Virus record (IMG/VR): IMGVR_UViG_3300041586_000098
Location: 9,392-73,391 of that record
Length of the DNA stretch: 64,000 nucleotides
Direction: 5' to 3' (one strand)
From: a virus
The notes below the pieces were generated by a model. It had not been told where the DNA came from and did not search any database. It saw nothing but the letters and a program-made list of their open reading frames with translations. Numbering within the stretch: position 1 is the stretch's first letter; each line of letters starts with the position of its first letter. The position numbers were made by a program, and so were the translations under genes. Below are positions 1 to 64,000 of this stretch, one piece after another.

Positions 1-275
1 CGATGCCAATTATAATGTTAGATTGTTTATTTCAATATAATCTATATACAACACTAGAAGTTAAATCATTTAACATAGAAACTTCTGAGATTGAATATAA
101 AAAAGTGATAGATAGTGCAATGACTTCTAAAAAAGCAAAAGTTATGAAAATAACAGATGAAGCTACTGGAAAATCAATAACATGTACACTGGATCATAAA
201 GTATATACTTCGAATAGAGGATATATTATGGCAAAAAATCTAAGAGAAGATGACGTATTAGTTATTAATTCTTAA
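1..275 (+). CDS. nrdA: 3' end of NrdA N-fragment: N-terminal half of a split intein (partial, starts upstream of window)
   Basis: Intein block B motif CTLDHKVYT...GYIMAKNL; stop at 275; matching C-intein/NrdA fragment at 1283. Confidence 0.85.
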   Translation, partial: MPIIMLDCLFQYNLYTTLEVKSFNIETSEIEYKKVIDSAMTSKKAKVMKITDEATGKSITCTLDHKVYTSNRGYIMAKNLREDDVLVINS

Positions 276-344
276 AGTTTTATGTTCTGAGATAAAGTTG
301 CAAAATTATTTAAATATATATTAAAATAAAAGTAACTTTATCTT

Positions 345-1289
345 ATGAACTATGAACGAATATACAATAACTTATGTGAATTATGTAAAACAACTGATGT
401 TAAAGATCGATTAAGTAATAGGAATGCCAATGATGAAAGGCTTAGTGCAGACTATATTTATACTGAAAAACATCATATAGTACCTAAGCATATTGGAGGT
501 GATGACTTAGAATCTAATCTAGTTGTTATGTTACCTGAAGAACACTATATGGCACATTTATTAAGATTTAAAGCTTATAATAATAGAAAAGATTTTCTAG
601 CAATTAGATTCATGGTTAACGGATATGTTTATAAGAAAAAAGTATCTAGTGCATTAAGTTCCAAATTAAAGAATAAGTTGGTTGCATCATTCAAACAGAA
701 TATATCAATGTTTAGAAAGCAAAATACATGGCATAGTATTAAAGGTGTAAACAACATATCAGAAGCAAGAAAGGGTACAATGCCTGTTGTAGATTCTGAA
801 ACGCTTAAAATGATAGGTTCTGTTGATGTAAATCATCCAAATGTTTTATCTGGAAAATGGAGACACCATTCAACTGGTAAGATATCAGTAATATGTAAAA
901 CATCAGGTGTTAAGAAATACATAACAGTGAATGAATATAGGGATAATTATGACGAATATCATGCAAACATCGGCGACGCTAAAGGTGAAAAGAATTCAAG
1001 ATTTAGTGGATTTACTGACGAAGAGCTTGTTAATATTGTATCTGAATTTTCAGTTGAAATGAACTTAGGATTTTTATTACCATATAGAATGGTGTCGACT
1101 TACTATAGAAAAATTAAAAAGTATGAAAAATTACCAAAATCATTTAGCTCGTTTAGATTTAATGGATTAGGTAGTAAAGAATTACATAGATTAGCATCTG
1201 AAAAAACAGGATTAGTTCTTAATGTATATTACAATAATAGTCCAAAAATAAGAAAAGAAATTAAAAACAAAAATATAACAATATGTTAA
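345..1289 (+). CDS. Free-standing HNH homing endonuclease (MobE-like) between the split nrdA halves
   Basis: YTEKHHIVPKHIGGDD..NLV..PEEHYMAH HNH motif. Confidence 0.85.
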   Translation: MNYERIYNNLCELCKTTDVKDRLSNRNANDERLSADYIYTEKHHIVPKHIGGDDLESNLVVMLPEEHYMAHLLRFKAYNNRKDFLAIRFMVNGYVYKKKVSSALSSKLKNKLVASFKQNISMFRKQNTWHSIKGVNNISEARKGTMPVVDSETLKMIGSVDVNHPNVLSGKWRHHSTGKISVICKTSGVKKYITVNEYRDNYDEYHANIGDAKGEKNSRFSGFTDEELVNIVSEFSVEMNLGFLLPYRMVSTYYRKIKKYEKLPKSFSSFRFNGLGSKELHRLASEKTGLVLNVYYNNSPKIRKEIKNKNITIC

Positions 1290-2269
1290 AAATACAATAT
1301 TTAGAAGAAGAAATACCAGTCTTCGATATTACAGTAGAAGATAACCACAACTTCTACGGGGACGATATATTAGTCCACAATTGCAGTGAAATTCAGCTTC
1401 CAACTGATTCTTTTAATTCGTTTGTATGTTGTTTAGGTTCTATTAATCTTTTACATTGGGATGATATTAAAAAAACAGATGCTATCGAAACATATGTATT
1501 GTTCTTAAATGCAGTTATGGATGAATTTATTAAGAAGTCATTTAAAATGCCAGGTATGTCAAGGGCACATCGATTTGCCGAACAACATAGAGCATTAGGT
1601 CTAGGGGTTCTTGGCTATCATTCACTATTCCAGTCAAAATTAATAACATTTGACTCTTTACAATCAAAGGCATTAAACCATGATATATTTTCAACTTTAA
1701 AGGAAAGAAGTGATGCGGCATCCCGATGGTTACATGATGAAAAAGGTTATCGATCACTAAGAGATGGATATGCAAATACAACATTAGTTGCGATTGCACC
1801 AACAAAGAGTAGTTCATTTATTTTAGGTCAAGTTTCAATGGGAATAGAACCTATTAAATCTAATTATTTTATTAAAGATTTAGCAAAGTCAAAAACAATA
1901 TACAAAAATCCATTTCTTATTGATGAATTAACTAAGTATAACTTAAATACTCCTGAAGTATGGGAAGGAATTCTCAAAAGAGATGGAAGTGTTCAGCACT
2001 TAGATTTTCCAACAAAAGAAGTTTTTAAATCTTTTGTTGAAATTACACCAAAGGAAATAGTTTTACAAGCAGCTCAGAGACAAAAATTTATAGATCAGTC
2101 ACAATCATTAAATTTAATGATTCATCCTAGCGTTCCAGCAAAGGACATTAATAAATTGTATTTATATGCGCATGAAGAGGGAATCAAAACACTTTACTAC
2201 CAATTTAGTCAAGGTTCAGCTCAATCATTTGCTAGAGATATTTTAGACTGTGCGAGTTGTGAAGCGTAA
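1283..2269 (+). CDS. nrdA: C-intein (33 aa) fused to ribonucleotide reductase class Ia alpha C-fragment
   Basis: VFDITVEDNHNF...LVHN|CSEIQLP junction at the catalytic Cys; AIAPT, IDQSQSLN, KTLYY, C-terminal CASCEA. Confidence 0.93.
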   Translation: MLKIQYLEEEIPVFDITVEDNHNFYGDDILVHNCSEIQLPTDSFNSFVCCLGSINLLHWDDIKKTDAIETYVLFLNAVMDEFIKKSFKMPGMSRAHRFAEQHRALGLGVLGYHSLFQSKLITFDSLQSKALNHDIFSTLKERSDAASRWLHDEKGYRSLRDGYANTTLVAIAPTKSSSFILGQVSMGIEPIKSNYFIKDLAKSKTIYKNPFLIDELTKYNLNTPEVWEGILKRDGSVQHLDFPTKEVFKSFVEITPKEIVLQAAQRQKFIDQSQSLNLMIHPSVPAKDINKLYLYAHEEGIKTLYYQFSQGSAQSFARDILDCASCEA

Positions 2270-2326
2270 AGAAACGGCAGCTTGAAATATAGTTGCATTT
2301 TAGGACCGGGTTAGTTCACGGAAAGT

Positions 2327-2358
2327 AAAGCAGGGAATTCGCTACTCCCTGCTTTTTT
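2327..2358 (+). terminator. Intrinsic terminator
   Basis: AAAGCAGGGA/TCCCTGCTTT stem followed by T-tract. Confidence 0.8.
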
Positions 2359-2399
2359 ACATATATACATATGATATATAAAGAAAACAGAAAACAATT

Positions 2400-2756
2400 A
2401 TGAAATACATTAAATTATTTGAACAATTCACATCAACTACTAAAATAAATGAGGCTGGCGATGTTTCTGTGGATAAAATCACTTCACCGGCTGAAAAAAA
2501 AGCATTAAAGTCTGCTTTTGAAGAAGTTGTAACAGGAATCGACAAACTAACATTTAAAAAGAACGGTACAATCGAAGGTCGTCGAGGGTATTTCTATCGA
2601 CATGGAAGTTCGCCAGAATCTGTCGCAAAAATATTACAAAGTAGTCTGCGATCTAAAAATATTGAAATTGAAATTGTAAACTCATATGATGATTACAGGT
2701 CATGGCCTAAAGATAGTAATTTTGTAGTAGTATTTAAAATAATTTCAGTATCATAG
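2400..2756 (+). CDS. Hypothetical protein with capsid-targeting-like N-terminus
   Basis: Starts MKYIKLFEQF...KINE; GATATATA motif at 2373. Confidence 0.7.
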   Translation: MKYIKLFEQFTSTTKINEAGDVSVDKITSPAEKKALKSAFEEVVTGIDKLTFKKNGTIEGRRGYFYRHGSSPESVAKILQSSLRSKNIEIEIVNSYDDYRSWPKDSNFVVVFKIISVS

Positions 2757-2844
2757 TGAAACTAATTTAGTTGATAAAGATTTTACTAAAAATAATTCCT
2801 TTCCCTGTGATAGTATCAAGGGACCGACTCGAAAGAGTTTTAAC

Positions 2845-2868
2845 CTGCTAGAAATAGCAGGTTTTTTT
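2845..2868 (+). terminator. Intrinsic terminator
   Basis: CCTGCTA-GAAA-TAGCAGG followed by T7. Confidence 0.85.
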
Positions 2869-2871
2869 ATG

Positions 2872-2900
2872 TGAAACAAAACGCTAATTATGTTTATAAT
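2872..2900 (+). promoter_or_regulatory. Putative middle promoter TGAAAC-N17-TATAAT (also at 7987, 15911, 24830, 42800, 56600, 56711)
   Basis: Seven intergenic copies with exactly 17-nt spacing, each upstream of a gene. Confidence 0.75.
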
Positions 2901-2931
2901 ACTTAAATAATATTATTTATAAATAGACAAC

Positions 2932-3696
2932 ATGAAAATTAGCATTGAAAAAGTAGATCAAAACAATTTTATTGGTTTTGTTAATAGGTTAAAGGTTATT
3001 GATACCTTTATTTATTTTAAAATTAAAGACGGAGTAATTCAGGCTTCGGCTTATTTACCACAAAGAGATGCGGTAAAGCATCATAGGTTACCTATCGGTC
3101 AAGTCTTTCAATTAGAAGAAGATGCAATTGACAAGGTTAACAATAATAAGGAACTAAAAATTGCATTTTTTGATGCAAATAGATTAACTGATGCATTTAA
3201 GCAATTTGAATTCGGCAACATACAGGCAGAAATAGAATTTGTTGAAAATGAAGAAGATTTTGTAGCAACTGAATTTCGTATTTTTAATAATGAATTAGAA
3301 ATAACATTATCATGTTCAGAACCATCCCTTGGATATAAAGATCTAACTGATTCACAGATTGCATCAATCTTTAACGTAGATGATGCTAAATATATATTCG
3401 ACATGGATTACACGGCAACATCAAAGGTTCGTTCACTGTTTGGATTAGACAAAGAAGAAACCTTTACAATTACCACAAGTAAGGCAGGTGTTAGAATGAA
3501 AGGTAAGAATTATAATTATTTAGTAACAGAGGAATTTAAAGGATCTCCACAAAAGGATGTTACCCTATTTAAAAAATATTTAAATCTATTAGATAAAGAA
3601 GATTATACTGCAAATGTATTAGAAAACCGCGTTGTTTTAAGATCAAAGGATTCAGAAACTCTTTTAACAATTGCAACCTGCCAAACAGCTGAATAG
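2932..3696 (+). CDS. Putative sliding clamp (gp45/PCNA-like)
   Basis: 254 aa, alternating beta/alpha two-domain pattern, directly upstream of the polymerase; no diagnostic motif. Confidence 0.5.
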   Translation: MKISIEKVDQNNFIGFVNRLKVIDTFIYFKIKDGVIQASAYLPQRDAVKHHRLPIGQVFQLEEDAIDKVNNNKELKIAFFDANRLTDAFKQFEFGNIQAEIEFVENEEDFVATEFRIFNNELEITLSCSEPSLGYKDLTDSQIASIFNVDDAKYIFDMDYTATSKVRSLFGLDKEETFTITTSKAGVRMKGKNYNYLVTEEFKGSPQKDVTLFKKYLNLLDKEDYTANVLENRVVLRSKDSETLLTIATCQTAE

Positions 3697-3698
3697 AT

Positions 3699-4895
3699 AT
3701 GACAATAGATGAATTAATACTAAAACCGGAAGAAGATCTGACACAGAGTGAGATCAAAATATTGGTTGAACATTATTCAATGATGTCAGCTAAATATACA
3801 GCATACGAACAGGCAGTTAAGGTAATGCTTAACTCAATATATGGTGCATTTGGAAATAAATGGTTTCACTTTTTTAACATAGACATTGCTGAATCTATTA
3901 CACTACAGGGTCAATCCGCCATTTTATACTCAGAAAAAATTCTTAATAAGTATTTTCATGAATTTTGGCTTAAAGATAAGCAAGTGCATTCTCATTTTAA
4001 TATTTCTATTAAGAATAAACTAGTAAGACCATCTGTTGTTTATATTGACACCGATTCGGCTTATGTTCAATTCGAAGAAATGTATGAATCTATTGAGTGG
4101 AATGATGATTATATGTCAATAGATAAGTTTATTATGGAATTATATAACTTTAGACTTAAGGATTACATTTTTAAGTGTATGGAAAAGTATTCAGAAGCAA
4201 CAAATACCGAAAATTTTCTTGTATTTGAATTAGAAACAATAGCATATTCAGGAATATGGTTAGCTAAGAAAAAATATCTTCAAAATATAGCATGGGAAGA
4301 CAGGCTTGACATTAATGATAGATATCCTTCACTTAAAAAAATAAAAACAATAGGATTCGATACTATTCAAAGTTCAACACCTGCAATTGCAAGGAAGCAT
4401 TTAACTGAAGCTCTTAAATTGATTCTTTCAGAAAAGCCAACTGCATCTTTACTAAAAAGATTAGTAGATTATTTAAAACAATGTAAAAAAGAATTTCAGC
4501 TTGCAGATATAGATGAAATTTGCTTCAACAAAAGAACAAATAACATCGATAAGTATATTCTAGATGATACGACTGAATTCCAGTATGGCTTAAAATGCCC
4601 ATCTAATGTCAAGGCGGCAGGTTTTTATAATTTTCTAATGAATAACAATCCAAAATATAAAAATAAATATAAGATGATTGGCAATGGAGAAAAGCTTAGA
4701 CTATACCATTGTAAACACTCTATTTGTGAAATATTTGCATATCAACCAAGTGCACATCCGTATGAAATTGCACCACCAGTGGATTATGAACTACAGTTTG
4801 AAAAAAGTGTAATTGATCCATTAAACAGAGTTCTTTCAGCGGTAGGATTACATACACTAAACAGAAATTTAATTTATTCAACATCATTATTTTAA
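3699..4895 (+). CDS. Family B DNA polymerase, C-terminal subunit (split polymerase)
   Basis: KVMLNSIYG (motif B), YIDTDS (motif C), KKKY; no motif A or exonuclease domain. Confidence 0.9.
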   Translation: MTIDELILKPEEDLTQSEIKILVEHYSMMSAKYTAYEQAVKVMLNSIYGAFGNKWFHFFNIDIAESITLQGQSAILYSEKILNKYFHEFWLKDKQVHSHFNISIKNKLVRPSVVYIDTDSAYVQFEEMYESIEWNDDYMSIDKFIMELYNFRLKDYIFKCMEKYSEATNTENFLVFELETIAYSGIWLAKKKYLQNIAWEDRLDINDRYPSLKKIKTIGFDTIQSSTPAIARKHLTEALKLILSEKPTASLLKRLVDYLKQCKKEFQLADIDEICFNKRTNNIDKYILDDTTEFQYGLKCPSNVKAAGFYNFLMNNNPKYKNKYKMIGNGEKLRLYHCKHSICEIFAYQPSAHPYEIAPPVDYELQFEKSVIDPLNRVLSAVGLHTLNRNLIYSTSLF

Positions 4896-4897
4896 AC

Positions 4898-5062
4898 ATG
4901 GAAATAGACAGCAAAAATTTAACAGAAGAACAATACGAGATAGTAAAAAAATATCAAAGTATTACTAAAAAACTTGAAAGTCTTCAAACTAAAATGCAGG
5001 CGATACAAGATGAGGCACAATCACTCATGACAGAGCTTGAAGAATTAAGAATAAAATATTAG
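4898..5062 (+). CDS. Small coiled-coil hypothetical protein (54 aa)
   Basis: ORF MEIDSKNLTEEQY...LRIKY fills the gap between flanking genes. Confidence 0.6.
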   Translation: MEIDSKNLTEEQYEIVKKYQSITKKLESLQTKMQAIQDEAQSLMTELEELRIKY

Positions 5063-5078
5063 AAAATAAAGAAAATAT

Positions 5079-6035
5079 ATGGCAAAAAATAAATTTACAT
5101 TCGATGACTTAAACGCAGAATTAGCAGGATTAAACCCCTTAGGTTCTGTTATGGACCAATCAAATTTTTCTGAAGTAACAGAATGGATTCACACTGGAAA
5201 TTATCATTTAAACGCATGTCTTTCTGGTTCGGTATGGGGAGGATGGCCTAATAACCGTTCTTGTTCAATAGCAGGACCATCTGGTACTGGAAAAACCTTT
5301 CTTACATTAAATTCAGTTCGAGAAGCAATTAACATGGGATATTATGTTATTTATTATGATTCAGAAGCTGCAGTAGATAAAGACCAAATGAAAAAGTTTG
5401 GTATTGATATTAGTAAAGTAAATTATCAGCCTGTAAATACTGTACAGGCGTTTAGGACTTCAATCACTACTATTACTCAAAAAATGCAAGAGGTAAAAAG
5501 AAAAGGTGGAGAAGTACAAAAAATCATGATTATTCTTGATTCAGCAGGTAACCTTGCGACTGCAAAGGAAATTGATGATGCAACTAGTGGAAGTGAAAAG
5601 GCAGATATGACTAGATCTAAGATTTTAAAATCTATTTTTAGAATCATAATGACTCCGCTTGCTGATTTAAAAATTCCATTTTTGTTTACTAATCATACTT
5701 ATCAAACACAAGACTTTATTTCAAGACAAGTTGCAGGTGGAGGTTGTTTAGTTCCAGGATCTAAAGTGAGAATGTTCGATAACACGCTAAAGAACATAGA
5801 AGATATAGTAGAAGGTGATTCAGTTCTTACATTAAATGGAGGTATGGAAATAGAAAACACATGGACGTTTGAAAAGAAAACATACCGAATAGAATTTGAA
5901 GATAATACGATCATAGAATGTTCTGAAGATCATAGATTTTTTACAGGTAATGTTGAAGACGATCCATTAGATGACAATAATTGGATATTAGCAAGAGATT
6001 TAGTAAAAAACAATGAAGTGTCTAGATATATATAA
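5079..6035 (+). CDS. uvsX: UvsX/RecA N-fragment plus N-intein (96 aa from 5745)
   Basis: GPSGTGKT Walker A, YYDSE, ILDS; AGGG|CLVPGS intein start; ECSEDHRF block B. Confidence 0.92.
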   Translation: MAKNKFTFDDLNAELAGLNPLGSVMDQSNFSEVTEWIHTGNYHLNACLSGSVWGGWPNNRSCSIAGPSGTGKTFLTLNSVREAINMGYYVIYYDSEAAVDKDQMKKFGIDISKVNYQPVNTVQAFRTSITTITQKMQEVKRKGGEVQKIMIILDSAGNLATAKEIDDATSGSEKADMTRSKILKSIFRIIMTPLADLKIPFLFTNHTYQTQDFISRQVAGGGCLVPGSKVRMFDNTLKNIEDIVEGDSVLTLNGGMEIENTWTFEKKTYRIEFEDNTIIECSEDHRFFTGNVEDDPLDDNNWILARDLVKNNEVSRYI

Positions 6036-6041
6036 CAGGCG

Positions 6042-7082
6042 GTGGTTAACAGCCACCTATTATCTAACAAAAAATTGAAACTACTAAAAATGCCAGTACT
6101 TAAGAAATATATTAATCCAACATATGATGAATTTAAGAAACTTTTAAATACTCATTATAATGACATGAATATCAATAACGAAGAACATTTTTTAGAGATG
6201 TTTAGTTTCGTTTATTCTAATGAAATAAAAGGAGTATGTGGATTTAAATTAGAATGTCAAAAATTTTTTAAACAGAAAAGGAATGGTAAAGCAGTTTCTA
6301 AATTAAGCACATCATATTGGAATTCCAGGGGATATGATAATGAATACGCTACCTTAAAAATAAGTGAATTACAAAGAAAAAACAGTAATGTATGTAATTC
6401 ACATTGGACAGATAAAGGGTATAATCAGATTGAAGCAACTTTAATGGTAGCTAATGAACAATCTAGAAGATCCAACTTGCGATATACTAAATATGATAAA
6501 CATGAAATTAGTAGACAGTCAGTATGGTCTATCGAATATTGGAAAAACATAGGTTTTTCTGAAGAAGAAGCAAAATACGAGGCACATAAAAGGAATTATG
6601 GTTGCAGAGAATTCTGGTCTAGTGAAAGTGAATACGATACTATTAAAGCAATAATATCTAAAAAACAAAGTAACTTTATAAAAAATAATCCAGAAAAATT
6701 TGCATCTTTTTTCGGAAGCGTGTCTAAGGAGGAAGTTGTATTTTTCAATAATATCGTAAAATCTATTGATAATATAAAACATACTGAATTTATAGTTAAC
6801 ATACAGAAATCTGAAGAGTTGAATCAAGGTATAATAAAATATGATGGCTATTTTAAAGACGAGGATTCATTAATTCTTATAGAATATGATGGGTTATATT
6901 GGCACAATCAAATATACGATGAAATAAAGGACAGAATATGTCTAGAATTTAGAAATGATATTACTGGAATTATTAGAGTAAGTGACAATTCATACAAGAA
7001 TAATACAAAAACAATAAAATTAATAAAAGATGCAATTAAACAAATTAAAAATAAAGAGTGTAACCGAGTTAAAATCTACTAA
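6042..7082 (+). CDS. Vsr-like (EDxHD-type) homing endonuclease; start may be the ATG at 6090
   Basis: IEYDGLYWH motif; N-terminal YW..G...EA repeats; lies between the intein halves. Confidence 0.8.
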   Translation: MVNSHLLSNKKLKLLKMPVLKKYINPTYDEFKKLLNTHYNDMNINNEEHFLEMFSFVYSNEIKGVCGFKLECQKFFKQKRNGKAVSKLSTSYWNSRGYDNEYATLKISELQRKNSNVCNSHWTDKGYNQIEATLMVANEQSRRSNLRYTKYDKHEISRQSVWSIEYWKNIGFSEEEAKYEAHKRNYGCREFWSSESEYDTIKAIISKKQSNFIKNNPEKFASFFGSVSKEEVVFFNNIVKSIDNIKHTEFIVNIQKSEELNQGIIKYDGYFKDEDSLILIEYDGLYWHNQIYDEIKDRICLEFRNDITGIIRVSDNSYKNNTKTIKLIKDAIKQIKNKECNRVKIY

Positions 7083-7602
7083 AGTACATGATTTAACAGT
7101 AAGAGATGTTCAACATTATATTACTGAAAATGGAGTAATACATCACAATACAGGTCCGGAGTATGCTGCTTCTATTGTTCTTATGTTAACTAAAGCACAA
7201 TTAAAGGATGGTACCGAAAAAGTTGGTATTATTGTAACGGCAAAACCTGATAAAAATAGATTTGCTAAGCCACATCCTATTAAGTTTCATTTAGATTTTA
7301 CCAAAGGTATGAATCCGTATGTTGGCCTAGAGCAATACGCAACATGGGATATCTGTGGAATCACAAGAGGTTCTATAGAAAAAGGAGTTAAAACACCAAA
7401 GGCAACAGCACGCGGATGGATCTGCCAGCACCTAGATGAAGTAGTTACAAACTCTGAATTTTTTAGTGAAAAGGTATTTACAAAGGAGATATTAGAAAAA
7501 ATAAATATTCATATTAAGCCCCTTTTTAACTATAATACCGAAAGCGATAATATAGATAACGAAATCGGAGCTTTACTTGATGAAAATTTAACAAACGAAT
7601 AA
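7030..7602 (+). CDS. uvsX: C-intein (40 aa) plus UvsX C-fragment
   Basis: VHDLTV..QHYITENGVIHHN|TGPEYAAS; K.RF..P motif. Confidence 0.9.
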   Translation: MQLNKLKIKSVTELKSTKVHDLTVRDVQHYITENGVIHHNTGPEYAASIVLMLTKAQLKDGTEKVGIIVTAKPDKNRFAKPHPIKFHLDFTKGMNPYVGLEQYATWDICGITRGSIEKGVKTPKATARGWICQHLDEVVTNSEFFSEKVFTKEILEKINIHIKPLFNYNTESDNIDNEIGALLDENLTNE

Positions 7603-7603
7603 A

Positions 7604-7915
7604 ATGGAAGTTAGTCTTATGTCATATAATGAAGATAAACTACCTATAAAATATATACTAGGCATACAAGGGGAACTTGAAAACTTCCCTGATGCCTTTG
7701 ATATAATTTACATTTATTTATCTGAAACAATAAACCGTCCAAGTAGACCGATGCATAATTTTACAAAACCATCATTGATTAAATATCATGCTAAAGGAAA
7801 TATATTTAATGTCGAAAAGGGACTGACTCAAGCAATATCTCTTGGACTAATAGAGCAAACTAAATTTGAAGAAGGAAAGGAATCGTATACAATAATAATA
7901 AATCCATTTCAATAA
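7604..7915 (+). CDS. Hypothetical protein, possible winged-helix DNA-binding protein
   Basis: C-terminal helix-GLIE-beta hairpin (GKESYTI) pattern. Confidence 0.45.
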   Translation: MEVSLMSYNEDKLPIKYILGIQGELENFPDAFDIIYIYLSETINRPSRPMHNFTKPSLIKYHAKGNIFNVEKGLTQAISLGLIEQTKFEEGKESYTIIINPFQ

Positions 7916-7922
7916 GATACAT

Positions 7923-7975
7923 TGTTCAACATTTACATCTGTTCAACCACAATGAACATTCAAATATAATGAACA
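7923..7975. repeat. Symmetric array TGTTCA-N11-TGTTCA-N7-TGAACA-N11-TGAACA
   Basis: Hexamers at 7923, 7940, 7953 and 7970. Confidence 0.7.
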
Positions 7976-8031
7976 TTCAGATATAATGAAACTTAGTCCT
8001 ATAATACATTATAATTAAAAACAAATAACAA

Positions 8032-9345
8032 ATGAAATTCGGACAAGATTTTGAAAAAATATTCTTTCAGTTAGCTTTAGCAAAACCAAAATACCTAGAA
8101 AAAATACATAAAGGGTTCTATACATCAGATGAAATAGACACCATGCATTTTTTAGCAACTAAATTCTACGAAAAATTCCATGAATCACCAAAGGCAGAAC
8201 AAATGAAAATTTTAGTTCAAAGTCCTAAATTCAAAGGTAAGGTAGAAGAATCAATAATTGAATTAGTATATAAGACAGATCTAACTCAATATGATGAAGA
8301 GTGGTTAGTATCAACGGCTGAAGCATGGATTAAATGGAGAACATTCGATACAACTTTAATCGATACCATTGAATATATTAAGACAACTGAAGTTACTCCT
8401 GAAAATGCAGATCAAATTATATCTAAAGTAAAAAGCTTAATTAATGACAGGAACTCTATTGTATTTAATTCAGATATTGGATTAGATTTCTTTAATGTTG
8501 ACGATCACTATCAAGAAGGAAGAGTAAAGGTTTCAACTGGATATAATTTCTTAGATAGACTGCTTACTGGTGGATATGATAAAGATGGATCTTTAGTAGT
8601 TTATGTCGGTGAGCAAAATATTGGAAAATCGATTTATCTAGCAAATGACGCTGCAAACTTTGTTAAAATGGGAGTTAACACTGCATTTGTTTCAGCAGAG
8701 ATGGCAGCACATAAGGTTCTTAAAAGAATAGGAGCAAACTTGTTAACCATTCCAATGAGTGAATATGATATTAAAGCACAAAATAAAGATTTAATCAAAA
8801 GAAAGTTAGAAAACGTAGGAAATGGATTAACACCACCAGGTCAATTATTTGTTAAACAATTTCCAACATCACAAGCAACTGTACCTGATATTGAAGCATA
8901 CTTAAAGCAAATTGAAGAAGAAAGAAAAATAAAATTAAGCTGTGTAGTCATTGACTATATTAATATTTTAGCGAATTATAGAAATCCAAATTCTGAAAAT
9001 ATGTACTTAAAAATTAAGCAAATTGCAGAAGATTTAAGAGCTATGGGAGTTAGAAACGGCTGGCTAATAGTAACTGCAACCCAGATCAACAGAAACAATT
9101 ATAATTCTAGTGATATTGGAATGGGTGATGTTGCAGAATCCGCAGGACTTTCTCATACAGCAGATTTAATGCTTGGAATTATTCAAGACGATATGATGCG
9201 TGCAAGTAGCGAATATTGGCTTAAGGTTTTAAAGATTAGAGATGGTGAAGGTAAAGGAGTAAAATGTAGATTAAATATAAACTATCAATATATGCGTCTT
9301 ACTGAAACCGAAGATGTTACAAATTCAAATATACATAATTTATAA
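8032..9345 (+). CDS. gp41: Replicative DnaB-like helicase
   Basis: GEQNIGKS, SAEM, VIDYINI, TATQINR, AESAGL motifs. Confidence 0.93.
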   Translation: MKFGQDFEKIFFQLALAKPKYLEKIHKGFYTSDEIDTMHFLATKFYEKFHESPKAEQMKILVQSPKFKGKVEESIIELVYKTDLTQYDEEWLVSTAEAWIKWRTFDTTLIDTIEYIKTTEVTPENADQIISKVKSLINDRNSIVFNSDIGLDFFNVDDHYQEGRVKVSTGYNFLDRLLTGGYDKDGSLVVYVGEQNIGKSIYLANDAANFVKMGVNTAFVSAEMAAHKVLKRIGANLLTIPMSEYDIKAQNKDLIKRKLENVGNGLTPPGQLFVKQFPTSQATVPDIEAYLKQIEEERKIKLSCVVIDYINILANYRNPNSENMYLKIKQIAEDLRAMGVRNGWLIVTATQINRNNYNSSDIGMGDVAESAGLSHTADLMLGIIQDDMMRASSEYWLKVLKIRDGEGKGVKCRLNINYQYMRLTETEDVTNSNIHNL

Positions 9346-9347
9346 AT

Positions 9348-9788
9348 ATGAAAGAGAGAGATAAAATATTCGATAATACATTTGAAGAAAGCAGTTTTGA
9401 AATAGATCCTACATTTTCATTTAATATAGCCCCTAGTCATACCGATAATCGAGACGAGGAAGACAAAATAGAAAATAAAATAATTATTGCTAAAATTCAC
9501 GAACTAATAGAATCTTCTAGGTTTAAGCATTTTAATAATATTAATGAATTTAATCAAACGATTAAATTAAAAAAAATAGAAATAAATGAAATTTATGAGT
9601 ATATTTCAGATGAGCTTAGACCTAATCATTCAATAATTGAAATATATTCAGAAACATGTGATTATTTTAATGTAAATCCAACAAAATTCTATCAGTCACT
9701 TGGCAATAAATTTAAAGAAGAATTAATAGAGGTACTAGATAGAAAAACAAATGTACTAAAGAAAAAGAATATAAATAGATTATTCTAA
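9348..9788 (+). CDS. Hypothetical protein
   Basis: 146-aa ORF tightly packed in the operon. Confidence 0.7.
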   Translation: MKERDKIFDNTFEESSFEIDPTFSFNIAPSHTDNRDEEDKIENKIIIAKIHELIESSRFKHFNNINEFNQTIKLKKIEINEIYEYISDELRPNHSIIEIYSETCDYFNVNPTKFYQSLGNKFKEELIEVLDRKTNVLKKKNINRLF

Positions 9789-9791
9789 ACA

Positions 9792-10904
9792 ATGATAGAG
9801 CAAGCAATATTAGACAAACCTGTAAAAAGAATTTGGATTTTAGGAGATATGCATTTAGGTGTTCGTTCAAGCTCATTAGAATGGCTAGAAATGCAAAGGG
9901 ACTTTTATGATAATCAATTCATTCCTACTCTTCTAGAAAATTTTAAAGATGGAGATATTCTAGTTCAAGTAGGTGATATATTCGACAACAGACAAAGTGT
10001 AAATATTAAAGTTTTACATTATGTAATAGACCTATTTGAAAGATTAGGTAAAATAATGCCAACATATGCTATTGCAGGTAATCATGATATATGGGCAAAG
10101 AAAAGCAATGAAGTAAGTTCTATTGATATCTTAAAGTGGATTCCTAACGTTTCTATTTATAAAGAACCAAAAACATTTAATTGGGGTGGTAGAGAAGTTC
10201 TTTTAATGCCATGGAGAAGAGACACTCAACATGAAGTGGAAACTCTTAAGGAATATCCAACCGCTGAAATACTATTTTGTCATTCTGAGGTTAGAGGTAT
10301 TAAACTAAACAGAAAGGTAGATAATCAACATGGAGTTGACTCTGAATCATATGATAGATTTACTGCAGTTTTTTCAGGACACATCCATTATAGACAAAGA
10401 AGAGGCAAACTTAGAATGGTTGGCACTCCATACGAACTAACTAGATCGGATATGGATAATACTAAAGGCTTTGATTTGGTTAATTTAGAGGACATGCAAG
10501 AAACGTTTTTTGAAAATACTATATCACCAAAGTTTGTTAAATTTTATTTAACACAAGTGTATAATATGCCTCTAGGAACCTTTAAAGATGCCATCAGAAA
10601 CAACTATGTAGATCTATATGTTCCTTCTAATGTTGCAACAACATCTGCACTTTCAAGACTTATTAATAAAGTACAAAAAATTAGCAGAAAAATAGATCCA
10701 AACATATATGAACAAGATACTTTTATTGATGAAGATCTTTTAGATATGGAGCAAATCGAAGATCTTTATAAAAATTATAATATTCTTCATTTATGTAATA
10801 TGTATGTTGATAATTTACAACATAATGATGCAGTCAAATTACAAATAAAGGATAGATTAAAGAAACTTCATGACTTTCATGCATATAATAATCAAACAGA
10901 TTAA
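9792..10904 (+). CDS. gp47: Recombination nuclease (gp47/SbcD/Mre11-like)
   Basis: GDMHLG, GDIFD, GNHD, SGHIH phosphoesterase motifs. Confidence 0.92.
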   Translation: MIEQAILDKPVKRIWILGDMHLGVRSSSLEWLEMQRDFYDNQFIPTLLENFKDGDILVQVGDIFDNRQSVNIKVLHYVIDLFERLGKIMPTYAIAGNHDIWAKKSNEVSSIDILKWIPNVSIYKEPKTFNWGGREVLLMPWRRDTQHEVETLKEYPTAEILFCHSEVRGIKLNRKVDNQHGVDSESYDRFTAVFSGHIHYRQRRGKLRMVGTPYELTRSDMDNTKGFDLVNLEDMQETFFENTISPKFVKFYLTQVYNMPLGTFKDAIRNNYVDLYVPSNVATTSALSRLINKVQKISRKIDPNIYEQDTFIDEDLLDMEQIEDLYKNYNILHLCNMYVDNLQHNDAVKLQIKDRLKKLHDFHAYNNQTD

Positions 10905-10907
10905 ATT

Positions 10908-11117
10908 ATGAAAATACAAAGCATTGAACTAAAAAACTTTGCATCATATGGAAATAAGATTCAAAGAATAGAATTTGATGAAGACAATGCTCAATTGTTC
11001 TTAACTATAGGCAAAAATGGAGAAGGTAAGTGTCTTTCAAAGAAGACGTTAATCGATATTCATATAGAAGATGTAAATATTAGAAAAGATTTTTTAAAAT
11101 TTCTAGAAAATAAGTGA
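10908..11117 (+). CDS. gp46: gp46/SbcC N-fragment plus very short N-intein (28 aa from 11031)
   Basis: LKNFASYG...GKNGEGK|CLSKKTLI. Confidence 0.88.
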   Translation: MKIQSIELKNFASYGNKIQRIEFDEDNAQLFLTIGKNGEGKCLSKKTLIDIHIEDVNIRKDFLKFLENK

Positions 11118-11162
11118 TTTTACCCATTGTTACCTAGATATATATAATAAACAAAGGTAACA

Positions 11163-12293
11163 ATGGATAAATTAACACTAGAATACTTGCTATTAAAATC
11201 TAATAAAATTAAACTTAATAATTTTAAGGAACATGTAATATTAGAAGTGTTTAACCAATATATTGATTCCGATATATTAAATTTACCTAATTGTAAAATT
11301 AAAAAAATTGTTTCTGATTTTTTAAGTGAATCTCATCAATATAATACTAGTAATAAAAATCCACTACAGATAAATTATTATTTAGTAAGAGGATGGACTG
11401 AAATAGATGCTAAACTTGCAATATCGAATATACAAAAATCTAATAATGCTAAAATCCAAAGAAAAAGAAAAGAAAATCCCGAAAATTATAAAAAAATATT
11501 AAGTCCGTATACTGTGGATTTTTGGATTAAAAAGGGATTTTCAGAAGAAGAATCTATTGATAAAATAAAGGAGTGTAGGCCGAATAATCATAATTACTGG
11601 ATTAAAAAAGGATATTCAATATCGGAGGCTGACGCTAAAGTTTCTCTATTTCAGAAGGAAATGTCAGCTAAATTATCAACTAAGAGATTAGAATCTCCAA
11701 TGAACTATGATGGAATATTAACTACACAAACTGAATATTGGAAAAAACGTGGATATTCAATAGAAGAATCTTTTGCCATAGTTAAGGAAAGACAAACTAC
11801 ATTTACTTTAGATAAATGCATTTTAAAACATGGTATCACAAAAGGTACTATCGTTTTTAATGACAGGCAAAGGAAATGGTTAAAGTCTCTGTATGCTAAC
11901 TTTGAAAAATATGGAGATGGAAGATCTCCTCAAAGTAAATGGGTTAATGATATTAAAATTATCCTAACTAATAGTGGAATTTTAATTCCCGACAAAGAAA
12001 AATGGATAAGAGAAAAGGAAACTAATGGTAAAGGGTACTCATATGATTTAACCGTTAATAAAAAAATCATTGAGTTTAATGGCGATTATTGGCATGCAAA
12101 TCCTTTAATATATGGCGAAGATTGGATTAATAAAACTAAAAAAATGACAGCATCTGAAATATGGCAATATGATGTAGACAAAATAAAGTTAGCAGAATTA
12201 CACGGATATAAAGTTTTAACAGTATGGGAGTCTCAATATAATAAAGATCCTAACGACGTAATACAACGGATTCTTGAATTTTTAATAAATTAA
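11163..12293 (+). CDS. Vsr-like homing endonuclease with repeated N-terminal helical modules
   Basis: IIEFNGDYWH...GYKVLTVWE; several (Y/F)W.K.G.S..E repeats. Confidence 0.85.
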   Translation: MDKLTLEYLLLKSNKIKLNNFKEHVILEVFNQYIDSDILNLPNCKIKKIVSDFLSESHQYNTSNKNPLQINYYLVRGWTEIDAKLAISNIQKSNNAKIQRKRKENPENYKKILSPYTVDFWIKKGFSEEESIDKIKECRPNNHNYWIKKGYSISEADAKVSLFQKEMSAKLSTKRLESPMNYDGILTTQTEYWKKRGYSIEESFAIVKERQTTFTLDKCILKHGITKGTIVFNDRQRKWLKSLYANFEKYGDGRSPQSKWVNDIKIILTNSGILIPDKEKWIREKETNGKGYSYDLTVNKKIIEFNGDYWHANPLIYGEDWINKTKKMTASEIWQYDVDKIKLAELHGYKVLTVWESQYNKDPNDVIQRILEFLIN

Positions 12294-12295
12294 AT

Positions 12296-14215
12296 ATGAT
12301 TAAATGTACATTAGAGGATTTATACGAATTTAATAAAATAAATGGAGTAGTAAATTCAGGTAATTTTAAGGTAAAAACTAGATGTGGATTAAAACAAATA
12401 AATGCAATTGCGATTACAGCAACTGACAGCATACAGCACCATATCATTACAAATAACAGGTCTGTCATATCATCACCCGATCATTTATTTTTCAGCAATG
12501 GATGGAAAAAGGCTTCTTTATTTAAGGTAGGAGATTCCATTGAAACAATAGACGGTATTGAATATGTTAAGCACAACATTATATTAGAAGACACTGATGA
12601 TTTACTAGATATTGAAGTTGCAGAAATCAAAGAGTTTTATGCTAATGGATTTGTATCTCATAATAGTACTATTGCTAATGCAATAGTTTTTGCTTTATAT
12701 GGTAAAGTAGAAGGAGTAAAATTATCTGATCTTCCAAACCGAATTAATAAGGAGTTATGGGTAAGAATTAAACTTCAATGTAAATCAACTAACGTTGTAA
12801 TTGAAAGAGGACTAGCACCTGGTATTTTTAAAGTTGAATTAAATGGAATTGAATTCGATAAGGCAGGTAAAAAATCAGTTCAAGATTATCTTGAAGAAGA
12901 AATATTTGGGATTCCATATCATGTATTTAAAAACATCATTATTCTTTCAGTTAATGATTTTAAATCATTTTTAACAATGAATAATAATGATAAAAGACAG
13001 ATCATTGACAAGATGTTTGGTTTTTCTATTCTTAATGAAATGCAAAATGCAATTAGAGAAGAAAGAAAATTACTCAAAGGCGATATAGATTCATTTAGTA
13101 GGGAATTAATTCAAATAAGTAATAACATACTTTCGGTAAAGGAAAAGCTTGAAATTTTAATGGTAGAAAGTCAAGCAAAAGACAAACAAAAAATACAAGA
13201 ACTTAAAGATACTTTAGTAAAATACAATGATAATAAAAATAAACTAGAAGATGCACAATTAAAAATATCTGAAAGCATAGGAACGTTGTCAATGGATCTA
13301 AGGGTTAAACAATCAGATGAATCTGATTTTAAATACAAGCTTGCCGAAATTAAGAAAAAGCTTGTATTATATGAAAATAATACATGTCCAACATGTGCAA
13401 GTGCATTAAGTAATGAATTCCATATTGACAGAAAAAAAGAACTTATTAATGAATTAGAATTAATTCCAAGCAAATTAACAGATGCTACTGCTTTGGTATG
13501 TAATGTATCACGTGATATTAATGAACTAAGACAAAAGGATAGAGCAGTACAGGACAAGGTTTCTACTTTAAATACTAATATTCGAATGTTTAAAAATGAA
13601 CTTATTAAAATAAGAGATTCAATTAAAGGAACAGCCGACTTTTCACATTTAGAACAGATTATAAGCGACTTTGAAAAACAAGAATTAGAAAAAGGTTCAT
13701 TTAGAGATATTAAATCAATTGACTTTGGATTCTTAGAACTGATAGAAGATGTATTAGGTGAAGATGGAGTTAAAAATCTAGCAATTAAAACTATTTTACC
13801 GGGATTAAATGCAAACATATCATCGATGGTGCAAATTATGCACTTACATTTTCACATAAGATTTGATGAAAAGTTTAATTGTATAATCAACCATTTAGGA
13901 GAAGAAATTAATCCATTAACATTATCAACTGGTGAACGTAAAAAGGCAGATTTTATCATAATTATAGCAATTATTAAGATTTTAAAATTAAGATTTCCAC
14001 AATTAAATTTACTATTCTTAGATGAATTATTGAGTTCAGTAGATGCAGATGGAATACATAACATATTAAAGATCTTAAGTCAAGTAATTAAAGAAAGTAA
14101 AATAAATACATTTGTAATTAATCACACCCCATTGCCTAGAGAAATTTTTGATGCAGAGGTTCAAATTTACAGAGAAAATGGTTTTTCAAAGTTTGATGTT
14201 ATTAAAATTGATTAA
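12296..14215 (+). CDS. gp46: Long C-intein (123 aa) plus gp46/SbcC C-fragment
   Basis: SSPDHLF block B; FYANGFVSHN|STIANA; CPTC zinc hook, LSTGE signature, LFLDE Walker B. Confidence 0.92.
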   Translation: MIKCTLEDLYEFNKINGVVNSGNFKVKTRCGLKQINAIAITATDSIQHHIITNNRSVISSPDHLFFSNGWKKASLFKVGDSIETIDGIEYVKHNIILEDTDDLLDIEVAEIKEFYANGFVSHNSTIANAIVFALYGKVEGVKLSDLPNRINKELWVRIKLQCKSTNVVIERGLAPGIFKVELNGIEFDKAGKKSVQDYLEEEIFGIPYHVFKNIIILSVNDFKSFLTMNNNDKRQIIDKMFGFSILNEMQNAIREERKLLKGDIDSFSRELIQISNNILSVKEKLEILMVESQAKDKQKIQELKDTLVKYNDNKNKLEDAQLKISESIGTLSMDLRVKQSDESDFKYKLAEIKKKLVLYENNTCPTCASALSNEFHIDRKKELINELELIPSKLTDATALVCNVSRDINELRQKDRAVQDKVSTLNTNIRMFKNELIKIRDSIKGTADFSHLEQIISDFEKQELEKGSFRDIKSIDFGFLELIEDVLGEDGVKNLAIKTILPGLNANISSMVQIMHLHFHIRFDEKFNCIINHLGEEINPLTLSTGERKKADFIIIIAIIKILKLRFPQLNLLFLDELLSSVDADGIHNILKILSQVIKESKINTFVINHTPLPREIFDAEVQIYRENGFSKFDVIKID

Positions 14216-14245
14216 AGAGATATATAACTAAAAATAGAGATTTAA

Positions 14246-15028
14246 ATGTCAGTATATAATCAAAAATATAATTCCGATGATAGTATTGTAAGACATCTTA
14301 TTATCGGATTTCTTGCAGATTTAAATAACAAGGTATATTTTCATAGACAGATTTCAGCAAAGGAAAGAGTTATAATTGATGTTCCTTTTTATTATTCTAT
14401 ATCAGGTGATGATCAATTCCTAAGAGATCAATTTTTATTTTCAACAGCTTCCGGACCATATTGCACACCAGACAAGGAGTATGCCGATGCCAACTATGAT
14501 ATCGTTCCAAGGGGCGTAGCTAATTTAACTTCTGTTAATATAGATGCATCTAAATTAGTTAACAAAAGAACAGTAGGTAGTTACACTAAATTAAACAGTG
14601 AAGGTGCTATGGAAGGTTATACTGCTGAATTTGATATGATTCCAATAACATTAGGGTTTGATGTTGAAATATTAGTTTCTTCTTCGATCGATTCATTAAA
14701 AATAACTGAATCTATTATTAAAAAACTATACAAATCAAATTATTATGATGTAGAGGTAGGACACCTAGATGAAGGCACATATAGAATTTCATCATACTAT
14801 GCATTTCCAGATGATTACACGCAAGAAAGACCACTTAATTTTACATTCGAAGATAAGGAGATGTATAAGGTTACATTTGCTATTGAAATTAATTCATTCA
14901 TTCCTTCATTTAGTTGGGGCAATGAACAAGGATCAGATAGTACTGAAAGACATATTAGTAATCGAATGTATAATATTGAATCTAATATTATAACAGGTGG
15001 CACATCAGACACTTCAATTATAGATTAA
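14246..15028 (+). CDS. Tail terminator / sheath stabiliser (gp15-like)
   Basis: R..I.GF...LN...I.VP.YY and P....F.V.I patterns recalled from gp15; late motif at 14219. Confidence 0.55.
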   Translation: MSVYNQKYNSDDSIVRHLIIGFLADLNNKVYFHRQISAKERVIIDVPFYYSISGDDQFLRDQFLFSTASGPYCTPDKEYADANYDIVPRGVANLTSVNIDASKLVNKRTVGSYTKLNSEGAMEGYTAEFDMIPITLGFDVEILVSSSIDSLKITESIIKKLYKSNYYDVEVGHLDEGTYRISSYYAFPDDYTQERPLNFTFEDKEMYKVTFAIEINSFIPSFSWGNEQGSDSTERHISNRMYNIESNIITGGTSDTSIID

Positions 15029-15077
15029 ACAATCTAAATTAAAAAGATATATATATAAATAAATAAATTAAAATAAT

Positions 15078-15839
15078 ATGACAACTAATATTCTAGCACC
15101 ATATATTAAAGTAGATGAATCTTTTCATTTTTACGTAAATGGAAGACTCTTTGAAATGAATGACATTGAGATTAAGGAACTTGAAGGAACTAACAATTTA
15201 ACTTTAAGAAACGCAATTATGGCGTTTGAATCATTCGAATTTTCAAATGATTCAGTAAAATGGTTTCATGGACCAAGTAAATTCGTATATGATTTAACTG
15301 AAGGTAAATTTCAACATAATACTTCATTAATTGAAGGAAATACATTTTCTATACATGTCCTTTCGGCAGGTATGGTTAGATATAATGAAAAGGCAACAGC
15401 CGAGTTATTTGAATCTCTACCAGTTCTTTTACAAAATTACGTAACTCTTGATTTTGCAGCTACATTTGAGGGAAACAATAATATTGTAAATTTATTTAAA
15501 TTAAATGAAGATGTATATGTTGCTCGTTTTAATAAATCAAACAGAATTGCAAAATTCTTTAAAGCAAACAATGCAATGGAAGCCGTTGATTATGTTACTA
15601 ATGAGACAGGAGAATCAGCACTTTTCTTTTTAAAGGAAATGGCCGAAGGTCAATCGGATAGGCTAAAGGAAATAGCAGAACAAGTCATATTAAATGAGTC
15701 TATGATATCTTTTTTAAAGGATCAAAAGGGATTACTTGCGACTGCAGACAGAAACGACGAAAATATAAGAGAAGCGGATGCTTTACTTAATAAAGAAATA
15801 AAAACATTCGAAGATAAGATTACAGCATTATACATGTAA
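15078..15839 (+). CDS. Hypothetical protein
   Basis: 253-aa ORF with late motif at 15046. Confidence 0.7.
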   Translation: MTTNILAPYIKVDESFHFYVNGRLFEMNDIEIKELEGTNNLTLRNAIMAFESFEFSNDSVKWFHGPSKFVYDLTEGKFQHNTSLIEGNTFSIHVLSAGMVRYNEKATAELFESLPVLLQNYVTLDFAATFEGNNNIVNLFKLNEDVYVARFNKSNRIAKFFKANNAMEAVDYVTNETGESALFFLKEMAEGQSDRLKEIAEQVILNESMISFLKDQKGLLATADRNDENIREADALLNKEIKTFEDKITALYM

Positions 15840-15867
15840 CGCAACCTATAGTATTCTATTACCATAG

Positions 15868-15897
15868 TAAAGCCTCTAGCAATAGAGGCTTTTTTTG
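15868..15897 (+). terminator. Intrinsic terminator
   Basis: AAAGCCTCT/AGAGGCTTT stem followed by T-tract. Confidence 0.85.
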
Positions 15898-15967
15898 TTT
15901 AAATAGTATGTGAAACAAAATAATAAAAACCCATACAATAAATATAACTTAATTTAAAATAATAAAA

Positions 15968-16339
15968 ATGGCTAAAAGTAAAAATTACTTAAATAATAAA
16001 GACTTACATGCTGCAATGAGCGAGTCTAAATTGCTTGGAAAATTAACACCAACTTCAGAAAAAATGTTAATTTTGCTAGCAGAAAGAGCACAGAGAACAA
16101 TGTCATATGTTAGTGATGATGACAGAAATGATTGTTTGCAGGCTGCACTATTAGATCTTTTAAAATATTGGAAAAATTTCAATCCTGAATATCCTAATGC
16201 TTTCGCATATTTTACAGAAATATCAAAGAGAGGTTATGCTAAAGGATGGAATGTAATCCATCCAAAAAAATACAAAGGAACATTATCTATGGATAAGGCT
16301 TCTGGCAATGATGAAACCGGAGGAATGTATTCATTTTAA
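15968..16339 (+). CDS. gp55: Late-transcription sigma factor (gp55-like)
   Basis: NYLNNKDL N-terminus; NFNP...NAFAYFT motif. Confidence 0.8.
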   Translation: MAKSKNYLNNKDLHAAMSESKLLGKLTPTSEKMLILLAERAQRTMSYVSDDDRNDCLQAALLDLLKYWKNFNPEYPNAFAYFTEISKRGYAKGWNVIHPKKYKGTLSMDKASGNDETGGMYSF

Positions 16340-16827
16340 TGTCAATAAAAAATCTTAAACCCACAAAGAATTCAGCATTTCATCAAGGTTATTATAATCC
16401 AACTAATCCTGAAAAGGTAATAGGGCCTCTTCCTATAATATATAGGAGTTCATGGGAATATAAGTTTATGATATGGTGTGATATTAATGATAAGGTATTA
16501 ATGTGGTCTAGTGAACCTGTTGAAATCAAATATTGGTCTAGACAGGGAAACAAGGAAAGAAAATACTATCCTGATTTTTACTTTAAAATATTAAAACCAG
16601 ATGGAACTAGTGATGAATTTTTAGCAGAAATTAAACCTAAGTCACAAATTCAAAAACCAAAAATTCCAACTAAAATGTCTAAGAAGGCGTTGGAATCCTA
16701 TAAATTCCTTGCAGAGCAATATGTCAAGAACATGGACAAGTATAATGCTGCAAAAGAGTATGCGATTAATAGAAGTTGGAAATTCATAGTTTTGACTGAA
16801 GATACTATAAAAAACGGGCTACGTTAA
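16339..16827 (+). CDS. gp4: Head completion nuclease (gp4, TnsA-like)
   Basis: YRSSWE..F..WCD....WSSE, YYPDF, EIKP. Confidence 0.88.
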   Translation: MSIKNLKPTKNSAFHQGYYNPTNPEKVIGPLPIIYRSSWEYKFMIWCDINDKVLMWSSEPVEIKYWSRQGNKERKYYPDFYFKILKPDGTSDEFLAEIKPKSQIQKPKIPTKMSKKALESYKFLAEQYVKNMDKYNAAKEYAINRSWKFIVLTEDTIKNGLR

Positions 16828-16868
16828 AATAGAAATATATATTACAATATGAAAAACCACTATAAAAA

Positions 16869-17468
16869 ATGGGCTATGTTAAAAAAAGAATAAGTGAATT
16901 ATCAAGAGAACATGGAAGTAAGACTAGAGCAGTTAGATTCTCAGAATCATGGTTTAATGATAGTCTTACGTCCAGAAGCTTAACAGAAGCTCAATATACT
17001 AGAAATAGATTTAAACCAGGGCAGATCTATGTTTTTCAATATTCTCCAAAATATAAAGATGAATTGCCATGGTTTGACGAAAATCCAATAGTCCTCGCTA
17101 TTGAAGGAAACGGCAACAATGATTGCGGGGTTAATTTAAATCTACTACCAACTCCTGTCAAAGAAAAGCTACTTGATGATTTATATTCAAAAATGAATGC
17201 ATTTATTAATAGCACTATTTCCGAAAAAAAAAATCCAATAAATGAAAAACCATTAAGAATAACATATGATGGTATGAAATCATATTTAGAAAAATATGGA
17301 TGTGATTTTGCATTAAGACAATATATACCATCAAGGAAAAAAAAACAGGCAGTTGTCAGTTATTCAAGATGGCCTGAAATTGCTCTATGTAATTTTATAG
17401 AACTAAACGGTACAACATTGATGGCAATAAAAATACAATTTAAAGACTATTTAAAAAGGAATATATAA
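16869..17468 (+). CDS. gp2: DNA end protector protein
   Basis: PGQIYVFQYSPKYKDELPWFD..P.V, G.NL..LP. Confidence 0.8.
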   Translation: MGYVKKRISELSREHGSKTRAVRFSESWFNDSLTSRSLTEAQYTRNRFKPGQIYVFQYSPKYKDELPWFDENPIVLAIEGNGNNDCGVNLNLLPTPVKEKLLDDLYSKMNAFINSTISEKKNPINEKPLRITYDGMKSYLEKYGCDFALRQYIPSRKKKQAVVSYSRWPEIALCNFIELNGTTLMAIKIQFKDYLKRNI

Positions 17469-17489
17469 ATAAAACTAATATTAAACAAT

Positions 17490-19082
17490 ATGGCAGGATT
17501 CGTCGAAAGAAATGGACCACTAAGCACAGGAAAAAGACCCTTTGTATTAAGTGATACGCTAAAGAAATTATCTTCTTTTGGTATGTATTATGACGACTTA
17601 GTACTTAGACAATCACAGGCAATTGGCCCACTTGAAGATGCATATGGATATGGAGCAATGAATCCATTAGGTATGGATAGTGATGATATGTACGGCGCTT
17701 TTGCTGCACTTTCAATGGCAGACACTACCATGCGAAAAAACGTTCCGTTTTTTGATCAACAATATCGTGGTAAACGAGAAGAACTTAGAAAATTTGCACA
17801 GCATGATGAAATAGAAGACATCTTAGATATCTTATGTGATGAATCAATAGTATATGACAATAAAAATTTCATGGCTAACCCTGAGATTATAGGTATGGAA
17901 GTTTCTGAAGAAGTTCAGAAATATTTAAATAAATCATACCGTGACATTTATCAGTATTTTGGGTTTAACATGGACCAATCCGCGTGGTTCTTTTACAGAA
18001 AATGGTTAATTGATGGATATCTTTCTTTTGAAATTATTTATAATCCAGAAATGACACAAATTATTGGATTTAAGGAAATTGATCCAATAACATTAGTTCC
18101 CGGATATAACCACGAGGATGGTAAAAAAATATGGATTCAATTTAAAGACGATCCAATTAAAGAAAGAAAGTTATATGATTCTCAAATTGTATACATATCA
18201 TATTCTTCTATTACAACAGCATCTAGAGTTTCTTACGTTGAAAGATTAGTAAGGTCATTTAACTTAATGAGAATAATGGAACATACTAGAGTTATTTGGG
18301 CTGTTACAAACTCATCATACCGAATGAAGTTTATTATTCCAGTTGGAGGTAAATCAAAGACTAGAGCAAAACAATCTCTTTCTCAATTAATGGGTAACTA
18401 TAAAGAAGTTGTAGATTTTGATTGGGACAGTGCATCTCTGACAACAAACGGTAAACCAATGTTACAATTCAATAAAGAATATTGGTTGCCTAGTAAGGAC
18501 GGTGAGCAACCTGAAATTGAAACTTTAGGAGGCGAAGGCCCTGAGTTATCCGATACTGAATCTCTAAAATACTTCTCAGATAAATTAAAATCAGTTTCTA
18601 AAATTCCATACTCTAGATTTATGTATGAAGATGGTGGTGGAGATTTTGCAATGGAAGCTGATGGAATGATTAGAGATGAAATTAAATTTGCTAAATTTAT
18701 AACTAGACTTAGAAGTTCTTTTCAAGAAATATTAGTTAAACCTCTTTGGCTTCAAATGTGTCTTAAATATCCTGAATTCAAAGAAGATGCTGGATTTAGA
18801 ACTCAAATCGCTCTTCAATTTAATGAAGAAAATATGTTTGCTGAATTAAAGCAAATGGAAATAATGGTAAAAAGACTTGATTTCATAGGTACTATGAAAG
18901 ATTCATTAGTTAAAATAGATCCATTAACAATGGAAGAAACTCCATATTTTGACATGGACTTCTTAGTTGATAGATATATGAAACTTTCGCCTGATGATAA
19001 AGCAGCAAACGAAGCCTACAAGTCAAGAGCCAAGGCAAGGGAAGCAGCTGAACCTGCAGAAGAAGATCCTTTAGCAATTTAA
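17490..19082 (+). CDS. gp20: Portal protein
   Basis: RKWLIDG, YWLP, EIETLGG, YF..KL, RDEIKFAKFI.RL. Confidence 0.93.
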   Translation: MAGFVERNGPLSTGKRPFVLSDTLKKLSSFGMYYDDLVLRQSQAIGPLEDAYGYGAMNPLGMDSDDMYGAFAALSMADTTMRKNVPFFDQQYRGKREELRKFAQHDEIEDILDILCDESIVYDNKNFMANPEIIGMEVSEEVQKYLNKSYRDIYQYFGFNMDQSAWFFYRKWLIDGYLSFEIIYNPEMTQIIGFKEIDPITLVPGYNHEDGKKIWIQFKDDPIKERKLYDSQIVYISYSSITTASRVSYVERLVRSFNLMRIMEHTRVIWAVTNSSYRMKFIIPVGGKSKTRAKQSLSQLMGNYKEVVDFDWDSASLTTNGKPMLQFNKEYWLPSKDGEQPEIETLGGEGPELSDTESLKYFSDKLKSVSKIPYSRFMYEDGGGDFAMEADGMIRDEIKFAKFITRLRSSFQEILVKPLWLQMCLKYPEFKEDAGFRTQIALQFNEENMFAELKQMEIMVKRLDFIGTMKDSLVKIDPLTMEETPYFDMDFLVDRYMKLSPDDKAANEAYKSRAKAREAAEPAEEDPLAI

Positions 19083-19098
19083 AAAGACAAAAAAAACA

Positions 19099-19461
19099 AT
19101 GAAAACAATTAAGACATTTGAACAATTTATAAATTCATCTTATATTAAAATAGACGAGGCAGCTATTGATGCCGGTGGTGATTCACGTGTTGTAGTAGAC
19201 GATGTTTCTTTAGATTCAGGTGAAGAAATTAAATCCACTGAAATTCTAGGTGTAATTCTTTCATCTAAAACAGAAAAAGAATTTAAGGAATACTTTTATA
19301 AGGAGTATGGTAACACTGCATTTACTGAAGAAGATATTTTTGCTTTAGTTAAATTTTATAACGATTATACAGCTGAAGTTAATCAAGCAGAAACTGACGC
19401 TGAAGAAAAGAAGAAAGAAGAAGAGGAAGGTGGCACTGAAGACCCACTAGCAGGCATCTAA
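19099..19461 (+). CDS. Putative prohead core/internal protein
   Basis: MKTIKTFEQFIN start; acidic; between portal and protease; C-terminal EDPLAGI resembles the portal C-terminus EDPLAI. Confidence 0.6.
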   Translation: MKTIKTFEQFINSSYIKIDEAAIDAGGDSRVVVDDVSLDSGEEIKSTEILGVILSSKTEKEFKEYFYKEYGNTAFTEEDIFALVKFYNDYTAEVNQAETDAEEKKKEEEEGGTEDPLAGI

Positions 19462-19531
19462 TTTTAATTTTTTTTAAATATTATAAAAATTAGTATGATA
19501 TATAATAGAAATATAATAAAATAATAAAATT

Positions 19532-21448
19532 ATGACTAACAACTTACTGATCCTAGAAAGATCATCTACAGAATTAGCGTTTAAACAGGAAGGTGGAACC
19601 TACGTTCTAGAAGGTATCTTTGGAGAAATCGATAAGAAAAATCGTAATAACCGAATTTATACTGAATCTGAATATTTACCACAAATTCAGGCATTACAAG
19701 ATAAAATTAAATCATCTAAACTACTAGGTGAATTAGATCACCCTCAGACATTTGACGTATCTTTAAAGAATGTATCACATATTATTGAAGAATTAATATA
19801 TGATTCAACTACAAAACAAGTCAAGGGTAGAATCAGATTATTAGATACCGACGCAGGTCGACAAGCAAAGGCATTAGTGGATGCTGGAGTACCTCTACAA
19901 ATATCAAGCAGAGCTGCCGGAGCTGTTGAATCAAATGGACAAGTAAAAATCAAACAATTATTTACATACGATTTAGTAGCTGATCCAGGATTTGAAAACG
20001 CTGAACTAAAAAGAGTTAATGAATCTTATGGATTTGTTAATGAAGGAAACGACCTATTTATTTACGAGATAAATAATAAAGATAATAACAAACAAACAAT
20101 CGAAAACATAAACGAAACAAAAATGGCAGAGTCTAAATTTATTACGGTTGAGGATTTCAACAACTACTCTAAATATCTTTCTGATGAAATGAAAACTATC
20201 AAAGAAAGTATGAATTTATTAACATCAACTGATGAAAACACTTCTCAATTAGAAAAGATTAAAGAATATACTAATTATTTAGCTGAAAAACTAGAGAATT
20301 CAATAGCATACTCTGAGTATTCGGCTAAAAAAACAGATGAAAGTATTCAATATACTGAGCATCTTGCAGAAAAACTAGATAAGGGTATTCAATATTCTGA
20401 ACATATTGCAGAAAGTGTTGATTCTATTAGAAATTACACTAATTATTTAGCAGAATCATACAATGAAGGAACTACTTCACATGATAACTTAATTAAGTAT
20501 ACTGAGTATTTAAGAGAAAATCTAGAAAAAGTAACAGAATACGCTGAATATGTTGCAGAAACAGTAAACACTAACTTATTATTAGAAGACGGAGCTGGAA
20601 TTCCAGCAGAAGACTTAAAAGACGAAACTAAAGACGTTACTGTAAAAACAGTTGATGCTGATGGCAATGTAATTGACAGTAAAGTTAAAGATGTTGAAGC
20701 TGATTTAGATCTTAAAGGAACTGGAGACGCTGCCGGGATTGAAATAGTAGAAGGTGCAGCTGGAATACCAGCAGAGGACTTAAAGGACGAAACTAAAGAT
20801 GTAACAGTAAAAACAGTTGATGCTGATGGCAATGTAATTGACAGTACAGTTGAAGATGTTGAAGATGATTTAGATCTTAAAGGAACTGGAGACGCTTCCG
20901 GAAAAACAGTAGACGCAATGGAAGCTTACAAAAATTCAATTACTTCTAAATTAGAAGCTTTAGTTGAAAAGGTTAACGCTAAAAAAACAGATAATCCTTC
21001 TTTCTTTAAATTTATTAATGAAGAAAAAATAAATGAATTTAATGCTTTATCAAATGAAGATAAAACTAAAGTTACATCTGCAGTTGAAGGTAAGGGTTAT
21101 CTAACAGAAGGTCAAATTTTATCATTATGGTCAAATTCATTAATGGGAGCTGTAATTACAGAAAATACACCAAATGTAATTGCAATGATGCCAACTGAAT
21201 ATCATGATACATGGACTAGATTATCTGAAAGTAAGAAAAGTCAAATCATGGCTCAATCAAGAATGGCTAAATTAGAAACATCATATCAGGTTGCAAACTT
21301 CTGGCAAACAAGAGATCTTAGAGAAACTTCACCAATCATGGAAAAAATAACAATGATTAATGAATCTACAAAGATCGAAGAAGTAAAGACAATAGGTTAC
21401 GATTTGTCAGATATTACTGCTCAAATAGCAAAAAAATTCAAAAAATAA
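19532..21448 (+). CDS. gp21: Prohead protease fused to scaffold (gp21-gp22-like)
   Basis: NRNNRIY, LGELDHP, ISSRAAG, YDLVADP; 14-aa periodic helical repeats downstream. Confidence 0.88.
   Translation: MTNNLLILERSSTELAFKQEGGTYVLEGIFGEIDKKNRNNRIYTESEYLPQIQALQDKIKSSKLLGELDHPQTFDVSLKNVSHIIEELIYDSTTKQVKGRIRLLDTDAGRQAKALVDAGVPLQISSRAAGAVESNGQVKIKQLFTYDLVADPGFENAELKRVNESYGFVNEGNDLFIYEINNKDNNKQTIENINETKMAESKFITVEDFNNYSKYLSDEMKTIKESMNLLTSTDENTSQLEKIKEYTNYLAEKLENSIAYSEYSAKKTDESIQYTEHLAEKLDKGIQYSEHIAESVDSIRNYTNYLAESYNEGTTSHDNLIKYTEYLRENLEKVTEYAEYVAETVNTNLLLEDGAGIPAEDLKDETKDVTVKTVDADGNVIDSKVKDVEADLDLKGTGDAAGIEIVEGAAGIPAEDLKDETKDVTVKTVDADGNVIDSTVEDVEDDLDLKGTGDASGKTVDAMEAYKNSITSKLEALVEKVNAKKTDNPSFFKFINEEKINEFNALSNEDKTKVTSAVEGKGYLTEGQILSLWSNSLMGAVITENTPNVIAMMPTEYHDTWTRLSESKKSQIMAQSRMAKLETSYQVANFWQTRDLRETSPIMEKITMINESTKIEEVKTIGYDLSDITAQIAKKFKK
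20590..20902 (+). repeat. 165-bp in-frame tandem duplication inside the protease-scaffold gene
   Basis: AGIPAEDLKDETKDVTVKTVDADGNVIDS..DVE.DLDLKGTGDA.G occurs twice. Confidence 0.9.
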
Positions 21449-21594
21449 AAATATATCACAATATTATCAAATAATTAAAGATATATAATAAAACAAAACA
21501 TATTCGATGCACAGTTAAGAAGCAAAAAACTGAAATTATATCGAAAACTCGTAAACACGAAACTTAAACCATTAAAAAATAAATTAAAACAAAA

Positions 21595-23052
21595 ATGGCA
21601 AATTTAATTAATGAATCAGAAATCAGAGCAACATGGTCTCCGATTATTGAATCAGCAACAGGAATCAATGACGCTAGCAAATTAGCTTGGATGTCAGAGT
21701 ACTGTCATAATCACAAATTATATGAGGATGCTTCTACTATGTCTTTAGGGACAGCAGGAAATATCTTCGGTATGGGTGCAACTGTTTTACCTTCTGGAAT
21801 CACTAACGGTGTTTCTACTGTAAACGGTTCTGGAGACAAGTCTCCTTCCCTATTACCTTTAGCAATGCAAGTTGCTGCACAAACTATCGGTCTTGATTTA
21901 GTACCTGTAGTTCCTATGGCTGGACCAATGGGGTTACTATCTTACTTAGACTTCGTATATGAAGGTGGTAAGGTTCTAGGATCAACTACTCCAACTTACA
22001 TTAAAGGTTCTGAGGCACTTTTAGGTACTGACGATATTGATGCTGTATCTGGAACTAACGGTGATTATGTATTTATCGGATCATCTAGAATTGATGGTAA
22101 ATCAATTTTTAAAGTTGGAACTATTGATGCAACAAACACAAATATAGCAGGTGACTTAGAAGACTATGCAACAGGTGCTGGTGTAACTGTTGAATTAGTA
22201 AAGGCTTTAGAAGATCACGTTAAAGGATTCGTTGCAGCTGATGAGAATGGAAATCCTTTCTCTAGAGAAGCTGGAGAACAAACTCCTGACAAAATCATGG
22301 GTCTTTCATTACACTCTAAGACTGTTTCAGCTGAAACGTTTCAAGTTGCTGCTGCAGTTACAAGAGAGCAAGTTCAAGATCTTAAGCAATTCGGAGTTGA
22401 CGCCGTTGCTCAAGTAGAAGCTGTTTTAACTAACGAATTAACACAAGGTATTAACCAATACATCTTAGGTAGAATTAGAAAATTAGGTACTGATAACGTA
22501 ACCGCTGCATTTACAGTAAATGGTTTCGATTTAACATTGCCTGCTGCTAGTGCTTTAGGTGGTGGTGGTGAAACTTTACCATCAATCCACAGAAGAATCT
22601 TATCACAAATTCTTGCAGCTGCTAACTTAATTGCTAACAGAGGTAGAAGAGGTGCTGGTAACTTCGCAGTATGTGGACCACAAACTGCAACTGTTTTACA
22701 ATCAATCTCTGGATTTGTTGCAAACCCTATGGCTAATACTTTCGCACAAGCTGCTGGAGCAATTTACCCTTTAGGATCTGTTGCTGGAATCAATGTGTAT
22801 ACTGACCCAACTATGGAATGGGGAGATTATTCTATCGCAGTTGGTAGAAAAGGTGATGGTAACGGACCAGGTATTGTTTTTATGCCATACTTAATGGCTG
22901 AATCAGTGCAAACTATAGCTGAAGGAACTATGGCTCCTAAAGTTGCTATCAAATCTAGATTCGCTCTAGTTGATGCAGGTTTTCACCCAGAAACACAATA
23001 TGTTAAATTTAACGTTAAAGGTTCATTCACTAACCTATTAACACTTTCATAA
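21595..23052 (+). CDS. gp23: Major capsid protein
   Basis: VVPMAGPMG, EQVQDLK, RRGAGNF, FMPY, P.VAIKSRFAL. Confidence 0.93.
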   Translation: MANLINESEIRATWSPIIESATGINDASKLAWMSEYCHNHKLYEDASTMSLGTAGNIFGMGATVLPSGITNGVSTVNGSGDKSPSLLPLAMQVAAQTIGLDLVPVVPMAGPMGLLSYLDFVYEGGKVLGSTTPTYIKGSEALLGTDDIDAVSGTNGDYVFIGSSRIDGKSIFKVGTIDATNTNIAGDLEDYATGAGVTVELVKALEDHVKGFVAADENGNPFSREAGEQTPDKIMGLSLHSKTVSAETFQVAAAVTREQVQDLKQFGVDAVAQVEAVLTNELTQGINQYILGRIRKLGTDNVTAAFTVNGFDLTLPAASALGGGGETLPSIHRRILSQILAAANLIANRGRRGAGNFAVCGPQTATVLQSISGFVANPMANTFAQAAGAIYPLGSVAGINVYTDPTMEWGDYSIAVGRKGDGNGPGIVFMPYLMAESVQTIAEGTMAPKVAIKSRFALVDAGFHPETQYVKFNVKGSFTNLLTLS

Positions 23053-23077
23053 TACTTAAAATTAACATTTTAATATT

Positions 23078-23107
23078 AAAAGGAACTGAGAAATCAGTTC
23101 CTTTTTT
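23078..23107 (+). terminator. Intrinsic terminator
   Basis: AAAAGGAACTGA-GAAA-TCAGTTCCTTTTTT. Confidence 0.9.
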
Positions 23108-23143
23108 CGTTGATATATATGTTATATAAAAAATATCTACTTT

Positions 23144-24322
23144 ATGAAAAATCATCAAACATTTGATAATTGGTATAACAAAACAATTAATGAAAATGAG
23201 GTTGTAATTGAAAATCCAATAAAACCAACTCAAACAACAAAAATAGATACAGACATGTCCATGGATGTAGACGCTATTATAAATTCACTAGAGACACTAG
23301 CAAATGAATTAACTGAAGAAATAGAGTCAATTGATTTTAATTCTATTTTTGAAGAAACTAATAGTGTTGTAGATTTTGTGTTTAGGGCACCTAAGGCCAG
23401 AGCAGCACAAAAGAAAGTTAATACTCTTTTATTAAAGGTTGCTAATTTAGATGCTGCAGCATCTGCTGCTACCGATTCCGAAATGAAGAAAAAAATAGCA
23501 ACTAAAGTTACTACACTTAAAGCACAGGCAGACGACGTCCAAACCGCAGTTACCGATAAATTTAAGTCATATTCTGATATTGTACAAAAGGCACTAAACT
23601 CAGAAAAAATAAAAGGAAAACTTGCTGTTATAAAAACTGCGATGGGGGATAGCAGTAATGATAAAGGAGACCTTAAGTCACAGGCTTCTAAATTAGTAGT
23701 TAGATTAAAAAAAGAAGAGGCAGCCCTTTCGGATGCTGCGCCTTCAGATGAAGACAAGCAAAAATTAAAAGATGATGCGGAAGCTAAAGCCGCCGAAAAA
23801 GCAGCAGATGCTGAAAGGGCCAAAGATGATGCGGAAGCCGCTGCTGCCGAAAAGGATAAAAAAGATGCAGAAGCCGAAGCAGAACCTAACGCAGATGCAG
23901 AAGCAGAACCTAAAGCAGAAGCCGAAGCAGAACCTAAAGCAGATGCAGAAGCAGAACCTAAAGCAGATGCAGAAGCAGAACCTAAAGCAGACGCAGAAGC
24001 AGAACCTAAAGCAGATGCAGAACCTAAAGCTGCCGATAAGTCAGTAGATGGTAAGGATAAAATCAAAGGAAATAAGGAAGAAATGTTATCTAAGTTACAA
24101 TCACAACTTAAAAATGCACAGGATTCTGGAAACGAAGAAAAGATTAAAAAAGTACAAAGTCTTATAGATAGAGTTTCTGCAAAGGAATCTTGGCAAATTG
24201 ATGGTACATATCTAGGAATAATGTTTGAATCAGAATTAAGAAAAATAGAAAATGATACTATATTAGAAAAATTATCCTATTTAAATTACAGTTTAAAGGA
24301 TAGATTTGCTAACTTATTATAA
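23144..24322 (+). CDS. Hypothetical Ala/Lys/Glu-rich protein, possible internal head protein
   Basis: MKNHQTFDNW..TINE start; AEAEPKAD repeats; late motif at 23112. Confidence 0.7.
   Translation: MKNHQTFDNWYNKTINENEVVIENPIKPTQTTKIDTDMSMDVDAIINSLETLANELTEEIESIDFNSIFEETNSVVDFVFRAPKARAAQKKVNTLLLKVANLDAAASAATDSEMKKKIATKVTTLKAQADDVQTAVTDKFKSYSDIVQKALNSEKIKGKLAVIKTAMGDSSNDKGDLKSQASKLVVRLKKEEAALSDAAPSDEDKQKLKDDAEAKAAEKAADAERAKDDAEAAAAEKDKKDAEAEAEPNADAEAEPKAEAEAEPKADAEAEPKADAEAEPKADAEAEPKADAEPKAADKSVDGKDKIKGNKEEMLSKLQSQLKNAQDSGNEEKIKKVQSLIDRVSAKESWQIDGTYLGIMFESELRKIENDTILEKLSYLNYSLKDRFANLL
23865..24030 (+). repeat. 24-bp coding tandem repeat (about 6-7 copies, AEAEPKAD)
   Basis: gcagaagcagaacctaaagcagat units. 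Confidence 0.9.
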
Positions 24323-24817
24323 TTTAGCATTCTTCTTAGCTAATATTAAAAACTCCTGTTGTTGATTCAATAGGAGTTTTTTTACGTGTTGTTGAAAGGC
24401 AACCGATGACTTGATTATTCGTTCATCTACATTACCTTCCATGAGTATATCATGATGATCAGGGTGTACGAAGTTCTCTTGCGCAAAGTTATTTATATTA
24501 GATCTAATAGGTTGATTAGAGATTGCACACGTCCAATCTATGGTATCATAGCTTTCGTTTAATTCTTCTAATTTCATAAACTCACTAGTAGAATAATCAT
24601 AATAATACTTTTCACGATGTGATTGATTTGTATGTTTACATACTTCAAATATAATATGTAAGAACTGATCTTCTTTAGCTCTTTCTTTCATTAAGGGATT
24701 TTCTAAAAGTAATCTACGTTGTTGTCTAGACAAACCAACATAACATACTCCATATCTGTTTCTTGGGTTCGGACCGCCGGTTCGTTTAATTGTAGGGTAT
24801 TTGTTGTTATATGCCAT
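24317..24817 (-). CDS. Hypothetical protein (only convincing minus-strand gene)
   Basis: 166-aa ORF filling the gap; GATAAATA late-like motif upstream on the minus strand (~24822-24829). Confidence 0.7.
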   Translation of the reverse strand: MAYNNKYPTIKRTGGPNPRNRYGVCYVGLSRQQRRLLLENPLMKERAKEDQFLHIIFEVCKHTNQSHREKYYYDYSTSEFMKLEELNESYDTIDWTCAISNQPIRSNINNFAQENFVHPDHHDILMEGNVDERIIKSSVAFQQHVKKLLLNQQQEFLILAKKNAKL

Positions 24818-24884
24818 GTATTATTTATCTGAAACATATTCTTATAAATTCATATAATACACATAACCAAGTACACTAACACAT

Positions 24885-25835
24885 ATGATTCACTCACTAT
24901 TCACAGAAAAGTATCGACCTAAAAATCTACAAGATTTAATTTTACCAGAAAGAGTAATGTCTAAAATTAAAGACGGATTATCACAAAACATGCTTTTAGC
25001 CGGAAGTCCAGGTACAGGAAAGACATCAACAGCAAAGGCAATAGTAAATCAATTCAATCTTCCATATTTATACATTAATGCATCAACAGATACATCAGTC
25101 GATGTTATTAGAACTAGAATTACTGATTTTTGCTCAACAATGTCAGTACTTGACGATCAAGGAAAATTCAAAGTAGTTATATTAGATGAGGTAGATGGAG
25201 TTTCAGATCAGTTTTTTAAGGCTTTACGTGCAACTATGGAAACATTTGCAAGCAACTCTCGGTTTATCGCAACATGTAATTATGTTAATAAAATACCAGA
25301 CCCTATTCTAAGCAGATTTGAAGTTGTTAATTTTGATTTTGATAAATCAGAAGAAATCGAACTAACAAAGAAATATATTAAAAGAGTATACGAGATTTGT
25401 GGAAAAGAAGAAATGACTATTGAAAAACCAGCATTATTGGAATTTGTCAAAAGAAACTTTCCAGATCTAAGAAGCACTTTAAATAAATTACAAGGTTATA
25501 AAACACAAGGAACAACAAATATTACAACAGCAGATGTAAAGAAATTTAATTCAGTATATAAGGATGTGTTTGTATTGATTTTTAATGAAATGAATCCTAT
25601 TGTAAATTACAAACAAATAGTAGGAGAATATTCAAACAGAGTTGATGATGTGTTGCAAACATTAGGCGAAGAGTTTATAGAATACATTCAAACCGAAAGG
25701 CCACAGAATGCTAAACATATTCCTCAGATTGCAATTACAGTTGCTCATCACCAGGCACAACGATCTTTAGTAATAGATCCTGTAATTAGTTTACTATCAT
25801 GCATCTATACTATACAAGGAATAGTTAGAGAATAA
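24885..25835 (+). CDS. gp44: Clamp loader ATPase subunit
   Basis: EKYRP, GSPGTGKT, LDEVD, ILSRF, FPDLR. Confidence 0.93.
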   Translation: MIHSLFTEKYRPKNLQDLILPERVMSKIKDGLSQNMLLAGSPGTGKTSTAKAIVNQFNLPYLYINASTDTSVDVIRTRITDFCSTMSVLDDQGKFKVVILDEVDGVSDQFFKALRATMETFASNSRFIATCNYVNKIPDPILSRFEVVNFDFDKSEEIELTKKYIKRVYEICGKEEMTIEKPALLEFVKRNFPDLRSTLNKLQGYKTQGTTNITTADVKKFNSVYKDVFVLIFNEMNPIVNYKQIVGEYSNRVDDVLQTLGEEFIEYIQTERPQNAKHIPQIAITVAHHQAQRSLVIDPVISLLSCIYTIQGIVRE

Positions 25836-25911
25836 ATTAAAAATAAAGCTATAAATATTTTTTTATATCACCGAGATTGATTATATTTATATATAAATTA
25901 AAAGATACATT

Positions 25912-27147
25912 ATGAAATTAGGAAAACATACATTAATCATTGACGGTAATTACTTTGTACATAGTAGATTATTCGTATTACCAAGAGTAAAAGGCAAGCA
26001 GTTGTTAGGTGATATTGAAGGTCAAGAACAATTAATGCGTAAATTATGTATTGATCTTGCATCAGAGGTCCGCAAGATGACACCATTTGTAGATCAAGTA
26101 GTAGTTGCAGTAGATTCAAAATCATGGAGAAAGGATTTATTTCCAGCAGCGGCATACAAAGGAACAAGAGTGCTTGATGATTCTGTTAATTGGAGTAATG
26201 TATTTGACGTATATGAACAATGGCAAGGTATTCTTGCAACTAAAGGTGTAATTGTACATAAGGTTCCAGGTGCAGAGGCAGATGATATTTTATTCGGATG
26301 GGCTAATGCATTAAATAACGAAGGTAAGAATTGTATCGTATGGACAGGTGATAGAGATCTAATTCAATTAGTTAATTATAATAAAGCAACAGATGCATAT
26401 ACATTATGGTATTATAATTCACAAAGAAAGTTATTAGCATTCGAAGGATTTGAAAGCTTATTAGAATCTAATGCCGCTACTGATTTAAGTAATGATGATA
26501 TGTTATTCAATATGTCTTCTGCTGCTGTAATGAATAATAGTATTAAAGAAGAATTTCAAAAATGGATTGTTAAAAACACAGTACAAATTCAAGAAATTAA
26601 TTGTGATGCCTTTATTTTCTCTAAAATATTACAAGGAGATAAGAGTGATAATATTAAGTCAGTAGTCACATGGACTAAGCAAACAAAGGAAGGTTCTATT
26701 AGAAATTACTCTATAACTGAAAAGCATGCAACAAAAATATTATCAAAGTATAGAGAAGTTGAAGGTGATTTTTTAATAGATCATTTCTTTTCAGCAAATC
26801 AAGTAAATGTCATGATTAATCTAATATTAGAGGTAGTAGAAAGATCAAATATCAATGAAATCAAAGTTAATTTTAATCAAAATTTAGATTTAATGTTACT
26901 GCATTACAATACAATCCCTATGGGAATACAAAAGGCAATGTATATTGAAATTGATAAAGATTTTAATGTTGAAACACAGATGCTTGAATTAACTCAAATG
27001 GAAAAAATATTAGATGGAACAACATGGAACTCTAAGAAATCTGTAGGAAATGGAGCTCCAAAATCATTCGATCCTTTTGCAAAATTAAACATACAAGAAA
27101 ATATTAATAAATCTGAACAAAATAACAAAATCAACACTCTATTCTAA
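25912..27147 (+). CDS. rnh: 5'-3' exonuclease / RNase H (FEN family)
   Basis: IIDGN, SWRK...YKG.R, EADD, TGDRDLIQL, GDKSDNI. Confidence 0.9.
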   Translation: MKLGKHTLIIDGNYFVHSRLFVLPRVKGKQLLGDIEGQEQLMRKLCIDLASEVRKMTPFVDQVVVAVDSKSWRKDLFPAAAYKGTRVLDDSVNWSNVFDVYEQWQGILATKGVIVHKVPGAEADDILFGWANALNNEGKNCIVWTGDRDLIQLVNYNKATDAYTLWYYNSQRKLLAFEGFESLLESNAATDLSNDDMLFNMSSAAVMNNSIKEEFQKWIVKNTVQIQEINCDAFIFSKILQGDKSDNIKSVVTWTKQTKEGSIRNYSITEKHATKILSKYREVEGDFLIDHFFSANQVNVMINLILEVVERSNINEIKVNFNQNLDLMLLHYNTIPMGIQKAMYIEIDKDFNVETQMLELTQMEKILDGTTWNSKKSVGNGAPKSFDPFAKLNIQENINKSEQNNKINTLF

Positions 27148-27148
27148 T

Positions 27149-27319
27149 ATGTCAAATGAGGAAATTTTAGATGAATTATTACATGAGGTTCATGCAGAAT
27201 TCATATTTAAAGAAGTTATCTTAGAAGTAAACAAACTAATGATTGATGATATAAATAGTAGCAGACTTGAAATATTTGAAAAAGCAGTAAGAAATGTTAG
27301 ACGAAACAAAGTTATTTGA
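27149..27319 (+). CDS. Small hypothetical protein (56 aa)
   Basis: ORF MSNEEILDELL...RRNKVI fills the gap. Confidence 0.55.
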   Translation: MSNEEILDELLHEVHAEFIFKEVILEVNKLMIDDINSSRLEIFEKAVRNVRRNKVI

Positions 27320-27722
27320 TTTTATAAAAATCATGTTCACAAAACCAAATGAATATAAAAAGATAAGTAATCATAATAAGAAGAGACATCACTTCATGAT
27401 AAACAGATTCTTTTCAATTCAATATCCAGCAAACGCTCAAATGTTTAATAAAAATGGAATTAACCCACTTGCAGTATTAGATAGTTGGGCTTTAGTTGCA
27501 GCGAGATTTAAGAATGTTCCTGGTTGGATTTATACAAAGACAAAAAAGGTAGAAAAAGTATCTGTGACAAAAAGCAAATATATACCTTCTGATGCTTCAA
27601 TTACCTTCTTTATGCAAAGAAATGAAATTGGAAAAAGAGAATTTAAAGAACTTGAAACCTTTGCAAAAGAAGAACTATATTCTAACTTAAAAAGAATAGA
27701 AGATTCAATGCAGGTTTACTAA
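27294..27722 (+). CDS. Hypothetical protein
   Basis: 142-aa ORF in the operon. Confidence 0.7.
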   Translation: MLDETKLFDFIKIMFTKPNEYKKISNHNKKRHHFMINRFFSIQYPANAQMFNKNGINPLAVLDSWALVAARFKNVPGWIYTKTKKVEKVSVTKSKYIPSDASITFFMQRNEIGKREFKELETFAKEELYSNLKRIEDSMQVY

Positions 27723-27735
27723 TTAAACACTATAA

Positions 27736-28383
27736 ATGGAATTATTCGACGTAAGTAAATTACCAACAGCAATCGATGTTACTCTATATAAATATAACTA
27801 CATCGATAACAGAATCTGGACACATATTCAAAATGAAACTGATTACGTTTTTTCTCCTATTGAAAATTCTGTAATAATTACAGTAAATCAACTTAAATTT
27901 ATATTAAACAAACACTATACTGAATTACTTAATAAGATTAAAACAGTAGGTTCTGACGTTTTTCATAAAGAAGTTAACTCTGTCTATTTTTTGCATCAAA
28001 TTACCACAGAAATGAAAAATCTGCAATACATTAAATTTAATTTAAATAATGACAAGAGTTATAACAGAATAATTGATGTTGAAGGCAGTAAAGTTTTACA
28101 ATTTAGTTTTAAAATTCTTACAGCTACTCTTAAATTATTTGAATTATATAATACAAAGGAGCTTAATGATGTAAACAAAATTCTTTTTGAAATTGGAATC
28201 TTTACAAAAGGCAAGCCTTATGCTAGAATTAATGCTAAAGAACTATCTGATAAAATCGACGAGTATTTAGGCGAAGATGATGAAGAAGATATTGAATCAG
28301 GTATACTTTTAGATATTTTAGATATTTTAGAACCTAAGATAGAGAGAGAAGATGCACTAATATTATTAATTACAGACTACTAA
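27736..28383 (+). CDS. Hypothetical protein
   Basis: 215-aa ORF. Confidence 0.7.
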   Translation: MELFDVSKLPTAIDVTLYKYNYIDNRIWTHIQNETDYVFSPIENSVIITVNQLKFILNKHYTELLNKIKTVGSDVFHKEVNSVYFLHQITTEMKNLQYIKFNLNNDKSYNRIIDVEGSKVLQFSFKILTATLKLFELYNTKELNDVNKILFEIGIFTKGKPYARINAKELSDKIDEYLGEDDEEDIESGILLDILDILEPKIEREDALILLITDY

Positions 28384-28428
28384 CAAATTTTTTAGAATAT
28401 ATAGTATAAGAAAAAAATACTAGTATTA

Positions 28429-28836
28429 ATGAAATTTTTTAGCAATTTTGGAAAAAGAGAAGCACTTGTGTATATCATAGTTTCTTTATGGATAATTATG
28501 GGACTATTAGGTGCTTATAAAAATGCAAGCTTTGCCGATCTTGCAGTATATTTTGGATCTTTAACAGCATATGCTGCAACATATATATGGGCTGAAGCCA
28601 AAAGACCAAGTGAAAAAACCACAATTTTTGCAAAAGGACCCGGTTCTAGAAGAGAATTAATGATTTATGTTGTTGTATTCTTATGGGCAATTGCAGGTAG
28701 TGGTGCTATATGGTTCTCAGCTGATATTAGTGAGCTTTCTCTTTATTTTGTTTCTCTTACTGGGTTTGTTGCATCATGGATTGCTGGAGAAGTTTATACT
28801 CCACAGGATAATGTAAATAAAAATATAAAAGAGTAA
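28429..28836 (+). CDS. Four-TM membrane protein with internal duplication (holin candidate)
   Basis: Two homologous hydrophobic halves (RE...Y..V.LW...G / L..YF.SLT). Confidence 0.6.
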   Translation: MKFFSNFGKREALVYIIVSLWIIMGLLGAYKNASFADLAVYFGSLTAYAATYIWAEAKRPSEKTTIFAKGPGSRRELMIYVVVFLWAIAGSGAIWFSADISELSLYFVSLTGFVASWIAGEVYTPQDNVNKNIKE

Positions 28837-28837
28837 G

Positions 28838-30799
28838 ATGGTAAAGGGATTTATTGCAAATGAGTATGGAGATACTATAATTGCTTCACTACAAACACCA
28901 TATAATAACACACTTAGGATTATAGATTGGGATATATTAGCAGGTATAAGAACTCGATATATGACAGGGAGCGTTACTTTAGTATCAGGTCAATTTGATA
29001 TAGTAGGTAATGGTACTCAATTTATGAATTCATTTCAACCCGGTGATGTCATTATCATAGGAAATATTACATACACAATAGATACAATAGTTTCACCAAT
29101 AGAAATGACAGTTAACGAACCTATTCAACTCTCATCTACTGGATCATTATACTATAAATCAACAGATGCCAATAACTTTTTTGAATATGAATACAGATGG
29201 TCACATACTAATGATTTATTTTCTGAATTTCAAACATTAAATTCCGGAAATCAATATGGAGATCTTTTCCATATAATATTTGACACATCTAAACCAATGT
29301 GGATTGAAGTTAAAAACGAGGTAGCTGGAATTATACCAGGAAACACAATAACATTATTATCAATAACATATACTATTGAAACAGTAGATGGTACTATTGA
29401 ATCTTGTCCTAATTTTTGCACAGAATGTACCGATCCCTTTTCAATGACAGGATGTGCGAACATTGAAGTAGCATGTACCACATCTGTTTTTAATCCATAT
29501 GCACTCACTAAATCAGTAGGAATATATAAACAACTTACTAATATTGTTAATGACATATTTGGGCATAGCGTTAACTATTTTAGAATTGAACCTAACCTAA
29601 GAACGACTGATGTTATATTAATGGAATATTCATTACATAATGTTGTAGATAATAAGACATTAAAAATATTAGTCCCTGATAATGAGTTTCCATCTGAGGC
29701 TAATTCTTATGATATATTTGGAATTGATCTAGCTGATTTCGAAGTACATATTACAGCCGATGAATTTGAAAATAAATTTGGTGCAGGAAAATCTCCAAGA
29801 AATAAGGATTATATGTTTATTCCTATTATTAATAAGATGTATGAAATAAGCTCGGTTTCATTGGCCGATGAATTTAATAAAACAAATTCATATTGGAGAG
29901 TCAAGTTAGTAAAATATCAAGACAGATCCGATGTCATTAAAGGTCAATTTAATGAAGCAACTGACATATTAACAACCGGAATCGAAGAAATCTTCGGGGA
30001 AAGAATAGAAGAAGAATACGTGAAACATATTAAAAAAGAACAATTTCAAACAGTAACTACAACATATCAGGACGGTATTAGAGAGTTTGTTAATAAAAAA
30101 ATAAGAATAGTCGACTATAATTTAAAGAATAGATGGACTATTGTTAGTAAGAACTATTACGATTTTACTGCAATGAGATTAGATGAAATTGCAATAGTAT
30201 ATACTGCGCCATCTACTGTAAATCTTAATGAAAATATGGCCTTTACTGGTTGGTTTTCACCACAATTTAAGGCAGCATCGACTACTGATTATTATTTATT
30301 TGGTGATAATGACGCAATCCAAGGTCTTAGATTAACCATAAGCAACACTGAATTTAAACTAAGCGTAAACGGTATAACTGAATCATTTACACATGGAATA
30401 TCATTTAATAAAAACAACTGGTATACATATGTAATAAATGTTAACAACAGTTTTTTACAACTAGGAGTTTCTTTCTATAGTTTAAATCCAGATAGTAATG
30501 TTATATCTAATATAGGAGGAGAGCGAATTATGCCAGCATCTAGATCTAATAATTTAGTACTTGAATTCAACGAGAACAGATTATTAAGTAATCGTATATT
30601 ATGGAATTCAGTAACATCATTTTCTCTTAGATCAAATGAAATGTTTATGACAAATATTAGAGTTTTTAATACTCCAATAGAGGAAGAAGAGCATTCTAAC
30701 GTCTTAAATCAATATTTAGTAAGAGATAACCAATATGCGATCGTAATAGATAACGCAATTCCATCTCTTGGTTTTCAAAAATTCGCTAATGCACGTTAA
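28838..30799 (+). CDS. Neck protein (gp14-like) with extra beta-rich domains
   Basis: Central FGH.V.YF...D..L.E, FG.D..D, P...D....P..NK.YEI pattern. Confidence 0.6.
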   Translation: MVKGFIANEYGDTIIASLQTPYNNTLRIIDWDILAGIRTRYMTGSVTLVSGQFDIVGNGTQFMNSFQPGDVIIIGNITYTIDTIVSPIEMTVNEPIQLSSTGSLYYKSTDANNFFEYEYRWSHTNDLFSEFQTLNSGNQYGDLFHIIFDTSKPMWIEVKNEVAGIIPGNTITLLSITYTIETVDGTIESCPNFCTECTDPFSMTGCANIEVACTTSVFNPYALTKSVGIYKQLTNIVNDIFGHSVNYFRIEPNLRTTDVILMEYSLHNVVDNKTLKILVPDNEFPSEANSYDIFGIDLADFEVHITADEFENKFGAGKSPRNKDYMFIPIINKMYEISSVSLADEFNKTNSYWRVKLVKYQDRSDVIKGQFNEATDILTTGIEEIFGERIEEEYVKHIKKEQFQTVTTTYQDGIREFVNKKIRIVDYNLKNRWTIVSKNYYDFTAMRLDEIAIVYTAPSTVNLNENMAFTGWFSPQFKAASTTDYYLFGDNDAIQGLRLTISNTEFKLSVNGITESFTHGISFNKNNWYTYVINVNNSFLQLGVSFYSLNPDSNVISNIGGERIMPASRSNNLVLEFNENRLLSNRILWNSVTSFSLRSNEMFMTNIRVFNTPIEEEEHSNVLNQYLVRDNQYAIVIDNAIPSLGFQKFANAR

Positions 30800-30842
30800 C
30801 TAATAAATTAAGATAAATATAATATCTAATAATATAGTAAAT

Positions 30843-31484
30843 ATGTCAGAAAACAGAAGTATAAAAGACCAAGCCGAAGATATCAGAAAAGACCTTAATG
30901 AATTAATAGGTGCTAGTAACATGAACATCGAGGATGTAATAGAAAGAGACCCACAATTACCGGCTCGCAGACCTCCTCCTAAAAAAACATATACTGAACT
31001 TAAAGAAAACTCTACTAAAAAGGCAAAGAAGACAATTTCAGCCCTAATGAAATTTTATTTAGATGAGGACATAATAGAAAAGGACGAGTATATTCAAGCT
31101 AAAAAGAAGATGGATGAGATGACAATGAGTTCATTAGTCTATCAATTACAAGCAGGTGAAAGAGCGTTAACTATCCTATTAGAATCGATTGAAGATGGTG
31201 AAGTTACTCCTCGAATGTTCGAAGTACTTGCCACATTACAGAAATCAATGCTAGACATTATTAAATCACAAACAATGTATTTAATGGCAACTGAAGAGAG
31301 TGCTAAGAGGATTGCAAGAGACATTGAAATCTATAGAAAAAGAGATGATATTCGAGAAATAGAATCTTCAGGCGGAGATACTACATTAGGAAATACCCAA
31401 CGAGGAACTAAAGATATAATGCGATTAATTAGGGATGGAATTGATTCTGCAAATATCGAAGACGTCGAAATAACAGAAGACTAG
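30843..31484 (+). CDS. Terminase small subunit (gp16-like)
   Basis: PRMFEVLATL.K motif; upstream of the large terminase. Confidence 0.65.
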   Translation: MSENRSIKDQAEDIRKDLNELIGASNMNIEDVIERDPQLPARRPPPKKTYTELKENSTKKAKKTISALMKFYLDEDIIEKDEYIQAKKKMDEMTMSSLVYQLQAGERALTILLESIEDGEVTPRMFEVLATLQKSMLDIIKSQTMYLMATEESAKRIARDIEIYRKRDDIREIESSGGDTTLGNTQRGTKDIMRLIRDGIDSANIEDVEITED

Positions 31485-31488
31485 TATT

Positions 31489-31956
31489 ATGAAGCATTTT
31501 AAAGTATATGAAGAATTTATTTTTGAAATAGGAGATTCCTCTTCTAAGAAATACAAGTATAAGATCAATGGTAAGTTTAGTGAAATGTCAGAATTTGACA
31601 AAAGGGTTTATGTTAAGTTTAAAACAGAATCAAAACTAGAATACACATTGACTGTAATTAATATTAATTCATTCTTAGACATTGATTTTACAGCAGATGG
31701 AGAATATAATGAAACTAATCGAGGTGAAATGTTTAGTATAATGGCAACCATAGTGGATGTAATAGAACGCATATTAGGTGAAAATACTGGAATTATACGA
31801 GGATTCAGATATGAACCTAAAGGAAAGGCAAATGATGAAGGGTTAGGAAGAGACCGATTATATCGAATTTTCATTGAGAAATCAATGAAAAGGCAAGGAA
31901 AATCAATTAGTTTTACGCAACAAGGCGGAACTGTATTTGGAATAATAAAGGATTAA
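31489..31956 (+). CDS. Hypothetical protein with capsid-targeting-like N-terminus
   Basis: MKHFKVYEEFIFE start. Confidence 0.65.
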   Translation: MKHFKVYEEFIFEIGDSSSKKYKYKINGKFSEMSEFDKRVYVKFKTESKLEYTLTVININSFLDIDFTADGEYNETNRGEMFSIMATIVDVIERILGENTGIIRGFRYEPKGKANDEGLGRDRLYRIFIEKSMKRQGKSISFTQQGGTVFGIIKD

Positions 31957-31958
31957 TT

Positions 31959-32513
31959 ATGGCAATTGAAGATACAAGTTATGATAATAAATGGATTCCT
32001 AATGCAGAATCAGAAAAAGATGCTCAAAAATTAGTTTGGTCAACTAAAATAATTAATGATCTATTAGTTGCACTTGACAAGGGATATCGACCTCAAGTCA
32101 GTATGCCATTTTACGAAGGAAAACAATTTTTAAGAAAAGGAAACATAGTATTTGAATACACAGATGAAGAAATAGAAGAACTTGCAAAATGTGCAAAAGA
32201 TATTGTCTATTTTGCAGAGAGGTATGCGGTTGTTATGACCGACAATGGAATTCAACAGGTTACACTTAGAAAATATCAAAAAGAATTACTAAGAGATTTT
32301 CAGCATAATAGATTTAATATCGTGTTAGCCGCACGTCAAATGGGAAAGTGTCTTGTACATAGCACCAGAATCGATGTTAAGGATCCTCATGGTATTTCTA
32401 AGACGATAACTATAGGAGAACTGTTTTATACTATACTTCAAAAACAAAGGCCCTTAAAGGTAACTGAATGGATTAAGTGGAAGCTGTGGACTTTATATAC
32501 ATGGATTGACTAA
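31959..32513 (+). CDS. gp17: Terminase large subunit N-fragment plus N-intein (54 aa from 32349)
   Basis: KCAKDIVYFAE.Y, LRKYQ, ARQMGK|CLVHST. Confidence 0.92.
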   Translation: MAIEDTSYDNKWIPNAESEKDAQKLVWSTKIINDLLVALDKGYRPQVSMPFYEGKQFLRKGNIVFEYTDEEIEELAKCAKDIVYFAERYAVVMTDNGIQQVTLRKYQKELLRDFQHNRFNIVLAARQMGKCLVHSTRIDVKDPHGISKTITIGELFYTILQKQRPLKVTEWIKWKLWTLYTWID

Positions 32514-32592
32514 TATTCATTCTTTACGATATCTGTCAACTTACAAGAAACATTTAGATATATAATTATATAATATATAAATAGATATAGTT

Positions 32593-33654
32593 ATGAAAGA
32601 TAAAGAATGTAAGGAATGTAATAATGTTTATCAATCAATGAGTAATAATTCTAAATTTTGTTCATTTGATTGTAGGGATTTGTTTAAATTTAAAGTAGAA
32701 CAAATTGCCATGTTCAATGGTAATGAAGGATATGATTATGTAGTAGACCAATGGAATGGATATGCTACTACTAGAATTTACGGCCATTGGTTTACACAAC
32801 ATCATCCAGACAGAACAACCGAAGAATATAGAATTGAGTTTCCAAATGCAAAACTACAATGTGATAAGATAAGTGCAAAGAATGGTCAATTCATGAAAGA
32901 AGAGAAGCATAGAGAAGCACAGCGACAAAGAATGATAGGATCAAATAATCCAAATCATACATCAAAAACTACAGTTGAACAAAGAAAGTCAAAGAGTCCA
33001 TTTTCAAAAGATTTTGTTAATTATAAATCAGAAGAAGATAGAAAGAAATTTATTGACTCTATTGACTATGGTTCTATAAAAAAGAGTTCAGATATTGAGT
33101 GGTGGCTAAAAAAATGCAATGGAAATATAGAAGAAGCGGAGCGACTTTATGTTGAAAGACAAACTACATTTACTTTGAATAAATGTATTTTAAAACATGG
33201 AAAATCAAAGGGAACTGAAGTGTATAACAATAGACAAGAAAAATGGTTGAAGTCTCTATATGCCAACTTTGAAAAATATGGAGATGGAAGATCTCCTCAG
33301 AGTAAATGGGTTAATAATATTAAAATCATTTTAAAAGATAATGGAATTGTAATTCCCGATAAAGAAAAATGGATAAGAGAAATTAATAGCGTTAAATCAT
33401 ATTCATATGATTTAACTGTTAACAAAAAAATAATAGAGTTTAACGGAGATTATTGGCATGCCAATCCTGCTATATATGAAATGGACTGGTTTAACAAAAC
33501 AAAAAAGATGAAAGCCCATGTGTTATGGGAATATGACGCAAATAAAAGAAAGTTAGCCGAATCCCATGGATATGAAGTTTTAACAATATGGGAGTCTGAT
33601 TATAATAAAGATCCAAATGGAACAATTCAGTTGTGTCTAGAATTTCTAAGATAA
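32593..33654 (+). CDS. Vsr-like homing endonuclease with N-terminal Cys-rich module
   Basis: CKEC..FCSFDC; IIEFNGDYWH...GYEVLTIWE. Confidence 0.85.
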   Translation: MKDKECKECNNVYQSMSNNSKFCSFDCRDLFKFKVEQIAMFNGNEGYDYVVDQWNGYATTRIYGHWFTQHHPDRTTEEYRIEFPNAKLQCDKISAKNGQFMKEEKHREAQRQRMIGSNNPNHTSKTTVEQRKSKSPFSKDFVNYKSEEDRKKFIDSIDYGSIKKSSDIEWWLKKCNGNIEEAERLYVERQTTFTLNKCILKHGKSKGTEVYNNRQEKWLKSLYANFEKYGDGRSPQSKWVNNIKIILKDNGIVIPDKEKWIREINSVKSYSYDLTVNKKIIEFNGDYWHANPAIYEMDWFNKTKKMKAHVLWEYDANKRKLAESHGYEVLTIWESDYNKDPNGTIQLCLEFLR

Positions 33655-33664
33655 ATATTACAAT

Positions 33665-35548
33665 ATGAAATCAATCTTAAAATCAATAATAATACGTTCA
33701 ATTCAATTTATAGAAAAAATTGAAACGAAAAATGAATATCTGCCAGAAGATGATTTCACCGACAAGATACAGGAAACAATTAACCTTAAAGGATATAAAG
33801 TCCTAACTGATTCTGGATATCAACCAATGCCGAATATTCATCTTACAAAACCATATACTATATGGGAAATTAAGACACATTCGGATCGAAAAATGCAAGG
33901 CGCGGATACCCATATTCTATTTGACGAAAACCTAAATGAGGTTTTTATTAAGGATTTAAAAATAGGAGACCTACTAATGACAGTAAGCGGGCCCGAAATG
34001 GTAACCGAAATTACTACATTTAAATCAAAGGTTCAAATGTATGATGCAACAGTAGATCACATTGACCATCGATATTATACAAATGGATTCCTTTCACATA
34101 ATACAGTTACAGCTTCGATTTTTAATGCATGGTACTTAGTTTTTAATTATGACAAAACTACATTACTTCTTGCAAACAAATCAGAATCAACAAAGGAAAT
34201 TATAGATAAGGCTAAGGTTGTTCTTGAAAATCTTCCATTCTACATGAAGCCAGGTATCATCAAGTATGATGTAATGAATGTCCGTGCGGATAATGGATGC
34301 CGTCTCGTAGGACAATCAACTACTGCAAAATCAGGTATTGGATTCACTATACATAATTTATATCTTGATGAGTTTGCTCACGTCCATCCTACTATTGTTG
34401 ACGCCTTTTATGAAAACGTATATCCTACTCTTTCTGCATCTAAAATTTCTAGAATTAATATAACATCCACACCTAATGGATTTAATAAGTTTTATGAGAT
34501 ATTTGCGGATGCCGAACAGGGTAACAATGAATATAAAGCAACTCGAATTGATTGGTGGCAACATCCTGACCGGGACGATGAATGGTATAAGAGAGAACTT
34601 GGAAACCTAGGTTCTGAGGACGCGTTTAATAGACAGTATGGTAACGAATTTACAAGTTCATCGAGTTTATTACTAAGTCCTGGTACAATGAAAAGTATTA
34701 GAAAAAATGCAAAGAAATTTGTATATCATGACTTAGAGGATTTTGAAAACATACATATAGATGTTGAAGGTTTTCTTGGATTTGATCCTAGATTTGACAT
34801 AGAGGCCGCCGCCGAATCAGATAGATATTATTTATTTTCAGTAGATATTGCCGAAGGAAACGGAGGAGACTATTCTGTTGTTAATATTTTTGAAGTTGAA
34901 CCGATGTCAAACAAAGATATTGAAAACTATATAAGCCCAGGCGCAATGTATGATTTTTTTAAGATAAACCAAATTGCTGTTTTTAGAAGTAATGAACATC
35001 CTATTGAAGATTTCGCGAAAATTTTATATACACTAGCAATTGATGTGTTTAATCCTGAGAACGTTAAGATGATTATAGAGTACAATACATATGGAAGTAT
35101 ACTACTACAATACTTATCGACAGTGTTTCCTGGAAGGAATGATTTTGAAGATGAAATGGTTCTTAGATTTAAACATAGACATGATTCAAAGGTTCCGAAG
35201 GCCGGATTAAAGCTTAAATCAGATAATAAATCAGTGTTTTGTCAAAATTTTAAAAAGCTTATAGAAATTAATAGAATTAAAATAAATGAAATAACAACAG
35301 TACAGGAGGCAAGTTTATTTGGAACGGTAAAGAATGGTAGTTATGCGGCACAAATGGGAAAGGACGATACTATAATGACATGTATTACTGCAACTGAATT
35401 TTTCGGAACAACTGATTATGCCGATTATGTTGAGGAATTATTAGATGTAATAGATCCTGAAATACATGACTTAATGGAAGAAGTATTATATAAAGATAAT
35501 GGAGGTGGAGATTCTTCACTTCAATTCGACATTTATGATTTGCTTTAA
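33665..35548 (+). CDS. gp17: C-intein (146 aa) plus terminase large subunit C-fragment
   Basis: GADTHIL block B; YYTNGFLSHN|TVTAS; YLDEFA, TSTPNG, VDIAEG..GDYS, KDDTIM. Confidence 0.93.
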   Translation: MKSILKSIIIRSIQFIEKIETKNEYLPEDDFTDKIQETINLKGYKVLTDSGYQPMPNIHLTKPYTIWEIKTHSDRKMQGADTHILFDENLNEVFIKDLKIGDLLMTVSGPEMVTEITTFKSKVQMYDATVDHIDHRYYTNGFLSHNTVTASIFNAWYLVFNYDKTTLLLANKSESTKEIIDKAKVVLENLPFYMKPGIIKYDVMNVRADNGCRLVGQSTTAKSGIGFTIHNLYLDEFAHVHPTIVDAFYENVYPTLSASKISRINITSTPNGFNKFYEIFADAEQGNNEYKATRIDWWQHPDRDDEWYKRELGNLGSEDAFNRQYGNEFTSSSSLLLSPGTMKSIRKNAKKFVYHDLEDFENIHIDVEGFLGFDPRFDIEAAAESDRYYLFSVDIAEGNGGDYSVVNIFEVEPMSNKDIENYISPGAMYDFFKINQIAVFRSNEHPIEDFAKILYTLAIDVFNPENVKMIIEYNTYGSILLQYLSTVFPGRNDFEDEMVLRFKHRHDSKVPKAGLKLKSDNKSVFCQNFKKLIEINRIKINEITTVQEASLFGTVKNGSYAAQMGKDDTIMTCITATEFFGTTDYADYVEELLDVIDPEIHDLMEEVLYKDNGGGDSSLQFDIYDLL

Positions 35549-35616
35549 ATTCATTTAAAGCAAGATTTCAAAATAAACATAGATATATAATAAAAGAAAA
35601 AAAAACACTTAAAATT

Positions 35617-37896
35617 ATGGCAATTAGCCCACAATTATTAAATTTTAAGAGCTCAGGTGTTTATAGACTTGAGTTTGATAAATCTCAAACGTCAAGTATA
35701 AACGTAGAGACTCTAAGACTTGTAGTAGGTCACTCTAGAAAAGGACCATACAATACTCCTGTTTTAATTGATTCAAGAGAAACATTGGAAAACGTGTTTG
35801 GAGGTATCGATAGAACATTAGAAAAAAATGGAATGTTTTTCCATAGATCATGTCTTGATGCATTGTCAAGAGGTCCTATCTTAGCGTTAAATCTAGGTAA
35901 ATTTACAGCAGAAGAAGATATTACTAACTTTCAAAGTTTATCAACAAATGGATCAATACCTGATATGGAAAACGTAGAAGGTAGTGATGACTATACTAAA
36001 TTCTTTGATAATGATAAGTTTATGGTTCCATCTGACACTGAAACTTTAAAGACTATCTCAAATGATCAAAATCATATTTTAAACTTTGTTAACATTAAAC
36101 AAGATTCAATTACAATTATAGTAAGACAAGCAGCAAATGTTAATGAGTTTGATTTAACAGCAAGAGAATGGTATGGAGAAGGTTTAGTTCCTGAATATTT
36201 AAATGATTTTGACAGAGTATCCGATTTTATGGTAGATGTCTTTGTTTTTAGAGGAGAATTCGATGCAGTTAAGATGTCAAATGATCCAATATATTCAAAG
36301 TACTTTACAGTAGATGGTATTGACAAAACTAAATTAAATGAGTTTATAAACCTAAGACAAGTTAGTTTAATAGCACAGTACACTGGTTCTATTTTACCTG
36401 GATTTAAAAATATCGAAGGAAGAAATCTTTATATAGAATCAATTATTAACGCGGAAGCAAGAAGAACAGGTTTATTTTGTGCAGTAGACGAAGACATGGT
36501 AATGAATGACAACGGAACTGCGGTTGATTTTGTAGGACATGTATGTGAAGCTGGTAATGTATACTCATCATTATCACATAATATTAAAATAGATGATAGA
36601 ATAAGAACATTTGAGTTTGGAACAGATGATGCAGGTGTATATACTCATACCACAGGTAACACTAATTTTGTTGTAAAATATCTAAGTGCCGATGCACCAT
36701 CTGTATTTGAAATTTCAAATGGAGAATTAGTACAATCATCAACAGTTGGAAGACTAGCTAGAGTTAGTAGAGTGTCTAAAGCAGTAGATAACACACATGT
36801 AACATATACTGTGTTAACTGATGTTGAGCCACTATATGATAACAAAATTATAAAAACTTTTGAAAACGCTTCTGCCACTTATTCTACTTTTGTTTTATCA
36901 AAGGCAGGAATTACAGTTAAAAACTTAAGTGATTATTTAAATGTTTTATCAAAGGGAGTTGGATTATATGATGCACTAGTAGACAAAGACACTATTGATT
37001 TCAGATATGTAGTTGACACATTTAAATCATTTGATATAAATGGATTAAATAACAAATCAAATCTTTCTCAATTAGCAAAGGACAGACAAAACGCTTCTGC
37101 TATCTTAAATGCACCAACAGTTGAAGACTTTAAAAAATCTTCAAATCCATCATTTAGCGATGAAAACGGAGTATTTCAAACTAGATTTATTCCAACAGGA
37201 GGAAATTTAGATAAAAACCCAACAAAGATCTATACACTACCCGGTATATTGGAAGGTGCAAATTATGCATTTTACTATGGTCCAGGATTAATTGTTAGCG
37301 ATAACGGAAAGGATATTGTTATTCCGGCAGCAGCCGCTGTTTCAAATAATTTTATTGATAAGTATACAAGTTCTCTTCCTTGGTCAATTGTTGCAGGTCC
37401 AAGACGAGGTGTTGTTTCTGGAAATAATGTTAAAGGAGTTGAATATGCATTTGACAAAAGTGATAGAGATATCATAGAGCCATTTGGTATTAACCCTATT
37501 GTTTTTCAAAGAGGAACAGGATTAACTATTTTAGGTAATAAAACAGCACAACAAACGATTAAGTCAGCACTTTCTTCAGCACATGTTAGAGAAGTACTTA
37601 TTTATATTCAAGATGGAATGGCAAACATACTTAAGGATTATGTTTTTGAATTTAACAACGTTCAAACTCGTTTAGAAATTAAAACTCTAGCAGATTCATT
37701 TATGGAGTCAGTTAAACAAGATGGTGGAGTTTATGAGTTTAGCAACATAATGGATCAAACTAATAATACTAACGAAGTAATTGATAACAATATTGGTATT
37801 ATAGATACATTTGTAGAACCAGTTAAAGGATTAGAGATCGTAGTACATAGAACTACAATTTTAAATACAGGGGAAATTCAATCAGGTAACCTATAA
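35617..37896 (+). CDS. gp18: Tail sheath protein
   Basis: SSGVY..E.D.S, G...KGP..P, AGPRRG, INPI, FEFN...TR. Confidence 0.9.
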   Translation: MAISPQLLNFKSSGVYRLEFDKSQTSSINVETLRLVVGHSRKGPYNTPVLIDSRETLENVFGGIDRTLEKNGMFFHRSCLDALSRGPILALNLGKFTAEEDITNFQSLSTNGSIPDMENVEGSDDYTKFFDNDKFMVPSDTETLKTISNDQNHILNFVNIKQDSITIIVRQAANVNEFDLTAREWYGEGLVPEYLNDFDRVSDFMVDVFVFRGEFDAVKMSNDPIYSKYFTVDGIDKTKLNEFINLRQVSLIAQYTGSILPGFKNIEGRNLYIESIINAEARRTGLFCAVDEDMVMNDNGTAVDFVGHVCEAGNVYSSLSHNIKIDDRIRTFEFGTDDAGVYTHTTGNTNFVVKYLSADAPSVFEISNGELVQSSTVGRLARVSRVSKAVDNTHVTYTVLTDVEPLYDNKIIKTFENASATYSTFVLSKAGITVKNLSDYLNVLSKGVGLYDALVDKDTIDFRYVVDTFKSFDINGLNNKSNLSQLAKDRQNASAILNAPTVEDFKKSSNPSFSDENGVFQTRFIPTGGNLDKNPTKIYTLPGILEGANYAFYYGPGLIVSDNGKDIVIPAAAAVSNNFIDKYTSSLPWSIVAGPRRGVVSGNNVKGVEYAFDKSDRDIIEPFGINPIVFQRGTGLTILGNKTAQQTIKSALSSAHVREVLIYIQDGMANILKDYVFEFNNVQTRLEIKTLADSFMESVKQDGGVYEFSNIMDQTNNTNEVIDNNIGIIDTFVEPVKGLEIVVHRTTILNTGEIQSGNL

Positions 37897-37987
37897 TATA
37901 CAAGAAACGCATACTATTGTTTGAAGAATTACTAGATAAATTCAATTCAATTAATAAGATATATAAAAAAACAAAAACTATTAAATA

Positions 37988-38542
37988 ATGAGTTTACCAC
38001 ACTATTCACAAGATCAAACATCTAGAAAAGGTAGAAACTTCGAACCAGTTCAAGCTAACTTATTCGAAGTAACTGTCCTTCCTCCTAATGGAGTTGCAGA
38101 TGCACCTCTTATGTTACAACATGTTAATTCTATCGGAGGATTAGAACTATATAAAGAAATTGGAGCAGTAGAGCAAAAATATAAACATTCAACTAGATCC
38201 TTTGCTGGAATTCCAGATGGAACTGCAGTTGATATTACTATTAACTTTTCTTTAAACCTAAACGAAGCCAATCAAGCATATCTTTACAAATCACTAAGAC
38301 AATGGTACAATCTACGATATGATCCACAAACAGGAGCGATGGGTCTTAAAAAGGACTATGTAGGAACAATTGTCATAGTTCAATTTAATAGAGCTGGAGA
38401 CATATATAGAACAGTAACATTAGAAGATTGTCAAATTACATCTGGATTACCATTTACTGTTGAATTAAACTATAATGAATCAGAGCCAGTTCCTATTGAT
38501 GTTACATTTAGATGTGATGTTTGGAAAGAAGTTTTAGCATAA
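37988..38542 (+). CDS. gp19: Tail tube protein
   Basis: P...NLFEV, KDY...I...Q..R.G, VTF.CD.W; follows the sheath gene. Confidence 0.85.
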   Translation: MSLPHYSQDQTSRKGRNFEPVQANLFEVTVLPPNGVADAPLMLQHVNSIGGLELYKEIGAVEQKYKHSTRSFAGIPDGTAVDITINFSLNLNEANQAYLYKSLRQWYNLRYDPQTGAMGLKKDYVGTIVIVQFNRAGDIYRTVTLEDCQITSGLPFTVELNYNESEPVPIDVTFRCDVWKEVLA

Positions 38543-38628
38543 CATTTAACAATATTGAGGGGTATTTAAAAAGTATCCCTCATGTTATTTGAAACAAAAA
38601 CATAATATAATGATAATATAATATATAC

Positions 38629-38844
38629 ATGGATAAATTAACTAAAAAATTACAAGTTTTATTATCTGATGAAGAAGTAACATTAATTAATAGAATTATT
38701 CTTAATGAAGCAATAGAAACAGGACAAAGACCAATTTCTATTTCGGCTTTTATAAGAGACATAATTAGAGAAGAAATAGAAATAAAATCAAATGGAATAA
38801 AGCCATTTAAAAAATTAGACATTAAAAAACTTAAAGACAAATAA
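38629..38844 (+). CDS. Small ribbon-helix-helix-like protein
   Basis: KKLQVLLS strand, helix, then SISAFIRDII helix. Confidence 0.5.
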   Translation: MDKLTKKLQVLLSDEEVTLINRIILNEAIETGQRPISISAFIRDIIREEIEIKSNGIKPFKKLDIKKLKDK

Positions 38845-38847
38845 AAT

Positions 38848-39801
38848 ATGAATCCAGAAGAAGAAAACTTACAAGAACAATATAAGAACATAGTTCAATC
38901 TGCTGAAAATAAATCAGAAAAATACGACGATGTGCCTGTTAATTTAGGTAAAGTTAATATGGATAAGTATTCTGGTGAAAAGGCAGAAACATCTGATTTT
39001 CATTTAGGATATCACTCTATTCCATTACTTTCATTACCATCGGGTGGTATGTTTTATCCAGTAGGAACTGACCTTTCGATCAGATCAGCAAAGGTAGCTG
39101 AAATAAGACACTTTTCAACAATAGACGAGACCAACGTACTAGACATTGATGAAAAACTAAATCAAATTCTAGAATCATGTATTAGAATAAATTCTGCATC
39201 TACTAGATTATCCTACAAAGATATTTTAGAAGAGGATAGATTTTATATTATTCTTTCAATTAGAGATTTAACATTTCCAGAGCCTGAATCTAATTTAAAA
39301 ATAGATCATACATCAAAGAAAGGAGGAAGACATGATATTGAAATTAAAAAGGAATACTTCCAATATTTTAAAATACCAGTAGAACTTGATAAATATTACG
39401 ATAATATAGTAAGGTCATTTCTAATAGAAACACGATCATTTGGAACTATTGAAATGAAACCTCCAACAATTGGTGTTATGCAAAAAATTACAGCATACAT
39501 CAAAGATAAACAACAAAAAGGACAGAAAATAGATCAGTCAGTATTACAAATAATTCCATATTTACATAAAGATTGGAGAGGATTTAATGATAAAACTATT
39601 TTTGATTTTGAAATAGATTTATCAGGATGGTCAAGTAGCAAATATAATCTAATATACACATTAGCTGAAAAAATGAAAATAGGTGTTCAGCCTAATATGC
39701 TAGTTACTATAGGGGACGATGAGGAGGAGGTTCCTATTAGTTTTCGTGACGGAATCAAATCTCTTTTCATTGTTCAAAATATCGCTGGAGAACTTCTTTA
39801 A
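38848..39801 (+). CDS. Baseplate hub / tail assembly protein (gp26-like)
   Basis: LPSGG.FY, D..Y....IR, I.MKPPTIG pattern. Confidence 0.6.
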   Translation: MNPEEENLQEQYKNIVQSAENKSEKYDDVPVNLGKVNMDKYSGEKAETSDFHLGYHSIPLLSLPSGGMFYPVGTDLSIRSAKVAEIRHFSTIDETNVLDIDEKLNQILESCIRINSASTRLSYKDILEEDRFYIILSIRDLTFPEPESNLKIDHTSKKGGRHDIEIKKEYFQYFKIPVELDKYYDNIVRSFLIETRSFGTIEMKPPTIGVMQKITAYIKDKQQKGQKIDQSVLQIIPYLHKDWRGFNDKTIFDFEIDLSGWSSSKYNLIYTLAEKMKIGVQPNMLVTIGDDEEEVPISFRDGIKSLFIVQNIAGELL

Positions 39802-40018
39802 GACAAAATTTCATATTTATCTTAAATTACATATGCAACCCAGTGAACTTGAAAATTTAGAATATTACGAATTCCATTATTTAGTAAAGGACCTAGTAGA
39901 TTATCTAAAGGAGGAGAATAAACAGAATCAAGGCCAAAACGATGCCTCATCCGGTATGATGAATAACATGAAAGTACCGAACATGAAGGTACCTAATATG
40001 AAAATGCCAAAGATGTAA
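39770..40018 (+). CDS. Short baseplate/tail assembly chaperone (gp51-like); start uncertain
   Basis: SLENFFKTKF......SELENL..YE motif; overlaps the previous gene in the +1 frame. Confidence 0.55.
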   Translation: MFKISLENFFKTKFHIYLKLHMQPSELENLEYYEFHYLVKDLVDYLKEENKQNQGQNDASSGMMNNMKVPNMKVPNMKMPKM

Positions 40019-40022
40019 AATA

Positions 40023-40049
40023 AAAGGATCCTTTAAAGGATCCTTTTTT
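40023..40049 (+). terminator. Intrinsic terminator
   Basis: AAAAGGATCCT-TTAA-AGGATCCTTTTTT. Confidence 0.8.
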
Positions 40050-40104
40050 ATTTAGATATATAATCGTATAAGATTTTATTATCCTAAAAAATACAATAAG
40101 TCGA

Positions 40105-42789
40105 GTGACTAATAATTCAAAACAACTCTCAATACTATTAAACCCGCTATTAAAAATACAGGCTGCTAGTGAGGCAACATCTGAGGCTCTTACACATATA
40201 AGTGAAGTAGTTCTTAGTATTAACAAAAGCGGTATCGATACCGTTACTGAACTTAAAAAACAAACCACACTATTAATCGATATTAAAGAAATGTTAAAGG
40301 AGCAAATAAAAGGCTCTTCTAATAATTCATCAACAAAAAGCAATATGAAATTACCTGGATTAATAGGGGGAATTTCAGCTGGTTTTGCTATTGTTGCAAT
40401 GGCAGGTGCCCTTGTTGCTGCTTCTGGTTTATTAAATATGATGAGTCCTGTTAGTATACCTCAATTACTGACTGCTTTGGCGATTGCAGGTATATTTATT
40501 ATAATAGCTCCAATATTCGCAGATATAGCAGAATCACTTAGAGGAGGAGGATTAATTGCAAGATTAGTTTCGAAAAGGGCCGGCCTAGGTAATCAAGATC
40601 CAATGAAAGTTGCAGGTGAAGTATCATTATCTATGGTTGCAATGGCAGCCGGAATAACAGTATCATCTTATATCTTTTCTTTAATTAAAACAATAACTCT
40701 TCCTCAATTTGCAACGGCAGTACTTGTTGGTTTTTCATTTATTCCAGTATCTTTTGCTTTTTCTCAAATAGCAGCTGCATTAGAAAAAGGTAAAATAACA
40801 ATGGATGCAAAGGGACTTGGTAGAATAGCAATGATATCATTATCAATGGCGTCAATTGCATTAGGAATAGTGGCTGCGGCTTATGCATTCTCATTATTAC
40901 CATCAAACCCGATTGCACCTGACCCTATGTTTGTCCTAAAATCTGCATTTGCGATTGGACTTTTTGCGATTGGATTTAGTTTTATCATGAGAGCAATCAA
41001 GGGTGCAAGTCTAAAGGATATTATATTTGGTTCTTTGGCTATTCCGGGAATCGCAGTAGCAATCGCAGGAGTAGCATATGCATTTGAATTATTACCAAAT
41101 GATCCAGCTTCACCTGATCCGATGTTTGTCTTAAAATCTGCATTTGCGATTGGATTATTTGCGATTGGTTTTTTCTTTATTATGAAGGCAATAAGGGGAG
41201 CTAGTTTACGAGATATTATATTTGGATCTATTGCAATACCATTAATGGCGGTTGCTATTACTGGAGTAGCGTTTATTTTTCAAGGGTTAGGTGGAATAGA
41301 ATACATCTCACCTGAACCTGAATGGGTTCTTAGAACAGGATTTGCTCTATTAGTATTCTCAATTCCATTCTATATAATATCTAAAGCGATTAAAGGATTA
41401 AGTATTAAGGAATTATTATTTATGACAGTTGCAATTCCAGTAATTGCATTTGGTATTCTTGCTTCCGCTTGGATTTTTCAAGGATTAACTGGAATGCAAT
41501 ATTTTGCGCCAGAATATGATTGGACACTAAAGGCAGGAGCGGCACTAATATTATTCGGAGCTGTGTTATTTCTTTCAAGTAAAGTGTTAAGTAATATATC
41601 AGTAGCATCACTAGGGACAGCACTTATTGGAATTGTAGTAACTGCGTTTGCAATTATTGCGACAGCATGGATATTATCGTACGCTCCTTCTAAATTTATA
41701 ACACCACCACTTGAATGGACACTAGGTACTGCTGTCGCATTAGGTGCAATGGCAGTTGCGATTGTTTTACTTGCTCCAGCTGTTACTGTATTAACGCCTA
41801 TTGGATTTTTAGCAGGCGCGCTTGGTATAATTGTATCTGCAATTACATTAGTGGCGGTTGGATATATTTTAGCACAATTAGCACCTGTAATGCCAGCATT
41901 AAATTCAGTTGCAAAGGGATTTACATCTATATTATTAGCACCTGTTAATGGTATTGTAGATGTGTTTGCTCGTTTTAAAAATGAGATTGGTATAGAAAAT
42001 ATGCTAGGACTTGCTGTTGGTGTTGCAGCATTAGGCGGCGCATGGCTAGTATTTACAGCAGCATTAAGCGGTTCAAGTATTATTAGTGGAATAGGCAGCG
42101 CTATTGGAGGTATTGCTAGTGGAATAGGAGAATTTTTTGGTAAAGATAAAATAAATCCAATAGATTTATTAGCAAAACTCGCAGTTATTGCCCCTGACGT
42201 TCAAAAACTATCAATACCATTAATGAATGTTGGAAAAGGATTCGCATTAATTAATAACTCAGCAGATCATGTTATATCTGTTCTTTCTTCACTTGATAAA
42301 TTGCACAACAATATTAATGTTAGTGATTTTAAAAGTCAAGCAACGTCATTTAGAAGTATTGCAGGTTCGTATACTGGAATTGCAAACGCAAGTAAAATAA
42401 TGAATATTAAAGCGATTGATGCAACCACTAATATGTTTAAAGCATTAGATGATTTAGCTAAAAATGGAGGAGAATCTGCTATGGCGGTTCTTGCAGAAAA
42501 ATTAATGGTAGCTGTTAAGGAATTAGCCGGAACTGTCTCGAATCTAGAAAAATCAGTTGATAAACAAGGAACTACTGTTGCAGATACGACTGATGTGTTT
42601 GGAAAAACATTAAGTACAATTAAAGATAATTTATCGATAGCAAACAAAAAACCATCAAGTAATTCTCAATCTAATTCTACTGTCAACAAAGAACCATTAA
42701 TGGACATGCAGTCAGTTGTTCAGGCTATTATGGACTTGGAAGCAAGATTCGATAGTCCATTGAAAATAATAGATATTACAGAACAATAA
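40105..42789 (+). CDS. Putative tape measure protein
   Basis: 894 aa, Ala/Gly/hydrophobic helical, ~65-aa repeats (PDPMFVLKSAFAIGLFAIG twice); follows tube and chaperone genes. Confidence 0.65.
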   Translation: MTNNSKQLSILLNPLLKIQAASEATSEALTHISEVVLSINKSGIDTVTELKKQTTLLIDIKEMLKEQIKGSSNNSSTKSNMKLPGLIGGISAGFAIVAMAGALVAASGLLNMMSPVSIPQLLTALAIAGIFIIIAPIFADIAESLRGGGLIARLVSKRAGLGNQDPMKVAGEVSLSMVAMAAGITVSSYIFSLIKTITLPQFATAVLVGFSFIPVSFAFSQIAAALEKGKITMDAKGLGRIAMISLSMASIALGIVAAAYAFSLLPSNPIAPDPMFVLKSAFAIGLFAIGFSFIMRAIKGASLKDIIFGSLAIPGIAVAIAGVAYAFELLPNDPASPDPMFVLKSAFAIGLFAIGFFFIMKAIRGASLRDIIFGSIAIPLMAVAITGVAFIFQGLGGIEYISPEPEWVLRTGFALLVFSIPFYIISKAIKGLSIKELLFMTVAIPVIAFGILASAWIFQGLTGMQYFAPEYDWTLKAGAALILFGAVLFLSSKVLSNISVASLGTALIGIVVTAFAIIATAWILSYAPSKFITPPLEWTLGTAVALGAMAVAIVLLAPAVTVLTPIGFLAGALGIIVSAITLVAVGYILAQLAPVMPALNSVAKGFTSILLAPVNGIVDVFARFKNEIGIENMLGLAVGVAALGGAWLVFTAALSGSSIISGIGSAIGGIASGIGEFFGKDKINPIDLLAKLAVIAPDVQKLSIPLMNVGKGFALINNSADHVISVLSSLDKLHNNINVSDFKSQATSFRSIAGSYTGIANASKIMNIKAIDATTNMFKALDDLAKNGGESAMAVLAEKLMVAVKELAGTVSNLEKSVDKQGTTVADTTDVFGKTLSTIKDNLSIANKKPSSNSQSNSTVNKEPLMDMQSVVQAIMDLEARFDSPLKIIDITEQ

Positions 42790-42847
42790 AATTAAGTAGT
42801 GAAACATATTTATAACATGTTATATAATATTCAAAATAATATATCAT

Positions 42848-43120
42848 ATGCAAACTAAAGAATCTATAATCGAAACTCTTCTAGAAAATAAACACATAAC
42901 AGTGGAGCAGGCTGTTATTCTTTTAAAAGATAGCCATATATCATATGGACAAATAAGATATGTAACTCCTCCAGCAACTCAAATATTGCCATGGATACAG
43001 CCAAATAATCCTTTTAATCCTAATATGCCATATACCACTCCAATATGTAATGAATATTTTACATCAGGTAGCACGACTACGGGTAGTACTGCTCCTGTTA
43101 ATTCTGAATTTCACAGGTAA
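42848..43120 (+). CDS. Hypothetical protein
   Basis: ORF after the middle-type promoter at 42800. Confidence 0.6.
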   Translation: MQTKESIIETLLENKHITVEQAVILLKDSHISYGQIRYVTPPATQILPWIQPNNPFNPNMPYTTPICNEYFTSGSTTTGSTAPVNSEFHR

Positions 43121-43206
43121 CACGTAACACATCTAAACACAAAGGATGTAGTTTTACGTAGTATATCCTTTGTGTACCTTATATCACTCTAATTTGATCT
43201 GATAAT

Positions 43207-43270
43207 TTAACAAAGATTTAACACTTTAAATTTTCATGATGTCTATATATTGATTATATTTACATATAAC
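43207..43270 (+). promoter_or_regulatory. Repeated putative early promoter TTAACA-N5-TTAACA...GATTATATTTAC (~12 copies: 43207, 43841, 44954, 48922, 50470, 54852, 56044, 57077, 57240, 58265, 60326, 63585)
   Basis: Conserved intergenic cassette; TATATTTA resembles the Bacteroidota -7 element TAnnTTTG. Confidence 0.75.
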
Positions 43271-43287
43271 AATTAAACACCACTATC

Positions 43288-43491
43288 ATGAAAAGAAGAA
43301 GCGTCCTATTATCACTTTCAATATTTTTTATTGTTCTGTTAGCACCTATTGTTATTAACTACATTATAAAAGGTGCATGTTTTATCTTACTACAGATATT
43401 TCAATCCCCTGGATTTACAATAGCAATATTATCAATAATTGCAAGTATTTGTCTGATTATTATTACTGTTATTAACTTTCTAAAAAAATAA
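43288..43491 (+). CDS. Small membrane protein
   Basis: Two hydrophobic segments. Confidence 0.6.
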   Translation: MKRRSVLLSLSIFFIVLLAPIVINYIIKGACFILLQIFQSPGFTIAILSIIASICLIIITVINFLKK

Positions 43492-43493
43492 TT

Positions 43494-43826
43494 ATGTCAA
43501 TATCTTACGAAAAGAACATACGATTTGAAAATTCAAATAAAATGAAATATGAAAGATTCGAAATATACACGTGGATTAACAGGTCAATTGAATCTTGTAT
43601 ACATCTAAATCAATTAGTGGCATGCCGTACTTTAATATCTAGATTTAATATAATGTATAATGATACTGATTTAACTGAGAATTTACGATGGTATGCTAAT
43701 CGTAAAATATACTCTTTTTCAAATAAAAATAAATTAAATGGTAAGAGATTGTGTGATTGTCACGAGGAAGAATTAATACAAAATCATAATGTAAATACCA
43801 AAGAACATCCAGGTGATTATGATTAA
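43494..43826 (+). CDS. Hypothetical protein
   Basis: 110-aa ORF. Confidence 0.6.
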   Translation: MSISYEKNIRFENSNKMKYERFEIYTWINRSIESCIHLNQLVACRTLISRFNIMYNDTDLTENLRWYANRKIYSFSNKNKLNGKRLCDCHEEELIQNHNVNTKEHPGDYD

Positions 43827-43995
43827 TTTAAAACAAAAATTTAACAAAAATTTAACACTAATTATTTCTTTCTTAATCCAAAAATGATTAGATTTATATA
43901 TAATAATTGATCAAGTAATACAAATTCATAAACGCATCTAAACGGGCAGTAGGAGATGATGAATTAAAATAAATTGTATAATAAGCAAGAAATAG

Positions 43996-44175
43996 TCAAC
44001 TTAAGATAAGGCTAAAGTACTGTATGAAAAAATATCCGAAAAGGGTTTAAGGCACACAAGTCAATTCCTAATGGAGAATAACGAAGCCCATGGTATCAAT
44101 CAAACGCCTCCACGTGGCGATACTGGAAATTAGACATCTTAATTACGTCATATAGTAGTCTAAGCTAAGTTTTGA
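43996..44175 (+). ncRNA. Candidate ~180-nt structured ncRNA
   Basis: TACTGTATGA (44018)/TCATATAGTA (44148) helix enclosing several hairpins; no ORF. Confidence 0.5.
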
Positions 44176-44182
44176 AAAATAG

Positions 44183-44259
44183 ATAACTAAAGAATGTTGG
44201 TTCGAGACTCACACATCCTAGCCTATGGATGTAGCATATGTGGTTAATGCATTAGTTAT
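44183..44259 (+). ncRNA. Circularly permuted tRNA mimic (YrlA/Y-RNA-like), copy 1
   Basis: ATAACTAA/TTAGTTAT stem enclosing, in order, a T arm (TTCGAGA), a loop-closed acceptor and a D arm with GG. Confidence 0.6.
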
Positions 44260-44275
44260 AACAGGTCTGCAGACC

Positions 44276-44337
44276 TGTGTACGTCCGGTTAAAGTTGTAG
44301 CACTACAGACAAGAGGTTCGAATCCTCTGTACCCACT
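44276..44337 (+). ncRNA. tRNA-like RNA lacking an anticodon loop
   Basis: TGTGTAC/GTACCCA acceptor; perfect AGAGG-TTCGAAT-CCTCT T arm; TGTAG-CA-CTACA stub. Confidence 0.55.
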
Positions 44338-44339
44338 AA

Positions 44340-44416
44340 TAGATTACATGAGTTTGAGCCTCATTTGGCCTTTAAGAAATAAGGGTCGATAGTTTAATAA
44401 AGAATAAAACAATCTA
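44340..44416 (+). ncRNA. Circularly permuted tRNA mimic (YrlA/Y-RNA-like), copy 2
   Basis: TAGATT/AATCTA stem; ATGAG-TTTGAGC-CTCAT T arm; 9-bp closed acceptor; TA-GTTT..AAAC D arm. Confidence 0.55.
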
Positions 44417-44418
44417 AC

Positions 44419-44535
44419 AAAATGTATTAGTCGAAGTTAAAAGCTCGAAAGCTGCGCCTTAACTGGTAAGCTACAGTCAATCCCTGACTGACGTATAATA
44501 ATATGCTAGTGAAGCCTAGAAGATTAATACATTTT
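44419..44535 (+). ncRNA. Unrecognised multi-stem ncRNA, copy A (paralogue at 56142)
   Basis: 14-bp closing stem; shares AAGCTCG, GTATAATA and CTRG-TGAAGC-CYAG-AA with copy B. Confidence 0.65.
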
Positions 44536-44560
44536 TATTTTAAAGCAAAAATCAATTTAA

Positions 44561-44950
44561 ATGATAAATAAAGAACAGTTAATCAGAGATCAGTTTTTAA
44601 ACGAAAGAGGTATTGCCAACGAAAAAATCAATAAATTAAATATAGATGCGTTTCCTAGCTTTTTGTCATATCAAATTGAAATTACAAAAATAAATGAAAA
44701 AAGTAACATGCTTGATATATTATACAGGCAAATTAAAACACCAAAAATGTATCCTATGTCAAAAAATGGCAATTTAATGACACTTAGTGATTTTACATCA
44801 AACATAAGATCAGGCGGATTTATTGACTATGATGGATTTGGAAAGTACGCAACATTAACTGAAGAATCTGATATTTTAATAAATCCCAGTGATATTAAAA
44901 GTAATTTATACCGAAATGATTTTACACATGTTAATTGGTATAATAGATAA
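44561..44950 (+). CDS. Hypothetical phage protein
   Basis: 129-aa ORF with GGFIDYDGFG...W(Y)NR motif. Confidence 0.7.
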   Translation: MINKEQLIRDQFLNERGIANEKINKLNIDAFPSFLSYQIEITKINEKSNMLDILYRQIKTPKMYPMSKNGNLMTLSDFTSNIRSGGFIDYDGFGKYATLTEESDILINPSDIKSNLYRNDFTHVNWYNR

Positions 44951-45193
44951 AAATTAACAAAGTTTTAACACTTTAAATTTTTAATAGTTCAATATATTGA
45001 TTATATTTACATATACAAACTAAAACAATCAAGCTGTGAAATTAATCTACATGGAACAAACATTAAATCTAATTGCTCAAACTCAGTTAGAGTTTATACG
45101 CGAATTAGTAAAAACAGGTAAAATTATTCAATTAGAAAAAATTGCATACTTGTTAATTGAAGATAATATTAATATCGAAAATAAAACATAATT

Positions 45194-45409
45194 ATGGAAA
45201 AATTAGGAGCAGGTTTAGTTGTAATTTTCACAGGTTTAGCACTTATTTTATTTGCATGTGTTATATGTGCATGGCCAGTACAATTATTATGGAATGGATG
45301 TTTATTAACAGCAGTGGATGGAGTACATGAAATATCATTCTGGCAGGCATTAGGATTAAACTTCCTATTTTCAATATTATTTAAAGCAAACGTAAAAACA
45401 GCAAAATAA
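45194..45409 (+). CDS. Small membrane protein
   Basis: Hydrophobic; LWN...ISFWQALGL. Confidence 0.7.
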   Translation: MEKLGAGLVVIFTGLALILFACVICAWPVQLLWNGCLLTAVDGVHEISFWQALGLNFLFSILFKANVKTAK

Positions 45410-45858
45410 TGGAAACAATCATATTCGATCTAGATGGAACTCTAGCACATATAGATGAACGTAAGGCAAAAGCAACAAAACCAGATGGGAAAATAAATTG
45501 GCAGGTTTTCTTTGCACCTGAGAACATCCAGATGGATAAGCCAAATGCAGCTGTGATTCTTATGTTTATGGCACTTAAGAATGTAGGATATAATATGGTT
45601 ATTTTTAGCGGTAGAGATGCAGTTAGTAGAAATGAAACGGTAGTTTGGTTAAATCAGCATGGAATTTTTCCGGATGAATTAAAGATGAGAAAAACAGGAA
45701 CATTTACACCTGATAATATACTAAAGAAACTCTGGCTAGAAGATCTTCGCAAAGAAGGACACTACGTTATATGTTCATATGATGATAGGGACAAGGTTGT
45801 TAAAATGTGGAGAGATAATGGAGTACCTTGTATGCAGGTTGCAGAAGGAAACTTTTAA
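45409..45858 (+). CDS. HAD phosphatase (stand-alone PNKP 3'-phosphatase domain)
   Basis: FDLDGTL, SGR, L.MR...D..LK, YDDR..VV.MWR. Confidence 0.88.
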   Translation: METIIFDLDGTLAHIDERKAKATKPDGKINWQVFFAPENIQMDKPNAAVILMFMALKNVGYNMVIFSGRDAVSRNETVVWLNQHGIFPDELKMRKTGTFTPDNILKKLWLEDLRKEGHYVICSYDDRDKVVKMWRDNGVPCMQVAEGNF

Positions 45859-45869
45859 TAAAAAGTAAG

Positions 45870-46055
45870 ATGATATTAACATATTTTATAATAGGATTTG
45901 TATTTTCAGTTTTAATGAAAATAACAAGAGACGAAATCTTAAAATCACAACCTGATTATCCAACGTATAGTAATACTAATATAATAGTAATGATAATATT
46001 GTGGCCTATATTCCTATATGTGTTTGTAGCCGCATTATATAAAGCATCCAAATAA
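45870..46055 (+). CDS. Small membrane protein
   Basis: Two TM segments, LWP motif; start approximate. Confidence 0.55.
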   Translation: MILTYFIIGFVFSVLMKITRDEILKSQPDYPTYSNTNIIVMIILWPIFLYVFVAALYKASK

Positions 46056-46057
46056 AT

Positions 46058-46834
46058 ATGCCAGAATTAGCAGAATTACGCCTAACTGCGTCGTACATTA
46101 ACAAAGTATCAAAGGGACTAACATTTAATAAAATAGCAAAAAATCCAATTCACAAGGGAATTGAAGTTGTTTCTCCATTTGAAACATTTAAAATCAGTGC
46201 AGAGAGCAGAGGAAAGGAATTGTTACTTTATTTAAATGATAGTAAAGTAACATTTCCTATTAGAATGAATATGGGAATGGCAGGTCATTTTCAAATAACA
46301 GAAACCGGTAAAGAATCAACGCATGCTCATCTTAAGTTTTACTCAGATAATGGAAAGACTTTAAGTTTTGTAGATGTTAGAAGATTTGGAAAGTGGAAAC
46401 CAGATAATGAATGGTCAGACAACAGAGGACCCGATCCTACTCTAGAATTCAATAAATTCGTACTGAATATAACCGATAATTTGAATAAAAGTGAATTTAG
46501 TAAACCAATTCATTTAGTGTTAATGAACCAAAAATACTTTAATGGTATTGGCAACTATTTGAGGGCAGAAGTGCTTTACAGAATACCTTTAGCAAATCCG
46601 TTTCTTTCTGCTAGAGAAATAATTACACAATATCCTGTTATATTAAATTTATGTAAAGACATTCCAACATTAGCATATATCAGAGGCGGTGGAAGTATTA
46701 GAGATTGGAAGAATCCATTTGGAGAAGACTCGTTACACACATCATTTTTTAAGTGTTATTCAAACAATTTAATGTCAAATATAATTGATAAAAACAATCG
46801 AAGATTTTGGTACGATCCAAAATGGGATAAATAA
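46058..46834 (+). CDS. Fpg/Nei-family DNA glycosylase
   Basis: N-terminal PELAE, RGK, MGM.G, D.RRFG, NQ..F.GIGNY..AE. Confidence 0.92.
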   Translation: MPELAELRLTASYINKVSKGLTFNKIAKNPIHKGIEVVSPFETFKISAESRGKELLLYLNDSKVTFPIRMNMGMAGHFQITETGKESTHAHLKFYSDNGKTLSFVDVRRFGKWKPDNEWSDNRGPDPTLEFNKFVLNITDNLNKSEFSKPIHLVLMNQKYFNGIGNYLRAEVLYRIPLANPFLSAREIITQYPVILNLCKDIPTLAYIRGGGSIRDWKNPFGEDSLHTSFFKCYSNNLMSNIIDKNNRRFWYDPKWDK

Positions 46835-46843
46835 ACAAAGAAC

Positions 46844-47323
46844 ATGATAGGAAAAATTGCAATAGTAGGTGCTGCAGCCAGTGGTAAGGATTACTTACGA
46901 AAAAGAATGGAAATGAAAAATCTCACATTCGGCGTTTCATGCACTACACGACCTTCTAGACCAGGAGAAAATGAAGGAACCGATTATTATTTTACCACGG
47001 ATACTGCATTCGATATCCTAATATCAAACGATCAATTAGTAGAATTTCAGGATTTCAATGGTTGGAGGTATGGTATTACCAAGGATGAATTTGAAAAATG
47101 TGATGTTTTAATCTTAAATGCAGATGCAGTTACACTACTTACTCCTTATTATAGGAATAGAATTTTTGTAGTATATTTAGAAATAGCAGAGAGTATTAGA
47201 CGAGAAAGACTAGAGTTGCGAGGTGATATAGATGATCTCATTGAACGACGAATAGCTGCAGATAGAGAACAATTCGGAAACTTTTTAAACTTTGACTGTA
47301 AAATAACTAACGAAGATTTTTAA
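46844..47323 (+). CDS. Guanylate kinase-like protein
   Basis: GAAASGKD, SCTTRP.R.GE..G.DYYF, W.YG. Confidence 0.85.
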   Translation: MIGKIAIVGAAASGKDYLRKRMEMKNLTFGVSCTTRPSRPGENEGTDYYFTTDTAFDILISNDQLVEFQDFNGWRYGITKDEFEKCDVLILNADAVTLLTPYYRNRIFVVYLEIAESIRRERLELRGDIDDLIERRIAADREQFGNFLNFDCKITNEDF

Positions 47324-47350
47324 TAATATATAATACCTAAAACAAAGAAC

Positions 47351-47866
47351 ATGGCGAAAGCAAAAACTATTACGGAACTAAAGGATTTAAGAACTCAATT
47401 AGAAACTGAAGTTAATCAGGTACAGACTGATATGGCTGCTAAATTATATTTAGTGGATTTAGAAAGCACACAAAACGTCAATGCTATTCTTAAGCAAATT
47501 GACAAGAGTTACACGTGGAATATTAAAAATGCAGCTTTCTTAGTTAATTTATATGACAGTATTTCTGATCAAAAGAAATTAAAGGCTAATGTCGACATGT
47601 CAAGATTAACAATGATTTCTCTGAATAGCATACAAATTAATACACTATATACTGTGTTAACTAATGTTACCGGAAATGGGATTGAAGCTGCTAGAACTTT
47701 TACTAGACTTTTAACAAATGTAGGTTCTCAGATATCAGAGGCTCTCAGGGAAATGGCAGAGGATAACCGGGTTATTCAGGAAAAACACGTTACCTTGGCG
47801 GAATTAGATGTTAAAATCGAAAATATGGCTGAGCCTATTCTTGATACAGTAGACGTAACTAACTAA
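47351..47866 (+). CDS. Hypothetical coiled-coil protein
   Basis: 171-aa ORF; late-like AATATATA upstream. Confidence 0.7.
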   Translation: MAKAKTITELKDLRTQLETEVNQVQTDMAAKLYLVDLESTQNVNAILKQIDKSYTWNIKNAAFLVNLYDSISDQKKLKANVDMSRLTMISLNSIQINTLYTVLTNVTGNGIEAARTFTRLLTNVGSQISEALREMAEDNRVIQEKHVTLAELDVKIENMAEPILDTVDVTN

Positions 47867-47870
47867 TATT

Positions 47871-48401
47871 ATGAAATTAGCAAGTAAATCTAAAAAAAGA
47901 TTAGATCTGCTTAATGCTATTCACGAAGGAATACTAAATTTTAATATTCCTAAGCCAATCAATGCAATGGAACATGAGAGTAAAAAAAATGACATTTACT
48001 CTCATGTTATTTTAGTCTTAACTGAGTTTGTTATGATAAAACATAAGTTTTGTAGAGGTCTTGCCAGAGAAAAATCAAGAACTATGATTAAATGGGAAGG
48101 AAATTCCAATACTAATGTAAAGGATATTCGATTCATGGGAATCACTAATAGACCTAAAATGACAATTGAAAGTGATGGCGTAATTATTGCAATCGAGTCA
48201 ATAAAAGGAAGCAATCTTTCAGTACTTAAAGAAGCTATAGCTCAGTCCATGATATATTCAACCGCATACGATTTTGTAATCTATACCTTTGTTGATAATT
48301 CCAAAGAACATAAGATACTAAACGGATCTTCCTTAGAAAATGAGAAAAAATTCCTGCAAAATATGTGGGATAATTTTAACGTAAAATTTACTATAATATA
48401 A
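47871..48401 (+). CDS. Degenerate PD-(D/E)XK-fold protein
   Basis: RPKMTI...IAIESIKG...AIAQSMIY...YD pattern lacks the PD aspartate. Confidence 0.4.
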   Translation: MKLASKSKKRLDLLNAIHEGILNFNIPKPINAMEHESKKNDIYSHVILVLTEFVMIKHKFCRGLAREKSRTMIKWEGNSNTNVKDIRFMGITNRPKMTIESDGVIIAIESIKGSNLSVLKEAIAQSMIYSTAYDFVIYTFVDNSKEHKILNGSSLENEKKFLQNMWDNFNVKFTII

Positions 48402-48920
48402 ATGAAAGTATTTGTAACATCAAATCAACAATTCGGTCGACCAGCTGTCATTAAGACATATAAAAGACCATTTGATTCTGTCGAAGAAATGAATATGCAA
48501 ATGATAGAGGCTTGGAATTCTGTCGTTGACAAAGAAGACATAGTATATGTTTTAGGTAATTTTGCATGGGACCCTGAAACCGCAGATTTAACTATGTCGC
48601 AACTAAATGGAGATATCATGGTACTAAGAGGCGAACATGATAATGCAGTTTCAGAAATTAATATGGCAACATCTAGCCGATTCCATATGTTAGATAATGG
48701 AATTCAAGAACACTCTGATCAAAATATAGTGATGTCATATTGGCCCTTGGCTGATTGGCCAGGAAAATCAAAAGGATCATATTCAATCATAGGTATACCT
48801 GTCAAAAAATACAAAACAAATCACAAAACTAAAATAATTAATTGCTCATGTGACTTATGGGAATTTAAGCCAATTGAAGTTATTAAAATAATAGAATTGT
48901 TCAATGATATAACTATTTAA
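48402..48920 (+). CDS. Calcineurin-like phosphoesterase homologue with substituted metal ligands
   Basis: TSNQQFG, RPF..VEEMN...I..WN..V...D.VY.LGNF, GEHD. Confidence 0.75.
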   Translation: MKVFVTSNQQFGRPAVIKTYKRPFDSVEEMNMQMIEAWNSVVDKEDIVYVLGNFAWDPETADLTMSQLNGDIMVLRGEHDNAVSEINMATSSRFHMLDNGIQEHSDQNIVMSYWPLADWPGKSKGSYSIIGIPVKKYKTNHKTKIINCSCDLWEFKPIEVIKIIELFNDITI

Positions 48921-48999
48921 TTTAACATAAATTTAACAATTAATATTTTTTATAACATTATAAAATGATTATATTTACATATATAAACAAATCAAATAT

Positions 49000-49596
49000 A
49001 TGGCAACTTACAGAGAATTAACAGAGAATTTTTTACTAACGAGATCAGATGCAGATTTTACTGCTTTATTTTATAAAATTAAACCCGGGTTAACATCATA
49101 TGTAAATAAGATAGTTAAAGATCGAGAGCTAGCAGAAGATATTTCTATAAATACTTTAACTAAAATGTGGACTAAAATTGATCAATACGATCCTCAGTAC
49201 CAAATTACCACATGGTTATATCGCATTGGATTCAATGATGCCTTAGGCCATATTAAAAATAGAAATAAGCAATCATCACTTGATGTTCTTTCTGAGTTTG
49301 GTGTTGAAATTAATGAGTCAGGCGAATTTACAACAGGATTGCAAGGTGCATTTGATGATTATGAAATGAAAACCGAACAAGATTATCTAGATGAGGATAA
49401 CGAACTAATGGAAAATTATGGTAAAGTTTTAAATGCAATTGATTCATTGAAGGTATTATACAAAGGTATTGTTATTGATAGATTAATTAACGAAATGAAG
49501 TATGAGGATATTGCCGAAAAGCACAACCTTCCGTTACAAACAATTAAAAATAGAATCCACAGAGGAAAATCGATTATTGAAAAAATGGCAATATAA
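49000..49596 (+). CDS. ECF-type sigma factor
   Basis: AEDI...TWLYRI..N (region 2); YEDIAE...P..TIKNRIHRG (region 4). Confidence 0.9.
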   Translation: MATYRELTENFLLTRSDADFTALFYKIKPGLTSYVNKIVKDRELAEDISINTLTKMWTKIDQYDPQYQITTWLYRIGFNDALGHIKNRNKQSSLDVLSEFGVEINESGEFTTGLQGAFDDYEMKTEQDYLDEDNELMENYGKVLNAIDSLKVLYKGIVIDRLINEMKYEDIAEKHNLPLQTIKNRIHRGKSIIEKMAI

Positions 49597-49811
49597 TGAT
49601 TGTAGTAGTTTATCGAAAATCAGATAAATCAAAGACAAGATATATGACAGTTTTTGCAAATGAAAAAACACCTGACAATATCTTAAGGATAGGAATGAGA
49701 AAACCATTATTGTCAGATCAATTCATTCTAGATGAAATAGGAATTGGTGAAAAATTCATTGAAGACTATAAAAAGCAATACAAAATTACAAAGCATGCAA
49801 TTCACGAATGA
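49596..49811 (+). CDS. Hypothetical protein
   Basis: 71-aa ORF coupled to the sigma gene. Confidence 0.6.
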   Translation: MIVVVYRKSDKSKTRYMTVFANEKTPDNILRIGMRKPLLSDQFILDEIGIGEKFIEDYKKQYKITKHAIHE

Positions 49812-50034
49812 GCAAATAGATAGAATAATTGAAATGGCATGGGAGGATAGAACTCCATTTGATGCCATTTATTTTCAATTCAGCCTCAAAGAAAATGATG
49901 TTAGGAAGATAATGAGAACCAATTTAAAGGAGAGCTCATTTAAATTATGGAGAGAAAGAGTAAAAGGCAGATCGACTAAACATTCTCAAATGTCAGAAAC
50001 TAGAAGATTTAAATCTAAAAATCAGAAAAATTAA
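49795..50034 (+). CDS. TIGR03643/DUF2805-like protein
   Basis: IDRIIEMAWEDRTPFDAI..QF.L.E.....MR..LK.SSFKLWR.RV. Confidence 0.75.
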   Translation: MQFTNEQIDRIIEMAWEDRTPFDAIYFQFSLKENDVRKIMRTNLKESSFKLWRERVKGRSTKHSQMSETRRFKSKNQKN

Positions 50035-50044
50035 CATAAATATA

Positions 50045-50466
50045 ATGAACAACACAAAAACAAATAAAGCCCTCGTTAAGGAACTCTTCCTTTTAAGAGG
50101 GCTGCCGTGACAGGATCTGGAAAAACAACACTAGCAAAATCAATTGGAGGTTATCATTATGAGGCAGATCAATACTTCACTGACGAAAATGGAGTATACT
50201 CTTTCGATTTTTCCAAAATAAAATTAGCACATGAATCATGTGAACTAAATACAGTGGCGGCGATGCAATCAAAGGCTTCTAGAATTGTAGTTTCAAACAC
50301 ATTTACACAGGAATGGGAAATGCAATCATATCATGATATGGCAAAGGATTTTGGATATGTAGTATATTCATTAATTGTTGAAAATAGACATGGTGGAAAA
50401 AACTCACATAATGTTCCTCAGGAATCATTAGATAAAATGAAACAAAGATTTGAAGTTAAGCTATAA
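50045..50466 (+). pseudogene. AAA_33-type P-loop kinase interrupted by a 5-nt insertion in Walker A
   Basis: LFLLRGLP-TGA-CA-GSGKTTLAK; the two parts are in different frames. Confidence 0.65.
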
Positions 50467-50727
50467 AAATTAACAAAGTATTAACACTCTAAATTTTTAA
50501 TAGGTCAATATATTGATTATATTTACATTATATCTAATTAAAACAAACATAAAATGTACAGTTTAAACTCTCCGGATTACATTAAAGAATTTAGATCAAT
50601 TGAAGAATTAATTAGAGATATTGTAATCTCAGGTATAAGTAAACTTTTTGAAATTACAAAGGATGGAGTAGGACAACGAACTATTGCAATGGAATTAATA
50701 ATAAGATAAAATAGTAAAAAAATAAAT

Positions 50728-51864
50728 ATGGAAAATTTAAATTCAGTATGTTACGTTGGTTTAGTTACGGAAATTAAGGAAATTAAAGGGGCTGATTTTC
50801 TTGAATTAGCATTAATCGGAGGTTGGAATTGTGTAACTAAGAAAAACGAATTTCAAACAGGTGATAAGATAGTGGTTGCAACAACAGACGCGGTCATTCC
50901 TGCAACACTTTCAGATTTAATGAGTGTTACTACATATCTTAGAAAAGGTAACCGCGTGCGCACTGTAAAGTTACGAGGAGTATACTCTGAGTGTCTTCTT
51001 ATTCCATTTAAGTATTTAGCACCGCAATCCTTAGAAAAAAATTGTCCAGTTGGAACTGATATGATGCCAATATTAGGTGTTACTAAATATGAGCCTCCTG
51101 TTAGACAAATTCAACTTGCAGGTGGTAGAAAAACTAAATATCAAGACAATCAAAACTTTCATGTTTATTACAAATTTCCAAATTTAAAAAATGTGGATGG
51201 AATGTTCAATGAGACAGACGAAGTTCAAATTACAAGAAAAATTCACGGAACAAACGCGAGATTTGGTATTGTTAGAAAAAACAAATTATCTATATGGGAT
51301 AGGATTAAAAAATATTTAAAACTTCCGGGACATAGATTTGTTGAATATGAGTATGTATATGGTTCGCATAATGTTGAAAAAGGAAGTGACTCACAGGGTT
51401 TCTATTCTACTGATGTTTGGTCTAATGCTGCAAATAAATATAAAATTAAAGAAAGTCTTTGGGAATATGCAAAAAACATGTATGTGTCTATTGGTGAAGG
51501 GATCGTAATCTATGGTGAAATTTATGGAGCAGGCATTCAAAAAAACTATGAATATGGTTTAACAGAAACTAGATTTGTTGCATTCGATATTAAACGTAAT
51601 GGAGAATATTTATCACCATTAACCACTGAATTTTTAATAAATAAAGAATTTGGTATTCCACATGTTGAAGTATTATATACTGGTCTTTGGTCTCAATCAG
51701 TACAAGATAAATTTACATTTAAAAACTTTATTAAAGAGACAAAGGTTCCGCATGAAGGTATTGTAATTAAGTATCATACAGGTGAAAGAAATAAAATAGC
51801 AAAGGTTATTAATCCAGACTACTTATGCTATAGTGAAGCAAATGATGTAGAAGATTCACATTAA
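50728..51864 (+). CDS. ATP-dependent RNA ligase (DRB0094/Rnl family)
   Basis: N-terminal OB-like domain; TRKIHGTN, YGEIYG, FDI, HEGIVIK, AKVI. Confidence 0.88.
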   Translation: MENLNSVCYVGLVTEIKEIKGADFLELALIGGWNCVTKKNEFQTGDKIVVATTDAVIPATLSDLMSVTTYLRKGNRVRTVKLRGVYSECLLIPFKYLAPQSLEKNCPVGTDMMPILGVTKYEPPVRQIQLAGGRKTKYQDNQNFHVYYKFPNLKNVDGMFNETDEVQITRKIHGTNARFGIVRKNKLSIWDRIKKYLKLPGHRFVEYEYVYGSHNVEKGSDSQGFYSTDVWSNAANKYKIKESLWEYAKNMYVSIGEGIVIYGEIYGAGIQKNYEYGLTETRFVAFDIKRNGEYLSPLTTEFLINKEFGIPHVEVLYTGLWSQSVQDKFTFKNFIKETKVPHEGIVIKYHTGERNKIAKVINPDYLCYSEANDVEDSH

Positions 51865-52032
51865 TATAATAATATAGTCTAATATGAATAAAAATGGTAG
51901 CTTGCTACCATTTTCTGTTTTAATCAATTAAAAACATTAATAAACCTAAAGAATCCATAATCACTTTGCAATTCATCATAGAAATAATAAAGGTAAGACG
52001 ATTTAAAATAAATTAGGAAACAAAATATAAAA

Positions 52033-52488
52033 ATGGATGTAAATTATAAAAAAATACTATTAGGAATGTTAGGCGAAAAGATAATTGCTAAACATTTAAG
52101 GGATATTGGATGTGTTGTCGATGAATCATTAGATGTATTTGACAGTACAAAGGATATGGTAGTAGATGGCATGTGTGTTGAAGTAAAGACAAACGCTCCA
52201 TTATTTTATTATGATTCTTTTAGTATACCACAAAATCAATATAATAAGATTATAAAGTCGCATCGAGTTTATTGGTTATCTGTTCCATTACAGACTAAAG
52301 AAGACCAATTTTCTGGCTGTATTTTTGAAATGGATCCTAATATTGCAAAGGTACATCAAATTAAGTTCGGTGATGGTAGATCTGTTATAGGTGTTAAACG
52401 ACAACAAGAAGGAATGAAGATTATTTATAAAATAACAGACATAAAATTATTAAATCATCTAAGGGAACTTTCGTCATCTTATATATAA
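52033..52488 (+). CDS. PD-(D/E)XK nuclease-like protein
   Basis: G.LGE..I, KDMVVDG..VEVKT. Confidence 0.65.
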   Translation: MDVNYKKILLGMLGEKIIAKHLRDIGCVVDESLDVFDSTKDMVVDGMCVEVKTNAPLFYYDSFSIPQNQYNKIIKSHRVYWLSVPLQTKEDQFSGCIFEMDPNIAKVHQIKFGDGRSVIGVKRQQEGMKIIYKITDIKLLNHLRELSSSYI

Positions 52489-52500
52489 GATATATAATCT

Positions 52501-53445
52501 ATGAAAAGAATTAAATTATTTGAACAATTTATTGCGGAGCAAGACAATTTTCCAAGTCTACATAAAATATATTTAGCAATTAATCCATCAAGTGGTCATC
52601 GTTGGTGGTCATATAAGGATTTTGCAGGAGATAACTTTTTTATTCAAGTAACTCTTGAAAATTATAAGAATTTAAATATTAATCCTGAATTTCCATTATT
52701 AACATATAATGCAGAAATCACACAGAAACTAATAGACGAAGGACTTATTAAAAAAGAAAATATATATAATCTACCTGAATTTATTAAACAATCTGGTTCT
52801 AAATCAGAATTCCACAAAATGGTTAAAGGTGATGACAATATTCCAAAAACCGCACATGATGTAAAAGAAGCCCTGAAAATAGGATTTCCACTAATAGGCA
52901 AACCATCAAAGGGACATTCCGGCATTGGTATTCAAATATTTAAAGATCAATCTGAATGGGATGCAGCAGATCACACTAAACTAGATATTTATTCAGAGTA
53001 TATTGATAAGGCAACTGAACATCGATTATTCGTGTTTAAGGGAAAGCCTTTCTTTTGGATGGAAAGAGAACCAATGAATGATAAGGCAAAATCAGGAAAA
53101 GGAAAGAAAGATGAGCAGATGGATTTTAAGTATATTAAAATGGACATAAATAAAATTCCTGAAAAATTTAATATACTAGTGTCTAGATTCGGTAAAATAT
53201 TTTCCGATCTTCCTTATATATGTTTTGATATAATGGAAGACAAGACTGGAAAGCTATATATAATTGAAAGTAATTCTCAGCCTGGAGTTCCATATGATTC
53301 AACAATACAAATATACAGAACATTATATAGTGATTTTTATGGCACTGATATTGACAAAAAATCCGATATTGAATTATTACGATTAAGTTATTATATGAAT
53401 AATAAGACACTTGATTTAGATAAAGATAGATTTGAAATAAAATAA
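52501..53445 (+). CDS. ATP-grasp (RimK-like) ligase with capsid-targeting-like N-terminus
   Basis: IPKT, FPLIGKP..GHSGIGI, EYI...EHR, FDI...IIESNSQPG; starts MKRIKLFEQFIAE. Confidence 0.8.
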   Translation: MKRIKLFEQFIAEQDNFPSLHKIYLAINPSSGHRWWSYKDFAGDNFFIQVTLENYKNLNINPEFPLLTYNAEITQKLIDEGLIKKENIYNLPEFIKQSGSKSEFHKMVKGDDNIPKTAHDVKEALKIGFPLIGKPSKGHSGIGIQIFKDQSEWDAADHTKLDIYSEYIDKATEHRLFVFKGKPFFWMEREPMNDKAKSGKGKKDEQMDFKYIKMDINKIPEKFNILVSRFGKIFSDLPYICFDIMEDKTGKLYIIESNSQPGVPYDSTIQIYRTLYSDFYGTDIDKKSDIELLRLSYYMNNKTLDLDKDRFEIK

Positions 53446-53462
53446 AATAAAATAAAATAAGA

Positions 53463-53918
53463 ATGAAAATAATTAAAACTTTCGAACAATTTTCAGCGAA
53501 TCAGGTAGTATGTGATTCATGTGATTGGAAATGGAGACTTGAAGAAGGAGGAAATGATCCATTCATGTGCCATAATTGTGGACATAACAATTATCCTGTA
53601 TTTATCAGTGAAAAGGAGGATAAGGCAACATCTCGCGAAAAACTAGCAAATGCTGCAGTTAATACTGGATTAGACAATAAAGCAAAGGCTTCTGGTGTTC
53701 CTATTGGAATTATTAGAGCTGTAATGCGAAGAGGAATGGGAGCATGGAATTCAAGTCATTACGAAGGAATGACGCAAGAAGGATGGGGATATGCAAGAGT
53801 AAATGCATTCTTAGAAAAAGGAAAAGGAACATGGGGAAATGCAGATAAAGATTTAGCTAAAGAAGTTAGAGATGGAGGTCATGACAAAAAACTTCCATGG
53901 AAGCCCGAAAAAGAGTAA
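53463..53918 (+). CDS. Zn-ribbon plus DUF5824-like domain protein with capsid-targeting-like N-terminus
   Basis: MKIIKTFEQF; CDSC..CHNC; RRG.GAW...WG.ARVN.F. Confidence 0.65.
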   Translation: MKIIKTFEQFSANQVVCDSCDWKWRLEEGGNDPFMCHNCGHNNYPVFISEKEDKATSREKLANAAVNTGLDNKAKASGVPIGIIRAVMRRGMGAWNSSHYEGMTQEGWGYARVNAFLEKGKGTWGNADKDLAKEVRDGGHDKKLPWKPEKE

Positions 53919-53925
53919 TAATTTA

Positions 53926-54303
53926 ATGAAAAGGATAAAATTATTTGAAGAGTTTTTAAACGAATCAGAGGAAACATATAATGATTATCCAGCTGCCGCA
54001 TCTCAAAATGCAAAAATGGCAATTGATTGGCGCGATGAATATGGTAGAGATGAAATAAAGGCTGGTACTGCAGTTGGATGGCAACGAGCAAATCAATTAG
54101 CAAATAAAGAAAAGATATCTGCTGATGTTGTATCTCGAATGGCATCTTTTAATAGACATAGAAAGAACTCAACAATTGCACCTGAATTTAAAAGTACGCC
54201 CTGGCTCGATAAAGGATATGTTAGTTGGCTGTTATGGGGAGGAGATGAAGGAGTTGATTGGGCTATTGAAAAGGGAAAGGAAATTAAAAAAGAAGAAGAA
54301 TGA
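53926..54303 (+). CDS. Conserved phage protein with capsid-targeting-like N-terminus
   Basis: Likely start MKRIKLFEEFLNE at 53926; GT.VG..RA.QL, RM.SF.RH, LWGG..G..WA. Confidence 0.7.
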   Translation: MKRIKLFEEFLNESEETYNDYPAAASQNAKMAIDWRDEYGRDEIKAGTAVGWQRANQLANKEKISADVVSRMASFNRHRKNSTIAPEFKSTPWLDKGYVSWLLWGGDEGVDWAIEKGKEIKKEEE

Positions 54304-54842
54304 AAAAAATAAAATTATTTGAGGAATTTATGAACGAGGCTAAAAAACAAACGTATGGTGCTAATTGTGCAATGTTATATTTTGACTTTCCAGAAATGGC
54401 GCAAATTCATAAAGAAATAATATCATCTGATCTATTTGAATCAGAAGAAGGAGGAGGGCATGGTTTAGAAACTGAATCACATTGTACACTACTATATGGA
54501 CTTAATGCCGATGTATCATTAAATGCAGTTAAGGTAAAATTACAAGGGTTGGGCTTTGATAAATGTCTCGCACATAACATTTCATTATTTGAAAACAAAG
54601 AGTTTGATGTGCTTAAATTTGATATTAAGGGAGATAATTTGCACGCCGCCAATAAATCTTTATGCGAACTTCCGTATAAAACAGACTATCCTGATTATCA
54701 TCCCCATATGACTGTTGCATATTTAAAATCAGGTATGGGGAAAAAATACGTGGAAATGTTTAATACACATGAACATGTCTTAATTCCATCACATATTGTT
54801 TATTCAATGACAGATGGTAGTAAAAATACCATTGATATTTAA
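54300..54842 (+). CDS. 2H phosphoesterase (gp57B/Acb1-like) with capsid-targeting-like N-terminus
   Basis: HCTLLYG and YHPHMTVAY HxT motifs; starts MKKIKLFEEFMNE. Confidence 0.8.
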   Translation: MKKIKLFEEFMNEAKKQTYGANCAMLYFDFPEMAQIHKEIISSDLFESEEGGGHGLETESHCTLLYGLNADVSLNAVKVKLQGLGFDKCLAHNISLFENKEFDVLKFDIKGDNLHAANKSLCELPYKTDYPDYHPHMTVAYLKSGMGKKYVEMFNTHEHVLIPSHIVYSMTDGSKNTIDI

Positions 54843-54932
54843 GCAAGAACTTTAACTAAGATTTAACACTCTGTATTTTTTAATACAGAGTTTTTTGTTT
54901 ATATTTACATATACAAATTAAAACAATCAATT

Positions 54933-55259
54933 ATGACTAATTTCAATAAAGACACAAACATATTATTTGAAATGATTCCAGGATTTATAAATATCGACGG
55001 AAAATTATATAATTTTCACATGTCAAAGGGTAGAAGAATTACAATATCATATCAAACTGATTGGGATTCTCAACAAAATGCATCATATCTTGGTGAAACA
55101 AATAGAAGTAGTGATAAATCCCTACATGACGTTTGTGAAAAAACCATTAAATGGTTATTTGAAGGAGATTATGTAAAATACATGCCATTTGGTTTTAAGA
55201 AAAAGTATGAGGAATTATATGGTGTTACTATTGTACATTCTAGGGGGTTCGAAGAATAA
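54933..55259 (+). CDS. Hypothetical protein
   Basis: ORF after an early promoter cassette. Confidence 0.65.
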   Translation: MTNFNKDTNILFEMIPGFINIDGKLYNFHMSKGRRITISYQTDWDSQQNASYLGETNRSSDKSLHDVCEKTIKWLFEGDYVKYMPFGFKKKYEELYGVTIVHSRGFEE

Positions 55260-55287
55260 TTAGTTAATCTAACATACTAAACATATT

Positions 55288-55641
55288 ATGGCAAAATATA
55301 AAATACCAAGAGATCCTGTTTTCAAAACATTTGGAATATTTAACACATTAAGCGGGACATACATCTGTCCAGGATGGATCAAGGTTGATCCTGGAACAAC
55401 AAGGGAGGATGTTGAGTATACTGATGATATAATATATAAAGAGAAACAAGTTGCATTAGAAGTGAAGTCTAGGTCTCAGATAGATCTTGAATTTAAAGTA
55501 CCTTCATCAAATGGAAAATCGGAATATTTAGTAAAATTTAAACAAGGCGATTGGAGTTGTAATTGTCCTGCTTCCACATTTAGAAGAGGAAATTGCAAAC
55601 ACATAAAAGAAATTGAAACAAAACAAAAATCAAAGGTATAA
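55288..55641 (+). CDS. SWIM zinc-finger protein
   Basis: Y.V......WSCNCP......CKHI. Confidence 0.8.
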   Translation: MAKYKIPRDPVFKTFGIFNTLSGTYICPGWIKVDPGTTREDVEYTDDIIYKEKQVALEVKSRSQIDLEFKVPSSNGKSEYLVKFKQGDWSCNCPASTFRRGNCKHIKEIETKQKSKV

Positions 55642-55782
55642 GTTATAACAAATAATTTATTAATGAATACCGAAGAAAAGAAATTTATAAAGAGACAAGT
55701 CAATATATTCATATTAATTGCTATACTTTCATTATTAGCACTTATTGGATTTACATTTATTATTTAATTAAAAATCTAAATT

Positions 55783-56058
55783 ATGCCATTTTACACAGGA
55801 TCAACCGCAGATGGATCAGATGCACATGAGGTACAGGGAATGTATATTAATCCAAATAATCATGACGAATGGTCGAACGTTCCTTATGAAAACAGCAAAG
55901 ATAATAGAATATGGAATAGAATTAGAGAATACATGTCAGGCAAATATTGTTTAAACGATGTTTATCTTCAAATAAAAAACAAAACATGTCCTCTTTCTTA
56001 TATCGAAAGGAAATTTGTGTTAACACAATACAATCAAAATAATTTAACAAAAAATTAA
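55783..56058 (+). CDS. Hypothetical protein
   Basis: 91-aa ORF. Confidence 0.6.
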   Translation: MPFYTGSTADGSDAHEVQGMYINPNNHDEWSNVPYENSKDNRIWNRIREYMSGKYCLNDVYLQIKNKTCPLSYIERKFVLTQYNQNNLTKN

Positions 56059-56141
56059 CACTTAAAGTTTTCAAGATTAAAAGATTTTGATTATATTTAC
56101 TTATAATTAAAAACAAAACAAATTAAAAAGTTCAAATATAT

Positions 56142-56269
56142 AATCAAGTCAAAGTAAGAAAGCTCGTACTGACCGAAACAAACTAACAAGTGAGGAGAAA
56201 CACACAAAAAGCTGAAAGTAGGAGGTACATGTATAATAGAAGGCTGGTGAAGCTCCAGAAGACTTGATT
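56142..56269 (+). ncRNA. Unrecognised multi-stem ncRNA, copy B
   Basis: AATCAAGTC/GACTTGATT closing stem; motifs shared with 44419-44535. Confidence 0.65.
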
Positions 56270-56328
56270 TTAATAAAGGTTAAACATTGAAGCCTTTGTG
56301 AATTAACTTGAGAAAACCTGTAGGTTGT

Positions 56329-56579
56329 TATTGAGCACTAATTTACATAAAGATACTAGCAGTAATGTTAGATGTGTTGTCACCTTGAGAAAGTGATAGG
56401 TTTTGAAAATAGTATAGTCTAACATACCTTGCTACAACACAAATGAGTTCTCGGCAAGTAGTTAATCGTAGGGTCATTACAACTTTTTTGAAGATTTCCT
56501 TAACTACGCGACCCAAACATATTCGAGAAGTAAGCACTATTATTAGTTGCCGAGTAATAGAATGATGTGGGTGCTAATA
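56329..56579 (+). ncRNA. Candidate ~250-nt pseudoknotted ncRNA
   Basis: Several 7-8 bp helices, including crossing pairs TGTGTTGT/ACAACACA and GGGTC/GACCC. Confidence 0.55.
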
Positions 56580-56782
56580 CTAATAAAAAAGTATTTAATT
56601 GAAACAAAAATAAAAAGTTATATATAATTAGTATAAAATAATTTAAATTCGTGAAGAAATACACCTTTTGAAAATAAATTAAAAATAAAGCTCTTTTATA
56701 GTGAATTAGCTGAAACTAAAAGATATATAATAATATAATATGTATAAGAAAATAAAACTTATATATAATTAAACAAATTAAA

Positions 56783-56929
56783 ATGAAAACATTGCAAATC
56801 ATATCGCAGAATATTAGTCTACTTGAGATGAATCTAGCCTTACCAGTAGGAGATCAAACATGTGTCTTTTATACTAGAGAATGGAAACACAATGGTTCTT
56901 TTGAAGATCATAAAGTTAATATGAGTTAA
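56783..56929 (+). CDS. Putative attenuator leader peptide (48 aa, all 20 amino acids)
   Basis: MKTLQIISQNISLLEMNLALPVGDQTCVFYTREWKHNGSFEDHKVNMS; A-rich leader; overlaps the antiterminator arm. Confidence 0.7.
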   Translation: MKTLQIISQNISLLEMNLALPVGDQTCVFYTREWKHNGSFEDHKVNMS

Positions 56930-56987
56930 AAATCTATTAACATATAAATATTCAAAAGGACCTCTCAAAACTGATTGGTCCTTTTTT
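56894..56987 (+). promoter_or_regulatory. Antiterminator/terminator switch
   Basis: GGTTCTTTTGAA (56894-56905) pairs with TTCAAAAGGACC (56951-56962), competing with terminator AAAAGGACC/GGTCCTTTTTT. Confidence 0.7.
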
Positions 56988-56997
56988 AATTTAACAC

Positions 56998-57067
56998 GTT
57001 TCGTTTAATCTTGGAGATTGGATAGCTTGCAACCCTATCAGAAGTGGTTCGATTCCACTACGAAACT
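56998..57067 (+). tRNA. tRNA-Cys(GCA), atypical D and anticodon arms
   Basis: GTTTCGT/ACGAAAC acceptor, U73, loop TTGCAAC. Confidence 0.7.
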
Positions 57068-57313
57068 CTAATAACTTTAACAAAACATTAACACTAAAAG
57101 TTTTTATAAGTCAAATAAAATGATTATATTTACTTATAATTAAAAACAATAGAATATGTGTGAAAAGGAAAGATTATTAAGAGAATTGTTTAAGACCGTG
57201 GAAAGGAAAACAAACGGTTGGAAATGCAAAATGGAAACTTTAACAAAAAATTAACACTTAAAGTTTTCAAGATTAAAAGATTTTGATTATATTTACTTAT
57301 AACTAAAAACAAA

Positions 57314-57341
57314 CGTTAATTGACATATTGATAATACTAAA
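57314..57341 (+). promoter_or_regulatory. Conserved leader with boxA-like element (also 58339-58366 and 60401-60428)
   Basis: Identical CGTTAATTGACATATTGATAATACTAAA between promoter and first tRNA, three times. Confidence 0.55.
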
Positions 57342-57342
57342 C

Positions 57343-57415
57343 GCGAATATCGTATAATGGCTTATTACTCTAGACTTCCAATCTGGAAATGACAGTTCGA
57401 TCCTGTCTATTCGCT
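57343..57415 (+). tRNA. tRNA-Gly(TCC)
   Basis: Cloverleaf, loop CTTCCAA, U73. Confidence 0.9.
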
Positions 57416-57461
57416 CCGGGAACCTTTTTAACATTTCCATATTTTTATAGATATATACTAT

Positions 57462-58145
57462 ATGGAAAAGTTAATTAAGGTTAAACAAGCCTCAAGGCGA
57501 AAATATCATTACATCTATAAAACTACATGTATCATTACTGAAAGGTTTTATATTGGAATGCACTCAACTGATAACCTAGAAGATGGTTATGTTGGTTCAG
57601 GTAAAAGATTATGGCATTCAATAAACAAACATGGCAAAGAAAATCATGTCACTGCGATAATTGAATATTTAAAAGATAGAGATTCTTTAAAAGCTAGAGA
57701 AAAAGAAATGGTTAATGAAGATCTATTAAAGGATCCTCAATGCATGAATTTAGCGTTAGGCGGAGAAGGTGGTGCGGGTTGCATGACTAAAGAACAATTA
57801 TCTAAAGGAGGTAAAAAAATGAATGAACTAAATTGGACTGATCTTGAATTTATAAAACGGAATGCAGAAAGAAATAAAATAAGGTTAAAAGAATTATGGA
57901 AAGATCCAGAATATAGAAACAAAATGTTAGTTTTAATAAATTGGACTGGTAGAAAACATAAAGAAGATTCTATAAATAAAATGAAAGTGTCTAAGATCGA
58001 TCATGGAAAAGGATCTTTAAACTCACAATATAATACATGTTGGATTTATAAAATTACAGATGAAAAATCTATTAAAATAAAAAATAATGAAATTCAATCA
58101 TATTTAGATAATGGTTGGATTGAAGGTAGGAAGATGAAATGGTAA
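57462..58145 (+). CDS. Seg-like GIY-YIG homing endonuclease
   Basis: YIYKTT....FYIGMHST..LEDGY.GSG; G.KH..E NUMOD3-like motif. Confidence 0.88.
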   Translation: MEKLIKVKQASRRKYHYIYKTTCIITERFYIGMHSTDNLEDGYVGSGKRLWHSINKHGKENHVTAIIEYLKDRDSLKAREKEMVNEDLLKDPQCMNLALGGEGGAGCMTKEQLSKGGKKMNELNWTDLEFIKRNAERNKIRLKELWKDPEYRNKMLVLINWTGRKHKEDSINKMKVSKIDHGKGSLNSQYNTCWIYKITDEKSIKIKNNEIQSYLDNGWIEGRKMKW

Positions 58146-58190
58146 AACATTAAATAGCAATTGACTCCTTTTATTAGAGAAAGCTTACAA

Positions 58191-58262
58191 TATCTTATAG
58201 TGTAACGGTTAGCACGAATCACTTTGAATGATTCAGTTTAGGTTCGAATCCTAATAAGATAA
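58191..58262 (+). tRNA. tRNA-Gln(TTG)
   Basis: Cloverleaf, loop CTTTGAA. Confidence 0.9.
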
Positions 58263-58366
58263 CTTTAACAAAACTTTAACACTTAAAGTTTTCTAGATTA
58301 AAATATTTTGATTATATTTACTTATAATTAAAAACAAACGTTAATTGACATATTGATAATACTAAA

Positions 58367-58442
58367 CGAGAGGTATAGGAGTCAGGTTTATCTAGCTGCA
58401 CTTGGACTGCAGATCACGTGGGTTCAAATCCCACTCTCTCGA
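58367..58442 (+). tRNA. tRNA-Pro(TGG)
   Basis: Cloverleaf, C1-G72, loop CTTGGAC. Confidence 0.9.
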
Positions 58443-58573
58443 CTAAATCTTTAAAGATTACAATACTGCAATGATTGCCGGCTACATGCATTGATCCTTA
58501 ACCCATATATTCGTTTGGGGTTCTTTTGAATTGGATAAACCGGACAGTTTTCCTAGGTGGTGCTAGGATATTT

Positions 58574-58656
58574 GCTCTTGTGGCGGAACTGGTAGACGCA
58601 CTGGTCTTAGAAACCAACGCTGTAATGGCATCTCGGTTCGACTCCGAGTAAGAGTA
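58574..58656 (+). tRNA. tRNA-Leu(TAG)
   Basis: Long variable arm, loop CTTAGAA, A73. Confidence 0.9.
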
Positions 58657-58688
58657 CTATAATGACTATTAGGAAAGACTAATAATTT

Positions 58689-58762
58689 GCTCTCTACGCA
58701 TAAATGGTGGTGCACTGGCTTTGTAACCCGGAATAGATTCAGTTCGATCCTGAAAGAGAGCT
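58689..58762 (+). tRNA. tRNA-Thr(TGT)
   Basis: GCTCTCT/AGAGAGC acceptor, loop TTTGTAA, short variable region. Confidence 0.8.
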
Positions 58763-58763
58763 C

Positions 58764-58853
58764 TAATTTAAATTAGTAATTAGCTTAAGAGATTAAAGCG
58801 TAATAGTAGATTAAGATATGGATTCAAAAAACCATATTACATAATTTAAATTA
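58764..58853 (+). pseudogene. tRNA-like element with shortened anticodon arm
   Basis: GCTT..AAGC D arm, TAAT-AGTAG-ATTA stub, degenerate T arm, AT-rich extended acceptor. Confidence 0.45.
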
Positions 58854-58856
58854 ATT

Positions 58857-58927
58857 GGCCCGGTCGTCTAAAAGCAGGACATTGTACTTTCAATTCAAAA
58901 ACCGGAGAGCGTTACTCCGTCGGGCTA
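58857..58927 (+). tRNA. tRNA-Glu(TTC), non-canonical T loop AGCGTTA
   Basis: Cloverleaf, loop CTTTCAA. Confidence 0.8.
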
Positions 58928-58947
58928 CTAAAAATAAGATTAAATAA

Positions 58948-59020
58948 GGGGTTGTAGCTAAAATGGATTAGCACTTCGTTTGCAACGAAAAGTATGCGGG
59001 TTCGAGGCCCGTCAGCTCCA
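58948..59020 (+). tRNA. tRNA-Ala(TGC)
   Basis: G3.U70, loop TTTGCAA. Confidence 0.9.
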
Positions 59021-59111
59021 CACTAGTTAAGCAATTGGTCATAAACAGCAATTGTGGATATATATGTTGTTAAGGTCCGCAAAACCCTCTAGCCAACTAC
59101 TGTTTATATTT

Positions 59112-59182
59112 GGTCCATTAGTACAAAGGCAGTATACCTGGTTGTCGCCCAGAAGAAAACGGATCGTTACCGTTATGGACCG
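59112..59182 (+). tRNA. tRNA-Asp(GTC), T loop ATCGTTA
   Basis: GGTCCAT/ATGGACC acceptor, G73, loop TTGTCGC. Confidence 0.85.
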
Positions 59183-59266
59183 CTAAATATTTTCTATTAT
59201 TGAAAATTAGTTTAAGAGTAAGTTTAAGAGTAATTAACTTAAACCTGAGAATTTCGAAGTTCTCGA

Positions 59267-59339
59267 TTGATTGTAGTGTAATGGTGCACGGGTCCGTTAT
59301 TGGAAACCAGGAGTAGGGTTCAAATCCCTTCAAATCAGC
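59267..59339 (+). pseudogene. tRNA-like RNA without a canonical anticodon loop
   Basis: Canonical D arm (GTGT-AATGGT-GCAC) and T loop TTCAAAT; irregular anticodon arm. Confidence 0.55.
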
Positions 59340-59345
59340 AAATAT

Positions 59346-59407
59346 TGCGGGGTAGTGTAATGGTAGCATGATGGGCTCATAACCCAAAGGAGTGGTTCGA
59401 ATCCGCC
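59346..59407 (+). pseudogene. Initiator tRNA-fMet(CAT) truncated at its 3' acceptor strand
   Basis: TGCGGGG start; GGG/CCC anticodon stem; expected CCCCGCA replaced by the endonuclease leader. Confidence 0.65.
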
Positions 59408-59447
59408 GACCATAACTTTTCTGCATATTTTATAGGATATATACTAT

Positions 59448-60101
59448 ATGCAAAAGACAAAAGGAATTAAAAGAGCTTCGGTTCGTAAATATCATTACAT
59501 TTATAAAACAACATGTATCATTACAAATATGTTTTATATTGGAATGCATTCAACTGACAACCTAGAAGATGGTTATGCTGGTTCAGGTACACGTCTATGG
59601 CATTCTATAAATAAACATGGCAAAGAAAACCATGTCACAAAGATTGTTGAGTTCTTAATAGATAGAAATTCTTTAAAGACTAGAGAAAAGGAGTTGGTTA
59701 ATGAAGATATGCTGAATGACAAAATGTGCATGAATATTCAATTAGGTGGAGGCGGAGGCTTTATATCTGAAGAAATTCAAAGGAATCGATCAATTGCTGG
59801 TGGAAATGCATTTAAAGAAAAATTCACTAATGATGAAGAATTTAAACAACGTTGGAGAAATGCAGTTTTCGATAGCGGAGCATGGTCCGGAGAAACATGG
59901 TTAGGTAGAAAACATAATGAAGAGACAAAGAAAAAGATTGGAGCATCTAATTCAATTAAACAATCCGGATCTTTAAACTCACAGTTCGGTAAATGCTGGA
60001 TTTATAACATTGAATTAAAACAAAATATTAGTATTAAAATGTCATTATTAGAACCATATTTAATAGAAGGTTGGATTAAAGGCAGAAAGATGAAATTTTA
60101 A
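59448..60101 (+). CDS. Seg-like GIY-YIG homing endonuclease (paralogue of 57462)
   Basis: Near-identical N-terminal catalytic domain. Confidence 0.88.
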   Translation: MQKTKGIKRASVRKYHYIYKTTCIITNMFYIGMHSTDNLEDGYAGSGTRLWHSINKHGKENHVTKIVEFLIDRNSLKTREKELVNEDMLNDKMCMNIQLGGGGGFISEEIQRNRSIAGGNAFKEKFTNDEEFKQRWRNAVFDSGAWSGETWLGRKHNEETKKKIGASNSIKQSGSLNSQFGKCWIYNIELKQNISIKMSLLEPYLIEGWIKGRKMKF

Positions 60102-60108
60102 CATAAAT

Positions 60109-60183
60109 GGCGGGCGGACCGGTCGGTATCGGAGGTAGTCTCATAAGCTACATTAAATGTAGTTCGACTCTACAGCGTCGCAA
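60109..60183 (+). tRNA. tRNA(CAT), Met-like, imperfect acceptor stem
   Basis: GTAGT-CTCATAA-GCTAC; TGTAG-TTCGACT-CTACA. Confidence 0.6.
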
Positions 60184-60246
60184 CGATGTAGTTTATATGA
60201 TTCTCTTTTCATTGAGTTCTCCTCAGAAAAACTCTAAAAAAGAAAT

Positions 60247-60318
60247 GGTCTCGTGGCGCAGTGGTAGCGCAGTTCGCTCATAACGAAAAGGTCGCAGGTC
60301 CAAATCCTGCCGGGACCA
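60247..60318 (+). tRNA. tRNA(CAT), probably Ile2
   Basis: GGTCTCG/CGGGACC acceptor, A73, loop CTCATAA; identity inferred. Confidence 0.75.
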
Positions 60319-60429
60319 CTAAAACTTTAACAAAAAATTAACACTTAAAGTTTTTTATATTAAAAGATTTTGATTATATTTACTTATAATTAAAAACAAA
60401 CGTTAATTGACATATTGATAATACTAAAT

Positions 60430-60513
60430 GGAAGGTATCCGGTTGGATGAGGAGCTTGTTTTGAAAACAAGTAACAGGTTGTACTGTTGTGGGTTCGAAT
60501 CCCACACCTTCTT
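60430..60513 (+). tRNA. tRNA-Ser(TGA)
   Basis: Long variable arm, loop TTTGAAA. Confidence 0.85.
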
Positions 60514-60602
60514 CGAATAAAATCTTAATTATAAGTATCTCCCAAAACATTCTAAGTTATATTTGAAGGAGAGAGAAGAACTTAGAGTACTTATGATTAT
60601 AC

Positions 60603-60673
60603 GCCCTTGATGCTTTAAAGTGAAGCACCTAGCTTTTAACTAGGGGAAGTAGGAGCATTACCTACCGGGGGTA
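60603..60673 (+). tRNA. tRNA-Lys(TTT), T loop AGCATTA
   Basis: CCTAG-CTTTTAA-CTAGG. Confidence 0.85.
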
Positions 60674-60732
60674 CAATGATAAGACTGTTACTAATTCATA
60701 GAGTTACATAATACGATTATAGAATTAGATTT

Positions 60733-60803
60733 GCCCTGTTGGCGTAATAGAAGCGTAATTGTTTTACATGCAATTGGCGGTGGAGCGTAACCATCACAGG
60801 GTA
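60733..60803 (+). tRNA. tRNA-Val(TAC), T loop AGCGTAA
   Basis: ATTGT-TTTACAT-GCAAT. Confidence 0.85.
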
Positions 60804-60900
60804 CAAAAATGTAAATAAACAAACAAATGACTGCAATCCTTACTTTGTTTATGCACATACTATGGAAGTTAAATCTTGCAGGAAATAGCTACTAATAGTT

Positions 60901-60973
60901 TTTACTAAAGGTGTTATGGCCAACATACCGGTGAGTCAGGCCGGAGAATAGGGTTCGAATCCCGTTAGTAATC
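60901..60973 (+). pseudogene. Atypical tRNA-like RNA (GTC at loop centre, A33)
   Basis: TTACTA/TAGTAA acceptor; CCGGT-GAGTCAG-GCCGG; TTCGAAT T loop. Confidence 0.5.
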
Positions 60974-60996
60974 AAATTTAAGTTTTCTTAAAAACT

Positions 60997-61077
60997 GGGA
61001 ACAGAAAGTCGTTTGGATACGGCAGCGGGATTGTAAACCCCGTCCGAAAGGGAGTGGTTCGAATCCACATGGTCCCA
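60997..61077 (+). tRNA. tRNA-Tyr(GTA)
   Basis: Loop TTGTAAA, variable hairpin CC-GAAA-GG, A73. Confidence 0.75.
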
Positions 61078-61153
61078 CTAAACCTTAACATGTTAAGGTT
61101 GATTAAATCATAATGTCTACATATTCTAATTGAAACTATGATATTATGCAATT

Positions 61154-61226
61154 GCGGATTAAGCTAATCTGGTGAAAGCGCATGGTTGAAGCCCATGAGA
61201 GACAGGATCGTAACCTGTAATCCGCA
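61154..61226 (+). tRNA. tRNA-Phe(GAA), T loop ATCGTAA
   Basis: GCGGATT/AATCCGC acceptor; CATGG-TTGAAGC-CCATG. Confidence 0.85.
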
Positions 61227-61279
61227 CAACGTTAAAGGTAATGCTGAACGTCAAACGACAATCCGGAAAGACGGATAAT

Positions 61280-61351
61280 GGATCGGTAGCTCAGGGGAAG
61301 AGCGGATGTTTGTTAGGCATCGGGTCGAGATTTCGAAATTCTCCCGGTCCG
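61280..61351 (+). tRNA. tRNA-Asn(GTT)
   Basis: GATGT-TTGTTAG-GCATC, G73. Confidence 0.85.
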
Positions 61352-61369
61352 CTAAAATAATCTTTATAT

Positions 61370-62092
61370 ATGAAAGAATGTGAAAATTGTAAATTAAAAC
61401 ATGAAGGCATATATGGCTCAGGTAGATTTTGTTCAAATACATGTGCCAAGGGATTCAGTACAAAGTTTAAAAGACTAGAAATTAATGAAAAAGTTAAAAT
61501 TAAACTAACAACAACAGAGACTATAATAAAGGAATGCGAAAATTTAAAATGCAAAAAAAAATTCAAATATAACTCTACATATAAAAACAGAAAATACTGT
61601 TCAATTAAATGTGGTGCATTTGTTAATAGTACTAACGAAATAGTTAAAGATAAATTATCAATAGCTAGAATTAATGCAATAAAGCGTGGAATAACAAATG
61701 GTTCAGGCATAAAATCAACATATTTGTTTAAAGGAAATTTCATAAATTGCGACTCTAATATAGAAAGAGCCTGTATAAATTATTTTGAAAATTTAGGTGC
61801 ATCATTAATCGAAAGATGTGACATTACAATACAGTATGTACATAATGGTACTACGCGTAGATTTTTACCTGATTTTAAGGTCTTATTAAATAACAAAACA
61901 TATATTGTTGAAGCCAAGGGATATGTAACTTCAACAATATTAAATGAAAAATGGAGACATTATAATGAGACTTCAATATTAAAAAAAAATATATTGCAGC
62001 AATATTGTAAAGAAAATAATTATGATTCCTTTTGGTTTACAAAAGATCTTCATATGAAATATTATAGAAATTTATCTAGGTTCGATTCCTAG
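61370..62092 (+). CDS. PD-(D/E)XK (TnsA-like) putative homing endonuclease with Cys-rich N-terminus
   Basis: CENC..FCS..C twice; RRFLPDF......IVEAKG. Confidence 0.8.
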   Translation: MKECENCKLKHEGIYGSGRFCSNTCAKGFSTKFKRLEINEKVKIKLTTTETIIKECENLKCKKKFKYNSTYKNRKYCSIKCGAFVNSTNEIVKDKLSIARINAIKRGITNGSGIKSTYLFKGNFINCDSNIERACINYFENLGASLIERCDITIQYVHNGTTRRFLPDFKVLLNNKTYIVEAKGYVTSTILNEKWRHYNETSILKKNILQQYCKENNYDSFWFTKDLHMKYYRNLSRFDS

Positions 62093-62100
62093 TGGAGCAG
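62076..62100 (+). pseudogene. Orphan tRNA 3' half overlapping the endonuclease stop codon
   Basis: CTAGG-TTCGATT-CCTAG followed by TGGAGCA-G. Confidence 0.7.
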
Positions 62101-62197
62101 CAAATCGCTAAAATAAATAAAAAGAGACCGTGGTGTTATGACAGGACGACCGTGAATAAAATATTCGGTGTAAGGCTCTCACCTTTAGCGATCAATT

Positions 62198-62336
62198 GCC
62201 CGAATAGTCAATAAGAACGTTCTTAGTGGTAAGTGGGCTAACGATGATTTAATATTACTTCCCGATGATCTAGATAAAGCATGGAAAGTGATTAAATATG
62301 TAGTTAGTAAGGTTGGTTCAATTCCATCTTTGGGCG
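62198..62336 (+). ncRNA. tRNA-like RNA with greatly extended anticodon arm
   Basis: GCCCGAA/TTTGGGC acceptor, G73, TTCAATT T loop, ~70-nt arm closed by GCTAAC/GTTAGT. Confidence 0.55.
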
Positions 62337-62341
62337 CAAAT

Positions 62342-62413
62342 TCACCTGTAGTAGAATGGTTAGCACACATCTCTGATAAGGATGAAATGGAAGTTCAATT
62401 CTTCCCAGGTGAA
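62342..62413 (+). tRNA. tRNA-Ile(GAT)
   Basis: CATCT-CTGATAA-GGATG. Confidence 0.88.
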
Positions 62414-62419
62414 CAATAT

Positions 62420-62490
62420 TCACATGTAGTAGAACGGTTAGCACGCATCCCTGTGCGATGAAATGGAAGTTCAAATCTTCCCAATGTGAA
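62420..62490 (+). pseudogene. Tandem duplicate of tRNA-Ile with eroded anticodon arm
   Basis: D and T arms near-identical to 62342; anticodon arm CATC-CCTGTGC-GATG. Confidence 0.7.
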
Positions 62491-62497
62491 TAATAAT

Positions 62498-62580
62498 AGA
62501 GAGTAAACTAGAATGGTTCTAGCACTGTTTGCTAAACAGTTGGTCCGAATTCGGATGGGGATCGTAACCTCTTCTCTCTA
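62498..62580 (+). tRNA. tRNA-Ser(GCT), T loop ATCGTAA
   Basis: ACTGT-TTGCTAA-ACAGT, long variable arm. Confidence 0.8.
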
Positions 62581-62714
62581 CTAAGTATCTGTAAGCGTTA
62601 GAGAATTGGTGCACCAACATACCATGTAGAATGGCCATTTTATTATAGTAACGTTATCTTTTAGTTAGTTAAGTTCAACTCTTAGCAGACAAATCTAATG
62701 CAAGGTACTTAAAT

Positions 62715-62783
62715 TGCGATTTGATCTAGGATCGAGAATATCTCATAAGTATTTTCAGACAGGAGCGTAACCTGTAATCGCAA
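62715..62783 (+). tRNA. tRNA(CAT) with short D arm, T loop AGCGTAA
   Basis: TGCGATT/AATCGCA acceptor; AATAT-CTCATAA-GTATT. Confidence 0.6.
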
Positions 62784-62795
62784 CAAAATTAATAT

Positions 62796-62867
62796 GGTGT
62801 TTGAAGCTTTTTAGTGAAGCGCAAGACTGTGAATCTTGAGAAGACGGGGCGGTACCGTCCTAACACC
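62796..62867 (+). tRNA. tRNA-His(GTG), T loop GGCGGTA
   Basis: G-1/C73; CAAGA-CTGTGAA-TCTTG. Confidence 0.85.
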
Positions 62868-62966
62868 CGACATCTCCAAAATGGAGAATGACTTGGTAAT
62901 GAATTAATTTCAAACAAACTCAATACCTTAAGTTGAGCAGATAATCTACGTGATTATCTTTTAAAT

Positions 62967-63048
62967 TCCCCTTTGATGGAACAGTAGACATGTCAGACTT
63001 AAAATCTGGTGCCTTTATGGTGTGCGAGTGCAATTCTCGCAAGGGGAA
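62967..63048 (+). tRNA. tRNA-Leu(TAA), T loop TGCAATT
   Basis: Long variable arm, loop CTTAAAA. Confidence 0.85.
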
Positions 63049-63054
63049 CTATAT

Positions 63055-63127
63055 AATCCTATAGCTTAATTGGAAGAGCCCTGTGCTACGAACACAGAGG
63101 ATATAGGTTCGAGTCCTATTAGGATTT
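63055..63127 (+). tRNA. tRNA-Arg(ACG)
   Basis: CTGTG-CTACGAA-CACAG. Confidence 0.9.
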
Positions 63128-63129
63128 CA

Positions 63130-63310
63130 AATATTAATTGTTGAAGCTTATAAACGTTTTGTAAGACTCGAGTTCGACTCTCGACATGTCCACTAAATTA
63201 AAAGTATTAAAAAGGGCATGAATGGTGTTGATTACGATATAGAATATAGGACTAGATTAATATCAACGCAAACGACAAATTTGCCTTAGCAGCGTAGTTG
63301 CTGTTAGGTA
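63130..63310 (+). ncRNA. ssrA: Circularly permuted (two-piece) tmRNA, tag ANDKFALAA
   Basis: T arm and CATGTCC-A (63185-63192) lie upstream of GGGCATG (63214-63220); G3.U70; tag ORF 63268-63297. Confidence 0.88.
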
Positions 63311-63364
63311 CTAACTTCTAAGAAGTTATTTACTTACGTCTCCTGAAACGAAATTCAGGAATTT

Positions 63365-63436
63365 GCCTCTATAGTTTAATTGGAAAAACGGATCTCTTCT
63401 AAAGATCAAACATGGGTTCGACTCCCGTTAGAGGTT
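63365..63436 (+). tRNA. tRNA-Arg(TCT)
   Basis: GATCT-CTTCTAA-AGATC. Confidence 0.9.
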
Positions 63437-63507
63437 CTAATATTAAAGAAACAGAGCAACCTTTAGACAACCTATATGGTAGAAATTAGCTTAGACAGTT
63501 TCTTTAA

Positions 63508-63580
63508 ATACTTCTCACAGGCAAGGTGCCGGTATGGTCTCCAAAACTACTACGGCTAGGTTCGATTCCTAGGGGTTGTG
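63508..63580 (+). tRNA. tRNA-Trp(CCA), weak acceptor stem
   Basis: Loop CTCCAAA; CTAGG-TTCGATT-CCTAG; G73. Confidence 0.65.
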
Positions 63581-63713
63581 CAACTTTAACAAAGATTTAA
63601 CACTCCGTATTTTTTAATACGGATTTTTTTGTTTAGATTTACATATAATAATTAATCATATATTAGATGATTTTAAGACACTTTAATCTAATATGTATAA
63701 TCATACAACATCG

Positions 63714-64000
63714 ATGAAAAAGTACACCAAAACACTAGTGCTTGACTCTAGTTACATGCCAAGAAGTATTATCAGTAGCCTACGAGCATTTGTCGTTGTT
63801 ATTAAAGGAAACGCTGCAATTGTTGAAGAACATGATTGCAATTTCAAGTTAGTTAATCCAAATACTATTATAAAGAAACCATCGGTTATTAGGGTTCAAA
63901 AATATGTAAACACTCGACATAATAAAGTTCCATTAACAAGGGAGAATGTATTTAAGAGAGATGGAAACATGTGTGTATATTGTGGAGATGATAATATCAA
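63714..64000 (+). CDS. HNH endonuclease (McrA-like), runs off the window end
   Basis: LVLDSSY.P...PSVIR...LTRENVFKRD...CVYCG. Confidence 0.85.
   Translation, partial: MKKYTKTLVLDSSYMPRSIISSLRAFVVVIKGNAAIVEEHDCNFKLVNPNTIIKKPSVIRVQKYVNTRHNKVPLTRENVFKRDGNMCVYCGDDNI

What the first reader, a model, noticed from the sequence alone, without database searches (positions are those of the whole stretch)
56600..57067. Putative pan-tRNA-sensing attenuator at the head of the tRNA array
Seen: middle (56600, 56711) and late (56722) promoter motifs precede a 48-codon ORF (56783-56929). Its first 15 codons are all different, and all 20 amino acids and 30 distinct codons appear by codon 36, including all three Ile codons and four Leu codons (hand count). 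Codons 38-41 (GGTTCTTTTGAA) pair over 12 bp with the 5' arm of the following intrinsic terminator (56954-56987), and the first tRNA starts 11 nt after it. Known: amino-acid attenuators use leader peptides enriched for one amino acid. Inference: this leader does the opposite, so a stall on almost any depleted or cleaved tRNA frees the antiterminator and switches on phage tRNAs and tmRNA. Caveat: the array also has internal early-class promoters, so control would matter mainly in middle and late infection.
Basis: partly seen in the sequence, partly recalled or inferred. Interest (0 to 1): 0.93.

Follow-up and report, generated by a model that had tools for sequence, protein, structure and literature searches.

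The report
Translation-sensing switch before phage tRNA genes
A tiny translated gene that uses all 20 amino acids and ends inside a stop/go RNA switch sits in front of this phage's tRNA genes, so the phage probably transcribes them more when ribosomes decode slowly.

Summary
ORF 56783-56929 (48 codons) has 15 different first codons, then 30 codons and all 20 amino acids by codon 36. That is rare in this genome (0.05% and 0.17% of 16,947 windows). Codons 38-41 pair over 12 bp (one G.U) with the 5' arm of a hairpin plus T-run that ends 10 nt before tRNA-Cys.

Comparative data show a real element. Promoter, short ORF, antiterminator, stop-codon hairpin and terminator recur in uncultured myophages. 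One diverged copy (L025) changed both terminator and in-ORF partner yet keeps the pairing. The frame stays open while the peptide is weakly constrained. In 23 of 23 loci the module precedes the first or second tRNA. One copy heads an array starting with tRNA-Gln, so it is not Cys-specific.

Best reading (0.65): a ribosome-mediated transcription attenuator in which slow decoding favours read-through. Selection for all 20 amino acids is weak in the window's subfamily A (10 of 23 complete). It is strong in sister subfamily B (109 of 115 complete).

Here only tRNA-Cys strictly depends on read-through; control of the whole array or the tmRNA is not shown. No expression data exist. This scan noted the same kind of element earlier on other DNA. 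My six searches found no published case.

The parts
56599..56628 (+). Sigma-70-like promoter (TTGAAA, 18 nt, TATAAT). It is present only in the near-identical relatives.
   Evidence: 11 of 12 matches. One search shows conservation in L001-L003. It is not in the distant relatives.
56710..56739 (+). Conserved promoter-like element (TGAAAC...GATATATA...TATAAT).
   Evidence: 10 of 12 matches. TGAAAC and TATAAT are kept in all 20 non-redundant copies aligned.
56760..56768 (+). Late-like TATATATAA box, 15 nt before the leader start codon.
   Evidence: The same motif class lies 14-44 nt before structural genes at 2918, 9770, 27250 and 32576. CTTATATATA is kept in 17 of 20 copies.
56783..56929 (+). 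Leader ORF of 48 codons plus stop. It contains all 20 amino acids and 34 different codons.
   Evidence: Homologues of 34-48 codons have only in-frame indels.
56809..56863 (+). Inner hairpin P1 (arms 56809-56815 and 56857-56863). It is conserved in relatives and weak in the window (5 of 7 pairs). It may be a pause hairpin.
   Evidence: RNAalifold, columns 27-33 and 75-81. One pair shows compensatory changes (CG 8, UA 3, AU 2).
56894..56905 (+). Antiterminator 5' strand (codons 38-41, GGTTCTTTTGAA).
   Evidence: Variants in relatives keep the pairing through G.U. L025 covaries fully.
56912..56941 (+). Small hairpin (GTTAATA / TATTAAC) that holds the stop codon in its loop.
   Evidence: columns 148-154 and 170-176; AU in 10 and GU in 5 at one pair. 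It is also kept in L025, in another reading frame.
56951..56962 (+). Antiterminator 3' strand, which overlaps the 5' arm of the terminator.
56954..56987 (+). Intrinsic terminator: 9-bp stem, 14-nt loop, T-run.
   Evidence: hairpin alone -14.5 kcal/mol.
56998..57068 (+). tRNA-Cys(GCA). It is the only gene here with no promoter of its own after the terminator.
   Evidence: Stems covary among relatives.

Best explanation
This is a ribosome-mediated (leader-peptide) transcription attenuator at the head of the phage's tRNA gene array.

Proposed mechanism. Transcripts from the conserved promoter elements carry a 48-codon leader ORF. The last part of that ORF (codons 38-41) can pair with the 5' arm of the intrinsic terminator. 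That pairing encloses a small hairpin that holds the stop codon. If no ribosome covers this region when RNA polymerase makes the terminator, the antiterminator forms first and transcription runs on into tRNA-Cys and beyond. That happens when the leading ribosome is held up anywhere in about the first 33 codons. If translation keeps pace and the ribosome reaches the stop codon, it sits inside the antiterminator. The terminator then forms and the transcript ends at 56987.

What it senses. The leader holds nearly every amino acid once or a few times, rather than a run of one. The switch should therefore report general decoding speed, meaning shortage or cleavage of almost any tRNA, rather than one amino acid.

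Shown: the anatomy, its conservation and covariation, conservation of the open frame, and its position at array heads.

Inferred: translation itself, the direction of the switch, and what is sensed.

My odds: about 0.65 that it is a translation-coupled attenuator. About 0.35-0.4 that amino-acid completeness is itself selected for pan-tRNA sensing.
For: (1) The antiterminator duplex is -14.5 to -18.0 kcal/mol, z -4.3 to -6.2, in 16 of 16 subfamily A copies tested. In 15 of these no shuffle out of 300 reached it; in L106 the lowest shuffle did (-15.0 against -14.9).

(2) Before the terminator's 3' arm is made, the minimum-energy fold holds the antiterminator plus the stop-codon hairpin in 7 of 7 copies folded.

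(3) The two conformers are nearly equal in energy. Window -21.0 against -22.7, L036 -23.1 against -25.7, L025 -19.7 against -20.2.

(4) Covariation. L025 has a different terminator (AGCCCGAC / GTCGGGCT) and a matching in-ORF strand (TCGGGCTCT pairing with AGAGCCCGA). In L049, GAUUUGGG pairs with CCCAAAUC and tracks that copy's own terminator. Two variants that change the peptide keep the pairing through G.U: GSFE to GLFE, and E to G.

(5) The hairpin-arm motif AGTTAAT is conserved in two different reading frames, VNMS* and KLIIS*. In the 3' part of the ORF, dN/dS exceeds 1 in 13 of 19 pairs that gave a value (21 compared). This points to constraint at the RNA level.

(6) The frame is kept. All indels in the ORF are multiples of 3 in 20 copies, and the start codon is ATG or GTG. 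Synonymous turnover is seen: Gly uses GGA, GGC, GGG and GGT; Ile uses ATA, ATC and ATT. In the 5' part dN/dS is 0.2-1.0. The protein collection holds 26 subfamily A clusters and 198 subfamily B clusters of 39-63 aa, plus a few longer calls that start further upstream.

(7) Genes of this phage lack Shine-Dalgarno motifs (6 of 71 have one), so the leader's A-rich start region is normal here.

(8) Position. Of the 80 RNA-ligase loci, 35 have three or more tRNAs. Of these, 17 carry subfamily A, 6 carry B, 7 carry neither, and 5 have the array head cut off. In the 23 with a module it precedes the first tRNA in 16 and the second in 7.

(9) Diversity. The probability of at least the observed number of amino-acid kinds is 0.015 for the window, 0.012 for the L036 type and 0.009 for L025. 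The background is about 25,000 windows from 793 long ORFs of the phage family. In subfamily B, 109 of 115 variants have all 20 kinds, against 96.2 +/- 2.1 (maximum 104) in 2000 column shuffles. His reappears in five other columns in 13 of the 15 variants that lost it at column 8.

(10) Precedent. In the M. smegmatis whiB7 uORF attenuator, a single Trp codon is enough to sense Trp shortage (PMC10274678, section 7).
Against: There are no transcript, 3'-end or ribosome data. No RNA run holding the stretch was listed.

In the window's own subfamily, completeness is not strict. Of 23 variants, 10 have 20 kinds, 7 have 19, 5 have 18 and 1 has 17. I fixed the 23 conserved columns, which already hold 15 kinds, and redrew the other positions. 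Members with 20 kinds then give P = 0.09-0.16, which is not significant. In the column-shuffle test, 70 of 3000 shuffles reach the observed count.

The L035 type has ordinary diversity (P = 0.18-0.41).

In two subfamily B members (L010, L069) the candidate antiterminator is no better than shuffles (-7.9 against a mean of -7.9).

Parts of the peptide are conserved, for example MQxIQxHI and a single Cys in all 23 subfamily A sequences aligned except one variant with two and L138 with two. This could reflect a function of the peptide itself.

With the ribosome at the stop codon, the antiterminator 5' strand lies just behind the expected footprint. Blocking therefore rests on steric argument and on trailing ribosomes.

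There is no anti-antiterminator, so an untranslated transcript should read through. The switch cannot tell 'no translation' from 'stalled translation'.

Downstream tRNA blocks have their own promoter cassettes.
Confidence: 0.65

Rival explanations
1. It is an ordinary small protein gene with its own intrinsic terminator. The peptide has a function of its own, and the pairing between the ORF's 3' end and the terminator arm serves mRNA stability or is a by-product.
For: The peptide is partly conserved. In one search, 23 columns are at least 70% conserved, and Cys, Tyr, Trp and GSFE are kept. Many metagenome annotations call it as a gene. In the 5' part, dN/dS falls as low as 0.2 in some pairs.
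Against: The spacer, the hairpin loop and the ORF's 3' end are more conserved at the DNA level than the neighbouring tRNA. The same arm motif is read in two frames. In the 3' part dN/dS is mostly above 1. The antiterminator covaries with a changed terminator. AlphaFold2 with 23 sequences gives no confident fold (mean pLDDT 55.6, pTM 0.22); this is weak evidence for so short a chain. No Pfam family matches. A terminator 10 nt before a promoter-less tRNA needs conditional read-through.
Confidence: 0.1
2. It is a cysteine-specific attenuator. The single conserved Cys codon senses Cys-tRNA, and the switch controls only the tRNA-Cys gene behind it.
For: The aligned Cys codon is TGT in all 16 distinct subfamily A ORFs that have residues at that aligned column (17 in the alignment; L025 is gapped there). 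tRNA-Cys follows the terminator by 10-11 nt in most subfamily A copies, while its downstream neighbour varies between Gly, Ser and Phe.
Against: The subfamily A-type leader in L138 heads an array that starts with tRNA-Gln, with no tRNA-Cys next to it. Subfamily B leaders precede tRNA-Ser. The Cys codon lies in the conserved inner hairpin, which would by itself keep the sequence. In relatives without the module, tRNA-Cys sits mid-array behind another element.
Confidence: 0.07
3. The terminator/antiterminator switch is real but is not set by ribosomes. A protein or an RNA (for example a tRNA, as in T-boxes) or polymerase speed decides, or it is a fixed leaky terminator that sets a constant level.
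For: No direct evidence of translation exists. The two conformers are close in energy. boxA-like motifs stand before first tRNAs in relatives, which suggests factor-dependent antitermination in these arrays.
Against: The frame is preserved across 20 DNA copies and more than 200 protein clusters, with in-frame indels only. The antiterminator strand always lies in the last 4-11 codons, and the stop codon always lies inside the enclosed hairpin, in both subfamilies. Rfam finds no T-box or other riboswitch.
Confidence: 0.12
4. The leader encodes an arrest peptide. The nascent chain stalls the ribosome in response to a small molecule or factor (TnaC, SpeFL or ErmCL style).
For: The N-terminal motif is conserved, and it is shared by subfamilies A and B at the DNA level.
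Against: The conserved peptide blocks coincide with RNA helices. His-Ile and Ile-Cys codons form P1 in subfamily A. The WSDSLC and YNNEP codons form a 12-bp hairpin in subfamily B. In the 5' part dN/dS reaches 1.0. Known arrest peptides depend on residues near the stall site, which vary here.
Confidence: 0.05

Closest known systems
whiB7 (wblC) uORF transcription attenuator of mycobacteria (PMC10274678; I read the abstract and section 7)
   Same: A translated upstream ORF precedes an antiterminator/terminator pair, and stalling gives read-through. It responds to shortage of many amino acids, tRNAs and synthetases (hits related to 18 of 20 amino acids). The M. smegmatis uORF encodes 19 of 20 amino acids. 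Which amino acids are sensed follows from which codons are present, and one Trp codon is enough.
   Different: It controls a transcription factor gene in Actinobacteria, not tRNA genes in a phage. That uORF is enriched in Ala and varies freely in composition. There is no sequence relation. In the sister subfamily here, all 20 kinds are kept in 109 of 115 variants.
Leader-peptide attenuators of enterobacterial amino-acid operons (trpL, hisL, pheL, thrL, ilvL). This is textbook knowledge, recalled; PMC1183508 and PMC3082878 were seen only in search listings.
   Same: A short leader ORF, an alternative antiterminator and terminator, an inner hairpin that could pause the polymerase, and coupling of translation to transcription.
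   Different: Those leaders carry runs of the regulatory codon and use a three-helix logic (1:2, 2:3, 3:4), so an untranslated leader terminates. Here there is no codon run, and no anti-antiterminator was found. The regulated genes are tRNAs.
Antibiotic-responsive ribosome-mediated attenuators of Firmicutes (bmrB-bmrCD, PMC4191407; vmlR, PMC9226507; I saw only the search listing and the start of each abstract)
   Same: Two-state switches in which any slowing of the ribosome on a leader ORF favours the antiterminator.
   Different: They control resistance genes in bacteria. No claim has been made about the amino-acid completeness of those leaders.
Inducible long tRNA array (trn operon) of Anabaena PCC 7120 (PMC8421152, passages read; PMC10272220, start of abstract only)
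   Same: A spare tRNA array is switched on when translation is impaired. RNA-repair genes lie nearby; here an RNA ligase lies at 50728-51864.
   Different: [quoted passage not shown] The words attenuat-, leader and terminator occur 0 times in that paper.
T-box riboswitches
   Same: A terminator/antiterminator choice that reports tRNA charging.
   Different: T-boxes bind uncharged tRNA directly and need no ORF. No T-box or any other riboswitch family matched.

Membership tests
Leader-peptide (ribosome-mediated) transcription attenuator | A short ORF with a start codon and a usable initiation region, upstream of the regulated gene. | tested here: met
   48 codons starting with ATG. The A-rich upstream region matches the phage's other genes, of which 6 of 71 have a Shine-Dalgarno motif. 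The frame is kept in relatives.
Leader-peptide (ribosome-mediated) transcription attenuator | An intrinsic terminator between the leader ORF and the regulated gene. | tested here: met
   The hairpin at 56954-56985 plus the T-run ends 10 nt before tRNA-Cys.
Leader-peptide (ribosome-mediated) transcription attenuator | An alternative antiterminator helix that uses the terminator's 5' arm, conserved or covarying. | tested here: met
   Covariation is seen in L025 and L049. It is weak in L010 and L069.
Leader-peptide (ribosome-mediated) transcription attenuator | The ribosome's position on the leader decides which helix forms. | not testable with these tools
   Geometry fits. The antiterminator strand lies in the last 4-11 codons and the stop codon lies inside the enclosed hairpin. 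No expression data exist.
Leader-peptide (ribosome-mediated) transcription attenuator | Regulatory codons enriched for the amino acid made by the operon. | tested here: not met
   There is no codon run. The leader has 34 different codons in 48. It therefore works like an attenuator but is not a member of the classical amino-acid type.
Leader-peptide (ribosome-mediated) transcription attenuator | An anti-antiterminator (helix 1:2), so that an untranslated leader terminates. | tested here: not met
   The conserved inner hairpin P1 does not overlap the antiterminator strand.
whiB7-type broad-sensing uORF attenuator | The uORF holds most amino-acid kinds, so that many shortages stall it. | tested here: met
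   20 of 20 kinds in the window; 17-20 in subfamily A; 19-20 in subfamily B.
whiB7-type broad-sensing uORF attenuator | Homology or shared gene context (upstream of whiB7, in Actinobacteria). | tested here: not met
   The context is a phage tRNA array. No family matched the peptide.
T-box riboswitch | A match to the T-box covariance model (specifier loop and T-box sequence). | tested here: not met
   There was no Rfam match at gathering score or at E up to 1.

The most novel reading that the evidence does not exclude
The leader is a selected 'pangram'. Evolution keeps at least one codon for every amino acid upstream of the antiterminator. Loss of any single charged tRNA, for example through host anticodon nucleases or phage-induced decay of host tRNAs, then stalls the ribosome. 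That stall triggers transcription of the phage's replacement tRNA set. This would be an inducible, self-diagnosing counter-defence and supply circuit for translation.
Probability: 0.35. Interest if true: 0.9.

Novelty: new variant of a known kind. Interest (0 to 1): 0.8.

Why it matters
Why phages carry tRNA arrays, and when they use them, is an old open question. Current answers are codon supply and escape from tRNA-cleaving defences (PMC10264068, PMC11464382 and PMC11555353, seen in search listings only).

A translation-sensing switch at the head of the array would mean that the phage measures decoding itself and makes tRNAs on demand. That can be tested directly with reporters. It would extend leader-peptide attenuation from amino-acid and resistance genes to tRNA genes and to viruses.

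It would also offer a natural sensor of 'any tRNA missing'. The relocating single His codon in the sister subfamily is a rare kind of sequence evidence: what is selected is the presence of a codon, not its position.

Tried and rejected
Searches for relatives.
- The cultured-phage collection gave nothing. blastn of 56400-57100 found no match. tblastn of an 894-aa neighbour found one weak hit.
- The search for related loci with the peptide alignment failed because no stretch was conserved enough.
- The same tool with the 34-aa L025 peptide failed as 'query too short'.
Most rows were unrelated: generic terminators and chance ORFs. After filtering, one search added copies (L097, L100, L106, L116, L130, L138, L180). 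One search added only L260, the same contig as L025.

Expression. No RNA holder was listed. All 20 runs listed are DNA, mostly salt-lake metagenomes. I did not lay reads, because contigs cannot show RNA ends.

Homology of subfamilies A and B. hhalign was not significant (probability 1.4%). The first nine or so codons are alike at the DNA level by eye, so I treat homology as likely but unproven.

Ideas rejected.
- Cys-specific sensing (L138 and subfamily B).
- A T4-type TATAAATA box in the spacer (56945-56952) as a private late promoter for tRNA-Cys. The box is not conserved in relatives.
- The Rfam GibS match at 56862-56990 (30 bits against a gathering score of 115) is chance.
- A pyrBI-type mechanism, in which the ribosome blocks the terminator directly. 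The stop codon lies 24 nt before the terminator stem.

Other points.
- 'First 15 codons all different' is not remarkable on its own (2.9% of windows).
- The AlphaFold2 result is weak evidence either way for a 48-residue chain.
- Supplements of the papers were closed. The whiB7 uORF alignments (their Supplemental Table 1) might bear on how unusual amino-acid completeness is.
Full report
WHAT IS THERE

The window is 64 kb of a 73.4-kb contig with about 30% G+C. It comes from an uncultured myovirus: PHROG matches cover tail sheath, portal, major head protein and large terminase. The 20 public runs that hold the stretch are DNA runs, mostly labelled salt-lake metagenomes.

At 56783-56929 lies a 48-codon ORF, MKTLQIISQNISLLEMNLALPVGDQTCVFYTREWKHNGSFEDHKVNMS.
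- The first 15 codons are all different.
- There are 30 different codons and all 20 amino acids by codon 36.
- Three Ile codons and four Leu codons are used.

Codons 38-41 (56894-56905) pair with 56951-56962 over 12 bp, with one G.U. Nine of those positions form the 5' arm of a hairpin with a 9-bp stem and a 14-nt loop (56954-56985). The hairpin is followed by a T-run that reaches 56987.

tRNA-Cys(GCA) starts at 56998. Rfam scores it 30.4 bits against a gathering score of 29 in a local scan. It was not listed in the whole-window gathering scan.

A second small hairpin (56912-56918 with 56935-56941) holds the stop codon in its loop.

IS IT MORE THAN CHANCE?

- In 16,947 36-codon windows of this genome's 67 long + strand ORFs, 0.05% reach 30 different codons and 0.17% reach 20 amino acids. 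No window also has a first repeat at codon 16 or later.
- Of 109 small ATG ORFs, only this one has 20 amino acids.
- The pairing energy is -14.7 kcal/mol, against -5.4 +/- 1.5 in 300 shuffles of the coding part.
The relatives do.

RELATIVES

The peptide and a neighbouring RNA ligase gene (50728-51864) led to IMG/VR contigs. Near-identical copies are too close to be informative.

Contigs whose RNA ligase is only 61-71% identical carry a homologous ORF of 42-48 codons (38-44% identical). It is followed by the same spacer, hairpin and tRNA-Cys. I aligned 20 non-redundant copies. They had been picked by an exact match to the hairpin arms, so conservation of the stem is by construction. The alignment shows four things:
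- A conserved promoter-like block (TGAAAC...GATATATA...TATAAT) and a late-like TATATATA box.
- Only in-frame indels within the ORF.
- An ORF 3' end, spacer and hairpin loop that are more conserved than the tRNA behind them.
- Two peptide-changing variants of the antiterminator strand (GSFE to GLFE, and E to G) that keep every pair through G.U.

THE DECISIVE COPY, L025

L025 was found by looking upstream of tRNA-Cys genes that lack the exact hairpin. Its ORF has 34 codons and 19 amino-acid kinds. Its terminator is different (AGCCCGAC / GTCGGGCT). Its ORF 3' end (TCGGGCTCT) is complementary to the new 5' arm (-18.0 kcal/mol, z -4.3).

Its stop-codon hairpin uses the same arm motif, read in another frame (KLIIS* instead of VNMS*). 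So the RNA is conserved, not the peptide.

FOLDING

- In 7 of 7 copies folded, the fold available before the terminator's 3' arm exists contains the antiterminator and the stop-codon hairpin.
- The two conformers differ by only 0.5-2.6 kcal/mol in subfamily A. That is what a kinetic switch needs.
- RNAalifold also finds a conserved inner hairpin. It pairs His-Ile codons with Ile-Cys codons and has compensatory changes at one pair. It may be a pause hairpin; that is inference.

IS THE ORF TRANSLATED?

The evidence is indirect.
- The frame, the start codon (ATG, or GTG in L180) and the stop position are kept.
- The protein collection holds 26 clusters of this peptide.
- Synonymous turnover occurs at conserved Gly and Ile positions.
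- dN/dS is 0.2-1.0 in the 5' part. In the 3' part it exceeds 1 in 13 of 19 pairs that gave a value (21 pairs compared).
- Together these show an open frame that matters, a peptide that matters little, and an RNA constraint at the end.
- The missing Shine-Dalgarno motif is normal for this phage (6 of 71 genes have one).
- AlphaFold2 gives no confident fold (mean pLDDT 55.6).

WHAT DOES IT GO WITH?

It does not go with tRNA-Cys as such.
- In L138 a leader with the same antiterminator and terminator heads an array that starts with tRNA-Gln.
- A second leader type, subfamily B, stands before tRNA-Ser at the head of other arrays. It has 46-47 codons, for example MKAIQNIHQQLSTATRALNTWSDSLCGDVILGFSAYNNEPKQGKTGV.
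- Subfamily B has its own terminators and a stop-codon hairpin. An antiterminator strand lies in its last codons. This is clear in L049 (8 bp, tracking that copy's terminator). It is plausible in L061. It is no better than shuffles in L010 and L069.
- Subfamilies A and B share their first nine or so codons at the DNA level by eye, but hhalign is not significant.

Counts over the 80 RNA-ligase loci: 35 have three or more tRNAs. Of these, 17 carry A, 6 carry B, 7 carry neither (four of them near-identical), and 5 have the array head cut off. In the 23 with a module, it precedes the first tRNA in 16 and the second in 7, out of up to 28 tRNAs.

IS 'ALL 20 AMINO ACIDS' SELECTED?

Against about 25,000 windows from 793 long ORFs of the phage family:
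- Window: P = 0.015 for amino-acid kinds and 0.006 for codons.
- L036 type: P = 0.012.
- L025: P = 0.009.
- L011 and L045: P = 0.30 for kinds.
- L035 type: P = 0.18-0.41.

Within subfamily A, 10 of 23 variants have 20 kinds. I fixed the 23 conserved columns, which already hold 15 kinds, and redrew the other positions. Members with 20 kinds are then not significant (P = 0.09-0.16). In a column-shuffle test, 70 of 3000 shuffles reach the observed count. So in the window's own subfamily the diversity is real but mostly inherited.

Subfamily B is different. There are 198 clusters, of which the best 120 were listed. I analysed 115 and dropped 5 longer calls that I could not trim. Of the 115, 109 have all 20 kinds and 6 have 19. 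Column shuffles give 96.2 +/- 2.1 with a maximum of 104; none of 2000 reaches the observed value. The single His sits at column 8 in 100 variants. Of the 15 that lost it there, 13 carry a His in one of five other columns. Shared ancestry inflates such tests, but at least five separate relocations are hard to explain otherwise.

MECHANISM

The direction of the switch is inferred.
- A ribosome held up in about codons 1-33 leaves 56894-56905 free. The antiterminator forms first and the polymerase reads through.
- A ribosome that reaches the stop codon occupies the inside of the antiterminator. The terminator forms, because its stem starts 24 nt after the stop codon, beyond the footprint. Footprint size is recalled knowledge.
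- No anti-antiterminator was found, so an untranslated leader should also read through.
- W34 and H36 are probably too close to the strand to sense cleanly, which leaves 18 kinds in the sensing zone.

REACH

In this window only tRNA-Cys lacks a promoter of its own after the terminator. Cassettes ending in a boxA-like motif stand before tRNA-Gly, tRNA-Pro and tRNA-Ser (57316, 58341 and 60403). The permuted tmRNA-like gene is at 63146-63297. Read-through may add to their transcription, but control of the whole array or of the tmRNA is not shown.

KNOWN RELATIVES OF THE IDEA

- The closest in print is the whiB7 uORF attenuator. It responds to shortages related to 18 of 20 amino acids. In M. smegmatis it encodes 19 of 20 kinds, and it loses the Trp response when its single Trp codon is removed (PMC10274678, abstract and section 7).
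- Classical trp- and his-type leaders differ in having codon runs and three-helix logic (recalled).
- The Anabaena trn array is induced by translational stress, but through promoter repeats and a repressor (PMC8421152 passages; PMC10272220, start of abstract).
- Six full-text searches found no account of a leader-peptide attenuator before tRNA genes, in phages or elsewhere.
- Earlier notes of this scan describe the same kind of element on other genomes, including look-alikes of subfamily B. None concerned the window's subfamily A. They gave me the whiB7 and Anabaena leads. They are not evidence.

LIMITS

Everything here is computational, and no RNA data were found. Shuffle controls ignore phylogeny. 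The sets of relatives were gathered by sequence motifs, so they are biased towards conserved copies.

Noticed in passing
L010:7570-7636, L049:4600-4670, L061, L069, L070, L071, L078, L077 (relatives): In relatives where tRNA-Cys sits mid-array, it is preceded within 3-5 nt by a conserved element of about 65 nt. The element begins CACCTACTACGTAACGCACGATCGACGACACGTACTGTCTGG and has apparent closing stems. Rfam finds no family for it. It is a possible new structured leader RNA or processing signal.
   Followed up: partly
window 57316-57331, 58341-58356, 60403-60418; L010, L025, L034, L069, L138 just before first tRNAs: A boxA-like motif directly precedes tRNA genes at the end of repeated promoter cassettes. 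In relatives it reads GTTCTTTGACATATTGG; in the window, TTAATTGACATATTGA. rrn-type antitermination is a lead and was not tested.
   Followed up: partly
window 55768-56595: This stretch of about 830 bp is absent from the near-identical relative L001. It holds a 91-aa ORF, a promoter cassette and G+C-richer non-coding DNA with no credible ORF. The leader module starts right after it.
   Followed up: no
window 63146-63297: Rfam matches a permuted tmRNA at 50.2 bits against a gathering score of 47. ARAGORN does not call it.
   Followed up: no
window 58857-58927, 59352-59407, 60603-60673; 60998-61078, 62797-62868: Three Rfam tRNA matches are not called by ARAGORN. Two ARAGORN tRNAs (Tyr, His) do not reach Rfam's gathering score in the whole-window scan. 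Several phage tRNAs here are atypical.
   Followed up: no
window 50728-51864, 54300-54842: An RNA ligase (Pfam RNA_ligase plus the PHA02142 OB domain) and a protein matching a PHROG family annotated as RNA ligase (phrog_755) lie 2-6 kb upstream of the array. They form a possible tRNA-repair set next to the tRNA genes.
   Followed up: no
window 57462-58145, 59448-60101, 61370-62092: ORFs sit between tRNA blocks. The ORF at 57462-58145 matches homing endonuclease families. The other two had no Pfam match above the curated cutoff and were not searched in PHROGs.
   Followed up: partly
L138:3200-3350: In L138 the leader module directly follows a gene end that looks like a sigma-factor region 4 or helix-turn-helix. 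This is my reading of the translation and was not searched.
   Followed up: no

Follow-up and report, generated by a model that had tools for sequence, protein, structure and literature searches.

A 64,000-nt stretch of viral DNA (hereafter the window) carries a circularly permuted gene for tmRNA, which releases ribosomes that have stalled, at positions 63131-63364 of the (+) strand, between two tRNA-Arg genes. The observation is confirmed as real and beyond chance. An earlier note on this DNA had proposed an unusually small, permuted tmRNA gene in a phage, and this is borne out by a covariance-model match (Rfam RF04321), by covariation in the stems and by the layout of the gene. Judging from sequence, we put at roughly 0.78 the probability that the gene is functional, encodes a two-piece tmRNA and belongs to a compact class carried by phages. 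The source phage is uncultured and comes from a salt lake. The parts of the gene and its neighbors are as follows.

63055-63128 (+): tRNA-Arg(ACG), upstream neighbor (ARAGORN; Rfam tRNA 62.2 bits)
63131-63138 (+): distal helix-2 strand ATATTAAT, 5′ end of the acceptor piece; partner 63256-63263 (sequence)
63139-63142 (+): TGTT, candidate helix B with GACA 63274-63277 (RNAalifold)
63147-63152 (+): CTTATA, putative middle helix-2 strand; partner 63245-63250 (uncertain)
63159-63164 (+): helix 2a 3′ strand TTGTAA (Rfam alignment; compensatory change in variant L034)
63165-63184 (+): GAC junction and T arm (Rfam alignment)
63168-63184 (+): T arm TCGAG/TTCGACT/CTCGA (sequence)
63185-63192 (+): acceptor 3′ strand CATGTCC (63185-63191) and discriminator A73 (63192) (sequence, Rfam alignment)
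63193-63213 (+): A/U-rich intervening segment, 21 nt, CTAAATTAAAAGTATTAAAAA (sequence)
63214-63220 (+): acceptor 5′ strand GGGCATG; RNase P is expected to cut at G1 (sequence, Rfam alignment)
63221-63231 (+): D-loop analogue AATGGTGTTGA, UUGA type (Rfam alignment, class comparison)
63232-63237 (+): helix 2a 5′ strand TTACGA (Rfam alignment, L034 variant)
63256-63263 (+): distal helix-2 5′ strand ATTAATAT (sequence, class pair counts)
63268-63297 (+): tag frame GCA AAC GAC AAA TTT GCC TTA GCA GCG TAG, ANDKFALAA-stop (sequence, Rfam alignment)
63282-63310 (+): helix-5-like hairpin, 12 bp with one bulge, stop codon in the loop (ViennaRNA fold)
63306-63360 (+): 3′ tail of the coding piece as far as the following tRNA (ViennaRNA fold)
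63365-63437 (+): tRNA-Arg(TCT), downstream neighbor (ARAGORN, Rfam)
63604-63633 (+): intrinsic-terminator-like hairpin and T run, closing the tRNA/tmRNA array (sequence)

When the whole 64-kb window was compared with all 4227 Rfam families, RF04321 (tmRNA_permuted) gave one match of this kind, at 63146-63297, scoring 50.2 bits where the cut-off is 47 (E = 7e-7), a small margin of 3 bits. A permuted-tmRNA covariance model, one of the checks proposed beforehand, thus recognizes the gene; ARAGORN, another, called 18 genes in the window, none of them a tmRNA, and made no tmRNA call for the copies at loci L002, L006 and L034. The models for the alpha (RF01849), beta (RF01850) and cyanobacterial (RF01851) lineages, with cut-offs of 50, 84 and 70 bits, are not reached by the window. 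Its best lineage match in the clan is to beta_tmRNA, with 32.5 bits over the tRNA-like part only, and the other lineage models score lower.

The layout reads as had been claimed. The 3′ acceptor strand and T arm come before the 21-nt A/T-rich spacer, which comes before the 5′ acceptor strand, and the two strands together form a 7-bp stem. This stem contains G3.U70 and is followed by A73, so that the alanine identity elements are present. The gene sequence contains GAGTTCGA, not GGTTCGA. Four sequence variants only of this gene are available, one of them from a run (X12) whose DNA contigs were used solely as a source of variants. Among these, acceptor pair 4-69 covaries: the window has C-G, L034 has G-C and the X12 contig has A-U. 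At 63234/63162 in helix 2a, the A-U pair of the window is replaced by G-C in L034. The spacer differs between variants in both length and sequence. Beyond the tag hairpin, the predicted fold of the 3′ tail has two more hairpins, 63306-63336 (overlapping helix 5) and 63341-63360; L034, L002 and X12 differ there at loop or bulge positions, or in ways that preserve the pairing.

Besides the window, three IMG/VR contigs only carry the gene; a search of 50,697 GenBank phage records found no close homologue (all matches E ≥ 0.8), a metagenome scan with a subfamily pattern gave no match, a look-up of RNA runs containing the sequence listed none, and LR756500.1, the nearest capsid relative, has no RF04321 match above 14.8 bits. 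CCA is not encoded, because A73 is followed by C and then TAAAT. All 18 window tRNAs share this ending of N73, C and then a non-CCA sequence. Both G001, a near-identical contig, and G002 carry a gene for a PolyA_pol-family nucleotidyltransferase. As to the surroundings, an RNA ligase gene lies near the phage tRNA operon, and a candidate CCA-adding enzyme is encoded by close relatives. The suggestion that loci L228 and L126 are the two ends of a circular contig was dropped, as both adjoin inside contig G003.

Three pairings had been proposed for helix 2, and they fared differently. TTACGA/TTGTAA is upheld by the Rfam alignment and by the A-U to G-C change in L034. The distal strands are upheld by pair counts across 22 class members (the class is defined below), in which the homologous 4-bp core is paired in 89.5% of cells and four of four pairs have changed on both sides. 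Helix 2 extends to within 4-10 nt of the resume codon. The middle pairing, TATAGG/CTTATA, can form in the window and in L034, where one-sided changes keep the pairs, and has no support across class relatives. The single-sequence minimum-energy fold contains other local hairpins and does not reproduce helix 2. Two-strand and precursor folds reproduce the acceptor stem, T arm and tag hairpin, and put local A/U-rich hairpins in place of helix 2. We did not adopt these hairpins because the variants contradict two of them: L034 makes one alternative pair U-U and another A-C.

In the usual picture of tmRNA, pseudoknot 1 is the single indispensable pseudoknot. None is recognizable here, as the earlier note had said: the distance from helix 2a to GCA is only 30 nt, and the one local pairing checked, TAG 63240-42 with CTA 63252-54, is broken in L002 and L034 by T>G at 63253. 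Pseudoknot 1 does not form part of the RF04321 model as that model is presented in PMC11915505, and in E. coli, by the account in PMC3968760, it is needed or a hairpin must replace it. RNAalifold proposes a 4-bp helix B (63139-63142 with 63274-63277) that would cross the distal helix to give a pseudoknot-like fold, with pair counts of 93% and 92%. TGTT 63139-63142 could alternatively form a local hairpin with AACG 63153-63156, and we put helix B forward as a hypothesis only.

The tag was also read as claimed: the frame is ANDKFALAA, with stop codon TAG at 63295-63297 in the loop of a predicted 12-bp hairpin (63282-63310). The proposed resume codon, GCA at 63268, does lie 54 nt after G1. Canonical tmRNAs, following the E. 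coli rule, have A at position −4 before the resume codon, as does the class, and the base at −4 to GCA in the window is C. In the class alignment, the resume position falls on GAC. Translation may resume at GCA 63268, or at GAC 63274 to give DKFALAA. The peptide is the same in the four variants, with one synonymous change (63294 G>T, GCG to GCT), and seven of its ten codons differ from the SAR11 tag gene, all synonymously. That only synonymous changes are seen, both among variants and against SAR11, argues that the tag is under selection.

Three features define the compact class, for which we made a covariance model (R1): a UUGA-type D-loop analogue, a resume codon about 54-63 nt after G1, and a distal helix 2 to which the acceptor piece contributes its 5′ end. 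The window gene has all three. The UUGA loop occurs in 23 of 121 viral permuted segments (five of the 23 are copies or variants of the window gene). Eight of the 11 UUGA segments called by ARAGORN have 56-63 nt between G1 and the resume codon, and UCGA-type segments have a median of 86 nt (n = 78). Of the tmRNA models, class members match the general RF04321 alone (47-71 bits) and none of those for the lineages. The window scores 127 bits on R1 by construction, because it is a seed member; non-seed members score 76-144 bits, including the cultured Maribacter phage Panino (87.4) and the crAss-like phage cr115_1 (86.2). Across 22 distinct members, 92.5% of cells are paired, compared with 72.4% in shuffled and 40-55% in slid controls. 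G3.U70 is kept in 22/22, the acceptor and T stems are 98% and 100% paired, and the resume context UAAAC/UAACU-G[G/A]C is conserved. The same architecture of UUGA loop, long helix 2, short spacing and conserved resume context recurs at 18 or more further loci in viruses or phages. On sequence criteria, the window gene adds another example to a group of phage mini-tmRNAs that has been little described, and is not a one-off. Our literature search found no phage two-piece tmRNA described as "mini" or as lacking pseudoknot 1; such genes may be listed in Buchholz et al. 2022 (Table S1, on phage two-piece tmRNAs) or in the 2025 paper on the tmRNA database (Supplementary Table S2).

Two-piece tmRNAs in phages are already known, both published and annotated in GenBank, and the premise that phage tmRNAs are one-piece does not hold. 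Buchholz et al. 2022 describe a two-piece ssrA in phage Melnitz, and report that among 133 unique phage tmRNAs ARAGORN called 53 two-piece forms (PMC9004378). GenBank/RefSeq records annotate permuted tmRNAs in Panino (PP540027.1, 27557-27889) and in the crAss-like phages cr114_1 (NC_055897.1) and cr115_1 (NC_055898.1). These three resemble the window gene in being phage-borne and permuted, with a UUGA-type loop, a resume codon close to G1 and a UAAC/UAAA-N-G[G/A]C-type resume context, and in matching the general RF04321 model only (51-64 bits); the Panino copy likewise lies between two tRNAs in a tRNA array. They differ in that ARAGORN calls them, in their tags, which begin with G and lack the FALAA end (GKVMNVSFAPTVRQFA; GN..Y..Y.RIAA types), and in their longer spacers (38 nt in Panino; a whole tRNA-His inside that of cr114_1).

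The two-piece ssrA of the OM43 phage Melnitz and the pelagimyophages (PMC9004378) has several features in common with the window gene: it is phage-encoded and circularly permuted, its carriers are aquatic T4-like myophages, and its tag has ALAA at the end. The Melnitz ssrA is nonetheless a full-size alpha-type gene (alpha_tmRNA 106.7 bits, RF04321 113.4 bits, 453 nt annotated), whereas the window gene is about half that size and fits no lineage model; the Melnitz gene encodes the tag ANDNYVPVDYALAA, has a glutamine riboswitch on its 3′ side and does not belong to a tRNA array. SAR11/Pelagibacterales tmRNA (RF01849) has the permuted order, G3.U70 and the identical tag ANDKFALAA, but its resume codon lies ~83 nt after G1, which leaves room for pseudoknot 1, unlike in the window gene, and its T loop is unusual. 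One-piece Bacteroidota tmRNA (RF00023) resembles the window gene at the 5′ end (GGGG.UG...GGUUUUGA) and at the 3′ end (...UCCAC without encoded CCA). It differs in being one-piece and 370-397 nt long, with 150-156 bits on RF00023, a resume codon at ~95-99 nt and tags such as GENNYALAA and GNTQYAMAA. Extreme reduction to little beyond the tRNA-like domain is found in the mitochondrial permuted tmRNA (RF02544), which is also permuted, and in the TLD-only RNA of mycobacteriophage DS6A (PMC11915505); these forms are without a tag frame, whereas the window gene keeps a conserved frame, stop codon and helix-5 hairpin.

The identical tag raises the question of a recent capture of an alphaproteobacterial (SAR11) host tmRNA, with the known alpha permutation followed by shrinkage. 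The GC content of the phage (~30%) is compatible with SAR11, whose own GC content fits that value. The exact ANDKFALAA-stop pattern occurs in 101 genome stretches, 98 with Pelagibacterales/SAR11-type names, and at 95 of the 101 ARAGORN calls a permuted tmRNA with the same tag. Alpha-type ssrA is also carried by Melnitz and pelagimyophages (PMC9004378). The RNA itself, however, is unlike that of SAR11, which scores 232.5 bits on alpha_tmRNA, where the window falls below even its 32.5-bit beta match, and which encodes CCA, differs in its T loop and has a loop of the UCGA type as well as the longer G1-to-resume distance. SAR11 is the most distant of four groups by identity in the tRNA-like domain (0.57-0.61), values that are biased because the Bacteroidota comparison set was chosen by a motif resembling the L034 variant, and that were used only for showing SAR11 to be the most distant. 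R1 finds neither SAR11 nor Melnitz at E 1e-6. The same tag sits on a one-piece tmRNA in a Bacillota MAG, and the tag match could be convergence, because AND-x-FALAA leaves one free residue only. Recent capture from SAR11 was thus largely rejected, and we regard it as quite improbable. That permutation and minimization occurred once, in this phage lineage alone, as the earlier note supposed, would suit the lack of a close homologue in the GenBank phage records and the restriction of the gene to three other IMG/VR contigs; it is very unlikely given the same architecture in the other viral and phage loci, Panino and the crAss-like phages among them, and aligned helices that covary across the class.

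It is also conceivable, though unlikely, that the RNA is a tRNA-like decoy that does no tagging and titrates host SmpB or alanyl-tRNA synthetase, blocking host trans-translation. Such activity has been reported for the DS6A TLD-only RNA (PMC4131195, PMC11915505). The missing pseudoknot 1 would fit a decoy, as would the candidate helix B, which may sequester the resume codon, and the finding of no smpB gene in four related contigs that are 25-67% complete. Against this, the tag frame, stop codon and helix-5 hairpin, none of which a decoy would require, are conserved with synonymous change only, and the context of the resume codon is conserved in the class. A decayed relic, or chance tRNA-like pairing among parts of neighboring tRNA genes, is the least probable reading, and hardly credible. 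The Rfam score near the cut-off, the negative ARAGORN result, a tRNA-like remnant nearby (about 63505-63583) and false pattern matches in tRNA arrays elsewhere speak for it; compensatory changes in the acceptor stem that links both halves, a tag frame intact in all variants, and the fit to the class model with its invariant G3.U70 speak against it.

A working member of the compact class is the reading we prefer, and the origin of that class may lie near Bacteroidota. In two Bacteroidales-order genomes the tmRNA starts GGGGCUG...GGUUUUGACAG and ends ...UCCAC without CCA. This 5′ motif was found in at least 120 stretches of genome; among the 80 listed, 76 bear what we take to be Bacteroidota names, and ARAGORN calls a one-piece tmRNA at 99 of 122 loci. 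The UUGA-type D-loop analogue is also found in Bacteroidota one-piece tmRNAs. This suggests that the tRNA-like half of the window gene resembles the one-piece tmRNA of Bacteroidota and not the alpha, beta or cyanobacterial two-piece lineages, and therefore that the class is probably a separate phage permutation. The independent permutation proposed for this gene thus fails for this phage alone, given the compact class in other viral contigs, but the class as a whole may have arisen among phages by a permutation apart from the alpha, beta and cyanobacterial ones. The tags of Bacteroidota (GENNYALAA and similar) are unlike the proteobacterial AND...ALAA-type tag of the window. A fuller version, which we consider possible but doubtful, would have a mini two-piece tmRNA lineage of the phages' own derive from a Bacteroidota-type one-piece tmRNA by a permutation distinct from the three known in bacteria. 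An intermolecular, pseudoknot-like fold would have taken the place of pseudoknot 1, with two pairings made by the acceptor piece at its 5′ end: one, distal helix 2, just upstream of the resume codon, and another directly with that codon (YGYU with G[G/A]C[G/A]). In addition, the present phage would combine a Bacteroidota-like chassis with a foreign degron of proteobacterial/SAR11 type.

We infer every step after transcription (processing, charging and tagging) from the sequence. The tmRNA would be transcribed within the long tRNA operon of the phage and excised by tRNA-processing enzymes, with 3′ trimming of tRNA-Arg(ACG) freeing the 5′ end of an acceptor piece of ~62-64 nt. The 3′ end of this piece (A73, then C) would be trimmed as in the phage tRNAs and CCA completed by a CCA-adding enzyme, the first base of the spacer possibly being retained as C74. 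An RNase P cut before G1 would discard the 21-nt spacer and release a coding piece of ~90-150 nt, whose latest possible 3′ end would be set by the RNase P cut at the 5′ end of tRNA-Arg(TCT). The two pieces, joined through the acceptor stem as well as a long helix 2 with interruptions, would be charged by host alanyl-tRNA synthetase via G3.U70 and A73 and brought by host SmpB and EF-Tu to ribosomes stalled on broken messages. Translation would resume on the short frame, add (AN)DKFALAA, a ClpXP-type ...ALAA degron, and end with release at UAG. A role in rescuing ribosomes stalled by tRNA or mRNA cleavage, as the earlier note had it, is plausible.

The gain from this single locus is modest: it is one more example, known here from sequence alone. 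Standard phage annotation undercounts such genes, as ARAGORN misses the one in the window, and a tmRNA within a tRNA operon is a further sign of large phages bringing their own kit for maintaining translation. If the class does derive from a Bacteroidota-type tmRNA, there have been more permutations than the three textbook cases, and also in viruses. The compact class would offer a small scaffold for structural work, and a natural, conserved class of ~160-220 nt without pseudoknot 1 would define the minimal RNA able to support trans-translation.

A genuine phage tmRNA gene, compact and circularly permuted, lies at 63131-63364 (+). RF04321, Rfam's merged permuted-tmRNA model from a 2025 publication (PMC11915505), matches 63146-63297 at 50.2 bits, passing its cut-off of 47 (E = 7e-7), as the sole such match in the window. 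ARAGORN, the other check that the earlier note had proposed alongside covariance models, makes no tmRNA call in the window, and the lineage tmRNA models all score the gene below their cut-offs (the best, beta_tmRNA, reaches 32.5 bits on the tRNA-like part). The T arm, acceptor strands, spacer, helix 2a and tag frame that had been read from the sequence each lie where they had been placed.

Elements of the window tmRNA gene
63159-63164 with 63232-63237: helix 2a, TTGTAA with TTACGA
63168-63184 (+): T arm
63185-63191 (+): acceptor 3' strand CATGTCC, with A73 at 63192
63193-63213 (+): A/U-rich spacer, 21 nt
63214-63220 (+): acceptor 5' strand GGGCATG, paired with the 3' strand to give G3.U70
63268-63297 (+): tag frame GCA...TAG, ANDKFALAA
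Within the gene: D-loop analogue AATGGTGTTGA

At the end of the tag, the predicted fold forms a 12-bp hairpin whose loop contains the stop codon, an arrangement like that of helix 5 in tmRNAs.

Three further viral contigs hold the gene in an unchanged tRNA context, one of them near-identical (L002/G001) and two (L034/G002 and G003) with a common diverged copy; a contig of sequencing run X12 supplies a fourth variant. At acceptor pair 4-69 the window has C-G, L034 has G-C and X12 has A-U; at helix 2a pair 63234/63162 the three have A-U, G-C and G.U, respectively. In the middle pairing proposed earlier (TATAGG/CTTATA) the pairs survive the variant changes, all of which are one-sided. The tag varies only by a synonymous GCG>GCT. 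Such a pattern, drawn here from four variants only, would be expected if the split acceptor stem is functional and the tag is translated.

Permutation and phage location are already known. The premise that phage tmRNAs are one-piece is outdated, given the two-piece ssrA that Buchholz et al. 2022 described in OM43 phage Melnitz and, in the same paper, a tally of 133 unique phage tmRNAs in which ARAGORN assigned 53 to the two-piece form, 50 of these aquatic (PMC9004378). The Melnitz gene is of the full-size alpha type and matches alpha_tmRNA at 106.7 bits; its annotation spans 453 nt, and a glutamine riboswitch follows it. Our own permuted-TLD pattern found at least 117 IMG/VR stretches. Among 121 segments cut from the matches listed, ARAGORN calls permuted tmRNAs in 89, and the D-loop analogue reads ...UCGA in 98 and ...UUGA in 23, five of the latter being copies or variants of the window gene. 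Within these listed matches the distance from G1 to the resume codon is 56-63 nt in 8 of the 11 ARAGORN-called UUGA segments, against a UCGA median of 86 nt (n = 78); the window's 54 nt (G1 to GCA) is the shortest among the segments compared. UUGA members match RF04321 only, at 47-71 bits, and reach no lineage model. Eight of them have one long interrupted helix in common as the best duplex between the strands; it pairs the 32-35 nt that precede the T arm with the coding strand and stops 3-14 nt before the resume codon.

R1, a covariance model of this UUGA class built from 15 members, recovers non-seed members at 76-144 bits, while typical alpha- and beta-type viral genes score at most 82 bits and the SAR11 and Melnitz tmRNAs are absent from its matches at E 1e-6. 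Non-seed members include the crAss-like phage cr115_1, whose tmRNA is annotated in RefSeq, and the cultured Maribacter phage Panino, whose annotated tmRNA is likewise flanked by two tRNAs; the accessible text of the Panino paper merely mentions a tmRNA gene (PMC11590407). Across 22 distinct members, in an alignment fitted to the model's helices and thus favouring them, 92.5% of paired cells can pair, versus 72.4% when shuffled and 40-55% with slid partners. G3.U70 is invariant in the 22, and the distal helix-2 core has 89.5% of cells paired, with two-sided changes at four of four pairs. The UUGA architecture, the non-seed members and these pair counts make the window gene a class member rather than a one-off; the phage-specific, independent permutation put forward earlier is not borne out, since other viral loci share its architecture.

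Two phage permuted tmRNA genes carry a complete tRNA gene between acceptor and coding pieces: L057, an IMG/VR contig (match 3594-3820, minus strand), and L229, crAss-like cr114_1 (locus 1469-1911), where it is a tRNA-His at 1570-1642. In these two genes the discarded spacer therefore accommodates a further gene. In gut-phage loci, permuted tmRNA genes have RAGATH-22 and RAGATH-9 RNAs (Rfam, 154-193 bits) no more than a few hundred bases away (L091, 793-958, minus strand; L229, 1046-1213, and L230, 1277-1456, plus strand).

No pseudoknot 1 was found in the window gene, in agreement with the first reading. PK1 is described as almost universal (PMC1168896); according to a review, E. coli depends on PK1 or on a hairpin in its place, and two-piece tmRNAs contain fewer pseudoknots (PMC3968760). 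On the class alignment RNAalifold proposes an extra 4-bp pairing, absent from the covariance model, between YGYU, which directly follows the distal-helix strand of the acceptor piece, and G[G/A]C[G/A] at the resume codon (TGTT 63139-63142 with GACA 63274-63277 in the window). It is paired in 92-93% of cells; a two-sided change occurs at one pair, mostly between two lineages, and in some members a local hairpin is an alternative. This pairing crosses the distal helix, so that in a tentative model the two would enclose the resume context in a pseudoknot-like fold.

The same alignment bears on the resume codon, previously taken as GCA. It sets the window's GAC (63274) at the position of the others' GGC, which follows UAAAC or UAACU; in the window CAAAC precedes GAC and UCAAC precedes GCA. 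In E. coli, an A is needed at -4 of the resume codon. Hence GAC may be the resume codon, which would give the tag DKFALAA, 60 nt from G1 with a class-like 10-nt linker. Resumption at GCA would instead give ANDKFALAA; the two codons share frame and C-terminal degron.

The gene sits between tRNA-Arg(ACG), ending at 63128, and tRNA-Arg(TCT), starting at 63365, in an array interspersed with homing-endonuclease genes.

Genes and signals around the array
50728-51864 (+): RNA ligase gene (RNA_ligase and PHA02142 OB fold), a few kb upstream of the array
54300-54842 (+): Acb1-like anti-CBASS phosphodiesterase gene, a few kb upstream of the array
56998-63437 (+): tRNA array, 18 tRNA genes (ARAGORN)
57462-58145, 59448-60101, 63693-63998 (+): two homing-endonuclease genes (phrog_314) and one HNH endonuclease gene, within and after the array
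63604-63633: terminator-like hairpin closing the tRNA/tmRNA array

None of the 18 tRNAs encodes CCA; all 18 show the discriminator and a C, then diverge, often to TAAA. The tmRNA acceptor piece ends likewise (N73-C, without CCA), and maturation of the gene probably relies on the operon's tRNA-processing machinery. The near-identical contig G001 has a gene for a PolyA_pol-family nucleotidyltransferase about 10 kb beyond the tmRNA gene on its downstream side, and G002 has one too; the product is a candidate CCA-adding enzyme of the phage. No SmpB gene was found in four related contigs (25-67% complete), so host SmpB, AlaRS and EF-Tu would act on the phage tmRNA. The RNA ligase and Acb1-like genes are in keeping with a phage that keeps its translation repaired or protected when the host attacks, though they are no proof regarding the tmRNA. 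Past the last tRNA and before the terminator, at 63505-63583 (+), is a tRNA-like remnant; its T arm is good (CTAGGTTCGATTCCTAGG), ARAGORN makes no call there, and Rfam gives only 17 bits (tRNA-Sec model). Elsewhere (1283-2269, 3699-4895 and 12296-14215, plus strand), the ribonucleotide reductase and family-B DNA polymerase ORFs span only parts of their Pfam domains and a 639-aa ORF has a weak intein-splicing match; taken together, this suggests split or intein-/intron-interrupted core genes.

The host could be SAR11/Pelagibacterales or Bacteroidota. Tag identity and GC content (~30% in the window) favour the former: the exact ANDKFALAA pattern occurs in 101 genome stretches, 98 with Pelagibacterales/SAR11-type names and 95 with a permuted tmRNA bearing that tag. 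However, SAR11 tmRNA scores 232.5 bits on the alpha model whereas the window gene reaches no lineage cut-off, and it differs in its ~83 nt to the resume codon, encoded CCA, T loop and UCGA loop; 7 of 10 tag codons differ, each synonymously, and by tRNA-like-core identity SAR11 is the most distant of four groups. Bacteroidota are favoured by the class relatives, the TLD signature, a CCA end that is not encoded and a capsid related to those of Lak-like phages. The window takes up the 3' 64 kb of an IMG/VR virus contig 73 kb long and encodes T4-like proteins (portal, prohead protease, gp23 capsid, terminase and sheath); its capsid is closest to that of the uncultured 462-kb phage LR756500.1 (51% identity), with Lak phages of Prevotella second (38%). 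In two Bacteroidales-order genomes the one-piece tmRNA begins GGGGCUG...GGUUUUGACAG and ends ...UCCAC without CCA, features matching those of the window gene. At least 120 genome stretches contain this 5' motif; of 80 listed, 76 bear names that we take to be Bacteroidota, and 99 of 122 motif loci hold a one-piece tmRNA with a G-initial tag. The window's DNA was found in salt-lake metagenomes, with at least half of sampled words in 12 runs, one possibly its source.

A UUGA-type permuted pattern yields only five ARAGORN permuted tmRNAs in 50 genome stretches; they come from scattered MAGs, archaeal bins among them, a distribution that suggests stray contigs of phages. Short contigs in MAGs of unrelated phyla, an archaeon included, likewise carry compact permuted tmRNA genes of phage type (L277, binned as Nitrosopelagicus; L274, Erysipelotrichaceae; L269, Clostridia; tags GEQVEMAMAA, GNSFVTDYTGIAA and GNNFTNNTQKVMYAAA), most likely phage contigs mis-binned. 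Signatures, compared within a set picked with a related motif, make it probable that the compact class derives from a Bacteroidota-type tmRNA by a separate permutation. Neither the class's architecture without pseudoknot 1 nor its Bacteroidota-like tRNA half was found in the main text of searchable papers. The locus contributes a proteobacterial-type tag upon a compact-class chassis with a Bacteroidota-like tRNA half.
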